A stretch of 64,000 nucleotides of DNA from assembly GCA_963701295.1 (NCBI GenBank), contig OY969585.1, positions 160,001 to 224,000 of the forward strand, read 5' to 3'. The DNA is from Ignavibacteriota bacterium (GTDB taxonomy: Bacteria > Bacteroidota > Ignavibacteria > UBA10030). The translations under genes and the position numbers were made by a program. Position 1 is the stretch's first letter. Each line of letters opens with the position of its first letter. Shown piece by piece: positions 1 to 64,000 of the stretch. A model generated the notes under the pieces. The model did no database searches. It was not told the DNA's origin and worked only from the letters and a program-made list of their open reading frames with translations.

Positions 1-128
1 TCAGGGGAAATACGAGAGACTTTTCCCCAAAAATACCGGTCGAGCATGAGATCACCGACCACAGCGATTTGCTTACCGGCAAAGCCTTTTTGAATTTGAC
101 TCAACCTATCTGAAGAAAGACTAACCAT
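1..128 (-). CDS. rfaE: D-glycero-beta-D-manno-heptose-7-phosphate kinase (HldE/RfaE kinase domain), 5' part only; runs off the window
   Basis: Manual translation MVSLSSDRLSQIQKGFAGKQIAVVGDLMLDRYFWGKVSRISP contains the RfaE signature V.GD.MLD.Y..G.V.RISPE. Confidence 0.85.
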   Translation of the reverse strand, partial: MVSLSSDRLSQIQKGFAGKQIAVVGDLMLDRYFWGKVSRISP

Positions 129-162
129 TGAAAATTCCGAATTTGCAGTGTATTTCCATTAG

Positions 163-191
163 AATATAGAGAGAAATGGATGTACAAGCAA
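163..191 (-). promoter_or_regulatory. sigma70-type promoter for rfaE
   Basis: Minus strand reads TTGCTT-N17-TATATT, ~35 bp upstream of the ATG. Confidence 0.55.
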
Positions 192-788
192 GAAACGTGT
201 TTTTACACAACATTCGATTCATACTTCGGACGATGAGGTGCGCCCTTCAGTTCCAAATCGGAGAGAATCGTAACTCAATAATCTTGCTGTTATTCATATA
301 AAAGGATTAGTCTATTCCTGCCACTGTGCCAGCACAAGCGATATGATTATCTGAAATACCGAGAAATCGGTATTGATATTGATTAAGATTGTAATAGTTT
401 TTAGAGAATTTCCGTTGGTTTTCTTGTTGATTTCAAAGCTGCTGAAATTTCTGTCTTCGGTCCATATGTATGTCGATGAGATTCATAAAAGCTTTCACGT
501 TTCTCTGAATTTCAATGAAATCATGACAAACAACAATGTGTGGATTGTTTAATATGTGAGATATGTTGATGAGCTTTAATCCGGATGCAGAAAAATAATA
601 TCTCACGATGTGAAGATGTTCTGGTACAGCAGATATTGCATACCAAATGGACCTAAACACAATTCTTACGCGTCTATGTTACAATACACATACGGCAAAA
701 ATGCTATTCATAATTACAGACGTTATGCGAAACGCACGCCGCCATAACAGGTCTGTCATATTATCCACTATTCAAAAAGGAGGTTTCC

Positions 789-1265
789 ATGACTTACTCA
801 AAAGTAATTGTCGGCTTTATTCTTATTACTCTCTTCGCCGGATGTTCCACTCCCGCGCAGAAAAACAAAATCGAAGGCGTTTGGGAATTAACCTCTCAGA
901 AATGGAATGGGAAGGGGGAGATATCAGGTAGAGACATCAAAATGTTCACAGGCAAACATTTTTCGTTTATATTCCAGGACACGGCTGAAGCAAAATCCCT
1001 GCTGGCTAAAAAAACACTGAGAGATTCCCTGTCAGTATTCTCCGACGATTTCTATGCCGGTGCCGGGAGTTACAAGCTTGTTGATAGTGTCTATACAGAG
1101 ACATATGAGTTCTTTTTTAATCCCTACAGAGTTGGGAAATCAGTTGACTTTATACTGAGAGTAGACGGTGATCGATTATCTCAATCAGGTAAGTGGCCCG
1201 TATATGAGGGGGGAAAGAAGGTTCGAGATGTGCTTTTAGAAGAAGTCTACAAACGAATAGAATGA
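789..1265 (+). CDS. Lipoprotein, lipocalin-like beta-barrel (hypothetical)
   Basis: AGGAGG RBS; lipobox LFAGC; IEGVWEL motif typical of lipocalin-like domains. Confidence 0.65.
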   Translation: MTYSKVIVGFILITLFAGCSTPAQKNKIEGVWELTSQKWNGKGEISGRDIKMFTGKHFSFIFQDTAEAKSLLAKKTLRDSLSVFSDDFYAGAGSYKLVDSVYTETYEFFFNPYRVGKSVDFILRVDGDRLSQSGKWPVYEGGKKVRDVLLEEVYKRIE

Positions 1266-1313
1266 AATAACTCACAGCTATAGTAGTTTGCTATTTTAAA
1301 AAAGGAGAATTTT

Positions 1314-2189
1314 ATGAATCTAGTTATTGGTGCAACGGGAATGGTGGGTATGGAGATTTGCCGATTGCTGGCAACATCCGGAAAACCCGTGAGAGCATTT
1401 GTGCGATCCGGTTCCGACCCGCAGAAGGTAGAGAAACTCAAGAATTTTGGTGCAGTCATTGTCCGGGGCGACCTGCGCGACAACGTATCGGTCAAAGCCG
1501 CCTGCAAGGGTGCAACTGCCGTTATTGATACAGCATCGTCGATGCCTTTTGCATATAAGCCTGGCGACAATACACCACAAATTACGGATCAGGACGGCGC
1601 GCTTGGATTGATTTCCGCCGCGAGTGAAGCAGGTATTAAGCAGATGGTGTACACTTCCTTCCCTCCGATGAATGCATCTTTCCCGCTTCAGGACGCGAAG
1701 CGCGCAGTGGAAGCTCGCTTGCGTGCTAGCGGACTCGTTTACACAATCCTGAGACCGACGTTCTTCACCGAAGTCTGGCTCAGTCCAGCTGTGGGATTCG
1801 ATTACATCAACCGTAAAGCGACCATCTATGGAAGAGGGGAAAATGGAATCAGCTGGATTTCATTCCTGGATGTAGCCCAATTCGCCGTTGCCAGTCTCAA
1901 CAATCCCAATGCCCGCAACGTCGTGTTGGAATTTGGAGGGCCGGAAGGTATAAGTCCACATAAAGTGATAAAGATTTTCGAGAAGATCGGCGGCAAGCCG
2001 TTCGAGATTACAAATGTCTCTGTCGAAGCATTGCAAGGCCAATATGCCGCGGCAACGGATCCGATGCAAAAATCATTTGTCGGATTGATGCTTGGTTATG
2101 CAGGCGCCACGGCAATCGACATGAGGCCATTGTTGAAAACATTTCCGCTGAGGCTGAGAACGGTTGAGGAGTATGCTGAGAGCGCCTGA
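1314..2189 (+). CDS. NAD(P)-binding atypical SDR / NmrA-like oxidoreductase
   Basis: LVIGATGMVG Rossmann motif, YTILRPTFF, ISWISFLDVA; AGGAG RBS. Confidence 0.85.
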   Translation: MNLVIGATGMVGMEICRLLATSGKPVRAFVRSGSDPQKVEKLKNFGAVIVRGDLRDNVSVKAACKGATAVIDTASSMPFAYKPGDNTPQITDQDGALGLISAASEAGIKQMVYTSFPPMNASFPLQDAKRAVEARLRASGLVYTILRPTFFTEVWLSPAVGFDYINRKATIYGRGENGISWISFLDVAQFAVASLNNPNARNVVLEFGGPEGISPHKVIKIFEKIGGKPFEITNVSVEALQGQYAAATDPMQKSFVGLMLGYAGATAIDMRPLLKTFPLRLRTVEEYAESA

Positions 2190-2287
2190 CGATGTGACCA
2201 TAAATACTTGACGCTCTATTATCCGGTACTGCAGCAACTGCGGCAGCACGAAATTGGATGTGCCGCCATGGTTTCTCAGGAGAGGCT

Positions 2288-2895
2288 ATGAAAACGATTA
2301 CCGGATGTCGGCGAAGTATCAGTCTCGCTGGCGCTGCGCTCTGGCTGATTGCAATTAGTTTCGTCTTCGTCACATGGTCGATTTTGGCAATCAGGACATC
2401 GATCGCAAGATTGGTGCTCAGGGGAACGTTTGTGCTTTTGGGTGCTCTCGCTGCAATCGGCGTCGTGGTGATTCGCGTTACGTTGGGCTTACCGGTCAGC
2501 ATTGCACCACCAAATCCCGGAAAATCAACGGATGGGGCATCGGTTCGCCTGAGTCTTCGGTGCTGAAATGTTAGCGTTCGCAGTTGTCAACCTAGTCGCA
2601 AGAGCCATAGGAAATTTCGAACTAATGCTCTCCTTGAACCTGATTGTGGTAGGAAATTCACTTTTTCCCGTTGGCGTAGATATTTCGCGTCTCATGCTAC
2701 AACTTCACAGGGCTCCTCTTTTGTGCAATTCCGGTGGTTACGCTTCTCGCGATCCCAAAGCAGTTCGAGGTTGAGCACGCGTTGGCCTCGTACGTTGTTC
2801 CGGGCCTGGGATATGGACTTGTAGCTTCATTGACCGCAGCGGCAGCGTTACGCGAAGCGTTGCAATCTGTCTTTAAAACTCGTAGTGCGTTCTAA
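2288..2895 (+). pseudogene. Degraded integral membrane protein gene
   Basis: Hydrophobic helices continue across frameshifts and an in-frame stop (..LNLIVVG/IHFFPLA*IFRVSCYNFTGLLFCAIP..), ending at TAA 2893-2895. Confidence 0.55.
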
Positions 2896-3604
2896 CCACT
2901 TTAAAAAGAGCCGAGCGCCTGTAATATTTTCGCAAAGCGAAAAACAAATTAGTGAATGGTGTAAATAGATTACTCCCGACGCGTCCCGCAACAGCGGGAT
3001 GCCGAGTTCTTTGAGAGTGATAGCGAACACGACCAGCAGCTTTACCTTGATTATGAATTGAAGAAGTGAGATATTCTTTTTGGGCAAGAGAATGCAGGAA
3101 CTTCGAATTCGCTCATTCTAGTGTTTGTTTTTTCCTATTAAGCGGGCAGCATTTATGTTGGGCATTGACACAACGTTTCTTCGAGTTTCTTTTCCTGTAT
3201 CATCAAAAAACCGATCTGGAAAAATCCGACGGGCAATGATCTATGTGAGCGTATGAAGATGGTGATGGAGGTAAGAAGCCCGATGAAACAGTCGAAATTG
3301 AATTGAACATAGAATGCAGAATCGAACACACACTTTGACTGTGTGTTAGTATGCACAGGTCAGTATAATTAATATTTAACCTTGCTCTTCACACAATCAC
3401 AAACATATGGAGGATCTTTATGAAATGATTATCACTTCCCATTTAGTTTGGTTTCAGGCGAGCCGATGATGGCTGCCGGCAAAAGACCGGTTTGTCAGAC
3501 AAAATGAAGGTCATCACGTCTCGTGTAGTAAGTACCAATTGTTGTCTCTAAGAATATTTTGAACGATTACGTAAAAACCATCTTGATTAAACAAGGAGTC
3601 AGTC

Positions 3605-4483
3605 ATGAGAAAACTTTATACTGTCATTCTAACGGTTGCGTTTGTAATTTTTATCACCCCGGCTGTATTCGCTCAAGTAGCAAATGCAGGGTTTGAGAAC
3701 TGGACGAATGGATCACCGGACGGGTGGGATGCTGCAACGAACATTGCCGGTATTGCTACAAATATAACGAAGTCAACGGATGCACATTCAGGAAGTTCCG
3801 CATTACGCGGAGAAATTATAAATCTCAGCGGGGCATATCCTCCAGTCTTATGGGCGGGACAGATGGGAAACGGTACCCCCTATACGGGTAAAGATGCTGC
3901 GTTCACTGGATATTACAAATTCGTACCTGTAGCTTCCTCAGGCGACATCTTTGAGATCGATGTTATTACATATAAAAATGGATGGCTCAGTGGTGGACTC
4001 GGTTATGGAACTTTAAAAATCACTGCCAGCGCAACCGCCTATACCAAATTTGCCGTTCCCATCCAATACGTCTTTCCAGGCACGCCGGACAGTTGTTATA
4101 TCTTGTTTACACTTAATGGCCCCGGATCGAGTAACGGCACGGTGGGTTCATATTTTATTATCGACGATCTTGCTTTCGGCGCAGGAACAGGCGTTGAAGA
4201 ACGTGGAAACAACCAGCCATTTGTGTTTTCTCTAAATCAAAATTATCCCAACCCTTTCAACCCGTCAACCATTATCAGTTACCAAGTACCAAGCGACGGC
4301 ATGGTCAGTTTGAAGGTGTATGATATGCTGGGAAGAGAAGTCTCAACACTTGTTAACGGTGTGAAAGCGGCGGGAAATTACACGGCAACATTCAATGCTG
4401 CAAACTTGCCGAGCGGCGTATACTTTTATACATTGCAGGCGGGTAACTACACAGTGACGAAGAAAGCGATTCTTCTTCGATAA
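3605..4483 (+). CDS. Secreted protein with a beta-sandwich/carbohydrate-binding-like domain and a T9SS type A C-terminal sorting domain
   Basis: Signal peptide ..AVFA/Q; NAGFENW; C-terminal LNQNYPNPFNPSTIISY..VYDMLGREV..LPSGVYFY. Confidence 0.85.
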   Translation: MRKLYTVILTVAFVIFITPAVFAQVANAGFENWTNGSPDGWDAATNIAGIATNITKSTDAHSGSSALRGEIINLSGAYPPVLWAGQMGNGTPYTGKDAAFTGYYKFVPVASSGDIFEIDVITYKNGWLSGGLGYGTLKITASATAYTKFAVPIQYVFPGTPDSCYILFTLNGPGSSNGTVGSYFIIDDLAFGAGTGVEERGNNQPFVFSLNQNYPNPFNPSTIISYQVPSDGMVSLKVYDMLGREVSTLVNGVKAAGNYTATFNAANLPSGVYFYTLQAGNYTVTKKAILLR

Positions 4484-4590
4484 CACGTGTGCGTTGGATG
4501 ATTTCGGCCTGCTTGCGGGGAAAACCATCCTTTCGCATACCGGCGGATAAACTAGCGAACAAAATCTGACGAAAAAGTATTGAGTTTTAG

Positions 4591-4635
4591 GTGTGACCGT
4601 CACCAATGATTGGAAACAAAGAGTGACGGTCACAC
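4591..4635. repeat. REP-like perfect inverted repeat
   Basis: 13-bp arms GTGTGACCGTCAC / GTGACGGTCACAC. Confidence 0.7.
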
Positions 4636-4820
4636 AGTGATAGAGAAATGATTATGTTGCTCGAGTAGTATCAAGAACAATCGCGCCCCTCAAATTAGAA
4701 AAGGAAAGAGTTACATAAACACTAATCCCATGATACATCCGATGAAGAGGATGCCGAGTTAAGAGTATTGATAAAATTGTTTAGATCAAACGTTACCAAA
4801 TGCACGAAAGGAACATATTT

Positions 4821-5468
4821 ATGCTCATAAGATTGAAAATCAACTTATCGCATGGTTTTCTTCTTACTACGGTTTTTCTTTTTGCATTAATTAACTTCGC
4901 ATGCACCTCTTCTCGCCTGACAAACGTATGGAAAGACCCGGAGTTCAAGAATCCGCCGATGACAAACATGCTAATCATTGCAGCGAAAAAAGACCCTGAA
5001 AACCGGCGTATATGGGAAGATGTGATCGTTGCAGAACTGTCTGCCAAGGGTGTTGCGTCCACCTCTTCGTACCGATTGTTTGCAGACTCTATCCCCGATC
5101 CCGACCAAGTTAGAGTTGCTGTTCAAGAAAAGAAATTCGATGGAGTGCTTTTCATCAGAAAATTGCCGACCGAGATATCTACCAATTCTGTACCAGGAAA
5201 CGTAAAAGGCGAGCTGGTAACAAGGAATGATGAGCGAACCAATATATACTCTACTTTCTATCGAGATGTACAACAGCCCGGCTACACTGACACCAATAGG
5301 GTAGTACGTCAAGAGGTTAACGTTCTTACTACACAAGAAGGCGGCCGTTTAGTATGGGCTGGCACGGGCGAGATGATTAACCCAAATTCGAGAGAAGAGA
5401 TCAGAGATGATATCGCTAGTTTGGTTATTCCAGAATTGGCGCGGCAGGGAATCATCCCAGCAAAGTAG
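4821..5468 (+). CDS. Lipoprotein, hypothetical (DUF4136-like)
   Basis: Lipobox NFAC, VWKDP, RRIWED, LVWAG; ATG 4821 has an AAGGA RBS (ORF track starts at 4800). Confidence 0.65.
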   Translation: MLIRLKINLSHGFLLTTVFLFALINFACTSSRLTNVWKDPEFKNPPMTNMLIIAAKKDPENRRIWEDVIVAELSAKGVASTSSYRLFADSIPDPDQVRVAVQEKKFDGVLFIRKLPTEISTNSVPGNVKGELVTRNDERTNIYSTFYRDVQQPGYTDTNRVVRQEVNVLTTQEGGRLVWAGTGEMINPNSREEIRDDIASLVIPELARQGIIPAK

Positions 5469-5642
5469 TTTCGCATTCGCAACGGGGCGATATTTTTATT
5501 ACAGACGTTAGGCTCCATGCACAGCGACAACTAACATGCATAAAAATGTTGAACAGAAGTAACAATACATTAAAAATCAAGACACAAGCTATTACTCATA
5601 TTTACATAGGAATGCCTCCAACAGGGACAGGAAAACACACAT

Positions 5643-6209
5643 ATGAATTTTGGCATCATCTTAATCACAGTTTCCATCCTTTGGATAGGATCGGAAATCA
5701 TTTTGGCTCGAACGAAACGCTCTCAATCGACGGATATACGATTTGATAAATCTTCGCTCCGCATACTATGGGTCACCATTTCTATCGCCGTTAATGTTGG
5801 TATCCTTTCCAGCTTTCAGCGCATTGGGTACTTTGGAAATGGATCTCGAATCTTTTCAATTGCCGGTCTCATGTTCATCGTCTTCGGACTGCTCGTTCGT
5901 TGGATTGCCATCTTTTCTCTGAAGCATCAATTTACAGTGGACGTTTCGATCACACAAGATCATCAAATCATTAGGAAAGGAATTTATCACTTTGTGCGCC
6001 ATCCGGCATACGCAGGCAGTTTGCTTTCATTCTTTGGGCTTGGGCTATGCTTCGCTAACTATCTCAGTATGCTCATAATTTTTCTTCCGATATGTTCAGC
6101 TTTCCTCCACAGAATTCATGTTGAAGAGAAAGCTCTTATTGATAATTTCGGCGACGAGTATATCAAGTACTGTGCCTCGACCAAGCGACTCATCCCTGGA
6201 ATCTTTTGA
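5643..6209 (+). CDS. Isoprenylcysteine carboxyl methyltransferase (ICMT/Ste14) family membrane protein
   Basis: GIYHFVRHPAYAG and RIHVEEKALIDNFGDEY..Y...TKRLIP motifs. Confidence 0.85.
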   Translation: MNFGIILITVSILWIGSEIILARTKRSQSTDIRFDKSSLRILWVTISIAVNVGILSSFQRIGYFGNGSRIFSIAGLMFIVFGLLVRWIAIFSLKHQFTVDVSITQDHQIIRKGIYHFVRHPAYAGSLLSFFGLGLCFANYLSMLIIFLPICSAFLHRIHVEEKALIDNFGDEYIKYCASTKRLIPGIF

Positions 6210-6410
6210 ATAAGTTGCACTTCGGCTCACAAAGAAAAAACAGTGACGCTTACTCTATGATAGCGGGAGATACTTGCGGTCATTTAATGCCTTTACTCAT
6301 CCTGCACTTTTTGTGCGGGATAAGAGCAATGTCTTGGTTTGCGAAACGTCGGACGACATACAGTCACAAATGAATTCGAAATAATAAAATTCATACTGAC
6401 GAGAAGCACG

Positions 6411-7151
6411 ATGAAAAATTCAAAAACAAATTTTAGCAAATCTCAATGGACAAATAACGGATTTGCCCATGAATACTTAAGAGATAGTGATATATATATT
6501 CCTCAACGAGAACAGGTACTGCAATTAATAAAATTCATATTTTCATTTTATATTAATACTAAAGTAAAAAATCCTTATGTAGTCGATTTAGGATGCGGTG
6601 ATGGCGCTATAACGAAAGCACTATTAGACGTTAATAAGAATCTTCTATCAACATTAATCGATGGTTCAGAGCATATGCTTGAATCTGCAAGAAAAAATAT
6701 CCCAAATAAAAACATCAAGGAGGTCATTCATATTTCATTTCAAGATCTTTGTGGTTCATCTGTTATTGAAGATGATACAGATTTTATAGTTTCATCATTA
6801 GCTATACACCATTTAAACGAGATTGAAAAAGGCCGTTTATTTAGATATATTTACGCAAAATTGAAACCTGGCGGATTATTTATAAATTATGATCCGGTTT
6901 TGTCTCCCTCGCTTGAATTGGAGCAACTCAATTTATTGATGTGGAAAGAATGGATACTGAATTATGAGGCAAAAATAAATCCAAGAAGAGATAAATCATT
7001 GGAATATATTCCATCCCAATATAAAAGTAATAAAGACAATGTTCCTAGTACTTTAGATTCACAATTAGAAATATTAAAAAATGCAGGATTTTTAGATGTT
7101 ACTCTGTTCTATAAATATGGTTTATTTTGCTTGTTTGGTGGGAGGAAATAA
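6411..7151 (+). CDS. Class I SAM-dependent methyltransferase
   Basis: VVDLGCGDG motif I, SSLAIHHL, LKPGGLFIN; visibly AT-rich; ATG 6411 preferred to the TTG at 6339. Confidence 0.85.
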   Translation: MKNSKTNFSKSQWTNNGFAHEYLRDSDIYIPQREQVLQLIKFIFSFYINTKVKNPYVVDLGCGDGAITKALLDVNKNLLSTLIDGSEHMLESARKNIPNKNIKEVIHISFQDLCGSSVIEDDTDFIVSSLAIHHLNEIEKGRLFRYIYAKLKPGGLFINYDPVLSPSLELEQLNLLMWKEWILNYEAKINPRRDKSLEYIPSQYKSNKDNVPSTLDSQLEILKNAGFLDVTLFYKYGLFCLFGGRK

Positions 7152-7304
7152 GAGTGAATAAATCAATAATGATCATCGCAATCTTTAGATTGCGTTTTCT
7201 AAATATCATCGCGAACAGACCAGTCCGCCGCATATTCAACGTGCTTATAGCAGGTGATGCTGCGTGGTATTAAACCCGAAAAAGAAGAAACAAGAAGCAA
7301 GCCC

Positions 7305-7333
7305 TTGACATCTTACGTTCCAAGGAGTATATT
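7305..7333 (+). promoter_or_regulatory. sigma70-type promoter of the thiamine uptake operon
   Basis: TTGACA-N17-TATATT. Confidence 0.75.
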
Positions 7334-7407
7334 TGAATTGTAGATAATAAATTTCCCGAGTATTCTCCGATGCGGTATCATCGTACGGAGTGAGTTCTTT
7401 TCAATAA

Positions 7408-7504
7408 GTTGTATGGGGTGCTACGGTCTTCTTTTCTAGGGAAAACCGGGCTGAGATTACACCCTTGTAACCTGATCTGGATAATACCAGCGTAGGGAAG
7501 TAAA
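7408..7504 (+). ncRNA. TPP (thiamine pyrophosphate) riboswitch aptamer
   Basis: GGGGTGC...GCTGAGATTACACCCTT..AACCTGATCTGGATAATACCAGCGTAGGGAAG matches the THI-box consensus and lies upstream of thiamine genes. Confidence 0.95.
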
Positions 7505-7516
7505 AAACGATTTTTT

Positions 7517-7559
7517 AAAGCCGTTTTCCATGAACCTATGGGAAACGGCTTTTTTATTT
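7517..7559 (+). terminator. Riboswitch expression-platform intrinsic terminator
   Basis: AAAGCCGTTTTCCAT-loop-ATGGGAAACGGCTTT followed by a T-tract, between the aptamer and the RBS. Confidence 0.85.
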
Positions 7560-7574
7560 ATAAAGGAGGAAAAA

Positions 7575-9824
7575 ATGTTGAAACACATTCAAGTTACTGC
7601 ACTTTTGCTATGCACAATCGCCTCGGCCCAGGAAAAAGCTGATCGAGATACGATCTACCAATCTGCACCAGTGACTATTACAGCAACGCATGCAGTAGAG
7701 CGAAGTTCACCGGTTACTTTTTCCAATTTGAATCATTCTGAAATTCAAAAACAATATTCTGTGCAAGATGTTCCTGTCTTGTTATCCGGTTTGCCTTCCA
7801 TCACGTTCTATTCTGAAAATGGAAATAGCAGCGGCGGGTATAGTTATATTAACCTGCGCGGATTTGAACAGCAAAGGTTGTCGGTCATGGTAAATGGTGT
7901 TCCACAAAATGACCCTGAAGATTTCAATGTGTACTGGATCGACTTTCCCGACTTACTTGGCAGCACAGCAAATATTCAGGTTCAACGCGGCGCCGGAAGC
8001 GCTTTCTATGGCCCCCCGGCAATCGGTGGTTCAGTAAATATACTCGCTGTTCCTTTCCAACCGCAGCCTAGTGTACTCTTCGAAAACAGCCTCGGTTTTC
8101 AGGAATATGGTTCAACCAATACCATTGTACTTTCGACGCGCAAATATTCTGCAACATTTAATTCCGGACTCGTGGACAACCGATATATGTTTTACGGACG
8201 AATGGGCAAACTTTCGACAGACGGCTATCGCGATAAATCGTGGGACGAGATCAACTCATACTTTTTTGGCGTTGAACGACTTGACGAAACGATGACAACA
8301 CGTATTCACTTTTACGGAGGCCCATTCAGCGATGGACTTGTGTATAATGGAATTCCTAAATTCTATAACAATAATTTGACCCTCCGCCGTACGAATTACA
8401 ATTATTTTGAATTGAATGGCGCACAAGATACAGTGACCTATGCGACAAATCGAAGGCCGCAAGAATCGGAAGAATTTTCGCAGCCGCATTTTGAATTGCT
8501 GCACGAGTGGAAACTTACCTCCAACATCACGTTCAACAATACTTTCTTTTATATTCAAGGAGACGGATATTATGATTATGATGGAACCGGCTTAGATACT
8601 TCTTCATTGCATTTGGGAAATGCCTACGGAATTCCTGCCGCAGCGAACCCGGCAAATATTCTTGTTCGTGCGTTTGTCGGAAATAAGCAATGGGGCTGGT
8701 TGCCTCGCCTGGAAATCGATCATGGAAACGGATCGCTGACACTGGGAGCGGAATTGCGTTTTCATCATTCCATCCATTGGGGAAAAATTGCCTATGCAGA
8801 AAATCTTCCGGCAAATTATGATCCCGATTATCACATCTATGAATATGAGGGACGAAAGGATATTGTATCAGTGTATGGACATGAACTTTATAAGTTGAGA
8901 GAGAACTTGACACTGATGACCGATTTGCAATTTGCCTACAATCGTTACGATCTGTCGAATGAAAAATTCTATAATAACAATTTTTCTGTTCCATATTATT
9001 TTCTTAATCCGAGAATAGGTTTGAATTACAACGTCAACGAGTTAGTCAATACCTACGTCAATATCGCCTATACATCTCGCGAACCTCGACTGAAAGACCT
9101 TTATTCTGCTGAAGAATCCATATGGGGAAGCACACCACACTTCGCAGCGGACACAACCGGCGGTAGCGTGAAGTATGACTTCAGCAAACCGCTTGCAAAG
9201 CCAGAGCATTTGTATGATTTTGAACTTGGGTGGGTGTATCGAGATGGTCAGACATTGGCATCTGTTAATTTCTTCTGGATGGAGTTTAAAGACGAACTCA
9301 TTGAAAGCGGTCAAGTTGATATTTTTGGCGAAACGATCAACCAGAACGCAGACCGCACTCGCCATCTGGGCATCGAGTTAGACGGACAGTCCAACCTTGG
9401 CTATGGATTCTCCGTAAGCGGGAATGCAACGATCTCCCATAATAGGCTCATACAATATACCATCGTGGACACTTCTTTCAACCAGCATGTTCTCGATGGC
9501 AACCGCATTGCAGGGTCTCCCGATTACATGGCGAACGTACGCATTGCATTCACTCGCGATGCCTTCGGCACTTCTCTGGACACAAAATACGTCGGCAACT
9601 TCTATACAGACAACACGCAAAGCGAAACAAGAAAGAACGACGCTTACATGGTCTGCAATGCGTCTGTGTGGTACCGATTTACGTTGGGTTCCGATGTCAT
9701 TATGACCGTGCACGGCGAGGTGCACAATCTTTTTGACTGTCTTTATACGATGACCGGCCAAGGGCAAGAATTCTTTCCCGCGGCTGAGCGAAACTATGTG
9801 TTTAGTATATCTTTACAATTATAG
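7575..9824 (+). CDS. TonB-dependent receptor, probable thiamine outer-membrane transporter
   Basis: AAGGAGG RBS before ATG 7575; plug motifs LRGF..VMVNGVP and IQVQRGAGSAFYG..AIGGSVNI; first gene after the TPP riboswitch. Confidence 0.9.
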   Translation: MLKHIQVTALLLCTIASAQEKADRDTIYQSAPVTITATHAVERSSPVTFSNLNHSEIQKQYSVQDVPVLLSGLPSITFYSENGNSSGGYSYINLRGFEQQRLSVMVNGVPQNDPEDFNVYWIDFPDLLGSTANIQVQRGAGSAFYGPPAIGGSVNILAVPFQPQPSVLFENSLGFQEYGSTNTIVLSTRKYSATFNSGLVDNRYMFYGRMGKLSTDGYRDKSWDEINSYFFGVERLDETMTTRIHFYGGPFSDGLVYNGIPKFYNNNLTLRRTNYNYFELNGAQDTVTYATNRRPQESEEFSQPHFELLHEWKLTSNITFNNTFFYIQGDGYYDYDGTGLDTSSLHLGNAYGIPAAANPANILVRAFVGNKQWGWLPRLEIDHGNGSLTLGAELRFHHSIHWGKIAYAENLPANYDPDYHIYEYEGRKDIVSVYGHELYKLRENLTLMTDLQFAYNRYDLSNEKFYNNNFSVPYYFLNPRIGLNYNVNELVNTYVNIAYTSREPRLKDLYSAEESIWGSTPHFAADTTGGSVKYDFSKPLAKPEHLYDFELGWVYRDGQTLASVNFFWMEFKDELIESGQVDIFGETINQNADRTRHLGIELDGQSNLGYGFSVSGNATISHNRLIQYTIVDTSFNQHVLDGNRIAGSPDYMANVRIAFTRDAFGTSLDTKYVGNFYTDNTQSETRKNDAYMVCNASVWYRFTLGSDVIMTVHGEVHNLFDCLYTMTGQGQEFFPAAERNYVFSISLQL

Positions 9825-9931
9825 AACGATCTATCCATGGATAGCGGACCAAGTTCAGCTTGTCAGAATTTTATTTTTGAGATGGCTTCTCGTATTTTTT
9901 GATTCAGTAAAGGTAATTCTGTAACTTTGTA

Positions 9932-11800
9932 ATGCAACCACAAAAAGGAATCTATTTGAGATATCCTCTGTATTTGTTTTTTCTCACTCTCATTGTAATG
10001 TTTGATACGCAAGCACAAGATCAGGATTCTATAACGATAGAACTTCAACCCTTGGTTGTTACTGCTAATCGAATCCCAACAAATGCCCTATACGTGAGTC
10101 GATCCATCGATCTAATCGACGAGCAAACCATTCAAAAATCTGGAGCATCATGCCTGGAAGAGTTGCTCCAAATAGAAGCAAACGTTGATATCCAACCGCG
10201 TGGAATTTTTGGCGTCCAATCGGATGCAAGCATCCGCGGTGCATTGTTCAGTCAGCAACTCATGCTTCTCAATGGGACACGCATGAACGATGCACAAACG
10301 GCGCATCATAATTTTGACCTCCCTCTTTCATTGGATCAAATTGAACGGATTGAAGTACTCAAGGGGGCTGGTTCTGCTCTCTACGGGCCAGATGCTTATG
10401 GAGGTGTAATTAATATCGTCACAAGAAAACCTGACAAGCAATCGCTCTCGTTGAAGTTGAGTGGAGGTGAGTACGGCTTAATAAATGGCTGTGGGAGCTA
10501 CGATTTTTCTTCTCCCAATATTCATTCATCAAACACCATTGAGCACCGACGCTCAGATGGTTATCAATTCGATACCGATTTTAAGATTACAAGTATTTCA
10601 TCAAACAACACTGTGGATCTTCCCCTGGGGACTTACTCAGTGTTTGGAGGCTATACCAATAAAGCATTTGGCGCATTTAATTTTTACGGACCGTCACCAT
10701 CAAAAGAGTGGACAGAGACAACATTCTTAAGTGCAACGACAAAAATTTCGTTCCCTTCATCCATCATAGAACCAAAATTTTCGTACCGAAGGCATTATGA
10801 TAAATTCATGTATGATCTTCGTACACCAGATCAATTCGTCAACATCAATACAACAAACTCTTACAACGGTGACCTTCAATCTGTCATTCAGGTCAATGAA
10901 TCCGTTTCTTGGATTATAGGAGTCGAAGGAAATAGTGAAGACGTCACAAGCACTAATCTCAAGAATCATCAACGATCTTCTCTTGGATTCCTTGCAACAA
11001 TGCATAGTATACTCCAGAATACTATTCTCATGGATTACGGAATGCGAGAGGATATTCATTCGGATTATGGCAACCAATTTAATCCGACATTCAATGTGGG
11101 ATATCTCTTTTCAACAATGTTTAAGTTATTCTTGACAGCAGGGCGTTCTTTTCGTGCACCAAGTTATACAGAACTGTATTATACCAGCCCCTCAAGAATT
11201 GGAAATCCGAATTTAAAACCAGAGACTGGATGGTCGTATGAAGTGGGTACTGATTTCTTTTTTCGTCCACAAATAAAATTCTCTTCTTCAGTGTTTGAGC
11301 GTGATCAAGAGAACCTTATAGACTATGTTGAATTTTCTTCTTCTGATATTGCTTATCATGCAACAAATTTTTCTTCTGCTGTAACTCGCGGTGTTGAGGC
11401 GTCGCTCCAATGGAAAGATGGGTTCTCTGCAGATCGAGAATCAGCAAATGATTTCACTCTCCAGAGCCTTCTTGTAAGCTATACATATTTGGATTCTCGT
11501 ATCGACATAGGAAACGTATACAGCTCACTATACAGCTTCACGCATCCGAAGCATCAATTCAATGCAGTGGCCACTGGAACTCTGCTTCTTTCCATTCATG
11601 GAACAATCAGTGCCACACATAAAATTAAGTTAGATGGAACAAATTATACGCTCATAGAGGCAAAAGTAAACAAATCGTTTTCACACACAAATGTATTTAT
11701 TCAGGGAACGAACCTGTTGAATCAATCGTATGTAGAAATCGTTGGTGTTCCACTGCCAGGACGGTGGTTGTGGGCTGGAGTTGAACTCAAAGTTTTATAG
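9932..11800 (+). CDS. TonB-dependent receptor (BtuB-like plug, ligand unknown)
   Basis: LVVTANR TonB-box region; IERIEVLKGAGSALYGPDAYGGVINIVT; GNPNLKPE. Confidence 0.9.
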   Translation: MQPQKGIYLRYPLYLFFLTLIVMFDTQAQDQDSITIELQPLVVTANRIPTNALYVSRSIDLIDEQTIQKSGASCLEELLQIEANVDIQPRGIFGVQSDASIRGALFSQQLMLLNGTRMNDAQTAHHNFDLPLSLDQIERIEVLKGAGSALYGPDAYGGVINIVTRKPDKQSLSLKLSGGEYGLINGCGSYDFSSPNIHSSNTIEHRRSDGYQFDTDFKITSISSNNTVDLPLGTYSVFGGYTNKAFGAFNFYGPSPSKEWTETTFLSATTKISFPSSIIEPKFSYRRHYDKFMYDLRTPDQFVNINTTNSYNGDLQSVIQVNESVSWIIGVEGNSEDVTSTNLKNHQRSSLGFLATMHSILQNTILMDYGMREDIHSDYGNQFNPTFNVGYLFSTMFKLFLTAGRSFRAPSYTELYYTSPSRIGNPNLKPETGWSYEVGTDFFFRPQIKFSSSVFERDQENLIDYVEFSSSDIAYHATNFSSAVTRGVEASLQWKDGFSADRESANDFTLQSLLVSYTYLDSRIDIGNVYSSLYSFTHPKHQFNAVATGTLLLSIHGTISATHKIKLDGTNYTLIEAKVNKSFSHTNVFIQGTNLLNQSYVEIVGVPLPGRWLWAGVELKVL

Positions 11801-11811
11801 AGGCCGACACT

Positions 11812-12441
11812 ATGAAACGCGCACTCATTCTTGCGAATGGTAATCCACCCAGTAAACAGCTCTTTAGAAAACATTTGTTATCGGCTGATTGGTTCGTTTG
11901 TGCAGATGGTGGAGCAAACACCGCTGTTCGTTTCGGCAGCATTCCGCACCTTATCATCGGCGATCTCGATTCTGTGCGAAAGGAAACCCTTCGCGTTTTC
12001 AGCAAAGTTGAAATACAGAAACTGAAAGATCAGAATTCTACTGATTTGGAAAAAGCACTGATTGGAGCAATACGAAAAAAGTGTACTGAAATCGTAGTAC
12101 TAGGAGCGACAGGCGGGCGGCTTGATCATGCTATCGGAAATCTTAGTGCGCTTGCAAAGTTTTCGCGTAAAACGGCTATTAAATTCGTTGACGACACCGG
12201 AGAGTTCATACCCGTCGGTCACAAGTTAAATATTACTCTCGCTGTAGGAACAAGTATATCGCTTCTTCCACTTTCTCGATGCAGCGCGATCGTCACTACA
12301 GGATTAAAATGGAACCTCAGCAATGAATCGCTTCAACTTGGCATTCGCGAAAGTACGAGCAATCTTGTGGTCTCATCTCATGTGAATATTAAGGTCCGCA
12401 GCGGTGATCTTATCGCCTTCGTGATGAATCTTTTAAAATAA
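11812..12441 (+). CDS. thiN: Thiamine diphosphokinase
   Basis: CADGGAN, IIGDLDS, DQNSTDLEKA, GATGGRLDH, GLKWNL, STSN motifs. Confidence 0.95.
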   Translation: MKRALILANGNPPSKQLFRKHLLSADWFVCADGGANTAVRFGSIPHLIIGDLDSVRKETLRVFSKVEIQKLKDQNSTDLEKALIGAIRKKCTEIVVLGATGGRLDHAIGNLSALAKFSRKTAIKFVDDTGEFIPVGHKLNITLAVGTSISLLPLSRCSAIVTTGLKWNLSNESLQLGIRESTSNLVVSSHVNIKVRSGDLIAFVMNLLK

Positions 12442-12506
12442 TCACAGCATGTTCACTCGCCTCAATAAGTTAGTATCCATCGGAAACACACAAGGATTAC
12501 TAAACC

Positions 12507-13955
12507 ATGAATAACGAGCAATTACAAATTCCAGGCATTCAATCGCCTATGGTTCATCTTTCTTTTATCGATATCGGACTCATCATTCTTTATTTTGCCG
12601 CTGTCGTCTTTATCGGATTTCGAGCGATGCGAAAACGAAAATCCGGTGCAGATGATTATCTTCTCGCAAGCCGCACGCTGACACTACCGATGTTTGTGGC
12701 AACACTTGTTTCCACCTGGTATGGAGGAATTCTCGGTGTTGGAGAATATTCCTATCGGTTTGGCATCTCCAACTGGATTGTCTTTGGGGTTCCATATTAT
12801 ATCTTTGCTTTCGTCTTTGCAATATTCCTCGCAAAGAAAGTTCGTGCGACAAATCTTTTCACAATCCCTGATAAACTTGAGCAGGCATACGATAAGCGAA
12901 CTGCAATTGCCGGTGGTATTCTCACATTCTTCCTCGTAACACCAGCCGCATACGTCCTGATGCTCGGCATTCTCGCGCAGCTCATTTTCGGTATCAACCT
13001 GACTTTTTGTGTTATCTTCGCTACATTTCTTACCGTCGTATATCTTTACAAAGGCGGCTTTCGCTCAGATGTCTGGGTGAATGCATTCGAGTTTGTTTTG
13101 ATGTTTGTCGGCTTTGCCCTCATCGTGATTTTTTCATATTCCAAATTTGGCGGATTAGATTTCATTCGTGCACACGTTCCCCCGCTTCATCTCACCTGGC
13201 ACGGAGGCAAAAGCATCGGATTCATTACTGTCTGGTTTTTCATTGCACTTTGGACGCTTGTCGATCCAGCATTTCATCAACGATGTTATGCAGCAAAAGA
13301 TGGTGCGACGGCTAAACGCGGTATCCTTATTTCCATTATCTTTTGGTTCGTCTTCGATTTTATGACAACTATGGCGGGACTATATTCACGGGCAGTTCTT
13401 CCACCATTGAAAGAACCGATGTTCTCCTATCCCTTGCTTGCTGACGTGGCTTTACCAGTCATTATAAAAGGAATATTTTTTATTGGAATGTGTGCAGCTA
13501 TCATGTCCTCTCTCAGCAGCTTGACACTCATTTCTGCTATTACAGTTGGTAAAGATATTGTTGGGAGATTAAAAAATGCCGGGCATGATTCTGATATTGT
13601 AAAACGATGGACAAAAATAGGCCTCGTGCTCTCTGCGCTCTTTTCAATTCTCCTCGCTCTCATCGTGCCTTCCGTCGTTACAATTTGGTACACTATTGGT
13701 TCATGCATTATCCCAGGATTATTGGTGCCCGTGTTGGCGAGTTACTTTGATCGGTTGAAGATTCCAGCAGTGTATGCATTCGGAGCAATGATGAATGGTT
13801 GGTTCATGTCGACGGCAAGTCTCATTTCTGGACATCTTTATTCCTCCAATGGTATTCCAGCATATTGGTATGGCATTGAGCCAATGTATCCTGGATTATT
13901 TTTCGCGCTTTTTTGGTGGGGATTGGGAAAGCTAGAAAAACCGCACACAACTTAA
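12507..13955 (+). CDS. Sodium:solute symporter family protein, probable thiamine importer
   Basis: DYLLASR, ATLVSTWYGG, GGFRSDV, QRCYAAK, AAIMSS; many TM helices; real start may be 12549. Confidence 0.85.
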   Translation: MNNEQLQIPGIQSPMVHLSFIDIGLIILYFAAVVFIGFRAMRKRKSGADDYLLASRTLTLPMFVATLVSTWYGGILGVGEYSYRFGISNWIVFGVPYYIFAFVFAIFLAKKVRATNLFTIPDKLEQAYDKRTAIAGGILTFFLVTPAAYVLMLGILAQLIFGINLTFCVIFATFLTVVYLYKGGFRSDVWVNAFEFVLMFVGFALIVIFSYSKFGGLDFIRAHVPPLHLTWHGGKSIGFITVWFFIALWTLVDPAFHQRCYAAKDGATAKRGILISIIFWFVFDFMTTMAGLYSRAVLPPLKEPMFSYPLLADVALPVIIKGIFFIGMCAAIMSSLSSLTLISAITVGKDIVGRLKNAGHDSDIVKRWTKIGLVLSALFSILLALIVPSVVTIWYTIGSCIIPGLLVPVLASYFDRLKIPAVYAFGAMMNGWFMSTASLISGHLYSSNGIPAYWYGIEPMYPGLFFALFWWGLGKLEKPHTT

Positions 13956-14053
13956 AATCGAACATCTATTGAGAAGAATCTAGAACGTGGAAAGGTTGTC
14001 GTATTACTGGAGCATCACGAACTACTTTGTGACGCTCTTGTATGACTTTTGAG

Positions 14054-16603
14054 CTATAACTTTGTTGCCACAACCGCCACCGCTTTCGCCCGCTCAACTC
14101 TGCCGCTTGATCGGTCGGTCGCTTCAAGGTAAACAATATAAACTCCAATCCGAGCCCTTTGCCTGCTCTCATCAAACCCATCCCAAATAATTTCGCCTTT
14201 TGCTCCGATGAATTCACAATTCGCAAGCGTTCGAATACATCTACCTTTTATATCATAAATTCTTATGTTCAACATCGAAGCGAGCATCGGCAAATTATAA
14301 TGAATTATGCAATAATCTTCGAAGCCATCGCCGTCGGGAGAGAATGGATTGGGTGAAATAGAAATCGAAGAGTTGCTCACTATGCTTGTCGTCATCACGC
14401 TGTTGATCTTTCCTGGTGTTCCGCCCACAATGTTCGTACACGTACTCCAATTCCGCGGATCATTCGTGGCTATGTTCGGATTAATACGCTCCAGGGATCG
14501 TCCGCGTGTATCAACGACATCCGGATTATGCCAGCAAGGCAAGTATGCAACGCTGTCGATAGTTTGACCTGTGAGATCTTTCAACACAATCGCATCGCCA
14601 TCGTTGTTAAAACTAAATCCACCAGAACGATTAAGAATGGATAAAGAGATATCGGGATGAGGGCTTCCCAAATTTGGAAAGATATTACACATCGACGATT
14701 CTGCGGCAACAACAGCAAATCCTCCAGAGAGCACCGTTATTGTGGAGTCCGATATGACGAACGAATTGATACCGCTCGAAGTTGCCCTGTCATTAAATGT
14801 CCAATGTGCAAGATCGACTGGTTGAGAACTTCGATTAAATAATTCCAGCCATTCATTCTGGCCGTCGAGAGGATCATACATTATTTCATTAATAATAAGT
14901 GAGCATGGTTCATAACCGATTTTGACCGTAACCGAAGCTCGATTGTTCCTCAACCGTTCATCGCTCCAATTCTCAGCGACGACCACAACACTTATTTCGC
15001 CTGCGGCAAGCTGCGGCAATGATTCGGATATCTGCACTGAATCACCTGCTAAGATTCTTTGAGTCGAAACAACACTCTGCAATAATTCCGATGGGTCTGG
15101 ATACAGAGAACGATTGCGATCCGCATAGAAATGTACAATGACACTATCGATTGCTTGTCTTCCGATGTTCTGAATAGTCACATTGAGAATGGATATCATT
15201 TTCCCATTGGATACAATTCGTGTTTGCCTCAGATTACTTATTGCGAGATCATAGTCTAACCGCGCAATACTATTGATCCTTCCAGGAGTGCAACCTAGTG
15301 AATCCTGAGATGTTCCCCAATTTGCAGCCGAAATGCTTGATGTATAGAGATCGATCCGCTCAAGTGATTTTCCATTTTGTCCCCCCCAGCTCGGTTGATA
15401 CATAACACTATCGATCGAACGCGATAATGCATCATAAAGAACGACAGCATCGGGAGTAGTATTATTTAATGTTGAAAAATTAGCTATAACAGAGAATGCT
15501 CCTGGATGTATCGTACTAAAACTCGAATCCTTTGCTACGACGAGATAAGAATTCGGAACCATAAATATGTCAGTCGTCGAGATAACAGATTTTTTTGAAC
15601 CATTGCTATCCGAGATTCTCCAATTCTTCAAATTGATTGAGTCGGGAGCAGCATTATAGAATTCCACCCATTCCGGTTCATCGCCAGTTGGTGCATACAT
15701 AATTTCATTGACGAGCAAGTCACCTTTCATGCACTGAATATGGACGCTTACGTGCACGGTGTCATTCGCATTATTTTCGTCTTGAGAAAATCCGATAACA
15801 GCTATGAAACAATGTTCGCCCGCCTTTATTGGTGGATGCGTTGTTTCACAAATTAGAGAATCGCCGGGGCTAAGTGAAAGTCCACCAATCACAGAGAATT
15901 GTTCACCTGACTCCGCAATACCATTGCAATTATCATCAGAAAAGAATTGAACCGAGAAGCTGGATACTGCAAGCGATCCATAATTCTTGACACAAACAGA
16001 AAGAGACAGTGCGTCCTTGCGAGTCGCGTTGGCCGGAGAAACAACCATCGATGTTATTCCAATATCCAATCCGGCTGAGACGGTTAATGATACATCATCA
16101 ATCCGCAGAACTCCGGTAGTGTTGGTGTTATCTCCAAGCAACTGCCATCGGAACCGGACATTCGATTGATGCTGTAACCCGCTTCCTTCAAGATTGACAA
16201 TACGCTGGACGTAGCCGGAAGTTGAAGTAATCGTCTCATAGTGAGCTAAGAGAATGCTGAAGTCCGTTCCATCAAGAGCTGCACGTACTTCACAACGATA
16301 TGACGCTGCCGTGCTTGATCGCCGCTCCCAAAAGTTCAGTTTTCCCGGAATGCGGTCTGTAAAATCAAAGATAGGCGAAGTAATAGATTTCATTACAGTA
16401 TTGCCTGTTGTAGAGATACAATTGGGAGATGATCGGAATGTGGAAGTATTCATAATAAATCCATTGACACTCCAACCTGTTGGTAATGCCGGGGCTGTGA
16501 CACCATCAAAGGATTCTGAATATGGAAAGGATACAACCTGCGCTTCTAATGATATAGAAGCACAAATAAATATAAAAATTGCAATGAAAATGAGACATTT
16601 CAT
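14054..16603 (-). CDS. Secreted lamin-tail-domain/CARDB protein with a FlgD/CHU_C-like T9SS C-terminal domain
   Basis: Two [V/I]NEIMY..EW.E..N LTD repeats, each ending SLERI..TPG.INS; two CARDB-like modules; C-terminal PNPFSPDGDG; start MKCLIF preferred (ORF track 16681). Confidence 0.8.
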   Translation of the reverse strand: MKCLIFIAIFIFICASISLEAQVVSFPYSESFDGVTAPALPTGWSVNGFIMNTSTFRSSPNCISTTGNTVMKSITSPIFDFTDRIPGKLNFWERRSSTAASYRCEVRAALDGTDFSILLAHYETITSTSGYVQRIVNLEGSGLQHQSNVRFRWQLLGDNTNTTGVLRIDDVSLTVSAGLDIGITSMVVSPANATRKDALSLSVCVKNYGSLAVSSFSVQFFSDDNCNGIAESGEQFSVIGGLSLSPGDSLICETTHPPIKAGEHCFIAVIGFSQDENNANDTVHVSVHIQCMKGDLLVNEIMYAPTGDEPEWVEFYNAAPDSINLKNWRISDSNGSKKSVISTTDIFMVPNSYLVVAKDSSFSTIHPGAFSVIANFSTLNNTTPDAVVLYDALSRSIDSVMYQPSWGGQNGKSLERIDLYTSSISAANWGTSQDSLGCTPGRINSIARLDYDLAISNLRQTRIVSNGKMISILNVTIQNIGRQAIDSVIVHFYADRNRSLYPDPSELLQSVVSTQRILAGDSVQISESLPQLAAGEISVVVVAENWSDERLRNNRASVTVKIGYEPCSLIINEIMYDPLDGQNEWLELFNRSSQPVDLAHWTFNDRATSSGINSFVISDSTITVLSGGFAVVAAESSMCNIFPNLGSPHPDISLSILNRSGGFSFNNDGDAIVLKDLTGQTIDSVAYLPCWHNPDVVDTRGRSLERINPNIATNDPRNWSTCTNIVGGTPGKINSVMTTSIVSNSSISISPNPFSPDGDGFEDYCIIHYNLPMLASMLNIRIYDIKGRCIRTLANCEFIGAKGEIIWDGFDESRQRARIGVYIVYLEATDRSSGRVERAKAVAVVATKL

Positions 16604-16689
16604 CGGTGGCGCGTCCGATTTTATTATGATTGATAAAATAATAATAACAATTAGCGAATAGTGCAAGAGAAGTATATCCATTTTTTCTA

Positions 16690-16718
16690 CTGCTTTTGTG
16701 ATGCCTTCTTTCTATCTT
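16690..16718 (+). promoter_or_regulatory. Putative promoter for pepT-OPT
   Basis: CTGCTT-N17-TATCTT, same pattern as other promoters in the window. Confidence 0.4.
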
Positions 16719-16789
16719 AACGCACTAATATTTCGTGTAAGATGAGATAGAATTCTGTTCTGCAATCCCTTTGTAAGAAAGGACACATT

Positions 16790-18025
16790 ATGGCCGAAAC
16801 CGTTCTTGATAAGTTTCTTCGCTATGTCGTCATCGACACACAATCGAAAGAAGACTCCGAGTCTTACCCTAGCACCGCCAAGCAGTTTGACCTGCTCAAT
16901 TTACTGGTCAAAGAGTTAAAAGGCCTCGGTGTACCGCAAATAAGCATTGACGAACATGGATATGTGATGGGAGCACTATCAGCGAATATTTCAACAAAAG
17001 TCCCTGCCATCGGATTTGTCGCACACGTGGACACCTCACCAGAAGTCAGCGGCGCAAATGTAAAACCGCAGATCATCAAAGAGTATAAAGGCGGTGATAT
17101 TGTCCTACCCGGAGATTCAAATATTGTCATTCGGGAATCTGAAAATCCGGCACTGAAAACGGCATTAGGTAAAATGATCGTAACAAGCGACGGTACAACA
17201 TTGCTTGGTGCAGATGACAAAGCGGGCATTGCCATTATCATGACTGCTATCCAACAATTAATCGCCAATCCAAAAATTCCGCATGGAGAGATTAAGGTTG
17301 GTTTCACTCCGGATGAAGAAGTTGGAGCAGGGACAAAGTTCTTTGACATCAAAAAGTTCGGGGCGCAATTCGCTTATACACTCGACGGCGATACCGCCGG
17401 TGAATTGAACAAAGAGACCTTCAGCGCCAATTCATGCCTTATTACTGTTCATGGCCGCGACATCCATCCGGGCAGCGCAAAAAACATCATGATCAATTCC
17501 GTCCGTATCATTTCTGAAATCATCGCTCGCCTGCCAAAACACCAGGCACCGGAGACAACGGAAGGATATGAACCCTACATCCATCCATATGTGCTCGAAG
17601 GCGGCGTAGGTAAATCAACAGTAAAACTTCTCTTCCGAGATTTTCAAACGACAGGGTTAGAAAATTTAAAGAAGATCGTGGAAAAAGTTGTTGCCGAAGT
17701 TCAGCCATTATATCCGAAAGCAAAAATAGAAATTCAAACCAATGAACAGTATAGAAATATGCGGGAAGAGTTAGAGAAAGATACTCGCGTGATCGATTAT
17801 CTCTATGAAGCAACGAAACGTTCCGGATTACAACCCTTATGGACTCCCATCCGGGGCGGTACAGATGGTTCACTACTTACTGCAAACGGTTTGCCGACAC
17901 CAAACATCTTTACCGGTGGAGCAAATTATCATAGCTGTACTGAATGGGTTAATGTATGGGGAATGGAAAAAGCAGTGGAAACAGTTTTGAATCTAGTGCA
18001 AATTTGGGTTGAAAAGAGTAAGTAA
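16790..18025 (+). CDS. pepT: Peptidase T (tripeptide aminopeptidase, M20B)
   Basis: FLRYV.IDTQS, AHVDTS, LLGADDKAG, FTPDEEVG, PIRGGTDG. Confidence 0.95.
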   Translation: MAETVLDKFLRYVVIDTQSKEDSESYPSTAKQFDLLNLLVKELKGLGVPQISIDEHGYVMGALSANISTKVPAIGFVAHVDTSPEVSGANVKPQIIKEYKGGDIVLPGDSNIVIRESENPALKTALGKMIVTSDGTTLLGADDKAGIAIIMTAIQQLIANPKIPHGEIKVGFTPDEEVGAGTKFFDIKKFGAQFAYTLDGDTAGELNKETFSANSCLITVHGRDIHPGSAKNIMINSVRIISEIIARLPKHQAPETTEGYEPYIHPYVLEGGVGKSTVKLLFRDFQTTGLENLKKIVEKVVAEVQPLYPKAKIEIQTNEQYRNMREELEKDTRVIDYLYEATKRSGLQPLWTPIRGGTDGSLLTANGLPTPNIFTGGANYHSCTEWVNVWGMEKAVETVLNLVQIWVEKSK

Positions 18026-18099
18026 GGAAACAGATAAAATGCATCCCTCATAACTGACGACTGAATACTTTTTACCTGAAAGCAATACAAGGAGTACCC

Positions 18100-20100
18100 A
18101 TGAAACAACAGGAAACGTCGGTAAGCGTTCTTCCAGAAAATGCATATAAAGAATTAAAGCCGGGTGAAGAGTACCGTCCAATTATGGTACCGGAAAAAAC
18201 ATACCCGGAAGTGACTATTTGGTCGGTGACATGGGGATTAGTGATGGCAGTCCTATTTTCCGCAGCCGCAGCTTATTCAGGATTGAAAATTGGACAAGTA
18301 TTTGAGGCGGCAATCCCAATTGCGATTCTTGCCGTCGGTATAACAGGTATCGCAAAAAAGAAGAACGGCCTTGGTCAAAATGTGATTATCCAGTCCATAG
18401 GAGCAGCGTCTGGCGTTGTTGTAGCAGGCGCTATCTTTACAATTCCAGCACTTTATATTCTTGCTCTTCCGGCGAGCTACTTTCAAATGTTTATGGCATC
18501 TGCTCTCGGCGGATTTCTTGGTATTCTTTTTCTTATTCCGTTCCGAAAATATTTCGTAAAAGACATGCACGGTACACTTCCCTTTCCTGAAGCAACAGCA
18601 ACAACAGAAATTCTTGTTGCCGGCGAACAAGGAGGCAAGCAAGCAATGGTACTTGTTGTCAGCGGTCTTATCGGCGGATTATTTGATTTCGTTTTCAGTG
18701 CATTCGGAGCATGGTCGGAAGTTATTACATCACGGATGTTCAGCTGGGGTGAGATACTTTCTGATAAATTTAAGATGGTCTTAAAGGTGGACGTTTCTGC
18801 AATGGTCTTCGGACTCGGTTATATTATCGGATTGAAATATGCTGCGATCATTGCGGCAGGTTCATTCCTCTCGTGGTTTGTTATGGTACCATTAGTGTAC
18901 GAAATTGGTCAACATCTTTCTGGCCCACTCGGTGCAACAGCAACAAAACTCATCTCTCACATGAGTCCGGAAGAAATTTTCCGCACCTATGTTCGCCAAA
19001 TTGGTATTGGCGGTATCGCGATGGCTGGCATCATCGGCATCATTCGTTCCTCTAAAATCATTGCCGGCGCATTCTCGCTTGCCTATAAGGAAATCACCCG
19101 TCATAAAACCGATAGCGAGGAAAAAACGCTCCGCACGCTAACAGACATCCGTATGCTCTGGGTCGTTGTACTGATTCTTCTAACGGCAATTGTGATCTTT
19201 GCGTTCTTTGTCCTCGGTGTAGTTCCCACACTCGGACAGGCAATTGTATCCCTGCTGGTTGTAACAATTATTTCTTTCCTGTTTACGACGGTCGCTGCAA
19301 ATGCAACAGCTATTGTCGGAACCAACCCGGTTTCTGGAATGACCTTGATGACATTAATTCTCTCTTCATTAGTACTGACACAAATCGGATTGAGCGGCGA
19401 TTCCGGAATGGTGAGCGCATTGATTATCGGCGGTGTCGTGTGTACTGCACTTTCGGTTGCCGGCGGATTCGTTACCGATCTGAAAGTCGGTTACTGGCTC
19501 GGCTCAACACCAAAGAAACAAGAAATGTGGAAATTCCTCGGCGTGCTTGTATCCGCAGCAACAGTCGGTGGAGTCATTCTCATTCTGAATCGAGCGTATG
19601 GATTCACAGGCGATCAAGCAATGGTTGCACCGCAGGCAAACGCTATGGCAGCAGTTATCAAACCTCTCATGTCGAACGCACAAACGCCATGGGTGTTATA
19701 CATTGTCGGCGCGGTGATAGCGTTGCTTTTAGTGATTCTCAAAGTTCCACCGTTAGCATTTGCTCTCGGGATGTACATTCCGCAGGAGCTTAACACACCG
19801 TTACTGTTTGGCGGATTCATTGCATGGTTCGTTTCGACACGTACAAAAAATGAGAAGCTAAACAACGCCCGCTTCCAACGAGGTACGCTGATCGCCTCCG
19901 GCTTCATCGCAGGCGGTGCATTGTTTGGTGTGTTCAACGCCTTTCTGAAATTTATTGACCAGCAGTGGTCGTTCGGATATACCAACTGGTACTTCACACA
20001 GTGGGCAGAATCTACCAACGGCGAGATTGCAGGCTTAGCGGCATTTGTATTGCTGTTTGCGTACGCGCTGTGGGATTCGATGCGGGGAAAAGAAGAATGA
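18100..20100 (+). CDS. Oligopeptide transporter, OPT family
   Basis: GLKIGQVFEAAIPIA, LPFPEATA, NPVSGMTLMTL, DLKVGYWLG, APQANAMA. Confidence 0.92.
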   Translation: MKQQETSVSVLPENAYKELKPGEEYRPIMVPEKTYPEVTIWSVTWGLVMAVLFSAAAAYSGLKIGQVFEAAIPIAILAVGITGIAKKKNGLGQNVIIQSIGAASGVVVAGAIFTIPALYILALPASYFQMFMASALGGFLGILFLIPFRKYFVKDMHGTLPFPEATATTEILVAGEQGGKQAMVLVVSGLIGGLFDFVFSAFGAWSEVITSRMFSWGEILSDKFKMVLKVDVSAMVFGLGYIIGLKYAAIIAAGSFLSWFVMVPLVYEIGQHLSGPLGATATKLISHMSPEEIFRTYVRQIGIGGIAMAGIIGIIRSSKIIAGAFSLAYKEITRHKTDSEEKTLRTLTDIRMLWVVVLILLTAIVIFAFFVLGVVPTLGQAIVSLLVVTIISFLFTTVAANATAIVGTNPVSGMTLMTLILSSLVLTQIGLSGDSGMVSALIIGGVVCTALSVAGGFVTDLKVGYWLGSTPKKQEMWKFLGVLVSAATVGGVILILNRAYGFTGDQAMVAPQANAMAAVIKPLMSNAQTPWVLYIVGAVIALLLVILKVPPLAFALGMYIPQELNTPLLFGGFIAWFVSTRTKNEKLNNARFQRGTLIASGFIAGGALFGVFNAFLKFIDQQWSFGYTNWYFTQWAESTNGEIAGLAAFVLLFAYALWDSMRGKEE

Positions 20101-20109
20101 CTTTTCGAT

Positions 20110-20159
20110 AACCTTGTTAAAGTTACCTGATCTCAAACCGAGAGAACTTTGACAATGTT
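20110..20159. repeat. REP-like hairpin between convergent genes
   Basis: AACCTTGTTAAAGTT ... AACTTTGACAATGTT imperfect arms with an inner TCTC/GAGA stem. Confidence 0.6.
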
Positions 20160-20162
20160 CTC

Positions 20163-20714
20163 TCAATTCCTCTTCCAGCTCATCATGTCACCTTCTTTAA
20201 TACCGTACTTGTCGGTAAATCCTGCGTTTACTTCAAGAACAAACAACGTCATCGCAGTAGCGGAGTAGGAATCATCCGAGAATGGTTTCGTATTCTTATG
20301 GATGGTAATAATTTCCCCCTGCTTGTTTATAAAAATCATGTCCAGGGAAAGTGGGCAATTCCTCATCCAGAACGAAGCGAGTTGCTCTTCTTCAAGGATA
20401 AAGAGCATTCCCTGCCGTTCTTCCATTACCGGCCGTCCCATCATACCCACTTCGCGTTTTGCTTCATCGTCAGCAATTTCAATATCTATGGAAACGATGG
20501 GCTTGTCATCTCCTTTGGTAAATGTTAGTTCACCCTGTTTCTTGAACATCGGGGCAGCAGTGAGAGTTGAAGTATCTTGTGTGGTTTTTTTAGGCATAAA
20601 AATAATGACGAGTGCGATCACGATAACCGTGAAAGATATTCCTATCTGCATTCTGCGCCTTGATTTCGGTTTAACATTTATTTGTTGATCTGTCGAATTG
20701 TTTTTTTTTGACAT
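20163..20714 (-). CDS. DUF192 domain protein, membrane anchored
   Basis: EIAD...REVGMMGR, GMLF, FWMRN, LDMIFI, VLEVNAG, YGIKEGD. Confidence 0.9.
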   Translation of the reverse strand: MSKKNNSTDQQINVKPKSRRRMQIGISFTVIVIALVIIFMPKKTTQDTSTLTAAPMFKKQGELTFTKGDDKPIVSIDIEIADDEAKREVGMMGRPVMEERQGMLFILEEEQLASFWMRNCPLSLDMIFINKQGEIITIHKNTKPFSDDSYSATAMTLFVLEVNAGFTDKYGIKEGDMMSWKRN

Positions 20715-20787
20715 ATTCTTTCATTCATTCACGAATCAATTCCATTACAATTACTTCATACTATCATGGGTTATCCGAAATTTGCGC

Positions 20788-22491
20788 TTATCGAATGCTT
20801 CCTGCTGCCTTCGGCACAAGTGGAAAATTCGGTTCAATATCAACAGGAATATCGCGCAACCGATCGAGCGCTTGTTGCATTTCCGGACGAACAACACCGT
20901 ATGTAGCGAGCATCTCCTTCGCATTGTTGTATGAACCCTCTGCTTCAAGAGTAAGAATAGTTCGGGTGAGTTCTTCCACCGCTTTCTTTATTCTTGTCTC
21001 ATCAATGCTGAATGTTCCTGCTTTATCATCTATCCAAATCGCTGCTCCATCGGTCAGATAATTGAAGATCAATGAGACAGCCTTGCCATGCGCTTCGTTG
21101 ATACCAAAACGCACAGAACGGAAGGCGCTGGCAAGATAAGTCGTATACATTTCGTCTTCCATCTTTTTTCCCAGCAAACCCTTGTCGACCAGGTATTGAA
21201 GAGCGAAGAGTCCTGTTATATCCGCTTTTGCTTCTTCAATGGCAGAATAGAGATCTTTCAACTCCTTCCGTACGTTTGTCGCTTTTCCATTGACGGTGAT
21301 GTTATGCGGCCCGAGTCCGTGCATCAACTCATGTGCAAGGATATGAGTGAAAAACGCTTCGAACGATACTTTCGATTGCTGTACAGGATCGAGCACAACG
21401 TTCGAAATCGGTATGAGTACTTTGTTGAACTTCGCCTCTTGCATGTTCTTCAACATCACTCGTTTCGATCCTTTGTCGCGGATAACTTTTTCATCGTTGG
21501 GAAGATTGAAAGCCGCCGTTTGTACACCCCGATTGCCTTCTCCTGCGGCATACACAACATCGACAACACGAATTGGAGACATAGCGCCTAACTTCGGGTT
21601 ACGGTACTTCGAATCAAGCGGAAGATTATTTTCAATATCCTGGAGGTACTTGCCAAACTTCGCAAGTTTCGCCGATTCAGCATCATCGCGAAGCGTCACG
21701 AACACTTCAAACGCCGCTTTGTACCCGAACAACTCATCCATATACGTTTCATATGGGCCGATGGTGAGATCGATCGGTGCATCTAATTCCATCCATGCAA
21801 CATCGCTGGCATAATAATCGTCCGAGAGAAATGCATCCGCCCGCATTGAAAGATATTTCTTGAGTGTCTCGTCCTCGGTAAGACCTGCCGCACTTTTCAA
21901 TAATCTACTCGCGGGTTCGAGCCATTCTTGATATTCTTCACTATACGGGACAATTTGTAATGTTCGATCCGGATTTCGGTGAATCGTCGAGAAAAACCCC
22001 GTAGCTTGTTCCCGTTCCTTCTCTGAAAGTGCCCCTATCCATTTGTTGAACTCCTCCTTGGTCATATCTTCAGGATAGTAACTCGCTCCCATGGGCTTTT
22101 CTTTGAGTGCCTTTTCAATAAATGATTCGTTGCTATCGAGCTGTGACCACGGGCCCATATTCATGCGAAAGTAATGCAGCTTCTCTTTTCCTGTTGTTGT
22201 TGAATCAGCTTCAAGCTTTTTCAACAATTCCACATTACCGCGCCATACCTGTCGTAAATAAATCGGATCCATCAATCGTGCGGCTTCGATGATCTTATCG
22301 AGCGCTTTCCTGTCGCTGGGAGAGAGTTTTGAAATGTCAGCTGAAATTTCTGTTGGGACAAATCGGGTGATTTTTTGAGAAAGTGTCATTTCTTCATTGC
22401 CTTTGGTTGATTTTTGCTTATTGCACGCAACAAGAAAGATGGCTAGTAATATTGCCAATACGAAAATCCTTATTGAAGTTTTCATAATCAT
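20788..22491 (-). CDS. Peptidase M49-like (dipeptidyl peptidase III type) zinc metalloprotein, lipoprotein
   Basis: Lipobox LVAC; IGPYETY, AFNLPND, HELMHGLG, EEAKAD, RFGINEAHG. Confidence 0.8.
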   Translation of the reverse strand: MIMKTSIRIFVLAILLAIFLVACNKQKSTKGNEEMTLSQKITRFVPTEISADISKLSPSDRKALDKIIEAARLMDPIYLRQVWRGNVELLKKLEADSTTTGKEKLHYFRMNMGPWSQLDSNESFIEKALKEKPMGASYYPEDMTKEEFNKWIGALSEKEREQATGFFSTIHRNPDRTLQIVPYSEEYQEWLEPASRLLKSAAGLTEDETLKKYLSMRADAFLSDDYYASDVAWMELDAPIDLTIGPYETYMDELFGYKAAFEVFVTLRDDAESAKLAKFGKYLQDIENNLPLDSKYRNPKLGAMSPIRVVDVVYAAGEGNRGVQTAAFNLPNDEKVIRDKGSKRVMLKNMQEAKFNKVLIPISNVVLDPVQQSKVSFEAFFTHILAHELMHGLGPHNITVNGKATNVRKELKDLYSAIEEAKADITGLFALQYLVDKGLLGKKMEDEMYTTYLASAFRSVRFGINEAHGKAVSLIFNYLTDGAAIWIDDKAGTFSIDETRIKKAVEELTRTILTLEAEGSYNNAKEMLATYGVVRPEMQQALDRLRDIPVDIEPNFPLVPKAAGSIR

Positions 22492-22592
22492 TCATCTAAA
22501 AAATTTGGATAATATGATATCAATTTGTTTACAATTTGAGGAATGAAGATGGGAAAAGCAAGCAAAACGAGATCCAAGAGATATGTGATAAC

Positions 22593-22624
22593 AAAAAGGA
22601 GAAAACCTTTTCGGATTTTCTCCC
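22593..22624 (-). terminator. Intrinsic terminator after the PorT-like gene
   Basis: GGAGAAAA/TTTTCTCC stem; A-tract on + gives the U-tract on -. Confidence 0.7.
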
Positions 22625-22668
22625 TTCTCTCCTACTTGCTGCCATTGCAAATGTCAGCGGCAAATAAT

Positions 22669-23277
22669 CTATCTTAAGCTAAACCCATAACCAACGGCAA
22701 TGCTGAACGATTGATTGCTGTTACTTGGGGGCGATGTCTTATTGATGTTTGATAACCCGATGTTATAGCGTATATCTGTAATGATGCTTCCGGGGCCTAC
22801 CTTGAACGCTACACCTGTTCCAATGACAATGTCAAAATCCGAACCAGAAATATATTGACTTATGTCAGTGTCTGTGCTATTTGCATCACTATGTGCATTA
22901 GCGCTTAACTTTATTCCAAATTGCGGCCCTGCAACGAAAAATATTTTCACAGATCGGTCTACAGGAATGTTGTACTTTGCCAATGCGACAATCTCTAGAT
23001 ATGGAATACTGTAGTTACCAGTAGCGCCCTGGCTTGAATAGCCCGCTCCCAGTGAGTTATAAAGCAATTCTCCTTGTAAACCAAAATTTTTGATAAAATC
23101 ATATTCCATGAAACCGCCGAAGAGAAACTTTGTAGCATTGGTATAGAAAGTCGAATTATCGCCTCCGAAAGTGGCAAAATTTAATCCTACTTTCGCTCCA
23201 ACGTCCATAATACCCTGAGCCGAAACCGCTCCGACAAACAGAATAAGCATGAGAGAAATAAGTAGCACGCGTTTCAT
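22669..23277 (-). CDS. PorT-family outer-membrane beta-barrel protein
   Basis: Signal peptide; GAKVGLN, LQGELLY, YLEI, AGPQFG, DIRYNIGL; AAGGAG RBS before ATG 23277. Confidence 0.8.
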   Translation of the reverse strand: MKRVLLISLMLILFVGAVSAQGIMDVGAKVGLNFATFGGDNSTFYTNATKFLFGGFMEYDFIKNFGLQGELLYNSLGAGYSSQGATGNYSIPYLEIVALAKYNIPVDRSVKIFFVAGPQFGIKLSANAHSDANSTDTDISQYISGSDFDIVIGTGVAFKVGPGSIITDIRYNIGLSNINKTSPPSNSNQSFSIAVGYGFSLR

Positions 23278-23378
23278 TATAAATCTCCTTTTGTTAGATA
23301 TAGAAAGAACCATGTGTAATTATGTGATTTAAAGAATAGTGTGGATAAAGTGTACCAAAAATGTAGATATTTTGCAAC

Positions 23379-23415
23379 AAAAAAAGGCTCCAAATCACAA
23401 AAAAGATTCGGAGCC
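23379..23415 (-). terminator. Intrinsic terminator after the DEAD-box helicase
   Basis: GGCTCCAAATC/GATTCGGAGCC stem with an A7 tract. Confidence 0.7.
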
Positions 23416-23447
23416 GATAGCTACCAGGACAGCCTATTGATTATTAC

Positions 23448-25109
23448 TTATACCTTATCACGAATAAAAAGCTTTTTCAATTTCTTTTTGAAACCACCGC
23501 CTTCTTCAATTTCAGAAATCAGCTTACGCCAGTCGGTTTCTTGTGAAGGAGGAATCGATTGAACAAGCGGCTGTTTCTTTACAAACTGCGGCCTCCCTGT
23601 TCCCTGCGATAGCCTGCGCGTGATCTCGTTTCGGCGGCTATGCGATGAAAATTCACGGCGGGATTGGCCGGATGAATCTTTATGCCTCTGCTCACCATGC
23701 GGCTTTTCTGAAAAGTCCTTATGTTTCTGTTCACGGTACGGTTTTCCAGAAGGCTCTGTATGCCTCTGTTCACTGTGGGGTTTTTCTGAAAAATCCTTGT
23801 GTCTCTGTTCTTCAAATGGTTTTCCAGTAGACTCCGTACGCCTTTGATCGCGTTGTGGTCTTCCAGAATCTGTGCGCCGGCGATCATAGCGTTCATCTCT
23901 TTTTCCGTGCCCTCTATTATGCCGATCTTCCGATGATTTCGATTCAGCTTGTCTCTCCGGTGACGGCGTTCTCTTCGTATAATCGAAACCCGGATACCGT
24001 TTTAATTCAAACCGCTTGTCGGTGTACCGTTCAATGCTCTTTAAATATTTCAGCTCCTGGTTCGATACGAATGTAATGGCATCTCCGGTTGCAGATGCGC
24101 GGCCTGTACGGCCAATCCGATGGATATAATCTTCTGCAAATGTCGGCGTATCAAAATTCACAACGTGCGATATCCCTTCCACATCGATGCCTCGCGCCGC
24201 AATATCGGTCGCAACCATTACTCTAAATTGCCCCTGCTTAAATCCCGCCAACGCCCGCTGCCGCTGTGCTTGCGTCCTATTCGAGTGAATAGCAACTGCT
24301 TTGACACCGCTTCGCTCGAGCCTGTTTGAAATTTTATCTGCACCATGTTTTGTGCGCGAGAAAACGAGAACACAATCTAATTCCTTCGATTGGAGAATAT
24401 GGAAAAGCAAATCGATCTTCGATTCTTGCGGAGACGAATAAAAATGCTGCTTCACTGTTTCCACGGGTTTCCGTCGTTCACCGATATCTATCATTTCCGG
24501 ATTGGTCTGGATGGACGCGACGAGCGACCTCACTTCTGGCGACATGGTTGCGGAAAATAACATTGTCTGCCGCTTTGCCGGAACGCGGCTGATGATTTTT
24601 CGAACATCCTGAATAAATCCCATATCGAACATTCGATCCGCTTCGTCAATCACTAGAATCTCAACGTGAGACAAGTCGACGGTGCGGCGATTCATGTGAT
24701 CGAGCAGTCTTCCCGGTGTCGCAGCAACGATATCCACTCCGCGGCGAAGACGTTTAATTTGGCTTTCCATATTGACACCGCCAAAGATGGCGATGCTTTG
24801 CAAAGACGCGAAACGTCCATATCCAGTTATAAATTCGTCCACCTGTTGTGCAAGCTCACGTGTCGGCGTCAGAACAAGTCCGCGTGTCGGATGGCCTTTA
24901 TGAGATGCGGCATGTTGAAGAAAATGATTAAGCATCGGCAGCACGAACGCGGCGGTCTTTCCAGTACCTGTTTGCGCACAACCGATAATGTCGCGTCCAG
25001 CGACGGCTAACGGAATCGCACGTGATTGAATAGCAGTTGGTGCAGTATATCCCGTTGCGAGAATACCCTGCACGAGTCGGTCGTCAAGACCAAGTTTTGA
25101 AAATGGCAT
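23448..25109 (-). CDS. rhlE: DEAD-box ATP-dependent RNA helicase (RhlE-like) with a long charged C-terminal tail
   Basis: AQTGTGKT, PTRELA, TPGRL, DEAD, SAT, ARGID, HRIGRTGR. Confidence 0.9.
   Translation of the reverse strand: MPFSKLGLDDRLVQGILATGYTAPTAIQSRAIPLAVAGRDIIGCAQTGTGKTAAFVLPMLNHFLQHAASHKGHPTRGLVLTPTRELAQQVDEFITGYGRFASLQSIAIFGGVNMESQIKRLRRGVDIVAATPGRLLDHMNRRTVDLSHVEILVIDEADRMFDMGFIQDVRKIISRVPAKRQTMLFSATMSPEVRSLVASIQTNPEMIDIGERRKPVETVKQHFYSSPQESKIDLLFHILQSKELDCVLVFSRTKHGADKISNRLERSGVKAVAIHSNRTQAQRQRALAGFKQGQFRVMVATDIAARGIDVEGISHVVNFDTPTFAEDYIHRIGRTGRASATGDAITFVSNQELKYLKSIERYTDKRFELKRYPGFDYTKRTPSPERQAESKSSEDRHNRGHGKRDERYDRRRTDSGRPQRDQRRTESTGKPFEEQRHKDFSEKPHSEQRHTEPSGKPYREQKHKDFSEKPHGEQRHKDSSGQSRREFSSHSRRNEITRRLSQGTGRPQFVKKQPLVQSIPPSQETDWRKLISEIEEGGGFKKKLKKLFIRDKV
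23643..23837 (-). repeat. Five 39-bp (13-aa) tandem repeats in the helicase tail
   Basis: TESTGKPFEEQRH/KDFSEKPHSEQRH/TEPSGKPYREQKH/KDFSEKPHGEQRH/KDSSGQSRREFSS. Confidence 0.85.
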
Positions 25110-25409
25110 GAATAAATCCTTACTATAAAATGAAGAAACACGCTACAAAAGATGGGAACCAGCAGAAGTTACAAACGCTCGGAGAGTTTATATCGAGTAA
25201 CCGCTTTGTGAGCGGAGGCCGGAATCTTTCCGTGCACTACCTTAGCTTTTATCATCGGAGAGCGAGTCTCAAATGTCCGCTCCCGATGCTATACTAATGC
25301 ATGGATGCGGTCTGTCGCAACTTGCGACTTGTATAAGATACAAAATTTTATGCTCGTTTCCTATGCATTTGTTGAAGTATGATTCTTTTTACACGATATT
25401 CTTTCAGCA

Positions 25410-26579
25410 ATGAATCAGACAGATGTCATCATCATTGGCGCAGGTGCGGCAGGATTGATGTGCGCTATCGAAGCGGGTAAGCGCGGACGCCGTGTGTTAG
25501 TACTGGAACATAATGAAACGGTTGGAGAAAAAATTCTCATATCCGGAGGCGGACGATGTAACTTTACGAATATCGATGCGAGTCCGGCTCGTTATATTTC
25601 ACAGAATCCGCACTTCTCTAAGTCAGCACTCGCACGATATACGCAGATAGATTTTATTTCATTGATTCAAAAGTACACTATCCCGTATCACGAGAGGAAA
25701 CATGGCCAACTCTTCTGTGATGGCAACGCAGAACAACTCATCCGAATGCTCTTAGAAGAGTGTCGAATGGCAAATGTTCAGATTGAAACCGGAGTGAATA
25801 TCCTCAAGATCAATAAAAAAGATGCTTTTCAGGTGATCACAAATAACCAACAACTGACAACTTCTTCCCTCGTTATAGCGACAGGCGGACTCTCAATCCC
25901 TAAGATAGGGGCAACCTCTTTTGGATTCAAGATTGCGGAACAATTCGGTATCAACATTATCCCGCTCAAACCAGGACTTGTACCATTGAAGTTTAGCTCG
26001 AAAGATTTTGAAACTTTTAGGAATTTGAGTGGTGTCTCTATCGAAGCGGAAACCGCCTGCAATGGAATGTTTTTCAGAGAAAACATTCTTCTTACTCATC
26101 GCGGCCTGAGTGGTCCTGCGATTTTACAGATTTCATCATATTGGGATGAAGGCGACCCCATCTTCATCAATCTACTGCCAGGCATTGATGTTCTCAACAT
26201 TCTCACAAAAAACCATCAAAGTAAAAAACACCTTGCCACTATCATGGAACAATTCCTGCCATCGCGTTTTATCAAAACCTGGCTGGAACAACGCGGCGGG
26301 TCAAAGCCGATGAATCAATATTCTCTCTCTGATGTACGAACGATAACCGAAGCTTTAACAAGCTGGCAACTCACACCAATCGGAACAGAAGGTTATGAAA
26401 AAGCCGAAGTCACAGTCGGCGGTATTGATACTCGCGAACTTTCCTCAAAGACGATGGAAGCGAAGAAGGCGCCAGGACTTTATTTCATCGGAGAAGTTGT
26501 AGATGTGACCGGATGGCTGGGCGGTTACAACTTCCAATGGGCTTGGTCGTCCGGCTGGGCGGCGGGACAGGCAGTGTAA
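25410..26579 (+). CDS. HI0933/YhiN (BaiN-like) family FAD/NAD(P)-dependent oxidoreductase
   Basis: IIGAGAAG, KILISGGGRCNFTN, THRGLSGP, GWLGGYNFQWAWSSG. Confidence 0.92.
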   Translation: MNQTDVIIIGAGAAGLMCAIEAGKRGRRVLVLEHNETVGEKILISGGGRCNFTNIDASPARYISQNPHFSKSALARYTQIDFISLIQKYTIPYHERKHGQLFCDGNAEQLIRMLLEECRMANVQIETGVNILKINKKDAFQVITNNQQLTTSSLVIATGGLSIPKIGATSFGFKIAEQFGINIIPLKPGLVPLKFSSKDFETFRNLSGVSIEAETACNGMFFRENILLTHRGLSGPAILQISSYWDEGDPIFINLLPGIDVLNILTKNHQSKKHLATIMEQFLPSRFIKTWLEQRGGSKPMNQYSLSDVRTITEALTSWQLTPIGTEGYEKAEVTVGGIDTRELSSKTMEAKKAPGLYFIGEVVDVTGWLGGYNFQWAWSSGWAAGQAV

Positions 26580-26655
26580 AAAAATAGAAGAAAGAATTTA
26601 AAAATCAAAGTAACTGCTCAGTGTATTTTTTTGTTAGAATAATAGAGAAATCATC

Positions 26656-26794
26656 GAGGCTGCACAAAAAGTACTTTCTTATGTCTTTGCAAGCGGAGCG
26701 AAGCTATCTCGCTTATAGTTTCCGCTTAGAATAGCGGATCGCTTCGTCACTTCGTTTCTCACAATGACTTTTCTCTACTTTTTTGTACAGCCTC
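26656..26794. mobile_element. MITE-like element with terminal inverted repeats enclosing a GTCATTGCGAG-type palindromic repeat
   Basis: GAGGCTGCACAAAAAGTA ... TACTTTTTTGTACAGCCTC; inner GTCTTTGCAAGCGGAGCGAAGCTATC ... GATCGCTTCGTCACTTCGTTTCTCACAATGAC. Confidence 0.65.
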
Positions 26795-26928
26795 TTAGGA
26801 TAAGGTCAAGGAATATATTGTACAGTTAAGAATCAGAAATACAAAATTCAGGCCGATTCTTTCAACGCGAGCTTCTTTAACCATCAACTCGATGGAGCAA
26901 CGAAACGCAGGCGGCTACTGAGGAACAA

Positions 26929-27705
26929 TCAGAAAGACAAGAAATCGAGCACAGTATCGGCAAATTCTTTTGGTGCATCCACGTGGACCCAGTGACCTGC
27001 GTTTTTGATGGTTGCAAGCTTTGCCTTTGGAAAAAGTTTATAGATAAGGGGCAAATCTTCCATTTGAATGTACTCTGAGTTCTCACCGCGGATAAAGAGT
27101 GCCAGTTTATCGAATTGATGATCGCGTGGAAGTTCTTCGTTGATTTGAGCGTAGTTCTTTTCAATGACTTCGAGATTCATTTTCCAATGGAACCTTCCGG
27201 AATCATCTCGAGTAAGATTCTTCATGAGAAATTGACGAAGAGGAACCTCCCGTATTTTCTTCGATAACACTTCATCAATATCTTTTCGATACTCAAATAA
27301 CGTGAGGTCGAGAGAAGTGAGAGCATTAAAAACGTGGTCATGGTGCGCATGATACGAACGGGGAGCGATATCAACCACAATCAGTTTGTCGATGAGTTCT
27401 GGATGAAGCAGTGAGACAAGCGCCGCAGTTTTTCCTCCCATTGAATGTCCGAGAAGCGATACCGAGGAAAGATTCTTCTGATGCACAAATTCCACAACAT
27501 CTTCTGACATCGCGTAATAATTGAACACATCGCTCTGAGGCGACCGTCCATGGTTGCGAGCGTCGAGTACAAAGGTGCAAAAGTGTTCACCAAATATTTT
27601 GCCAAACGAATGCCAATTATCCGACGAGCCAAACAAACCATGCAAGATGATAAGTGGCGGCAACGATTCCAATCCATATGAATGATAATAAAGCTGCATA
27701 TTCAA
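26929..27705 (-). CDS. Alpha/beta hydrolase, YbfF-like esterase
   Basis: LHGLFGSSDNW, DARNHGRS, GHSMGGK, NAGHWVH. Confidence 0.9.
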   Translation of the reverse strand: MNMQLYYHSYGLESLPPLIILHGLFGSSDNWHSFGKIFGEHFCTFVLDARNHGRSPQSDVFNYYAMSEDVVEFVHQKNLSSVSLLGHSMGGKTAALVSLLHPELIDKLIVVDIAPRSYHAHHDHVFNALTSLDLTLFEYRKDIDEVLSKKIREVPLRQFLMKNLTRDDSGRFHWKMNLEVIEKNYAQINEELPRDHQFDKLALFIRGENSEYIQMEDLPLIYKLFPKAKLATIKNAGHWVHVDAPKEFADTVLDFLSF

Positions 27706-27874
27706 AGGAAGAGGTCAGTGTATTTGAGATCGTCACGACCTGTTTCGCAACAAGAGAAACACAAATGAACAATAAAATGAATGATCGGAAAGGTTTAATG
27801 GAAAAGCAATTCATATATTATTTTGCATGTCGGCTGAGTGGATGGTACATTGGAGACAATAAATAAAAGAAGAA

Positions 27875-28795
27875 TTGAACACACTGAAAACAACGACTCT
27901 CTCGCTTAACACACCCAAGGATTTTAACTTTTGGCGTACTGTATACAGTCACGGATGGTGTTCGCTGTTGCCATTCAGTGTGAATAAAGAACGGCCATCA
28001 TTCAATCGACTTCTGACCTTAAGCGACAATTCACTTGTATATTGTCAAATCACCAGCCAAAAGGACTCGCCTCTTAACATTCTCGTGAGTTATCCTCATA
28101 CACTAACAGCTGCTCAGTGTTTCAATATCAAGCACCAAATAGCATCGTGTCTTCGACTCACCGAGGATTATTCTCGTTTTTATCGAGAAGTGAACCGTTT
28201 TCCCAAGTATCGTTGGATTGCCAAACTGAAAGCCGGACGGATGCTTCGCGCACCATCAGTGTTCGAAGATATCGTGAAAATGATTTGCACCACGAATTGC
28301 AGCTGGTCTTTGACGGAAACTATGGTGAATAATCTCACTGGAGAATTAGGAAAGCGATTTGATGGTTCGATAAATAGTTTTCCAACACCGCAAGCGCTTG
28401 CTGGCGCAACCGAACAGTTCTTGAGAAAAAATATTAAGGCAGGCTATCGTTCTCCTTTCCTTCTGGAGTTTGCCAAGAAAGTTGCCGACAATACACTCAC
28501 CGTAGAACAATGGCGTTCTTCTGAACTTCCGACAGATGTATTATTTAAGGAACTTCACTCTATAAAAGGAGTGGGTGAATATGCTGCCGGGAATATTCTC
28601 AAACTCTTAGGGCGCTACGATTACCTCGGGCTCGATTCTTGGGTGCGAGGGAAATATTACGAGATGTATCATAAAGGCAGGGCTGTCAACGACAATACCA
28701 TTGCACGGAGATATGAACAGTACGGCCAATGGCGAGGACTATTTTTCTGGATGGAGATGACAAAAGATTGGTATGATCGCAAGTTTCCATTTTAG
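27875..28795 (+). CDS. HhH-GPD superfamily DNA glycosylase (Ogg1/AlkA-like)
   Basis: SHGW, FEDIVKMICTTNCSW, FPTP, GYR, HhH motif SIKGVGEYAA, DSWVR; TTG start. Confidence 0.85.
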   Translation: MNTLKTTTLSLNTPKDFNFWRTVYSHGWCSLLPFSVNKERPSFNRLLTLSDNSLVYCQITSQKDSPLNILVSYPHTLTAAQCFNIKHQIASCLRLTEDYSRFYREVNRFPKYRWIAKLKAGRMLRAPSVFEDIVKMICTTNCSWSLTETMVNNLTGELGKRFDGSINSFPTPQALAGATEQFLRKNIKAGYRSPFLLEFAKKVADNTLTVEQWRSSELPTDVLFKELHSIKGVGEYAAGNILKLLGRYDYLGLDSWVRGKYYEMYHKGRAVNDNTIARRYEQYGQWRGLFFWMEMTKDWYDRKFPF

Positions 28796-28806
28796 TCATA
28801 AAGAAC

Positions 28807-28838
28807 AAAACCTCCAGCCGAACAACGGCCGGAGGTTT
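28807..28838. terminator. Bidirectional terminator between the glycosylase and lipoprotein A
   Basis: AAAACCTCCAGCCG-AACAA-CGGCCGGAGGTTT. Confidence 0.75.
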
Positions 28839-28875
28839 CGCATTCACCGCCACAGAAGGTGCATGTGAGATTTTT

Positions 28876-29805
28876 TTAATTCACGATATATGGTATTCCC
28901 CATCCTTGTGATGTTACGGGTGTTTGATCATCATAAATCGAGTTGCGTGTTAATGCAGTAACAAAAATGGTATGCCTGCCGGGGAAATCGCCTATCCAAC
29001 TGCGCCGGTAGATACGAGTAAAAGTTCCATCACTATTGGGCGAAGAACTGACCAGCAACATTCTTTCGCGAATCCGCACAACTGCATCATTGGGATGATG
29101 GACAACGACAATATCGCTATCTGGCGAAGTACTTACAACTGTTGCCTGTATAGTAAATTTCCTTAATAAGTCTCGCTGCATAACATGTAATCCATGACGG
29201 CCTATCGCACCTAATTGGAGATAGTCATCATAAGGCGGAGGAGTAATATCGATCGTTTCAGTTCCAATATTAAATGTTACGTCTGTAATACTGATCGTGT
29301 CACTAGGAGAAGTTGTTGTGCCTTGAACCGCGGAAACATATCGTAGTTTCCAGAGAGTACTGTCATTTTTGACAACCTTTACAAATTTTGCATTCCTGAT
29401 TGTAGTAATTGTATCTGGTTTATGAACTAACGATACTGGATTATTTTCCACAATCCATAATTCTCCGATCAGTGTATGCGTGATAGTCGCTATCATCGTT
29501 GTATCGTCTACTTGGGTGTAGGTTACTGTTCGGGTTGAACTATTCATATGCCTTCCCCATCCAAGGATTGAACCGATTGCCGCAGAGATTTTAGAAAGAG
29601 ATGGACCCGGAGTTAATGTCGAAGAACCATCTTCTAATGTTGCTGCATCGCTGGTCAACAAAGGTTCGGAACTTATCGCTTCATCTAACGTTTGCTGGTA
29701 ACCATTGCTTGTACTCTCTGGGCCATTGGGTGTGTGTTTACATCCAACAACCCAAAAAATAAGTATGAACGCAATACCAGTTGCCAAAAAAATATTCCGT
29801 TTCAT
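28876..29805 (-). CDS. Hypothetical lipoprotein A (paralog of 30563-31519)
   Basis: Lipobox VVGC; shares GWGR, TR.SIYDDQ.P and W.IPY.V with the neighbouring paralog. Confidence 0.75.
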   Translation of the reverse strand: MKRNIFLATGIAFILIFWVVGCKHTPNGPESTSNGYQQTLDEAISSEPLLTSDAATLEDGSSTLTPGPSLSKISAAIGSILGWGRHMNSSTRTVTYTQVDDTTMIATITHTLIGELWIVENNPVSLVHKPDTITTIRNAKFVKVVKNDSTLWKLRYVSAVQGTTTSPSDTISITDVTFNIGTETIDITPPPYDDYLQLGAIGRHGLHVMQRDLLRKFTIQATVVSTSPDSDIVVVHHPNDAVVRIRERMLLVSSSPNSDGTFTRIYRRSWIGDFPGRHTIFVTALTRNSIYDDQTPVTSQGWGIPYIVN

Positions 29806-30032
29806 GGACAGTTCCTTTATTTTGATAAGGATGAATGAATTCGATTTATTAGTTTGACTGAACTACAGACAGATTGGTTTAATGTGTACGAAGAATTACT
29901 GTGACGCCTATCACTCAATTAATAACGACATATTCGCTGCGGGGTTCTTTCTTTCCTAGTTCAGAAAGAACAAATTGTATCGGGTCACGCACGATTTCTT
30001 CAAATTTCTTTGTTAATCCTCTCGCTACTACA

Positions 30033-30291
30033 ATGGATAGCCAAAATGCAAGCCGGACGGATGCTTCGCGCACCGTCAGTATTTGAAGATATCGTGAAAA
30101 TGATCTGCACCACGAATTGCAGCTGGTCTTTGACGGAAACTATGGTAAATAATCTCACTGGAGAAGAGGAATAAATGACGAGATGTATCGTAAAGGTAGG
30201 ACTGTCAGCGACAACACCATTGCACGGTGAAATGAACAGTACGGTCAATGGCGAGGACTATTTTTCTGGATGGAGATGACAAAACACTGGT
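30033..30291 (+). pseudogene. Internally deleted duplicate fragment of the DNA glycosylase gene
   Basis: 30033-30165 closely matches ~28214-28346 and is fused to a match of ~28649-28772, with stops. Confidence 0.9.
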
Positions 30292-30483
30292 TAAAGCAAG
30301 ATGCACCTTATTTAATGCCGTTTCCATGACTAATGTTGTGTTTCAAAAAATTTGATCACAAATGGAAACGAGCAGTACTCCCTTTTTATATATCCCATAG
30401 AAAAAAACGCAAGATTGCTTTTTTAGAAGTAGCATTAGCATCCCAATCTTTGCACATGCAAAAAGATTTGGATCCTTCAAAAT

Positions 30484-30519
30484 AAAACGACCTCCGGCAA
30501 AACTACACCGGAGGTCGTT
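30484..30519 (-). terminator. Terminator after lipoprotein B
   Basis: AACGACCTCCGG/CCGGAGGTCGTT 12-bp stem with an A-tract. Confidence 0.75.
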
Positions 30520-30562
30520 ACCATCCACCACCACAAAAACTACTGCGGGAGAGGTCTTTTGT

Positions 30563-31519
30563 TCATTCTACAACGTAAGGAATCGCCCAGATATTGGAGG
30601 AGAACGGCGCCTGATCGTCGTAGATCGATTGTCGTGTAATAGCTCCAACGTATACCAAGTATCTCCCGGCGAACGCCCGTGGCCAAACCCATCTATCTGA
30701 TTGGTATACTCTTGTGAATGTGCCATCTCCGTTGGAAACCGAACTAACTAACGCCATCGAAGCGCGCTGGTAAATGCATCCTGAGCTAAACCAGAATGGA
30801 CGATGGTCAACAACGATATCGCTGTCAGGATCCGTGCTCTTCACAGTGACTTGCACCTTGAAGGACGCCGCGGAACCCGGTTGCAACTCTCGAACTCCCC
30901 AGCGCCTGCTGTGCGTCATATTTGCAACTTGGAACAGCGAATCCAATGGATTGGTCACGCTGACGGTATCAGTGTTCATATAGAATGTCACATTTTGGAT
31001 TATCAACCCGCCGTCGTCCGTTCCACCCTGTACTCCAGAGATGGCGACCATCTTCCAGTTTCGCAGGGAATCAAATCCGGAAACTGGAACTTGGCTGAAT
31101 TCCACTTTGTGGATAATGGTTTCCGAGAGCGGTTTGTAAATAAGTGTGTCGCTAAGGCTTTGTTTGACACGTATCCACACTTGTCCCGTTAGAGTATTTG
31201 TCACAGTCGCTATAACTGTTGTGTCATTTAGCTGGTTGTAGGAAACGGATCGCGTCGCGTTCTCGATTTTACGCCCCCAACCGCGGGGGAGAATGGCAGT
31301 ATCTGTTTTTGCCAATGCCGGCACAGCATCACTCAATGCTGCTTGATCTGTGGTAAACAACTGATCCTGTGCAATGAGGCTTGCCATCGCGGCCTGATTC
31401 TGTTGTGATACAGGCATGGAATTGCTAGGCTGAGTTGCCATATTTGATGACTTCTCACATCCTGTCACGAACAGGAGCACCAAAATACCTGCACAAAGAA
31501 CAAAAAAGTATTGTCTCAT
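30563..31519 (-). CDS. Hypothetical lipoprotein B (paralog of 28876-29805)
   Basis: Lipobox VTGC; same conserved blocks as lipoprotein A; start MRQY preferred (ORF track 31531). Confidence 0.75.
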   Translation of the reverse strand: MRQYFFVLCAGILVLLFVTGCEKSSNMATQPSNSMPVSQQNQAAMASLIAQDQLFTTDQAALSDAVPALAKTDTAILPRGWGRKIENATRSVSYNQLNDTTVIATVTNTLTGQVWIRVKQSLSDTLIYKPLSETIIHKVEFSQVPVSGFDSLRNWKMVAISGVQGGTDDGGLIIQNVTFYMNTDTVSVTNPLDSLFQVANMTHSRRWGVRELQPGSAASFKVQVTVKSTDPDSDIVVDHRPFWFSSGCIYQRASMALVSSVSNGDGTFTRVYQSDRWVWPRAFAGRYLVYVGAITRQSIYDDQAPFSSNIWAIPYVVE

Positions 31520-31762
31520 AAGTCTCTCCATACTAGATGAAATATAGTGATTTGGTTATCTATTCTTATTTTCATGAAAGCATTATACAAATGCACGTAA
31601 ACCAACACACAATACATGACAAGTTTGGTGCCGTAGAAATCATAGGGACAATGGAGCAAAAACATCGAAACGCAATTTGTACTATGCAAACTTTGCACTT
31701 GGGCGCAGATATTGCACTCCAAATCTTTTTCCTGTGGAAAATGTGAATTATGTCGAGGGAAT

Positions 31763-31854
31763 AAACATCCTCGCAACAAGGCTGCGAGGTATTATGTCAC
31801 TCCTGCATGCGCGGGAGTCTATTGTTCTGGATTCCCGCTATTGCGGGAATGACA
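31763..31854. repeat. Cluster of palindromic repeats (CCTCGCA/TGCGAGG hairpin plus a GTCATTCCCG-type REP doublet)
   Basis: TGTCACTCCTGCATGCGCGGGAGTC ... GGATTCCCGCTATTGCGGGAATGACA. Confidence 0.7.
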
Positions 31855-32001
31855 CCGTAAGCGGCGGTATATTGGCCAGAGAAAGAAACGATTCTTTCTC
31901 TCTATTCATTCGTCAAGGCAAGCCTGAAACAAAACAATGCAGCTCTTCTTGAAAGAGGCACGCTTGTAAAAATGAATCAGGAGAGTCAGAAAAGATTCCG
32001 G

Positions 32002-32724
32002 TCACTCAGAGGTCGCAGCACCATCGTCGGACTGTGATTCGCTTCCTTCGATGATGACAACATATTCTCCGCGCGGCGGCTTCTGTTCGAGCTGCGCAAG
32101 AACGAATTTTACATTTCCGCGCACAATTTCTTCGAACTTCTTCGTCAGTTCGCGCGCAACGACAACTCGACGATTGCCGAAGAATGCAAGAACATCTGCC
32201 AATGTCTTGAGAATGCGATGGGGAGATTCATAGAGAATAATTGTGCGGGATTCTAATTTCAGCGACTCGAATTTTGTCTTCCGGCCTTTTTTCAACGGAA
32301 GAAATCCTTCGAACACGAATCGATCTGTCGGCAGGCCGCTCGCAATAAGCGCAGAAATAAACGCTGTTGGACCGGGGATGGGAATAATCGATATTCCATT
32401 TTCTAAAGCCTGTTGAACAATATAAAATGCTGGATCAGAAATTCCCGGCGTTCCTGCATCGGAGACAAGCGCGATGGATTGTCCAGCAAGAAGTTTTTCG
32501 ATTAATTGTGGCGCGCGCGCTTTCTCGTTGTAGCTATAATAACTCATCATTGGCCTGTTGATGTTATAATGATCAAGCAAAATTCTCGTCTTACGCGTAT
32601 CTTCCGCGGCAATAAGATCGACAGAACTAAGGACCTTCACAGCGCGGTATGTGATATCTTCTAAATTGCCAATAGGAGTGGCAACAAGATAGAGAATACC
32701 CGATGAAAGATATGAATTCTTCAT
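32002..32724 (-). CDS. rsmI: 16S rRNA (cytidine1402-2'-O)-methyltransferase
   Basis: LYLVATPIGNLEDIT, AAEDTR, SDAGTPGISDP, YESPHR, RELTKKFEE. Confidence 0.97.
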   Translation of the reverse strand: MKNSYLSSGILYLVATPIGNLEDITYRAVKVLSSVDLIAAEDTRKTRILLDHYNINRPMMSYYSYNEKARAPQLIEKLLAGQSIALVSDAGTPGISDPAFYIVQQALENGISIIPIPGPTAFISALIASGLPTDRFVFEGFLPLKKGRKTKFESLKLESRTIILYESPHRILKTLADVLAFFGNRRVVVARELTKKFEEIVRGNVKFVLAQLEQKPPRGEYVVIIEGSESQSDDGAATSE

Positions 32725-32823
32725 GTGCAGCTTCTTGAATTATTCCAACGAATGCTTAAATCCAGAATTACTCTCTATTCACATGTATGAATTCCAGCTC
32801 AAGACCGGAATGACAGTTTGTTC

Positions 32824-33669
32824 CTATATTCCCCAGTCGCGAACGTAACGGAAATCGACATTCACAGTACGGTAAGAAACTTTTGCGATCACCGGCGGGC
32901 GGCGCTTGAATTGGTTCTGCTGAATCATTCCACGCACTTTCTTGATGAGCGTTTCTTCGAATCCCAACGTCACTAATTCTTCGTCCGAATGCCGTTCATC
33001 GATCATCTCAAAGAGCAACGCATCAAGTTTTGCATAGGTTACACCCATTTCTGTCTCATCCGTCTGCCCTTCCCACAAATCCGCAGATGGTGCCTTCTCG
33101 ACGACCGACTTTGGAACTCCAAGTGTTTCTGCAAGCTGCCAGATCTGCGACTTATAGAGATCACCCACAGGATTGATTGCGCTCGCAAGATCGCCATGCT
33201 GAGTTCCATATCCAACAAGAATTTCCGTTTTATTACTTGTGCCGATCACGAGCGCCTTTTCACGTGCAGAGAGATCGTACAGCACTATCATCCGCATACG
33301 AGCCATCACATTGCCGCGGCGAAGTGAATCGGTAATCGCATGTTCTTCACAGTATCCATCCACCATTTTGCTGATATCCACAAGTTCCGAGCGAATGCCG
33401 GTCGCTTGAATGACGAGATTTGCATCTTCAACACTCTTAGGATTGCTCGTACGATAGGGGATCATCACACCAAGAACATTCTCTTTCCCAAGCGCTTCTG
33501 CCGCCAGCGTCGCCGATACTGCTGAATCAACACCACCGGAAATACCAACAACGGCTTTCGCAAATCCGGCATTCGTCGTCTGATCTTTGATAAACCTTAC
33601 AAGCACTTCCCGCACAATTTTGGTGTTGAGCTTAAGATCTGCCCGATTTGTTCGCTGCGATGTTTCCAT
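32824..33669 (-). CDS. nadE: NAD+ synthetase, single-domain (NH3-dependent) form
   Basis: GISGGVDS, GNVMARMRM, GTSNKTE, PSADLWEGQTDE, FKR. Confidence 0.95.
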   Translation of the reverse strand: METSQRTNRADLKLNTKIVREVLVRFIKDQTTNAGFAKAVVGISGGVDSAVSATLAAEALGKENVLGVMIPYRTSNPKSVEDANLVIQATGIRSELVDISKMVDGYCEEHAITDSLRRGNVMARMRMIVLYDLSAREKALVIGTSNKTEILVGYGTQHGDLASAINPVGDLYKSQIWQLAETLGVPKSVVEKAPSADLWEGQTDETEMGVTYAKLDALLFEMIDERHSDEELVTLGFEETLIKKVRGMIQQNQFKRRPPVIAKVSYRTVNVDFRYVRDWGI

Positions 33670-33681
33670 GTTATTTCTTTC

Positions 33682-35046
33682 TTACGCCGGCTTCATTTCT
33701 TTCAAACAGCGGCGAATAATGTCAATCCCTTCATCTACTTCTGCTTTCGACAAATTCAACGGTGGTCTAAAACGAATTGTCCTATCACTGCAGCCGATGA
33801 GCATGAGACCTTTTCCCAATGCCTTATTTTTAATCAGTTCACGGTTTTGGTGCGCATCCAGGTCCATTGCGCAGAAGAGACCAAGTCCGCGAACATTATT
33901 GATAAGATCCGGATATTCTTTCTCCAGTGCAAGAAGGTTCTTGTGCAAATATTCTCCTACGACACGGGCGTTTTCCACAAGATGTTCTTCATCGATAATT
34001 TCTAGAATCCTGGCAGCACGTACCATATCGATCAGATTGCCGCCAAACGTAGAGTTCAGGCGACTTGGTACATGAAAGACATTATCAGGTGTTTCATCGA
34101 TGCGTGTGCTTGAGATAAATCCACAGACATGCAACTTCTTACCAAATGACATCATGTCTGGTTTTACAAAATATTCATGCGCCCACATCTTACCTGTGAT
34201 GCCGACACCAACCTGCACTTCATCAAAAATAAGCATGATATCGCTTTCATCGCAGATAGTGCGCAATTCGGTAAAGAATTCTTTCCGAAAATAATTATCT
34301 CCGCCCTCTGCTTGAATCGGTTCGATAATGAGTGCCGCGATATCATCCGGATTTTGGTTGATAGCGTTTTTAATCTGATCAATTGCCACCATCTCTTCTT
34401 TTTTCACTTGTTCCAATATTGTATCTGTGATCGGAAAGGAAAGAATCGGATTGTGAATGCGAGGCCATTGAAATTTCGGGAAGTACTTGACCTTAAGAGG
34501 ATCAGTATTGGTCAATGACATGGTATAGCCGGTGCGCCCATGAAACGCATTCTTGAAGTGAATAACCTGCATGCCGACTTCGCGTGTATAATCTTTTGCA
34601 AGGTTCTTGCGCACTTTCCAATCGAATGCGGCTTTTAGTGCATTCTCATTCCCTAATGCACCTCCCTCTATAAAGAAGGCATACGGCAGATATGACGGCT
34701 GAGCAATGCGTGCAAATGTCTCAACAAACTCCGCCATCTCTACTGTATAGGCATCGGAGTTGGACGGCTTGTTGACTGCTGCACGCCCAAGCTTTTCAAG
34801 AAAGTCCGGAGTCGTCAACTTGGGATGATTCATACCCAATGCACCGGAAGCAAAGAATGTAAAGAAATCGAGCAGGGTTCGATTCGTCCGCGAATCGTAA
34901 ATATATGACCCATGACTTTTTTGAAGATCTACAACGAGATTAAAACCATCTGCCAGCATATGCCGGTTCAGCACTGTATGCACTTCAGACGGAAGGACTT
35001 TTATGGGGTTTGTTGTCGTCGGTTTTTCATTTTTCTTTTCGGACAT
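33682..35046 (-). CDS. lat: L-lysine 6-transaminase (class III aminotransferase)
   Basis: HMLADG, NKPSNSD, GALGNENALKAAFDWK, FHGRTGYTMSLTNTDP, EPIQAEGGD, FDEVQ, FGKK, STFGGNL. Confidence 0.9.
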   Translation of the reverse strand: MSEKKNEKPTTTNPIKVLPSEVHTVLNRHMLADGFNLVVDLQKSHGSYIYDSRTNRTLLDFFTFFASGALGMNHPKLTTPDFLEKLGRAAVNKPSNSDAYTVEMAEFVETFARIAQPSYLPYAFFIEGGALGNENALKAAFDWKVRKNLAKDYTREVGMQVIHFKNAFHGRTGYTMSLTNTDPLKVKYFPKFQWPRIHNPILSFPITDTILEQVKKEEMVAIDQIKNAINQNPDDIAALIIEPIQAEGGDNYFRKEFFTELRTICDESDIMLIFDEVQVGVGITGKMWAHEYFVKPDMMSFGKKLHVCGFISSTRIDETPDNVFHVPSRLNSTFGGNLIDMVRAARILEIIDEEHLVENARVVGEYLHKNLLALEKEYPDLINNVRGLGLFCAMDLDAHQNRELIKNKALGKGLMLIGCSDRTIRFRPPLNLSKAEVDEGIDIIRRCLKEMKPA

Positions 35047-35321
35047 GATGCACCTCGAAATTCACACTGTGAACGGATTCTGTGATTCTTGCACGTGCGA
35101 TACATTTACCGCACATACACCGATCCATCAGAAGAATTCCTGATGCTCATAGAACGAAATGATATATGGACGACCCATCATACTATAAATTACAAATATC
35201 CAGACACAAAAGCCAAATCCCGTTGTACTGGATCCCATAAGGCGGGACAAGTTTCAATTCTTATAATCTCATGAAGACGGAATTTCTTCATTTTACTTTT
35301 TGGAATTTGAGATATCCATCT

Positions 35322-36809
35322 TCAATAATTATCAATTTGCGCACGCTGAAGCCTGCCGCTGTAATCGATATACACGGATTTCCACTCGGTAAAAAAATCG
35401 TACACCGCCCAGCCGCCTTCGCGGTGACCATTTCCGGTCTGCTTCACCCCGCCAAATGGTAAATGCGCTTCTGCACCAATTGTCGGTACATTGATGTACG
35501 TGATGCCCGCCTGAATGTCACGGATTGCAGCAAATGCTTTATTCACATCCCGAGTGTACACAGAGGAAGATAAACCGTAGATTGTTCCATTTAAAATTCC
35601 AACAGCTTCTTCAAGTGATGTTGTTCGAATAACAGAAAGCACCGGACCGAAGATTTCTTCCTGAGCAATACGCATAGTTGGCTTCACATTGTCAAAGATC
35701 GTCGGCTCATAAAACCAACCCTTTGCCAAATCACCTTGATGTGCAACAGTACCGCCGCACACAAGTTGAGCACCTTCATTCTTTCCGATTTCTACATACG
35801 ACTGCACAATTTTTCGCTGAGCTTCATTGATACAAGGACCGACATCGATCGTCGGAAGAAGTCCGTTGCCCAGTTTAAGTCTCTTCGTCCGTTCCACCAA
35901 CATCTCCATAAACTTCTCATAGACATTTTCATGAAGAATCAATCGGCTTGTTGCTGTACAGCGCTGACCTGTAGTACCGAACGCACCCCATAACACACCA
36001 TCGAGAGCAAGAACGAGATCGGCATCATCCATCACAATTTGTGCGTTCTTGCCGCCAAGTTCCAATGAGACATGTTTGAGGGTCGCACTTGCATCCCGCG
36101 AAATTTGCCTGCCAATTTCGGATGAACCAGTAAATAAAATCATATCAACATCAGGATGTGTAACGATGGCATTGCCCACTTCGCCGCCAGCGCCATGGAC
36201 GAGATTCACAACGCCTTCTGGAACTCCCGCTTCCATCATTATTTGAATAAGTGTTGTCGCTGTCTTTGGTGTATCGCTTGCGGGTTTAAAGACAACCGTA
36301 TTGCCAGAAAGGATAGCTGGAAAAATTCCCCAAGTGGGAATTGCCATCGGAAAATTCCATGGAGTGATAATACCTGCAACACCAATCGGAACACGGATTG
36401 CCATGGCAAACTTGTTGGGAAGTTCAGACGGTACGGTGTGCCCAAACAACCGACGTCCTTCTGTCGCTGCATAGTACGCGGTATCGATCCCCTCTTGAAC
36501 ATCACCCCGAGTTTCATCGAGCACTTTTCCCATTTCACGTGTCATCTCACGAGCAATCTCTTCTTTATTCTTCACAAGAAGGTCGCCTATTTTTCTTAAG
36601 ATGTCGCCGCGTGCCGGCGCCGGCATTAATCGCCACTTCTCATATGTCGCACGAGCAGCTTTCACTGCTTCGTCAACATCTTCCTTTCCTGATTTTGGAA
36701 ACAATCCGACGATATCATCCCAATGAGCCGGATTACGGTTAGCAGACGTCTTTCCCGATTTCGCGTCAACCCACTTTCCGTTAATGAAGTTTTGAAATTT
36801 TTGGGGCAT
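35322..36809 (-). CDS. Aldehyde dehydrogenase family protein
   Basis: [34 protein letters not shown]; GGAGG RBS before MPQK (ORF track 36821). Confidence 0.92.
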
Positions 36810-36823
36810 AGTGGCCTCCAAGC

Positions 36824-38119
36824 TTAATGAATTCCAACATGTTCAAAGATATAGTCAATGTGCTTCAGGCTTCGTTTCGGATCAAACAATGCATCAATCT
36901 CTTTGACGGAAAGAATCTTCATTACATCTACACTTTCGAGAAGCAGCGTCTTAAATTCCTTTTCTTCCTTCCATACTTTCATTGCTTGTTCCTGCACCAT
37001 TTTATATGCATCCTCGCGCTTCAAGCCTTTCTTCGTCAACGCCAGCAATACTTCTTGCGAGAAAATGAGTCCACGCGTAGTATTAAGGTTACGCGTCATA
37101 TGATCGGGATAGACAAGCAGATTATCGATGATCTTCGTCATATCTGCAAGAATGAAATCGAGAAGAATACAACTATCCGGTATAATCACGCGCTCAACCG
37201 ACGAATGCGAAATGTCGCGTTCGTGCCATAATGCAACATTCTCCATCGCCGCAAGAGCATTCGAACGTAACACCCGCGCTAATCCTGCTATACGTTCGCA
37301 GACAATGGGATTTCGTTTATGCGGCATTGCCGAAGAGCCTTTTTGGCCTTTCGAGAAATATTCTTCCGCTTCCAATACTTCGGTTTTTTGGAGATGCCGA
37401 ATTTCCGTTGCAAATTTTTCTAATGAACATCCGCAGATTGCGAGTGTATTCATAAATTCTGCGTGGCGGTCACGCTGAAGTACTTGAGTTGAAATTTGCG
37501 CCGGCTGCAGGCTAAGTTTCTTACAAACATAGCGTTCAACAGCGGGATCAAGATGCTGATATGTGCCTACTGCACCGGAAATTTTTCCAACAGAAATCGT
37601 TTCCAACGCCGTCTTGAGCCGCTCGATATCACGCATAATTTCTGCGTACCATACGGCAAGTTTCAGTCCAAACGTCACCGGTTCGGCATGAATGCCATGG
37701 GTTCTGCCAATCATGATTGTGTGTTTAAATTCCTTCGCCCGTCGTGCAAGAACGTCTCTTAATCCTTCCATCCCTTTCAGCAGCAACTCTGCGGACTGTT
37801 TCATTTGAACAGCCAATGCAGTGTCGAGAACATCTGAAGATGTCATTCCAAGGTGAATGAAACGCGACTCGGGTCCGACATATTCACCAACATTCGTCAG
37901 AAACGCGATAACATCATGCTTCACTTCCTGTTCAATTTCGAGAATGCGTGCAACTTTGAAATTTCCTTTTTCTCGAATGAGTTTCACGGCTTTTTTCGGA
38001 ACAACACCAAGTTTCGCCTGCGCTTCGCATGCCAGCGTTTCAATTTCTAACCACACACGAAATTTATTTTCGTCTTCCCAAATTTTCCCCATTGCGGGGC
38101 GTGTATATCGTTCTATCAT
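36824..38119 (-). CDS. purB: Adenylosuccinate lyase
   Basis: MIERY, HDVIAF, TSSD, GRTHG, GSSAMPHKRNP, ERDISHSS. Confidence 0.97.
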   Translation of the reverse strand: MIERYTRPAMGKIWEDENKFRVWLEIETLACEAQAKLGVVPKKAVKLIREKGNFKVARILEIEQEVKHDVIAFLTNVGEYVGPESRFIHLGMTSSDVLDTALAVQMKQSAELLLKGMEGLRDVLARRAKEFKHTIMIGRTHGIHAEPVTFGLKLAVWYAEIMRDIERLKTALETISVGKISGAVGTYQHLDPAVERYVCKKLSLQPAQISTQVLQRDRHAEFMNTLAICGCSLEKFATEIRHLQKTEVLEAEEYFSKGQKGSSAMPHKRNPIVCERIAGLARVLRSNALAAMENVALWHERDISHSSVERVIIPDSCILLDFILADMTKIIDNLLVYPDHMTRNLNTTRGLIFSQEVLLALTKKGLKREDAYKMVQEQAMKVWKEEKEFKTLLLESVDVMKILSVKEIDALFDPKRSLKHIDYIFEHVGIH

Positions 38120-39336
38120 TATTTTCCCTTCGGTGTTGCTGCAAGTGTCAGATTTATATCTATGGTCTTGTGTTCGCGGTAAATTTTGAATTTCAAAATA
38201 TCGCCCGGACTCAATTCGATCATCACAGCAAGAATGTCACTATCCGAATTCACTTTCTCGCCATTCACTTCAAGAACGATGTCGCCAACTTTCAGGCCTG
38301 CTGTTTCTGCGGGTCCGCCGGAATGAATATCGCTGACGATAACACCTTGCGGCTGTTTCATCCCGAAATATCGAGCGATGCGGGTATCCACCGGCTGCAC
38401 ATCGAAACCTGCAGTAATATCGTGCGCAACCTTTCCCTTTTTCTTTAAATCGGTGACGACTTTTTTAATTTTATTGACAGGAATTGCAAACCCGTACCCG
38501 ATATACGTACTGCTTTGTCCGCCGGTAAAGATCAATGTGTTCATCCCGATCACTTCTCCACTGCTGTTGACAAGCGGTCCGCCGCTGTTGCCTCCGTTGA
38601 TTGCTGCATCTGTTTCAATCATATCGCGATAATAACGGTTTTGCAATTGTCCCAACTTCATCCCTGTAGAACTAATGACACCGACCGTCACAGTCGGTTT
38701 GTCGTTAATCTCGAATAAACCGAACGGATTTCCCAGAGCAATAGCCCATTCACCAATAACTACATCATCAGAATTGCCTAACGTAACATACGGAAGATCT
38801 TTTCCGTCGACCTTTAGCAGACAAATATCCGTTGCCGGATCGGTACCGATGAGTTTTGCTTTCATCTGTTTTCCGCCCGTGATGGTAATTGTGATATCCG
38901 TTCCATTTCCTGCAACGTGATCGTTCGTAACGATATATCCATCCGGCGAGATGATAAAACCGGAACCAAGCTCTTTCACTTCTTGATTGTAGACACGGTC
39001 TCCAAAAAAAGGCTTGAAGAATGGATCATCAAAAAATTGCGAGAACGGATCGCGATACCGAATCTGCTGCACCGCAATAACATTGATACCGACAACTGCA
39101 GGACTTAATTTTGCTACTGCGCGTGTGATGGCGTTCTGCCGGGATAAGATAAGCTGGTCAACCTCTTGTGCATTTTTTTCCTGTGCTTGTCCAGTTGATG
39201 AAAATGTTTGATCAAAAGCTGTAGTGGCAGCTTGTGCTGATTGCACTCCTGCTGGTTTTACAACATATCCGATACCGAAACCAATAAGCAACGGCACAGT
39301 TAATATTATAAAGAAACGTACATAAGGATTATTCAT
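38119..39336 (-). CDS. HtrA/DegP-family serine protease with one PDZ domain
   Basis: GSGFII, VTNDHV, TDAAINGGNSGGPL, C-terminal PDZ; TAATG overlap with purB. Confidence 0.92.
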   Translation of the reverse strand: MNNPYVRFFIILTVPLLIGFGIGYVVKPAGVQSAQAATTAFDQTFSSTGQAQEKNAQEVDQLILSRQNAITRAVAKLSPAVVGINVIAVQQIRYRDPFSQFFDDPFFKPFFGDRVYNQEVKELGSGFIISPDGYIVTNDHVAGNGTDITITITGGKQMKAKLIGTDPATDICLLKVDGKDLPYVTLGNSDDVVIGEWAIALGNPFGLFEINDKPTVTVGVISSTGMKLGQLQNRYYRDMIETDAAINGGNSGGPLVNSSGEVIGMNTLIFTGGQSSTYIGYGFAIPVNKIKKVVTDLKKKGKVAHDITAGFDVQPVDTRIARYFGMKQPQGVIVSDIHSGGPAETAGLKVGDIVLEVNGEKVNSDSDILAVMIELSPGDILKFKIYREHKTIDINLTLAATPKGK

Positions 39337-39370
39337 AGCACAACCTCTTCTTAAAAATAAAATTTAGATA

Positions 39371-39982
39371 TTAATGCTCAATTTTTAAAAGAATCTTCAC
39401 GGTATCCCAATGACTCATGAGAAGAATCCCACTTAAGATAAACGAAAACAATCGATAATCAGTTGCAGATACTTTACGTATCATAAATATATCAATCCAT
39501 GTTGAAGGAAGCACAAGTAGAATAACGGGCGTAAGAAAGATAGCAACAAGATTCGCGTTCAAAACGTCTTTGATAATCTTGATTGAACTAAACCACATCA
39601 GGCACCAAACAATAGTGTAGCTGACCCCAATGGTGAACATACCGCCAGCCGCAGTTGATAATCCTCTTCCACCATGAAATCGCAGCCATACCGGATAATT
39701 ATGTCCAATGATTGCTCCAGTCAATGCCAATGATTGAATCCAGAAAGATCCCCCAAGCAGTTGTTCGGCTGCCAATGCAACAGCCAATCCTTTTACTCCA
39801 TCTAATATACCAACCACAATCCCCGTTTTTTTTGATTGTGTCACACTGTATGCATTGAGAGCGCCAACATTTCTGCTGCCTTGCGTGCGCACATCCAGTC
39901 CTGCCCTCAGACGAACAACGATATATGCCGTGGGAATAGAGCCGACAAGATACACAGCAAGAATACCTATAATGACGATCAA
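39371..39982 (-). CDS. PlsY-like glycerol-3-phosphate acyltransferase, divergent paralog
   Basis: [32 protein letters not shown]; motif 3 degenerate. Confidence 0.8.
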
Positions 39983-40029
39983 TCCATTACACCTGTATTA
40001 TTGTGGCTATTGAATACATCTCTATGAGA

Positions 40030-40058
40030 AAATTACGGAAAAGTGAAGGGGAAAGCAA
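40030..40058 (-). promoter_or_regulatory. Putative promoter for the plsY-like/htrA/purB block
   Basis: TTGCTT-N17-TAATTT. Confidence 0.45.
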
Positions 40059-40185
40059 CTGGAGCAAAGAAGCGATGAGCCTGTAAGTAGATGAGAAATT
40101 TCCACTATAGTCAGATATGACTATGAGATAGAGTCAATAAGAATTATAGCGGCTCGAAGACCTGTATTCTTATCAGGTCGATGAC

Positions 40186-41190
40186 TCAATGCGCTCCCTC
40201 ACCGCGTGTATCGCGGCCCATCAAATCAAGCGTGGCTTGACGGGGATTCTTATCTTCAAAGAGAACGCGGTACACTTCTTCAGCCATCGGCATCTCGATA
40301 TGATGCTTCTGAGCAAGCTGGTGGACAGACTTCGCTGTCGGCACACCTTCGGCGACCATAACCATTCCACCCAATACATCCGCGACACTACATCCTTTGC
40401 CGACTTCTTCACCGACATAACGATTACGACTGTGCCGGCTCATGCAAGTAACAATCAAATCGCCCATTCCAGAGAGGCCAGCAAATGTAATCGGCTGTGC
40501 ACCCATTTTTGCACCGAGACGCGTAATCTCATAGATACCACGCGTCATAATTGCTGCCTTCGTATTATCGCCAAAACCTGCGCCGTCGCTCAATCCTGCT
40601 GCTATAGCAATAACGTTTTTAATTGCACCACCAAGCTCGACACCGCGGATATCTTCATTCACATATACTCGGAAGTAGTTGGTCATAAAGGCTTCCTGCA
40701 CCATCTTCGCTGTTTTCATCTTAAAAGATGCAGACACAATCATCGTCGGGATTTTCAAACTCACCTCTTCCGCATGGCTTGGACCGGATAGGATCGCGAG
40801 GTTTTCTTTGCGTTCATGCATTAAGACATCCAGCAACACCTCCGACATGGTCATGAGCGAACCATTTTCAATTCCCTTAGCAACATTGCATATAATAGTG
40901 TGTTCCAGATCAAGATGAGCGATGCGTTGGAGAACAGAGCGGAGGAATTGAGACGGTACTGCCGCCACAATCATATCGCGTTCTTGACATGACGTTTCGA
41001 TGTCTGTCGTAATTTCGATTTCAGGCGGCAGAGATATACCGGGAAGGAATTCCACGTTCTCGTGTTTCTCACGCAGATACTCTGCTTGCGTGTCATCAAA
41101 GGTCCATAAATTGACTTTATGATGATTGTCATGCAGAACGAGAGCAAGTGTCGTTCCCCAGCTACCGGCACCAAGAACGGTAATCTTCAT
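40186..41190 (-). CDS. gpsA: NAD(P)H-dependent glycerol-3-phosphate dehydrogenase
   Basis: GAGSWGT, SGPSHAEEV, GGAIKNVIAIA, GDLIVTC.S.HSRN, VAEG. Confidence 0.97.
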   Translation of the reverse strand: MKITVLGAGSWGTTLALVLHDNHHKVNLWTFDDTQAEYLREKHENVEFLPGISLPPEIEITTDIETSCQERDMIVAAVPSQFLRSVLQRIAHLDLEHTIICNVAKGIENGSLMTMSEVLLDVLMHERKENLAILSGPSHAEEVSLKIPTMIVSASFKMKTAKMVQEAFMTNYFRVYVNEDIRGVELGGAIKNVIAIAAGLSDGAGFGDNTKAAIMTRGIYEITRLGAKMGAQPITFAGLSGMGDLIVTCMSRHSRNRYVGEEVGKGCSVADVLGGMVMVAEGVPTAKSVHQLAQKHHIEMPMAEEVYRVLFEDKNPRQATLDLMGRDTRGEGAH

Positions 41191-41246
41191 AATATTAATG
41201 GCACGTCAGGTTAAGATTCTTTGCCAGCTTGAGAATCGAGTGTTGT

Positions 41247-41930
41247 TTAGGATTCAACTGACTCGGTTTTGCTTCTGAAGCTCGTGATTTTCCGTTCAGT
41301 TCCTTCTACCAATCGCTTAATATTAGCGCGATGAGAATAAATCAGAAAAAGCGCAATTCCCGTACTGAAAAACACGAGTGTCTTGTAACTGTGAATTTCA
41401 TCTGAGAGGATATTATATCGAATGATCAGCGACAACGGAAATGCTGCTGCTGCCATAATAGAACCTAATGATACATAGCGAAATGCAAAGAGAAAGATAA
41501 AAAATACAACCATGGAAACTGCAAATTCTGTCGGCGCAATACCGATCAACATTCCCGCTCCTGTTGCAATGCCTTTTCCACCCTTGAATCCCGCAAATAC
41601 CGTTAATACATGGCCAATAATAGCCGCGCCCCCACAAATCATTTGAATAATTGTAAAATCGTCAAACGGAGTATGATTATAGAAAGGTAATGTCGGATCC
41701 CAAAACAATCGCGCTACCACGGTCGTCGCCAGAACGCCCTTTAATACATCCATCACAATAACAAAAATACCTGACTTCCAGCCGAGAACACGGAAAACAT
41801 TGGTGCCGCCTGCATTGCCGCTTCCTTTGCTGCGAATATCAAATCCATGCCTCCACTTAGAAAGCATAACGCTCGTTGGAATCGATCCTACGACATAACT
41901 CAAGAGTATCACAATCACCATATTCATCAT
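41247..41930 (-). CDS. plsY: Acyl-phosphate:glycerol-3-phosphate acyltransferase
   Basis: GSGNAGGTNVFR, FKGGKGIAT, HRANIKRL..GTE. Confidence 0.95.
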   Translation of the reverse strand: MMNMVIVILLSYVVGSIPTSVMLSKWRHGFDIRSKGSGNAGGTNVFRVLGWKSGIFVIVMDVLKGVLATTVVARLFWDPTLPFYNHTPFDDFTIIQMICGGAAIIGHVLTVFAGFKGGKGIATGAGMLIGIAPTEFAVSMVVFFIFLFAFRYVSLGSIMAAAAFPLSLIIRYNILSDEIHSYKTLVFFSTGIALFLIYSHRANIKRLVEGTERKITSFRSKTESVES

Positions 41931-41970
41931 ACAGACTTATCCTTTGTTTCTAAAATAACACAATCTATAT

Positions 41971-41999
41971 AAGATATTCATTTCGGCATCAAGAAGCAA
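41971..41999 (-). promoter_or_regulatory. Putative promoter for plsY-gpsA
   Basis: TTGCTT-N17-TATCTT. Confidence 0.5.
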
Positions 42000-42000
42000 C

Positions 42001-42720
42001 CTACATCAACCCTTTTACATGCCACCGATCCAATATCAACGCACCCAACTCCAAATCCTCAGGTGTTGTAATTTTGATATTATCGTAATTTCCTTCCACA
42101 ATACGCACTTTGACGCCAAGCCGTTCGACCAATGCAGCTTCATCCGTTGAATAGAATTTGTCTTCTCGCGCTTTTTTGAACGCCTTCACTAATAATTTTG
42201 CGCGAAATGCTTGAGGCGTCTGTACTAACCAGAGCGCTGTGCGATCAAGAGTCTGATCGAAAAAACCTCCGCCTGTCGAACGCCGAATCGTATCTTTCGG
42301 TTGAACGGCAAGCACCGCTGCATCATATTCTTTGCAAACTTTCAGGAGATGTGCAATGCGCTTTGTCTCAATGAACGGCCGAACACCATCATGCACAAGC
42401 ACGATATCGGAATCTTTTAATGTCAGACGATTGAGGACATTGTTCACAGAATCCTGCCGCTTCTTGCCGCCCATTATCATCTTGCTAACTTTATGCAGTC
42501 TGTATCGTGCAACAACGGCTTCCATATCAGATATCGCCGATTCCGGAATAGCCATCGCCACTTCATCTATTTCCGAACAATGTTCAAATTGCTGGAGTGT
42601 ATGAACAATGATCGGCTTCCCCTTGAGAGGCAGGAACTGCTTTTTGATCTCTCCGCCAATGCGTGTGCCAGAACCAGCCGCAGGAATAATTGCAAACACT
42701 TTGGGCCTTGATCTTGACAT
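42001..42720 (-). CDS. ispD: 2-C-methyl-D-erythritol 4-phosphate cytidylyltransferase
   Basis: PAAGSGTR, KQF, GGKKRQDSV, VHDGVRP, QTPQAF, NIKITTPED. Confidence 0.96.
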   Translation of the reverse strand: MSRSRPKVFAIIPAAGSGTRIGGEIKKQFLPLKGKPIIVHTLQQFEHCSEIDEVAMAIPESAISDMEAVVARYRLHKVSKMIMGGKKRQDSVNNVLNRLTLKDSDIVLVHDGVRPFIETKRIAHLLKVCKEYDAAVLAVQPKDTIRRSTGGGFFDQTLDRTALWLVQTPQAFRAKLLVKAFKKAREDKFYSTDEAALVERLGVKVRIVEGNYDNIKITTPEDLELGALILDRWHVKGLM

Positions 42721-42838
42721 TTATCCGATATTCCTTTTATGCAAAAAGTGCACACCAAAAAAAATAATGAGAGGGAAATCCGCTTTCGATTATTTTATCG
42801 AATCGAATGCGTTACTCCCTCCAAAACGATCGATCAAC

Positions 42839-43876
42839 TTACCAAATCAACATCACATCACCATAGCTATAAAAGCGGTATCCTTCTTTAACAGCTTTCT
42901 TATAGCCATGCATTAATAAGTCATGTCCTGCAAATGCACTTGTTAACATAAGCAGTGTCGATTCCGGTAAATGAAAATTGGTGATCAGTTTATCGGTAAC
43001 CTTAAAATCATATGGCGGGAAGATGAATTTATCGGTCCATCCTTTTGCCGGCTTCACATGACCATCCGCGGTAACGCTCGATTCCACAGCACGGCATGTG
43101 CTCGTGCCGATAACGAAGACGTTATGCTTTGAATCAATCGTTTTATTAATAATGTGCGACGCCTCGCCAGAGATCTCAAAATACTCCGAGTCCATTTTGT
43201 GCTTCGTCAAGTCTTCCACTTCGACTGTACGGAATGTCCCAAGTCCAATATGGAGCACGACCGGTGCTATCTTCACACCTTTTGCTTGAAGTTTTTTAAT
43301 AAGCGCCTTCGTAAAGTGTAATCCTGCTGTTGGTGCCGCAACTGCGCCCACGACGCGGGCGTACACTGTCTGATAGCTTTCTTTATCCTTGTTGGTTGCC
43401 TCCCGCTTGATATAATGCGGTAACGGTGTCAGGCCAATCCTATCGATGATCTTGAAAAAATCACCTTTATGATTGAAGCGTACCGTCCGTCCGCGCGAAG
43501 TGGTATTGTCAATAACTTCGCACCAGAGTTTACCATCGTCGAAATAGATTTTATTACCGATGCGCACTTTGCGCGCCGGATCAACGATAACATCCCAAAT
43601 ATTTTCTTCAGCGTTCAACTCACGCAGTAAGAAGACTTCGATTTTTGCATTCGTCTTTTCTTTTTTACCATAGAGACGCGCTTGAAATACTCGTGTCTCA
43701 TTGACAACAAGACAGTCTCCCTTTTGAAAATATTCAGCGATTTCATAAAACTTCCGTTCTTCAATAGTGTCTTCGGCACGATTCATGACCATCAATCTCG
43801 AGTGGTCGCGCGGATTAGCCGGCTGTTTTGCTATCAAGTTTCGCGGAAGCGGATATTTGAAATCGGAGAGCTTCAT
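42839..43876 (-). CDS. queA: tRNA preQ1(34) S-adenosylmethionine ribosyltransferase-isomerase
   Basis: SRLMV, PLPHYIKR, YQTVYA, AAPTAGLHF, TNFHLPESTL, YRFYSYGD. Confidence 0.97.
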   Translation of the reverse strand: MKLSDFKYPLPRNLIAKQPANPRDHSRLMVMNRAEDTIEERKFYEIAEYFQKGDCLVVNETRVFQARLYGKKEKTNAKIEVFLLRELNAEENIWDVIVDPARKVRIGNKIYFDDGKLWCEVIDNTTSRGRTVRFNHKGDFFKIIDRIGLTPLPHYIKREATNKDKESYQTVYARVVGAVAAPTAGLHFTKALIKKLQAKGVKIAPVVLHIGLGTFRTVEVEDLTKHKMDSEYFEISGEASHIINKTIDSKHNVFVIGTSTCRAVESSVTADGHVKPAKGWTDKFIFPPYDFKVTDKLITNFHLPESTLLMLTSAFAGHDLLMHGYKKAVKEGYRFYSYGDVMLIW

Positions 43877-43961
43877 TGCTCATATCCCTTCTATTATGAT
43901 ATGATGAAGGAGGCGGTAAACGAATTTACCGCCCCTATGATTTAGTGAACTTACCATCGGC

Positions 43962-46742
43962 TTACTTCTTGCGCGATGTCTTTCCTTTTTTATTAACTTT
44001 CTTGGCAGTTTTCTTCGCCGGTTCTGCCGGATTCAGCAGCGCTGCACGCGCAGCAGCCAATCGTGCAATCGGAACGCGGAACGGTGAGCAGCTTACATAG
44101 TTCAAACCGATCAAATGACAGAACTCAATGCTCGATGGATCACCACCGTGCTCACCGCAGATGCCAAGTTTAATACCGGGACGCGCTGTGCGGCCCTTCT
44201 CTACGGCGATCTTCATCAGCTTGCCAACACCGTCACGGTCGAGAACTTCGAACGGATCCTTTGCGTACATTTCTTTTTCAACATACGGAATCAGGAACCG
44301 CGCCGCATCATCGCGGCTTACACCGAGCGTTGTTTGCGTCAGATCGTTTGTGCCAAAACTGAAGAACTCAGCAACCGCTGCAATTTCATCTGCAGTGATA
44401 GCACCGCGCGGAATTTCGATCATCGTGCCAACAAGATATTTGAACTTTACGCCTTTTTCCTTCATCACAGCTTCCGCTACTTTGCGAACGAGCTTTTCTT
44501 GATGCACAAGTTCCTTCACGTTGCCGACAAGCGGAATCATTACTTCCGGTTCTACCGCAATGCCCTTCTTCTGTGTATCAGCAGCGGCCTCAAAGATAGC
44601 GCGTGCCTGCATTTCAGTAATCTCCGGGAAAATGATACCAAGGCGGCAGCCGCGGAATCCAAGCATGGGATTAAACTCATGCAAACCTTCGACACGTTCC
44701 TTGACCTTCTCGTAGCTGATCTTCATTGCTTGTGCAAGTTCGCGTTGTTCTTTTTCCTCATGTGGCACGAATTCGTGCAACGGTGGATCGATCGTGCGGA
44801 TGGTCACCGGTTTCCCGTGCATCGCCTCAAAGATACCGGCGAAGTCTGCGCGCTGCAACGGCAGCAACTTTGCCAATGCTGCTTTACGTTGTTCGAGAGT
44901 ATCGGCAAGAATCATTTCGCGCATGGGACCGATTTTCCCTTCACCGAAGAACATATGTTCGGTGCGGCAAAGGCCAATACCTTCTGCACCAAACGCGATT
45001 GCATTCGCAGCTTGGTCAGGTTGATCTGCATTCGTGCGAATCTTGAGTGTCCGGTACTTGTCTGCCCATCGCATTACTTTGGCGAACGTTTGATACACCG
45101 GTGCGTCTTTCGCATCGAGCGTTTTTTCTACAAGAACTTGAAGCACTTCTGACGGTTTCGTTTGAATCTTGCCTTCTATCACTTGACCAGTTGTACCGTC
45201 GAGCGAAATCCAATCACCTTCGTTCAGCACTTTGCCCTTCACGGTCATCGTGTGCTTAGCATAATCAATGAGCAGCTCATCACATCCTGCGACACACACC
45301 TTACCCATTTGACGGGCAACAAGTGCAGCGTGCGAAGTCATTCCACCACGTGCAGTCAGAATTCCTTCCGAAGCATCCATACCTTTGATGTCTTCCGGGG
45401 AAGTTTCAATACGAGTGAGAATAACTTTCTCGCCGCGATTTTTCCATGCTTCTGCATCAACAGCATTGAATACAATGCGTCCGGTGGCAGCACCGGGACC
45501 TGCATTCAAACCCTTTGCCAGCAATCTTCCGGATTTGACAGCGGCATCTTTTTCCTTCACATCGAAGATCGGACGAAGCAGTTGATTCAATTGGTCCGGT
45601 TCGATACGCGTCAACGCTTCTTTTTCAGAAATAAATTTATCGCCGACCATATCCACTGCAATCTTGATGGCGGCAAACGCTGTCCGCTTTCCAACACGGC
45701 ATTGAAGCATGAACAACTTGCCTTGCTGGATGGTGAATTCGATATCCATCATATCGCGATAATGTTTTTCGAGAGTCTTGCGGATCTTATCAAGCTGCCC
45801 GTATAATTTCGGATCCTGTTCCTTCAACTTTGAGATATGCAGTGGTGTGCGCGTACCGGCAACCACATCTTCGCCTTGCGCATTCATCAAATATTCGCCG
45901 TAGAAATAATTTTCTCCGGTAGCCGCATCACGCGTAAAGGCTACGCCAGTTCCTGAATCTTCACCCATATTGCCGAATACCATCGTCTGCACGTTCACTG
46001 CCGTGCCCCATGACTCAGGAATATCGTACATCTTGCGGTAAGCAATCGCACGATCATTCATCCAAGAACTGAACACAGCTCCGATAGCGCCCCACATTTG
46101 TACAAGCGGGTCCTCTGGGAAATCATAACCCGTTTTCTCTTTGATCGCTGCCTTAAACTTTACAACGAGTTCTTTCAGATCTTCGGCGGTGAGTTCAGTG
46201 TCAAGTTTCACGCCTTTTGCGTGCTTCTTCGCTTCAATGATCTCTTCGAACGGATCGATGTCATCCTTGTTCACCGGCTTCAATCCAAGTACAACATCGC
46301 CGTACATCTGCACAAAGCGGCGGTACGAATCGTACACAAAGCGTTCGTTCTTTGTCTTAGCGACAAGGCCGGCAACCGTCTGGTCGTTGAGGCCGAGATT
46401 GAGAATAGTGTCCATCATACCGGGCATCGATGCTCGTGCGCCGGAGCGTATAGAAACGAGCAGCGGATTCTTCGCATCACCGAACTTTGCATCCATTGCC
46501 TTTTCGACTTTCGTGAGTGCAGTTCGGACTTCTTTCTCCAGCGATTTCGGATACTTCTGTTTGTTCTGATAATACGCGGAACAGACTTCCGTCGTGATTG
46601 TAAAACCCGGAGGAACCGGCAGTCCGATATTAACCATTTCGGCAAGGTTTGCCCCTTTGCCGCCGAGAAGATTTTTCATCTCTGCTTTGCCTTCGGCTTT
46701 ACCGCTGCCGAAGAAATAAACATACTTTGGTACTTTTGCCAT
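43962..46742 (-). CDS. ppdK: Pyruvate, phosphate dikinase
   Basis: [54 protein letters not shown]. Confidence 0.98.
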
Positions 46743-46766
46743 TGCGTGCGTTATCCTTTCAGTGAC

Positions 46767-47480
46767 CTATTGATTGATGGTTCTTTTATTTAATTGATAT
46801 TGATGAACTTCTCGCAAGAATAACATCGCGAGTTTTTGCGAAAAAAAAGTTTCTCTCAAACGTTCCGGATGCCACTGCACGAGCATCAGAAACGGCATAT
46901 TGTCTTTCAACACCCACTCGGCTGCTTCCACTACATTGTCCGGTGAAATCGCAGAGCACATTAATCCTTTGCCAAGATTTTCGACTGCTTGATGATGAAA
47001 CGTGTTCACTTCCGTTTCGGTTGTTCCAGTCAGTGCATGCAGCATCGAATGCGGCATGACAGATATTCCATGCAATGTTCTACTATCATCTGATGGACTT
47101 GTATGGTCATCATAACCTTCTGATGCTAGATCAACAATTAACGAACCGCCGAGATACACATTCATTACTTGCATTCCACGGCAAACACCAAGGATCGGTA
47201 TATCGGCATCCAGTGCTCGTTCAATAGCAGCAAATTCAAATTCGTCCCGGCGTTCATTGACTCCTTTCATTTTACTAAGTTGACTTTCCTTTCCATAATA
47301 CCGCGGATGGATATCACCGCCTCCGGGGAGGAGAAGACCGTCGAGCATTTCAATTTCTTTTACGTTATCAAGTTCGTGCGACAGTTTTTGAATATCCACG
47401 GATCCATCGACTGAACGAATCCAGCGGACATACTGCTCGTATTTGTCTTCTTTCAAAGTGTCTGTAATTCCAATTCTCAT
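46767..47480 (-). CDS. Gamma-glutamyl-gamma-aminobutyrate hydrolase family (peptidase C26, class I glutamine amidotransferase)
   Basis: GLLLPGGGD, PILGVCRGMQ, VNTFHHQA, VQWHPE; ATG overlaps the lpxK TAA (ORF track 47486). Confidence 0.9.
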   Translation of the reverse strand: MRIGITDTLKEDKYEQYVRWIRSVDGSVDIQKLSHELDNVKEIEMLDGLLLPGGGDIHPRYYGKESQLSKMKGVNERRDEFEFAAIERALDADIPILGVCRGMQVMNVYLGGSLIVDLASEGYDDHTSPSDDSRTLHGISVMPHSMLHALTGTTETEVNTFHHQAVENLGKGLMCSAISPDNVVEAAEWVLKDNMPFLMLVQWHPERLRETFFSQKLAMLFLREVHQYQLNKRTINQ

Positions 47481-48535
47481 TACCATTCACCATGTTGTAT
47501 CAATGCATCCAACATATCTTTTCCAGCAACAAACACTTGCTGAATTTCAGCAACAATCACCGGTTCATTCACCAAAAATTCGACAAATCGCTCTCTCAAC
47601 CGCATAAAATCTTTTTCTGTCGTGACTATAAAATCAATGTTTAATGCTTTTCTTGCTTTGACGATTGTCTGAATATCTTCATCAGAAAACCAGTGATGAT
47701 CGGAGAATATGAAATGCTTTACAATTTTCATTCCCGTATCTGCAAGAAGCGACTCGAACGTTTTCGGCCTGCCGATTCCGGAAACAGCAATAATTTTTTT
47801 GCCAATGAACTGCCCGTCTTCTATTATTTCGTTCGTCGGTGTTCGTTTGAACGATTTTAATTTCGTCTGCAATCCAATCATTCCCTCTCTTTTAAGCGGA
47901 AGACGAGGTTCAGATTTCAAATGCATTTTCATCATTCCCGACACCTGATCAAACTGCTCAACATCTGCACACCTCGTAACGATCAAAGCATCAGCTCGTT
48001 TCAGCGAACTCATCGGCTCACGCTTATTGCCTGCTGGCAGCAGCCAATTACCGTTCAAGATTTCTTCTGCCGACATCACCACAAGATTCAGATCGCGATG
48101 GAGGTATCGATGTTGAAATCCATCATCCAGCAATATTATCTCAGCGCCAAGTTTTATAGCTTTCTGAGCGCCGCGGGTACGTTCCTCATCGACTACAACG
48201 ATGAGATTAGAAAATTTCCTCGCAAGTTGACTTGGCTCATCTCCTGCATCTTCGACTGAGGCAAAATTTCCGCATCCATCACTTACGATTATTGTTCCAA
48301 CTGATTTCCTTCCATACCCACGACTAACGACCGATAGTCTGCGATTGTTTCCCAATCTCTCAATCAGCATTTCAACAATCGGTGTTTTTCCAACTCCTCC
48401 TGTCGAAATATTACCCACCGAGATCACCGGTATACTGACTTTCGTGGTTTTCAGAATTCCTATGTCAAAGAACCAGTTGCGAATAGTAATTCCCAACCAA
48501 AATAATAAAGAAAATGGTAACAGGAGTTTTCGCAT
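47480..48535 (-). CDS. lpxK: Tetraacyldisaccharide 4'-kinase
   Basis: PVISVGNISTGGVGKTP, SRGYGR, GDEP, LDDGFQH, LLPAG, TTEKD. Confidence 0.96.
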   Translation of the reverse strand: MRKLLLPFSLLFWLGITIRNWFFDIGILKTTKVSIPVISVGNISTGGVGKTPIVEMLIERLGNNRRLSVVSRGYGRKSVGTIIVSDGCGNFASVEDAGDEPSQLARKFSNLIVVVDEERTRGAQKAIKLGAEIILLDDGFQHRYLHRDLNLVVMSAEEILNGNWLLPAGNKREPMSSLKRADALIVTRCADVEQFDQVSGMMKMHLKSEPRLPLKREGMIGLQTKLKSFKRTPTNEIIEDGQFIGKKIIAVSGIGRPKTFESLLADTGMKIVKHFIFSDHHWFSDEDIQTIVKARKALNIDFIVTTEKDFMRLRERFVEFLVNEPVIVAEIQQVFVAGKDMLDALIQHGEW

Positions 48536-48561
48536 TCTTTTATCAGTAACTCATTTTTCCA

Positions 48562-48645
48562 CCCCCCCCTCTTGCCTCTCCTCTTAAGAGAGGATAGCCT
48601 GCCCGCCGCAAAAAGCATGCTTTGGCAGGCGGGGGATGAGGTCTC
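48562..48645. repeat. Composite palindromic repeat between lpxB and lpxK
   Basis: TCCTCTTAAGAGAGGA and CCTGCCCGCC...GGCAGGCGGG hairpins inside CCCCC..GGGGGATGAGG arms. Confidence 0.6.
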
Positions 48646-48649
48646 TAAA

Positions 48650-49771
48650 TTAAATCATCTGTAATATTCGTTCCGCAACTTTCTGTGATGCGCCAGCGCT
48701 GCCAAGCATTCCTTTTACCTTGGAAAGTTCCATTTTCATTTCTTTCAATTTTTTCTCGTCGCTCAACAACTTCAATGCCGACTTTTCTAAATTCTTTGCA
48801 TTCGCCCGATGTTGTATAAACTCCTGTGCAATTGTTTTTCCTGCCACAATATTGACAAGTCCGATATTCTTCACATGCACCAACAGCCGACCAATGCAAT
48901 AGGTGAGCCATGATGTTTTGTACACGACAAACATCGGTGTTCCAAAGTATGCGGTTTCTAATGTTGCCGTGCCGGAGGTAACAAAAGCAAAATCCGCATT
49001 TGCCATCACATCATAAGTTAATCCTGCGATCAACCGAACACCTTTTAGATTATAGAATGTCCGGAAGTACCGCTCTTCAAGTGTTGGTGCAACACCAACG
49101 ACGATTTCCATTTCCTTCTCTGCAGCGATTCTTCGCGCAGCGCTCAGCATATCTGGAAATATCTTTTCAATTTCTTGTTTTCTGCTTCCTGGCAGTAAAG
49201 CAAGAATTTTCTTTTGCCCATCGAGTTCAAACCGTTTACAAAAATTCTTTCGATCAAGCTTTGATTCCAATGCTTCCAACAGCGGATGGCCAACAAACTC
49301 CGTATCGATTCCTTCTGTCCGATAAAAATCAACTTCAAATGGAAAGATGACCAGCATTTTATCTACCAGTGACCGCATTTTTTTTACTCGCGACTTATGC
49401 CATGCCCACACTTGCGGACTGATATAATAGACGATTTTGACATCATATCGTTTCGCGATGCGTGCAAACCGGAGATTAAATCCTGGATAATCGATCAGAA
49501 CCAGAGCATCGGGTCTTTTGAACTTAACGATCTGCTCAAGCGTATGTTCCATCGTTTTGATAAATGGAAGATGCTTGAGTACTTCCACAAATCCCATAAA
49601 ACCAAGTTCGTTGATGTGATAGATATTCTCCATCCCTTCGTGCTTCATTTTATCTCCGCCGACACCATACACATCAATACCGGGAGAGAGGCGTTTCAGC
49701 TCTCGCACAACACCGGAGCCATGCAAATCGCCCGATGCTTCTCCAGCGATGATCATCACGCGTTTGACCAC
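48650..49771 (-). CDS. lpxB: Lipid-A-disaccharide synthase
   Basis: AGEASGDLHG, IDYPGFN, YYISPQVWAW, VGHPL, LLPGSR, SGTATLE. Confidence 0.97.
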   Translation of the reverse strand: MVKRVMIIAGEASGDLHGSGVVRELKRLSPGIDVYGVGGDKMKHEGMENIYHINELGFMGFVEVLKHLPFIKTMEHTLEQIVKFKRPDALVLIDYPGFNLRFARIAKRYDVKIVYYISPQVWAWHKSRVKKMRSLVDKMLVIFPFEVDFYRTEGIDTEFVGHPLLEALESKLDRKNFCKRFELDGQKKILALLPGSRKQEIEKIFPDMLSAARRIAAEKEMEIVVGVAPTLEERYFRTFYNLKGVRLIAGLTYDVMANADFAFVTSGTATLETAYFGTPMFVVYKTSWLTYCIGRLLVHVKNIGLVNIVAGKTIAQEFIQHRANAKNLEKSALKLLSDEKKLKEMKMELSKVKGMLGSAGASQKVAERILQMI

Positions 49772-49774
49772 GGA

Positions 49775-50356
49775 TCACCTCATGTACCAAAGAACAAGAA
49801 GAACCAACAACACCAAACCCAATGCTTGAAACGTCCGCCGCTCAGAGCGCACCGCCTCATGCCAGAGTGCTTGTTGATGCGCTTGCGAAGGATGTGTGTA
49901 CGGAATGACGCGCGGAATAAAACGCGGGACATTCTTTTTATATTCAACATACCCCGAACCGAACTCGTTGACAAGAAATTCTTCTTCCGCAAAAACAATC
50001 TGAGAATATTGAAATGCGAAGTACACTACTGCAGCACTTACTAACCATGGAAACAGCGCATTCGACATGACGCCAACACCGATGTACGTAAGCATATTCC
50101 CTACATACAACGGATTGCGTACATATGCAAATGGTCCTGCCACAATCACTTCCGGTGCGCCGACACTTCCTGTCACACGGGTGAGACTTCCGGCATAAGC
50201 AACACCCCAAAATCTCATCGACTCGCCGAATGCTACCAAAACAACTCCGGCAGTTACCGTCATCAGTGTCGGGTGAGCAAAAACCATCATCACCAACAGG
50301 AATGGGATCGGTGTATAGCTTCGGAGCGTAAACAATTGTTGTCGCAACTTTTTCAT
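49775..50356 (-). CDS. ICMT/Ste14-family membrane methyltransferase, LmtA-like
   Basis: LFTLRSYTP, GPFAYVRNPLYVGN, AEEEFL..EFG..Y..Y...VPRFIP; ends 3 bp upstream of lpxB (ORF track start 50383). Confidence 0.85.
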   Translation of the reverse strand: MKKLRQQLFTLRSYTPIPFLLVMMVFAHPTLMTVTAGVVLVAFGESMRFWGVAYAGSLTRVTGSVGAPEVIVAGPFAYVRNPLYVGNMLTYIGVGVMSNALFPWLVSAAVVYFAFQYSQIVFAEEEFLVNEFGSGYVEYKKNVPRFIPRVIPYTHPSQAHQQALWHEAVRSERRTFQALGLVLLVLLVLWYMR

Positions 50357-50404
50357 AACTTCAAAAATATTCCCGCTCAACAATACGGGAACACCTTATT
50401 ACTT

Positions 50405-51109
50405 TTATCCTTGCATAAATACTTCACGGCGAGCTATTGCAGCTTCCTGCCGATGGCGAATGCGTTTGCGTTGAAGTATTTCCTCCAGCTTCACCTGCAC
50501 ATCACCAAAATGATTAAATTCAAAAAATGTAATATTCTGCTGCTGGCAATATTTTATCAATTGCCGCTTCGCAAACACGAAATCCGCGTACCGAACCGGG
50601 CATCGATCGGAAAATCCATCGCCGATATAAACAATAATATCTTCATCCGCTGATGTGTTCAGCATATAATTCCGCTTACAGTTGCCGCATAAGCTACATT
50701 CCGCATCCGTGTACGGAAAGGAAACCTTAAGCCTCTCTCCGACGAACTCCGCGTGATTCGCAAAGAACGGTACATGAATTAATCCAGCATTTGAAAGAAC
50801 ATGTTCTACATACGCATCCAAACCGTCGCTCAGAACCGTGAGCGGGGTATCCCGCTCCTTACAGAAACTGACGAAGTTAACAAAGTGTGGATCGACAACA
50901 AATTGATCCATGAAGCTTATGAACTCATTTTGATTGATTGCAGGAATCGCTTCGCACAATTCCGTCAGCCACATTTGCATGGTGATTTCACCATTGAGCA
51001 AATGGCGAGTACTTGCTTCTGCGTTCTCACCTGCATATTTCCGAAAAAACTGTTCGCCCACATCTTGCAAACACACGGTTCCATCAAAATCACAAAAAAT
51101 ACGAATCAT
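50405..51109 (-). CDS. HAD-IB family phosphatase (MtnX-like)
   Basis: DFDGT motif I, LSDG, CGNCK, YIGDGFSD, VFAK. Confidence 0.88.
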   Translation of the reverse strand: MIRIFCDFDGTVCLQDVGEQFFRKYAGENAEASTRHLLNGEITMQMWLTELCEAIPAINQNEFISFMDQFVVDPHFVNFVSFCKERDTPLTVLSDGLDAYVEHVLSNAGLIHVPFFANHAEFVGERLKVSFPYTDAECSLCGNCKRNYMLNTSADEDIIVYIGDGFSDRCPVRYADFVFAKRQLIKYCQQQNITFFEFNHFGDVQVKLEEILQRKRIRHRQEAAIARREVFMQG

Positions 51110-51118
51110 AAATCTTCC

Positions 51119-51145
51119 GTAAGGGCGAGGTTACCTCGCCCCTAC
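51119..51145. repeat. GTAG-family REP-like palindrome at the smc stop codon
   Basis: GTAAGGGCGAGG-TTA-CCTCGCCCCTAC. Confidence 0.7.
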
Positions 51146-54100
51146 TAATTGTTTTGAACCTCATTAAAACGCACCGATACCAGCTTTGATATGCCTTCTT
51201 CTTCCATCGTAACACCGTACATTGCATTTGCGGCTTCCATTGTCCGTTTGTTATGAGTAACGATAACAAACTGTGTGTTGTCGGAAAATTTTCGGAGAAT
51301 ACGCGCAAATCGGTCAATGTTTGAATCATCGAGCGGCGCATCTACTTCGTCAAGAATACAAAACGGACTCGGCTTGACGAGATAGATAGCAAACAATAAT
51401 GCAATTGCCGTCAGTGTTTTTTCTCCGCCGGAGAGCAAGTCAATGGATGTTGGACGCTTGCCGCGCGGCTTCGCAATGATTTCAATTTTCGCTTCTAACG
51501 GATCGGGCTGATCTTCTTCCAAACGCAAATCGCATTCATCCCCTTCGTCGAACAACCCCTTGAACGTCGTAATAAAATTTTCGCGAATGAGTTCAAAGGT
51601 TTCTATGAATTGTTTTTGCGCCGTCGTGTTGATCTCGTCGATTGTTTCCATCACGGTTTTTTCTGACTGCTCCAGATCGTCCCTCTGGGCAGACATAAAA
51701 TCGAGCCGTTCTTTTTCACTTTTGTACTCATCGAATGCGGCAAAGTTCACGGCACCGAGCGCATGAACTTTGTCCTTGAGTTTGTGCGCTTCTTCGCGTA
51801 CAGCAGAAAAATTATACTGATCGGCATCCAAAAACTCCTGCGGTTGTATGTCGAAATCGAAATCTTCTTTCGCACGCATCTTGAGATTCTCTGCTTTCAT
51901 CGACAGTTCCTGAATCTTAATCTCCAAATCGTGTGCCGCTTTCAAAGAACCTTCCTGCCGTAACCGCTCATCTTTTAACTTCATTTCGATTCCATGAATC
52001 TGGCTGCGCTTGTCGTTAAATTCCTGATCGAACGATTTTTTTTGTTCCATCACGGCATCATATTCCTGGTGCGCTTCCGTGAGACTCATCGCAATAGCTT
52101 CCAGATCAGCATCGAGCGATGCACTGTCTTCTTTTGCTTTGAAGATTTCTTCTGTGCGCTGATCGAATGTGACCGCAATGGATTGCATCGTCGATGCTGC
52201 ATAATCTTTCGCCTGTATAATGCTTCGCTCTTCGCTCTGTAGCGCAAGAACGGTAAGATTCGCCTCATTCGCCACGCGGGAATATTCATTCCAGAGCGCA
52301 TCCATTGTTTCCACTTCACTCGCTGCCGCGCCGACTTGCTGTTCAGCTTCTGCTTGCTGCCGTTCTAATGCCGTTATGGATGGTGCAAGTATTTGAAGTT
52401 CTGCGTTGAGTAGTTCGATTTCCTGTGCCAGCTTTTCTGTTTCCGTTTCATTGCGTTCGATATTGTCCTGTGCACGTTTCTTTTCAAACTCTAATTGTGC
52501 AATGCGAATTTCTACCGAAGTTTTCTGTTGTTCGATCGTACGTGCTTCTTCCGACAGCTTTTTCAGATTGACAGTTTCTAATTCTTCGGATTTTTTCTGA
52601 AGATCGCGCTCAATGCGTTCGTGTCGTTCCCGCAGCTTGCGAACATCAGCAGTAAATTCTTCCAATTGGGACTTTTTGCTGATGTGCCCGCCTTCATCCT
52701 GCCGCACACTGCCGCCGCGGACAACGCCCTTGCCAGTCACAATCTCCCCGTCGAGTGTAATACAACGGATACTCGGATAATCGCTCACCACTATAAGCGC
52801 CGAAGAAACATCATTCACCAGCAGCGTCTCATCGAAAAGAAAGTTGAACAGCCGCTCGTGATTGTTGTCAAACTGCACAAGAGTACTTGCCCATCCGATA
52901 ACACCGGCGGTTTGAATCAAAACACGGTGATTGCTCATACTTGGCAACCGGTCAAGACAAATAAATGTTGCCTTTCCTTTTTTATTCTTTTTTAAAAAAT
53001 CGATGGCGGCATACGCTTCTTGTACATTTTCAACGACGACATATCCCGCCGATTCACCGAGGGCTGTCTCAATCGCGATGCGATATTGCGGTTCGGTCTG
53101 TACGGCCTCACCCACTGTCGTCTGAATCTTCGCACTCCATTCATTGCTCGTAATGAGATACTTTGCACCTTCGGAATACCCGTCAAAACTTTCCACCAGT
53201 CCCTTTAAAAAATCAATGCGGGCTTGTTTCCGTTCCACGTCGCCAAGCACTTCGTGTTCTTGTCGGCGTAATTGCTCAATCGCATCTTGCAACTGTTGCT
53301 TATAGTCTTCCATCTGGTGCGTGCGAACTTCAGCTTCGGCAAATGCAAGACGCAGTTGTTTGTTCTCTGCTGTTAACCTGGCAATCAACTCGGCGTTCTT
53401 TTCTATGTCCAGACGATATGTTTCATTCTCTTCTCTTGTGTATCCAACACGGCCGCGAATATTCTCTATGCGTGCCTTCACTTGATTTTCGCGGTTGCGC
53501 AATTCTGCCAGTTCACGCATCAATGCAATGACTTGATCTTGATTGGCTTTCAATTCGACACGCTTGGCATTCAGTTGTATTTCAAATTCATCGAGCTGTG
53601 CTTTCTTCTGAAGATATATTTCTTCTGCCGCACCCGTCTTCGTCTGAAGCTTTTCCAACGATTGTGCCAATTCAGATTGCTTCTCTTCCAGTTCCACACG
53701 CTGCTGACTGAGATCTATTTTTTCTCGTTCAAAGCGCTCAATATTCGAGAGAAGTGAACGCCGACGCTCCAGTGTCGTTGCGCGATGCTGTTCCAACTCA
53801 TGAATAGCCGACTGACGCGAGACCATGTCATCCTGCGTGCCTGCAAGCTGCCGCTCTAATTCTTCCGATTCCTGCCGTAGCACATTGAGCAAAGCTTCTT
53901 CTTGTTTCACTTCCACTTCAAGACGATTCTTCTCGTCCACAGCAACAGAGAGCTGTTGTGCGAGTGGTTCGATCTTGAGCACAACGTTGGAATACTCGCG
54001 ATTGAGTAACTCTACTTCCAGTTCCTGCAATTGTTTTACGAGTTCGTTGTACTTCTCCGCTTTCTGTGCCTGACGTTCCAAGGAATTCACCGCTTTTTCT

Positions 54101-54693
54101 ACACCGCGGATAATATCGTTCACACGCGTAAGGTCCTGCCGCACAATTTCTAAACGACGAGTTGCTTCTTTCCGTCGATATTTATATTTCGTGACACCGG
54201 CAGATTCTTCAAACAAACGGCGCCGCTCGTCGGAATTCTCACTGAGAATACTTTCCACCATTTTTAATTCGATCACAGAGTATGCATCCGAACCCATGCC
54301 GGTATCCATGAATAAATCGCGGATGTCCTTCAATCGGCAAAGAGTTTTGTTCAAATAATATTCACTTTCACCAGAACGGAACACGCGGCGCGTGATGGTC
54401 ACTTCAGAATATTCGGTGGGAAGGATGCCTTTGGTGTTTTCGATGGTGATGGAGACTTCGGCAACATTCAGTGGTTTACGTGATTTCGTACCGTTGAAAA
54501 TGACATCTTCCATTTTATCCGAACGAAGCGTTGTCGGACGTTGTTCACCTAAGGCCCATCGGATAGCATCAACGACATTCGTCTTCCCGCAGCCGTTTGG
54601 GCCCACGATTGCGGTCAAGCCTTCATCAAATGTGAGGTTCACTTTTTGGGCAAATGACTTGAATCCAAATATTTCTAGTTTAGATAAATACAT
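51145..54693 (-). CDS. smc: Chromosome segregation protein SMC
   Basis: True start MYLSKLEIFGFKSF at 54693; GPNGCGKTN Walker A, coiled coils, hinge, LSGGEK, LDEVDAPLD. Confidence 0.97.
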   Translation of the reverse strand: MYLSKLEIFGFKSFAQKVNLTFDEGLTAIVGPNGCGKTNVVDAIRWALGEQRPTTLRSDKMEDVIFNGTKSRKPLNVAEVSITIENTKGILPTEYSEVTITRRVFRSGESEYYLNKTLCRLKDIRDLFMDTGMGSDAYSVIELKMVESILSENSDERRRLFEESAGVTKYKYRRKEATRRLEIVRQDLTRVNDIIRGVEKAVNSLERQAQKAEKYNELVKQLQELEVELLNREYSNVVLKIEPLAQQLSVAVDEKNRLEVEVKQEEALLNVLRQESEELERQLAGTQDDMVSRQSAIHELEQHRATTLERRRSLLSNIERFEREKIDLSQQRVELEEKQSELAQSLEKLQTKTGAAEEIYLQKKAQLDEFEIQLNAKRVELKANQDQVIALMRELAELRNRENQVKARIENIRGRVGYTREENETYRLDIEKNAELIARLTAENKQLRLAFAEAEVRTHQMEDYKQQLQDAIEQLRRQEHEVLGDVERKQARIDFLKGLVESFDGYSEGAKYLITSNEWSAKIQTTVGEAVQTEPQYRIAIETALGESAGYVVVENVQEAYAAIDFLKKNKKGKATFICLDRLPSMSNHRVLIQTAGVIGWASTLVQFDNNHERLFNFLFDETLLVNDVSSALIVVSDYPSIRCITLDGEIVTGKGVVRGGSVRQDEGGHISKKSQLEEFTADVRKLRERHERIERDLQKKSEELETVNLKKLSEEARTIEQQKTSVEIRIAQLEFEKKRAQDNIERNETETEKLAQEIELLNAELQILAPSITALERQQAEAEQQVGAAASEVETMDALWNEYSRVANEANLTVLALQSEERSIIQAKDYAASTMQSIAVTFDQRTEEIFKAKEDSASLDADLEAIAMSLTEAHQEYDAVMEQKKSFDQEFNDKRSQIHGIEMKLKDERLRQEGSLKAAHDLEIKIQELSMKAENLKMRAKEDFDFDIQPQEFLDADQYNFSAVREEAHKLKDKVHALGAVNFAAFDEYKSEKERLDFMSAQRDDLEQSEKTVMETIDEINTTAQKQFIETFELIRENFITTFKGLFDEGDECDLRLEEDQPDPLEAKIEIIAKPRGKRPTSIDLLSGGEKTLTAIALLFAIYLVKPSPFCILDEVDAPLDDSNIDRFARILRKFSDNTQFVIVTHNKRTMEAANAMYGVTMEEEGISKLVSVRFNEVQNN

Positions 54694-57356
54694 TATCCGA
54701 GGTTCTGCGCGAGATGTATTATGAATTTCACATACGCACTCAGAGCATAGACCGAATCGTAATAGAAGAACAGCCCACCCAGTAGAAGAATACACACAAA
54801 GATTCCACCAACATAGGTTTTCACCAAGACCAGATCGTAAATCACAGAAATCCCCTTCAGTATCCTCAAGAATGTCCAGAAGAAAAAGAGAGACATAAGC
54901 ACGAGCGATGGAATTACATAAGAAGGATTCTCCATGATTTTGAACAGACCCATCGCAAGTGGACTCAGGAAAATAGCAGGCGCCGCACTCCACACAGAAA
55001 TCGAGTATACGTGAAACCATGAAACACGCGCTCTCACAAGCAAAGCAAATACTTTTATCAGGAAAGCGAGAAACATTCCGAAGAAAAAGAACATTCCAGC
55101 GAGCATCATGATGCCGGCAAACGGATGCCATGTTGCATAAATAAATTGTACTTTCAGCCAATCCCATACAAACAGATATGTGATGACGTAATCGGCGAAT
55201 TTATCTCCGCGATAATGATACATAATACTCGAGAGCAAGCATGCAAACGTCATAGAAATTGCGCTCGATAGAACAAGGGTATGCGCAATGGAAACTGCAT
55301 GCAGATCGCGCAAGTCAACAAAAAAATTATAGGAACGGGTCAGGGAGCGTTTGAGGCTTTCGCCAAATCTGCGGTTCGTGGATTCGTAACCGATGAGAAG
55401 AATCACAAACAGTCCCATGAGTACATGTGACCAAGGAAAACTTACACGATAGTTGCCAGCAGGAATGGCGGCAATCCGTTCTTCATTGTAGAGCGCACGA
55501 ACGGCTTCGTACGCGAGCCGTTTTTCCCTTGTCTGATTCAGCAGACCTATTGGATGAAGATAGTGATCACCAAACGGGAAGCTGAGAAGTGGACGATCAC
55601 CACGCCAATCCGTGAGAGCCGCTGCAAAACTGCCTGCCCCATTTGCTTCCTTGATTGCTGCATAGTATTGGAGATAGAATCGAGCTTGTGACTCCTGCGA
55701 CGATGGGTCGCTATATCCGTTCCGATTCTCCTGATCCACTTCTTTCCCGTAACTCAGAATAATCAATGGTTGTTCCGGGTGTTTCTTTTTCCATTCCGAC
55801 AACAACCGCCGGTACTCCTTGAGATCGGAGGATGGTACGACAATACCGACAAAATCAACGTACGATGCGCAGACATCATTTTTCGACATGCGAGATCCGT
55901 AATACACAGGACGACCATCAAGCTGGCGTGCGACGCCGCTCATGTTCTGAACAAATCCTGCGGCTTCTTCATCCGCAGAATCAAACTGATCACCAATGCC
56001 CCACGCAAGCACGCACGGAAAATGACCGTCCCGTTCTAGCATTTCTCGCATTTGAGTTTCGGCTAAGGATTGAAATGCTTCATCCTTCAAAATATCGGCC
56101 GGAACATTCCAGACTGGTATCTCCTCCAATACAGCTAATCCGTACCGAGTGCACAGGTCGAGCATATAAGGATGCGGCGGATGGAATGCAAATCGGATCG
56201 CGTTCGCGCCAAGTGATTTGATAAGGACGACATCTTTTTCCATTTGCTCGTATGAAAGAGACGCTCCGTATTTCGGTGAATCTTCATGCCATACAACACC
56301 TTTGAGTATCGTCTTGTTCCCATTCAGCACCAACGTGTTATTATCAACGCGCATGGATGCAAAGCCGATATTCAGATTGTATTGATCTATGATCGTCTTC
56401 TGTTTCTCATCTACGGAAATAATATTTGTCTTCAGTATGTAGAGCTCAGGACTTTCCGGGCTCCACAATTTTGGTCTGTTCACCGTGAGCTCAAGCTGAA
56501 CATTTGCATTCTTGTTTGATTCTAACAGAAACGGTGCAGACATTCCTTGCGCCACAAGGAGATCCGAAAACCGCTCGTACAGCTCTGCAAGTAAGAAGTA
56601 AGATACTTGTTTAGGTTTTGCTGAAAGTGAATCGCGATTTAAACCGCCGAATCGTCTATTGTTCAGAACACCATCGAGATGCACTATTGCTTGCTGCACC
56701 TCCTGGTCCACGCGAGTCTGCACATGCAGACGATCCACCCAGAGCCGCGGTGTTGCCAGCAAATAGATATCGCGCAAAATGCCGCCGTAATTCTTCCATC
56801 CCCATATATGTTTGCGAACCGGCAATGTACCAAATGCATTGAGCCGATTGTTTACCATTACTTTGACAGTGTTTTCCTTCCCAATTTGAAGCGCATCTTC
56901 CGGAATCTCAAACTCAAAACTCGTATATCCGCCGACGTGCTTTCCCACGTATACATCATTGATATAGATTTCACACTCATAATTAATTCCAAGCGCAACA
57001 AATTTGAACGCAAAATTATTTAGAAGTTCCTCGTTCAGTGTAAATGTGCGACGAAACGTCATCCGTCCTTCATAATCGATCGAACTGGGAACTTTTATTT
57101 CATTCCATATTTCATCGTTGAGGGAAAACTGCCACTTCCCCGCTAAATCGATTTTTTTCCGTGTGGGCGAATCGAGGTGAATTCCTGCGTCCAGCCCTTC
57201 TAATGTTGGCTGGCCGTTTGTAAGAACGAGCGGCATACCACATACTATCGTGCTGAGAACTATAACAGCTGAGAGTGTGAGGAATGTAAAGAAAATCCTG
57301 AAAATATGAGGTTTTTTTGCCAATTCGATGAACTTACTGTGCGCGGAAGTTGCCAC
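54693..57356 (-). CDS. Glycoside hydrolase family 2-like protein fused to a C-terminal multi-pass membrane domain; catalytic glutamates apparently absent
   Basis: LAGKWQF, VGKHVGGYTSFEF, YGGILRDIYL, LWSPESPELY, LKGVVWHE, GANAIR, DLC..YGL; about 6 TM helices at the C-terminus. Confidence 0.85.
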   Translation of the reverse strand: MATSAHSKFIELAKKPHIFRIFFTFLTLSAVIVLSTIVCGMPLVLTNGQPTLEGLDAGIHLDSPTRKKIDLAGKWQFSLNDEIWNEIKVPSSIDYEGRMTFRRTFTLNEELLNNFAFKFVALGINYECEIYINDVYVGKHVGGYTSFEFEIPEDALQIGKENTVKVMVNNRLNAFGTLPVRKHIWGWKNYGGILRDIYLLATPRLWVDRLHVQTRVDQEVQQAIVHLDGVLNNRRFGGLNRDSLSAKPKQVSYFLLAELYERFSDLLVAQGMSAPFLLESNKNANVQLELTVNRPKLWSPESPELYILKTNIISVDEKQKTIIDQYNLNIGFASMRVDNNTLVLNGNKTILKGVVWHEDSPKYGASLSYEQMEKDVVLIKSLGANAIRFAFHPPHPYMLDLCTRYGLAVLEEIPVWNVPADILKDEAFQSLAETQMREMLERDGHFPCVLAWGIGDQFDSADEEAAGFVQNMSGVARQLDGRPVYYGSRMSKNDVCASYVDFVGIVVPSSDLKEYRRLLSEWKKKHPEQPLIILSYGKEVDQENRNGYSDPSSQESQARFYLQYYAAIKEANGAGSFAAALTDWRGDRPLLSFPFGDHYLHPIGLLNQTREKRLAYEAVRALYNEERIAAIPAGNYRVSFPWSHVLMGLFVILLIGYESTNRRFGESLKRSLTRSYNFFVDLRDLHAVSIAHTLVLSSAISMTFACLLSSIMYHYRGDKFADYVITYLFVWDWLKVQFIYATWHPFAGIMMLAGMFFFFGMFLAFLIKVFALLVRARVSWFHVYSISVWSAAPAIFLSPLAMGLFKIMENPSYVIPSLVLMSLFFFWTFLRILKGISVIYDLVLVKTYVGGIFVCILLLGGLFFYYDSVYALSAYVKFIIHLAQNLG

Positions 57357-57388
57357 TGATTAAGGCGGCATCGCTCATAATAAATTTA

Positions 57389-57417
57389 AATATAATACAT
57401 AATGCCAGCGAAAGCAA
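57389..57417 (-). promoter_or_regulatory. Putative promoter of the GH2-smc-lpx operon
   Basis: TTGCTT-N17-TATATT. Confidence 0.55.
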
Positions 57418-57563
57418 TGGAATTCCCAGTCCTTTTGTGGTTTTTCTGCTGAATGTTTACTATGATAGCACTGAAAAAATATTGCGAGTTGACCTCTTTT
57501 TTTCTCCATCTTCATTTGTTGAGCGGTTATTATAGTGATTCAGCATCAGAAAGTGAGACGCTT

Positions 57564-60137
57564 ATGACTCGACCAATTCTTTCCTATACCGTCGCCCCTT
57601 CCATCCCTCAAGAGCTCCAGTGTCTTCATGCCATTGCATATAATTTACTTTGGGCATGGGACCATGAACTGATGGAACTCTTCATGAGAATTGATTTGGA
57701 CTTATGGGAACGAACCAACCATAACCCTGTACAAATGTTGGGAATGATCAAACAGGAGCGGCTCAATACGCTGGTGCGGGATGATGCCTTTCTTGTACAG
57801 GCTGAACGCGCAAGCCGGCGTTTTTCAGATTATCAAGATGCCGGTTCAAGCTGGTTCCACAAAACTCATCCGGATGCAAAGAGTGGATGCTTTGGATATT
57901 TCTCTGCGGAGTTTGGGATAACTGAGTGCCTGCAAAATTATTCCGGCGGCTTAGGAATTCTTTCCGGCGATCATCTGAAAGCTGCGAGCGACTTGGGATT
58001 GCCGCTTGTCGGTGTGGGATTACTCTATCAACAGGGATATTTCCGTCAGTATCTCAACGCCGATGGATGGCAGCAAGAACGGAATCCGGAAAACGATTTC
58101 TATGGGCTTCCGCTGAAACCGGCGCTTGACTCTGAAGGAAAACAAAAAACCATCTCTGTGGATTTTCCGGGCCGTCAGGTTACCGCCCAGATTTGGCAAG
58201 TACAGGTTGGACGAGTAACGCTCAATCTTCTCGATACGAACATTCCTCAGAATTCTCAGGAAGATCAGGATATTACCGATCAGCTGTACGGCGGCGACCG
58301 AGAAATGCGTATGAAACAAGAAATTCTATTGGGCATCGGCGGATACCGCGCACTCAAAGCACTCGGGCTGAAACCGGCTGTCTATCATTTAAACGAAGGG
58401 CACTCTTCCTTCCTGACATTAGAACATTGCCGAGATCTCATGCATGAATATCACATTACGTTTGCAGAAGCACGTGAACAAACGATTGCAAGCACTGTCT
58501 TTACCACGCATACACCTGTGCCGGCCGGTAATGATTACTTTGACCCGAACCTAATGGAGAAGTACTTTGGTCATTACTATAAAGAATTAGGGCTTTCCAC
58601 GATAGAATTTCATGGACTCGGACGTGAAAATCCAAACAACGCAGCTGAAAGTTTTTGTATGACCATTCTCGCGTTTAAGATGTCTGGGCACAGCAACGGT
58701 GTGAGCAAGCTGCACGGAAAAGTATCGAGAGAGATGTGGAAAAACGTGTGGCCCGGAGTTCCGGTACAGGATGTTCCTATCATCTCCATCACCAATGGTG
58801 TGCATGCGCCATCCTGGATCAGCCGCGATATGGCGGGACTATTAGATCGGTACCTTAGTCCCGGTTGGCGTGAAGACGCGGGCCAACAGTATGGACTCTG
58901 GGGTAGAGTGCATCAAATTCCGGATGAAGAACTTTGGCGTACTCATGAACGCCGCCGCGAGCGACTTGTTGCCTTCGCGCGCAATCGTCTTCGAACTCAG
59001 CTTGAAGCCCGCGGTGCTACTCCTTCGGAGGTGGCACAGGCGAACGAGATACTTAGACCGGAGGCGCTCACGATCGGCTTCTCACGGCGCTTTGCGACCT
59101 ATAAGCGCGCGACGCTCCTTTTGCGCAATCCTGAACGCTTGATAAAAATTCTCACGGATAAGGAACGGCCCGTTCAATTCATCTTTGCCGGCAAAGCACA
59201 TCCGAATGATAATCCTGGCAAAGAGTTGATTCGTCAAATCATACATTTCGAACGCCTTCCGGAAGCACGCAGGCGGATGGTATTCATAGAAGATTACGAT
59301 ATCGTCGTTGCCCGTTACCTTGTTCAAGGTGTCGATGTCTGGCTGAACACACCGCTCCGCCCGATGGAAGCCAGCGGCACGAGCGGCATGAAGGCAACAT
59401 TGAACGGCGCTATCAATGTCAGCATCTTGGACGGCTGGTGGGCTGAAGCATTCAACCCGAACACCGGTTGGGCTATCGGCCGCGGCGAAGAGTATCGCGA
59501 CGAAGAGTATCAGAATGAAGTGGAGTCAAACGCGCTCTTCGATCTCCTCGAAAAGGAAATCATTCCGTTGTTCTACACCCGCACAACAGACGATCTTCCG
59601 CGTCCATGGATTGCTAAAATGAAAAGCGCCATGCGCGCTATTGGACCGTATTTCAATACAAACCGGATGGTACGCCAATATGCAGAAGAGATGTATTTGC
59701 CGGCACTTCAACGCGCTGAGATTCTTTCCAAAGACAATTTTGAACATGCAAAACAGCTTGCCGCGTGGAAGCAAAATCTGCGCGCGAATTGGAGTACACT
59801 CAAAATTCTCGAAGTGAAAAATGAAAAACACGATGGTTTCAAAGTCGGCGATCCTTGCGTTATCCACGCGTGGCTTGACCTCGGTAAATGTAAATCGGAT
59901 GATATTTCGGTTGAAATGTTCTACGGACCGTTAGATGCAAATGGCGATATCGAATCTCCAAAAACATCACCCATGCAGTACATCAAGCAAGCAGAGAACG
60001 GTTCGCATGAATTTACGGGAACCATTAAACTCGAAGTCAGCGGACGGATAGGACATACAGTACGTGTGCTGCCCAAGCATCCGGATATTGACAACCCGTT
60101 CCGTGAGGGATTGATTCTCTGGGCACAAAAAAAATAG
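57564..60137 (+). CDS. glgP: Alpha-glucan (glycogen) phosphorylase
   Basis: YFSAEFG, YSGGLGIL, HLNEGH, RRFATYKR, EASGTSGMK, LDGWW; ATG 57564 preferred (ORF track 57453). Confidence 0.96.
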   Translation: MTRPILSYTVAPSIPQELQCLHAIAYNLLWAWDHELMELFMRIDLDLWERTNHNPVQMLGMIKQERLNTLVRDDAFLVQAERASRRFSDYQDAGSSWFHKTHPDAKSGCFGYFSAEFGITECLQNYSGGLGILSGDHLKAASDLGLPLVGVGLLYQQGYFRQYLNADGWQQERNPENDFYGLPLKPALDSEGKQKTISVDFPGRQVTAQIWQVQVGRVTLNLLDTNIPQNSQEDQDITDQLYGGDREMRMKQEILLGIGGYRALKALGLKPAVYHLNEGHSSFLTLEHCRDLMHEYHITFAEAREQTIASTVFTTHTPVPAGNDYFDPNLMEKYFGHYYKELGLSTIEFHGLGRENPNNAAESFCMTILAFKMSGHSNGVSKLHGKVSREMWKNVWPGVPVQDVPIISITNGVHAPSWISRDMAGLLDRYLSPGWREDAGQQYGLWGRVHQIPDEELWRTHERRRERLVAFARNRLRTQLEARGATPSEVAQANEILRPEALTIGFSRRFATYKRATLLLRNPERLIKILTDKERPVQFIFAGKAHPNDNPGKELIRQIIHFERLPEARRRMVFIEDYDIVVARYLVQGVDVWLNTPLRPMEASGTSGMKATLNGAINVSILDGWWAEAFNPNTGWAIGRGEEYRDEEYQNEVESNALFDLLEKEIIPLFYTRTTDDLPRPWIAKMKSAMRAIGPYFNTNRMVRQYAEEMYLPALQRAEILSKDNFEHAKQLAAWKQNLRANWSTLKILEVKNEKHDGFKVGDPCVIHAWLDLGKCKSDDISVEMFYGPLDANGDIESPKTSPMQYIKQAENGSHEFTGTIKLEVSGRIGHTVRVLPKHPDIDNPFREGLILWAQKK

Positions 60138-60295
60138 AATTCATCCGAGAGAGTAACTACCTCGGAACTTGCTCCAAAGTATTCAATATATTTTTTTGGA
60201 TGCCAGATTAATTTATTTTGGAATGATATAAATATTGTTGCAAGCTCACGCTTGCTTTATTCTCAGACCTCCGGCTGAAATCGAAACGTATACAT

Positions 60296-60556
60296 GTTCT
60301 TTCTTTTGTCTTGACACAAAAGGAAAGAACCAAAGAAAAAGTCAAGACTGACGAAAAATATGGAGTCGGAGACATAATATAGATACACGCTATAGCGTGC
60401 AACAACTTTAGACCTCCGGCTAGCTCCCATCGTTGACCAGAAAAAAACTCGTTCGCTAAAGCGAACTCAGACAATTTTCTGGTCGGGCACTTTGCTCGCC
60501 TTGTTTTACTTCCATATTTTTCTGAGGTCAATATAAAAGCTTTATCGATTTCGCGG
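60296..60556. repeat. Structured dispersed repeat, copy 1 (candidate non-autonomous element or ncRNA)
   Basis: Direct repeat of 63564-63855 with nested inverted repeats. Confidence 0.85.
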
Positions 60557-60583
60557 GCTGAAGAAAAAATCATAAAAAGGAAA

Positions 60584-60666
60584 TGTCATACCCGTGGTTT
60601 TTTAGCTGGCATCCATGTCCTTGATTCCTTGGTTCTGGATTCCCGACAAAGGCACTCGGGAATGAC
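60584..60666. repeat. GTCATTCCCG-type REP doublet
   Basis: TGTCATACCCG...GGCATCCA ... TGGATTCCCGACAAAGGCACTCGGGAATGAC. Confidence 0.65.
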
Positions 60667-60846
60667 TTGAAGAAAGACGAGTTGTCAAGATTGTTCTGCC
60701 ATGCAGACATCCGAATTATAACATTTCCTCCACTCTTCATCAACAAAAACAAATATCCTGCGATTTTCATAAACCTGTGGAGGTTCAAGACAAATATTCT
60801 TATCATTTTTACAAGTCCTCACTGAACACTTTATGCACAGGTCATT

Positions 60847-61758
60847 ATGAAACTATCTCTCCTCAATAAAATTCTTATTGCTCTTGGTGTTATTACCGCA
60901 GCGTCATTGCTTTTTGTGTGGATGGTCATGCGCCCAAAGTATGAAGCAACAGTTCTCGCCGAACGGTTCACCGTCATCCAGCAATTGCAGAAATCCTCCA
61001 TGGACGATCTTGATTATACTATCGAAGGTTGGTCTCATGTCCCGCGATTCATTATATCCCAAGTAACCGAGAAGCCGAACGAAGGAGAAACCATTCTCCG
61101 TATGATGATGACGCTTCACCCCGAAATTATTCAAATGAGAATCCATTCATCCGGACCTTCTGATGAACTCAGGAGCCAGAACACTTCTTATCCTTCGTTC
61201 AATGTGCAATTCTCAGACAGCGTTTGGGTGCGTGCAAAAGTGGACAGCACTCTTCACATTGCGTGGCTCAACCGGACAGAATTGCCGACGCAAATATTTG
61301 CTATGCAAACGGAGTTTCAAGTTCGCCAGATTCCCTTTGTACTGACGGTTATGTGGGATGCAAAACGACTCAATGATATTCTTGCGGGACTTCCCTTTGA
61401 CAAAGATTATTCCGTAAGCATTCACAGTTCATCAGGCGTCATCATGCAGAACGCTTCGTCCTTAAAATTTGATAGAGTTCATGCCTCGATAGACACGTTG
61501 AGCACTGTCCAAATCGTTCATGAAGGATCTCGTTCTTGGCGTATTCTTACGAGCGCCTTCCATTCTGCACAGCTTTGGATGGTTGTAGCCATCCCTGAAG
61601 AAATTTTTACAAAACCCGTGGAATATTTCTTGCTCTACTCCGCAGCATTGATCGTCGGACTAATGTTTCTTATGGCGATCCTCGGATGGCTGTTATCGCA
61701 CCAGATAAAACGATTCATAGAAAAGATGAAAACATGTGCCAACCCTGCCAGAGAGTAG
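60847..61758 (+). CDS. Membrane protein with a periplasmic Cache-like sensor region and no cytoplasmic output domain
   Basis: TM - ~235 aa - TM topology; ..LWMVVAIPE.. typical of the end of a dCache domain; only ~20 aa follow TM2. Confidence 0.6.
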   Translation: MKLSLLNKILIALGVITAASLLFVWMVMRPKYEATVLAERFTVIQQLQKSSMDDLDYTIEGWSHVPRFIISQVTEKPNEGETILRMMMTLHPEIIQMRIHSSGPSDELRSQNTSYPSFNVQFSDSVWVRAKVDSTLHIAWLNRTELPTQIFAMQTEFQVRQIPFVLTVMWDAKRLNDILAGLPFDKDYSVSIHSSSGVIMQNASSLKFDRVHASIDTLSTVQIVHEGSRSWRILTSAFHSAQLWMVVAIPEEIFTKPVEYFLLYSAALIVGLMFLMAILGWLLSHQIKRFIEKMKTCANPARE

Positions 61759-61886
61759 TGAAATCTCCCAAACACATCCACCCTAACGACGAATGGACAC
61801 TTGTAAAAAAAGCGCATGCATGGGATGATCGTGCATTCACACAGCGTGTGAAGCAGTACGAGAATCTTGTCTCGAGAGGCGCTTAG
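61758..61886 (+). pseudogene. N-terminal remnant of an ECF sigma factor
   Basis: [29 protein letters not shown] resembles the RpoE start (D..LV.....GD..AF..LV..Y); truncated after ~42 codons. Confidence 0.5.
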
Positions 61887-61891
61887 ACTTT

Positions 61892-63541
61892 ATGAAAAAT
61901 CTAAGCCTTCAACAAAAAATCGTTTATCCTATTCTTGGAGCATTCGCGCTCGTCACCGGCATTGGTTCTTGGTACTTTGTATCGGCACAAATCGATGAAA
62001 CCGAGTCGTGGTATCGTGAAGAACTCCGCACCTTGGCAATAGCATCGGGATATATGCCGCATGCAACGGCGGATGAATTTATGCAGACAAAAGGGCTGCG
62101 ATTTCACCGCATTTTATTATCGGGAAACTCCGGTGCAAACGGAAAGAATGAACTCGAAACGAGAGCTGCAGCGGCATTCAACAAAGATCCGAACCTCGAA
62201 CTCTTTGCCGAAGAAGTATCCATGAACGACACTGTGTTCATGGCAGTTTTTACACCGACAACCATAAAACCCGAATGCGTGACGTGTCATGCTGATTTCG
62301 ATATTCAAGGATCCTTCGATCGTCAGGAAAGGAAAGTTATAGCATTATTCGGGTCTTCCGGATCGATGGCAGAAATTCATGCCAGAGAAACGAGAACCAA
62401 AATTATTATATTCACCATTACCCTCCTTGTCATTGCCGGCCTGGGATGGATCGTCCATCGTTCTATGAAAGTGATTCTTTTAGAACCGATGCGCGAGTTG
62501 AAACTCCAAACCGAAGTTGTTGCCAACTGCGACCTCCGAGCAGTAACAACACCGGCTCTGGAACGCAAATTGACCTCTGACGATGAAATGGGCCATGTGA
62601 CCCGTTCATTTGCAACCATGATCCACATGCTGCGGACAACCATACGGCATATGCATGATGCATCGAATGAAGTTGCAGAAGCATCGACACAGATCAGTTC
62701 GAGTATAGAAGAAATCGCAGCCGGTTCGCAAGAACAAATGAGCCAAGCACATGAAGTTACCAAAGCAATAGAAGACATGACACGAACGATCATGGAGAAC
62801 AGCAGGAGTGCAAACGAAACAGCAGAGACCGCACGGAAAGCCCGCCTGACGGCGGAAGCAGGGGGAATCATTGTTTCGGCAACTGCGGAGGGCATGAAAC
62901 GGATCGCACAAGCAACGAGCAAGAGTTCGGAGATAGCACAGGCATTAGAGCGGTCAAGCAAACAAATTGGAGAGATCGTGAAGCTCATCAATGATATCGC
63001 AGACCAAACAAGCCTCCTTGCCCTGAATGCAGCAACGGAGGCAGCGCGGGCAGGAGAACAAGGAAGAGGATTTAGCATTGTGGCTGATGAAGTCCGCAAA
63101 TTGTCGGAGCGGACAATGAAAGCCACAAAAGAGATTGAGGTGATGATCAAAAATATCCAGCGAGAAACCGGGCGGGCAGTTGCATCGATGGATGAAGGAA
63201 CATCGGAGGTAAAAGAAGGAATGAAATTAGCGGATCAAGCCGGACAATCATTGCGGGAAATCGTAAAGATCTCACAAAAAGTAACAGATATGATAACACA
63301 GATTGCAGTATCGAGCGAACAGCAGTCTGCCACAAGTGAGCAAATCTCTCAAAACGTGGAGGTTATTCATTCTGTGTCGAAACAAATGGCCGATAACACA
63401 AGAGAAGTTGCCTCTGCTTCCGAAGGGCTTAAGCATCTCACCGAACAACTACAGGAGACGGTCAATCAATTCAAACTTGATGAGGATGAGCAGAATAGAG
63501 ATACACGGAATGTTGGGATTGTTCGGAAGCAGCGCCTGTGA
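61892..63541 (+). CDS. Methyl-accepting chemotaxis protein with a periplasmic c-type heme motif
   Basis: TM - periplasmic CVTCH - TM - HAMP (DEMG) - [36 protein letters not shown]. Confidence 0.92.
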
Positions 63542-63563
63542 TTTTTTTCGTATTTAGGATGTC

Positions 63564-63855
63564 GTTCTTTCTTTTATCTTGACATCCCGATATCCATCGG
63601 GACAGACGCCAGGAAAGAACCAAAGAAAAAGTCAAGAGTGAAGAAAAATATGGAGTCGGAGACATAATATAGATACACGCTATAGCGTGCAACAACTTTA
63701 GGCCTCCGGCTGGCTTGCGTCATTGACCAGAAAAAACTCGTTCGCTGAAGCGAACTCAGACAATTTTCTGGTCGGGCATTTTGTTCGCTTTGTTTTTACC
63801 TCCATATTTTTCTAAGGTCGATAAAAAGAAAATAAATGTGCTGTCGATTTCGCGG
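63564..63855. repeat. Structured dispersed repeat, copy 2, carrying an extra TCCCGAT/ATCGGGA hairpin insertion
   Basis: Direct repeat of 60296-60556. Confidence 0.85.
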
Positions 63856-63877
63856 CCGCGGATAAAAGAAGAGTATA

Positions 63878-63902
63878 TCATTCCCGCGATCGCGGGAATC
63901 TA
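63878..63902. repeat. GTCATTCCCG-type REP half element
   Basis: Perfect palindrome ATTCCCGCGATCGCGGGAAT. Confidence 0.7.
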
Positions 63903-64000
63903 ATGGACATTATTCCCTTGCGTTTTAGTGATGCAATTGATAGATTACGAGCGCGCATAAAAAAGATACAGCGGCGAAGTATTTGAAGAAAGTGGGGAAT

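Follow-up and report, generated by a model that had tools for sequence, protein, structure and literature searches.

A gene for a 193-aa membrane protein, here called ICMTL, lies directly upstream of lpxB and lpxK in an Ignavibacteriota genome. Judged from sequence, ICMTL represents a distinct, lpxB-coupled sister family of the Leptospira methyltransferase LmtA and is a good candidate for an enzyme that methylates lipid A in bacteria other than Leptospira. The reading that we prefer, at a probability of about 0.55 and by analogy with LmtA, is that ICMTL is a SAM-dependent methyltransferase of lipid A, most likely acting on the 1-phosphate, and an accessory partner of LpxB and LpxK. Lipid A or LPS is the probable acceptor; for the 1-phosphate as the particular site of methylation, the odds are close to even or a little below.

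The charge of the outer membrane, its bridging by cations, its resistance to cationic peptides and its detection by innate immune receptors all depend on the phosphates of lipid A. LmtA of Leptospira interrogans was reportedly described by Boon Hinckley et al. in 2005. The enzyme uses SAM to methylate Kdo2-lipid A at its 1-phosphate, according to a review (PMC4402001), and a 2023 paper describes methylated lipid A phosphate as unique to Leptospira. In the lipid A of Mesorhizobium loti the 4'-phosphate is reported to be partially methylated, with no lmtA homologue found (PMC4103559). Our literature search returned no paper tying an ICMT-type gene to lpxB and, judged by title or abstract, no lipid A structure for any member of the Ignavibacteria.

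The locus and the encoded protein

The window, a 64,000-nt stretch of DNA, corresponds to G000:C1:160001-224000 of a complete source genome of 3.64 Mb. According to the ORF list together with Pfam and NCBIfam profiles, the minus strand carries, in this order, an SMC gene (51145-55167), which forms the upstream end of a conserved row; a HAD-IB (MtnX-like) phosphatase gene (50405..51109; TIGR01489 91.5 bits, cut-off 81.6; Pfam HAD and Put_Phosphatase); the gene for ICMTL, a putative integral membrane methyltransferase of the ICMT/PEMT fold (49775..50356); lpxB, encoding a lipid-A-disaccharide synthase of 373 aa (48650..49771; Pfam LpxB 338 bits; TIGR00215 302 bits, cut-off 190); lpxK, encoding a tetraacyldisaccharide 4'-kinase of 351 aa (47480..48535; Pfam LpxK 277 bits; TIGR00682 195 bits, cut-off 92); a peptidase C26/GATase gene (46767-47486); and a PPDK gene (43962-46742). 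These assignments agree with the coordinates and gene descriptions of an earlier note on this DNA, and the ORFs, the profiles and the sequence itself bear out its central observation that an ICMT/Ste14-type gene ends 3 bp before lpxB, with lpxK next.

The ICMTL ORF extends from 49775 to 50383, and the ATG at 50356, which gives a product of 193 aa, was taken as the start because nearly all of the 120 best homologues have this length. By inspection of the sequence, the TGA stop codon (49777-49775) is followed by tcc and then by the GTG start of lpxB at 49771, leaving a gap of 3 nt, or of 18 nt should lpxB really begin with the ATG at 49756. The HAD phosphatase gene lies 48 nt upstream of ICMTL. 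A terminator scan found no terminator between the operon genes, and a sigma-70 promoter and terminator scan of the locus, which does not cover the promoters of this phylum, gave nothing beyond the shuffled expectation. ICMTL is probably co-transcribed with lpxB and lpxK, and the protein would be co-expressed with LpxB and LpxK.

Profile searches of the genome identified waaA and, above cut-off, two matches to kdsC; Kdo-lipid A is therefore expected to be made, and the acceptor should exist. A role for the HAD phosphatase as a replacement for KdsC was considered and rejected in view of the same two matches. The named relatives of proteins encoded in the window come from Ignavibacteriales and Bacteroidota MAGs.

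ICMTL has the ICMT fold and its cofactor-binding motifs. It passes the Pfam gathering thresholds for both PEMT (39.5 bits, cut-off 25) and ICMT (29.4 bits, cut-off 24), the PEMT match being to the generic Pfam domain only, and falls below the cut-off of the protein-S-isoprenylcysteine O-methyltransferase model NF040696 (36.8 bits, cut-off 160). An AF2 model built from 79 family members reached a pLDDT of 94.2 and a pTM of 0.88. Foldseek alone returned no match to this model at E ≤ 0.001 (best E 0.002-0.06); when its candidates were re-aligned, the model superimposed on the eukaryotic (beetle) ICMT 5VG9 (also 5V7P) with Z 12.6 and an rmsd of 2.5 over 134 residues, and on Ma-ICMT 4A2N with Z 11.0. 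These enzymes, which methylate a protein carboxylate, have the cofactor motifs R-x-P-x-Y and E-E in common with ICMTL, at an identity of only 17-22%. Within the ICMTL family, R80-N-P-x-Y84 and E124-E125 are kept throughout; neither the E-E motif nor the Arg, Pro and Tyr of the cofactor motif varies, and additional polar residues are likewise fixed, at a mean identity of 35%. By analogy, the methyl donor of ICMTL would be SAM. Relatives are abundant: an exhaustive search of representative sequences with ICMTL yielded 12265 clusters at E ≤ 0.001, of which 1216 reached E ≤ 1e-10 and 66 reached E ≤ 1e-30, and many of the matches are full-length proteins of ~190 aa with 33-50% identity.

Kinship with Leptospira LmtA

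LmtA was located by searching three Leptospira genomes with TIGR04571, the NCBIfam profile for lipid A Kdo2 1-phosphate O-methyltransferase, the L. interrogans genome having been identified because it contains, without mismatch, a published lipL32 primer. Each of the three genomes gave a single match (459-469 bits), which in L. interrogans is a protein of 250 aa (L115:1498-2250). TIGR04571 is also the best NCBIfam model for ICMTL, at 68.5 bits, under its cut-off of 325; the alignment is partial, with ICMTL residues 39-167 lying on model positions 46-174 of 252. BLASTP of ICMTL against L. interrogans LmtA gave 38% identity over 117 aa (68.6 bits). ICMTL is not an LmtA orthologue, and by the NCBI criterion it is not LmtA, because 68.5 bits compares with a cut-off of 325.

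The likeness includes three blocks that the earlier note had named and that are present in both proteins. LmtA and ICMTL, each with an ICMT/Ste14-like membrane fold, have in common F-x-x-R-S-Y-x-P (LFRWRSYIP in LmtA, LFTLRSYTP in ICMTL), R-[HN]-P-L-Y-V-G-N (IRHPLYVGN and VRNPLYVGN) and F-A-E-E-x-F-L (MFAEEQFL and VFAEEEFL). They differ in that LmtA, at ~250 aa, has an N-terminal insert and a C-terminal extension of ~55 residues that are missing from the 193-aa ICMTL, and in that the His of the R-H-P-x-Y motif in LmtA is Asn in ICMTL. The two also differ in setting: ICMTL sits in the lpxB-lpxK row, whereas LmtA in the three Leptospira genomes has no lpx gene within ~1.5 kb.

PEMT-fold genes number one in L. 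interrogans and six in the source genome. Another of these in the window, of generic type (5643-6209; ICMT profile match), lacks the RSYxP block, as the earlier note had said; it scored 90 bits with the isoprenylcysteine methyltransferase model versus 38 with the LmtA model, and gave 44.7 bits in BLASTP against LmtA.

An LmtA search also detected full-length proteins of 246 aa with 46-51% identity in Deltaproteobacteria, Proteobacteria and Pseudomonadota MAGs, and similar 246-aa proteins occur in the phylum and class of the window (205-244 bits on TIGR04571). These proteins, which come from Proteobacteria, Deltaproteobacteria and Bacteroidota MAGs, are uncharacterised, some being labelled LmtA by JGI; they align over 100% of LmtA, score 205-278 bits on TIGR04571, and have the signature residues and the superclade membership of ICMTL. 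Common to ICMTL, LmtA and the 246-aa proteins are F9, R12, Y14, P16, R48, R60, N87, Y117, I120 and E172 (window numbering), a signature derived in this analysis and not from a publication. Within ICMTL these positions are 88-100% conserved in an alignment of 125 rows; among 23 rows of other ICMT/PEMT paralogues, N87 is absent throughout and E172 is seen once. The invariant R12, R48 and R60 would fit an anionic acceptor.

Phylogenetic analyses were performed on this 125-row set and on a second set of 80 rows, obtained after dropping 10 long-branch rows and thinning all groups except the outgroup and a group of 235-258-aa rows, with 38 ICMTL rows retained. Outgroups came from this phylum alone, eukaryotic ICMT, PEMT and MddA sequences and any characterised PEMT sequence being absent from the trees. 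A quick tree of the 125 rows placed LmtA and the 246-aa proteins in one clade (support 100) nested among the 190-aa ICMTL representatives, and set the union of LmtA and ICMTL apart from 20 of the 23 other paralogues (SH-aLRT 89); a quick tree of the 80 rows left this union unresolved (support 19). The quick trees disagree on an exclusive sisterhood of ICMTL and LmtA (89 versus 19); a careful IQ-TREE analysis of the 80 rows was used. It united LmtA with the 246-aa and 235-258-aa proteins at 99/97, with ICMTL outside; joined this group to all 38 ICMTL rows and the long-branch row OUT_L154 (branch 5.07) at 99/96; and split off the generic ICMTs, including the type at 5643-6209, at 100/97. ICMTL as a clade of its own was weak (74/27). 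Among the families sampled, and one long-branch row aside, these sequence data place ICMTL as the sister of the LmtA-containing clade, and the protein falls outside the generic ICMTs, the outcome on which the phylogenetic check proposed in the earlier note turned.

The earlier suggestion of lipid A methylation thus survives in part: the lpx linkage, the LmtA-type signature and the sister clade speak for it, while orthology with LmtA falls away (68.5 versus 325 bits). Likewise, LmtA-like proteins do exist outside Leptospira and ICMTL is kin to them, but much closer relatives of LmtA occur there too, also in the class of the window, and are not lpx-linked. Neither lpxB, lpxK nor the HAD gene was present in the fetched flanks of 23 such loci (20 of the 246-aa type and the three from Leptospira), where the neighbours were unrelated genes except for one PAP2 phosphatase. 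Linkage and orthology therefore point to different proteins, LmtA and its nearest 246-aa relatives being without lpx neighbours, and ICMTL is accordingly treated as a separate family.

Linkage to lipopolysaccharide genes and distribution

The linkage of ICMTL to lpxB or to other LPS genes is tight and recurrent. In a sample of 401 genomes of the phylum, 68 including the source genome carry a full-length ICMTL orthologue (136-420 bits) and one further genome carries a fragment at a contig edge; all carriers of an orthologue belong to the class of the window, and the next matches reach at most 72 bits. At every one of the 68 class loci other than that of the source genome, lpxB follows ICMTL directly on the same strand, with gaps in tblastn of 3-180 nt and, in one case, 803 nt. 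Downstream of it, lpxK is present at 67 of the 68 loci, the remaining locus stopping at the contig end, and the HAD gene lies upstream of ICMTL at 65. The whole row SMC-HAD-ICMTL-lpxB-lpxK-(C26)-PPDK is kept across the class loci. Because this conservation includes SMC and PPDK, synteny at the level of the class is in part inherited gene order.

Other gene arrangements came from a metagenome scan with a nine-sequence alignment, in which 584 loci were confirmed and the 80 best of them analysed; these 80 are dominated by rows of the Ignavibacteria type and are not a fair sample of lineages. Among these best 80, 70 had at least 300 nt downstream, and lpxB was next in 58 of the 70, so that the lpx synteny anticipated in the earlier note holds in the class loci, in most of these metagenome loci and in additional gene orders. 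Seven of the lpxB-linked metagenome loci are without the HAD gene. Five loci (L168, L179, L212, L217 and L236) have the order GnnA-like Gfo/Idh/MocA oxidoreductase, ICMTL, lpxB, in some cases DUF374, and lpxK; for these oxidoreductases the best NCBIfam model is UDP-GlcNAc 3-dehydrogenase, at 143-207 bits, under its cut-off of 450. At another locus (L184), an aminotransferase gene precedes ICMTL, lpxB and DUF374.

Of the 12 metagenome loci in which lpxB is not next, 10 were annotated. ICMTL is followed by waaA at one (L206) and has lptF and lptG upstream at two (L189 and L191), the former with an ArnT-like PMT_2 gene downstream; a GT9 heptosyltransferase gene adjoins it at another (L167) and a GnnA-like gene at a fifth (L170). 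No LPS gene was found nearby at the other five (L169, L172, L175, L188 and L201). Linkage also takes the form of gene fusion: in the 619-aa protein P0402, residues 174-410 form a GT19 domain resembling LpxB (E 1e-11 against the LpxB of the window) and residues 428-601 an ICMTL domain (37% identity, 125 bits), and P0201, from another source, is a shorter version of this fusion.

ICMTL is dispensable in one sister genus. The genome concerned (G245, locus L247), which belongs to the same family as that of the window, keeps the row SMC-HAD-lpxB-lpxK-C26-PPDK and lacks ICMTL, the HAD gene abutting lpxB with 5 nt between them. Across 251 genomes of the class, ICMTL was found in 166, a 246-aa LmtA-like protein in 15 and both in none, a zero overlap whose significance is overstated by the kinship among these genomes. 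Three families (f9, f7 and f59) hold both kinds of protein, in different genomes.

Proposed reaction and competing explanations

By analogy with the ICMT structures and LmtA, ICMTL would bind SAM on the cytoplasmic side and would act on lipid A, or on a late precursor, at the cytoplasmic face of the inner membrane. There its target would be an anionic group, either on lipid A or on a precursor produced by its operon partners. The likeliest reaction would be that of LmtA, in which the methyl group is transferred to the anomeric 1-phosphate and would mask one negative charge of the lipid anchor. ICMTL would then be an accessory modification enzyme standing outside the core lipid A pathway.

An unlikely though credible alternative is that ICMTL methylates a different site on lipid A or LPS, or acts earlier, with a chemistry or timing unlike that of LmtA; the candidates are the 4'-phosphate, the Kdo carboxylate, and the 1-phosphate of lipid X or of the disaccharide-1-phosphate before LpxK and WaaA have acted. 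Enzymes of the ICMT fold methylate both carboxylates and phosphate, and ICMTL, without the C-terminal extension, lies far from LmtA (68 bits). Its gene stands beside lpxB and lpxK, whose products make the disaccharide and add the 4'-phosphate, and the fusion with an LpxB-like domain in P0402 would suit an early substrate. Methylation of a 4'-phosphate has a reported precedent in M. loti (PMC4103559). Set against this, the three invariant Arg residues, N87, Y117 and E172 are identical in LmtA, which speaks for an acceptor group of the same type, and the complementary distribution of ICMTL and LmtA-like proteins fits an equivalent function.

The notion that ICMTL is instead a generic membrane methyltransferase, for example a phospholipid N-methyltransferase or an enzyme methylating some other lipid or small molecule, that has nothing to do with lipid A and is found near lpxB only through inherited gene order appears improbable. 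The PEMT profile outscores that of ICMT (39.5 versus 29.4 bits), the class keeps the entire 10-kb row, unrelated SMC and PPDK genes included, half of the annotated metagenome loci lacking lpxB have no LPS neighbour, and the HAD phosphatase upstream matches Put_Phosphatase, a family that we take to include phosphoethanolamine/phosphocholine phosphatases. Against this stand the repeated linkage to LPS genes, in no fewer than four unrelated gene orders and in a fusion with a GT19 domain, and the clean deletion of ICMTL in G245 while the rest of the row remains; and the signature residues are common to ICMTL and LmtA, not to the other PEMT-fold paralogues. That ICMTL might be catalytically dead and serve LpxB, a peripheral enzyme, as its partner or anchor in the membrane seems very improbable. 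The tight coupling to lpxB and the LpxB-like fusion could be read in this way, as could the Asn in place of the His of R-H-P-x-Y, but Asn stands at this position in about 40% of the outgroup rows too, and the invariance of the E-E pair, of the Arg, Pro and Tyr and of other polar residues at a mean identity of 35% is as for an active enzyme. Moreover, LpxB works without ICMTL in G245 and in most bacteria.

Methylation of lipid A by ICMTL, if true, would occur widely, in sediments, in wastewater and in the ocean, and could be predicted from genes by means of a 193-aa marker, and it would provide a second family of lipid A methyltransferases, distant from LmtA, for structure-function study. The kinship to LmtA suggests that methylated lipid A may extend well beyond Leptospira. 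A bolder extension, which we regard as tentative and somewhat doubtful, is that ICMTL proteins are widespread, unrecognised lipid A methyltransferases encoded in a core operon, and that phosphate-methylated lipid A is common and constitutive in environmental diderms. On that extension the methyl group may be added at an early stage, to lipid X or to the disaccharide-1-phosphate, a timing hinted at because ICMTL occurs fused to an LpxB-like domain. The carriers in question are the Ignavibacteria together with several uncultured lineages, some of them with a GnnA-like gene.

Gene neighbourhood of the ICMTL family

The genes flanking that of the 193-aa ICMT/PEMT-fold protein (ICMTL), which is encoded beside lpxB and lpxK, were compared with those at 68 related loci from the same class. 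In the window, a gene on the minus strand (50405–51109) encodes a HAD-IB MtnX-like phosphatase that scores above the cut-off of TIGR01489, and a HAD-IB phosphatase gene lies directly 5' of ICMTL at 65 of the 68 class loci. In a genus that lacks ICMTL, the HAD gene (locus L247, 1765–2478) adjoins lpxB with a gap of 5 nt, and the tie of the HAD gene is therefore to lpxB itself. A role for this phosphatase as a substitute for KdsC was rejected, because the genome contains two kdsC matches.

On the other side of lpxB, many relatives among the class loci carry an additional gene of ~650 bp that separates lpxB from lpxK, so that lpxK starts ~1800 nt past ICMTL, versus ~1150 nt without it. The window is of the latter type, with a gap of 114 nt between the two genes. 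At two metagenome loci (L217, 5921–6565; L184, 5862–6563) the extra gene encodes a DUF374 protein.

A gene for a GnnA-like UDP-GlcNAc 3-dehydrogenase was found directly 5' of ICMTL in another lineage, at loci L168, L179, L212, L217, L236 and L170. Leptospira lipid A has two hallmarks, a diamino sugar backbone and a methylated phosphate. The adjacency of a GnnA-like gene and a candidate methyltransferase gene would pair both in a single operon. Two metagenomic proteins (P0402, 619 aa; P0201, 461 aa) are natural fusions of an ICMTL domain with a divergent LpxB-like GT19 domain, the latter matching TIGR00215 and TIGR03492 weakly.

LmtA-related proteins outside Leptospira

Full-length, 246-aa look-alikes of LmtA, the Leptospira lipid A 1-phosphate methyltransferase, were recovered at loci L123–L127 and L129–L137 and as proteins P0353–P0390, with 46–51% identity and TIGR04571 scores of 205–278 bits, just below the cut-off of 325. 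Their hosts are Proteobacteria and Deltaproteobacteria MAGs and Bacteroidota, including the window's class. Their genes show no linkage to lpx genes. These proteins are more direct candidates than the window gene for LmtA-type chemistry outside Leptospira.

A third LmtA-related group (235–258 aa; TIGR04571 72–84 bits) was represented at loci L118, L119, L122 and L128, in genomes G139, G059, G043 and G149. In every case the gene adjoins one with a class-I SAM-methyltransferase fold (Pfam Methyltransf_25), and a NifU gene is often close by.

The published 20-base lipL32 primer, used to reach an L. interrogans genome, also matched four non-Leptospira records exactly (L105, L108, L112 and L113: two cyanobacterial MAGs, an Oceanospirillaceae MAG and a Psychrobacter genome). 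As roughly one match would arise by chance in 596 Gb, these may reflect chance or contamination.

Other predicted methyltransferase genes in the genome

The genome that contains the window has six PEMT-fold genes in all. The window also carries a generic ICMT-type gene on the plus strand (5643–6209; NF040696 90 bits, below the cut-off of 160), followed after 130 nt by an ORF on the same strand (6339–7151) whose product carries the glycine motif of class-I methyltransferases (VVDLGCGDG).
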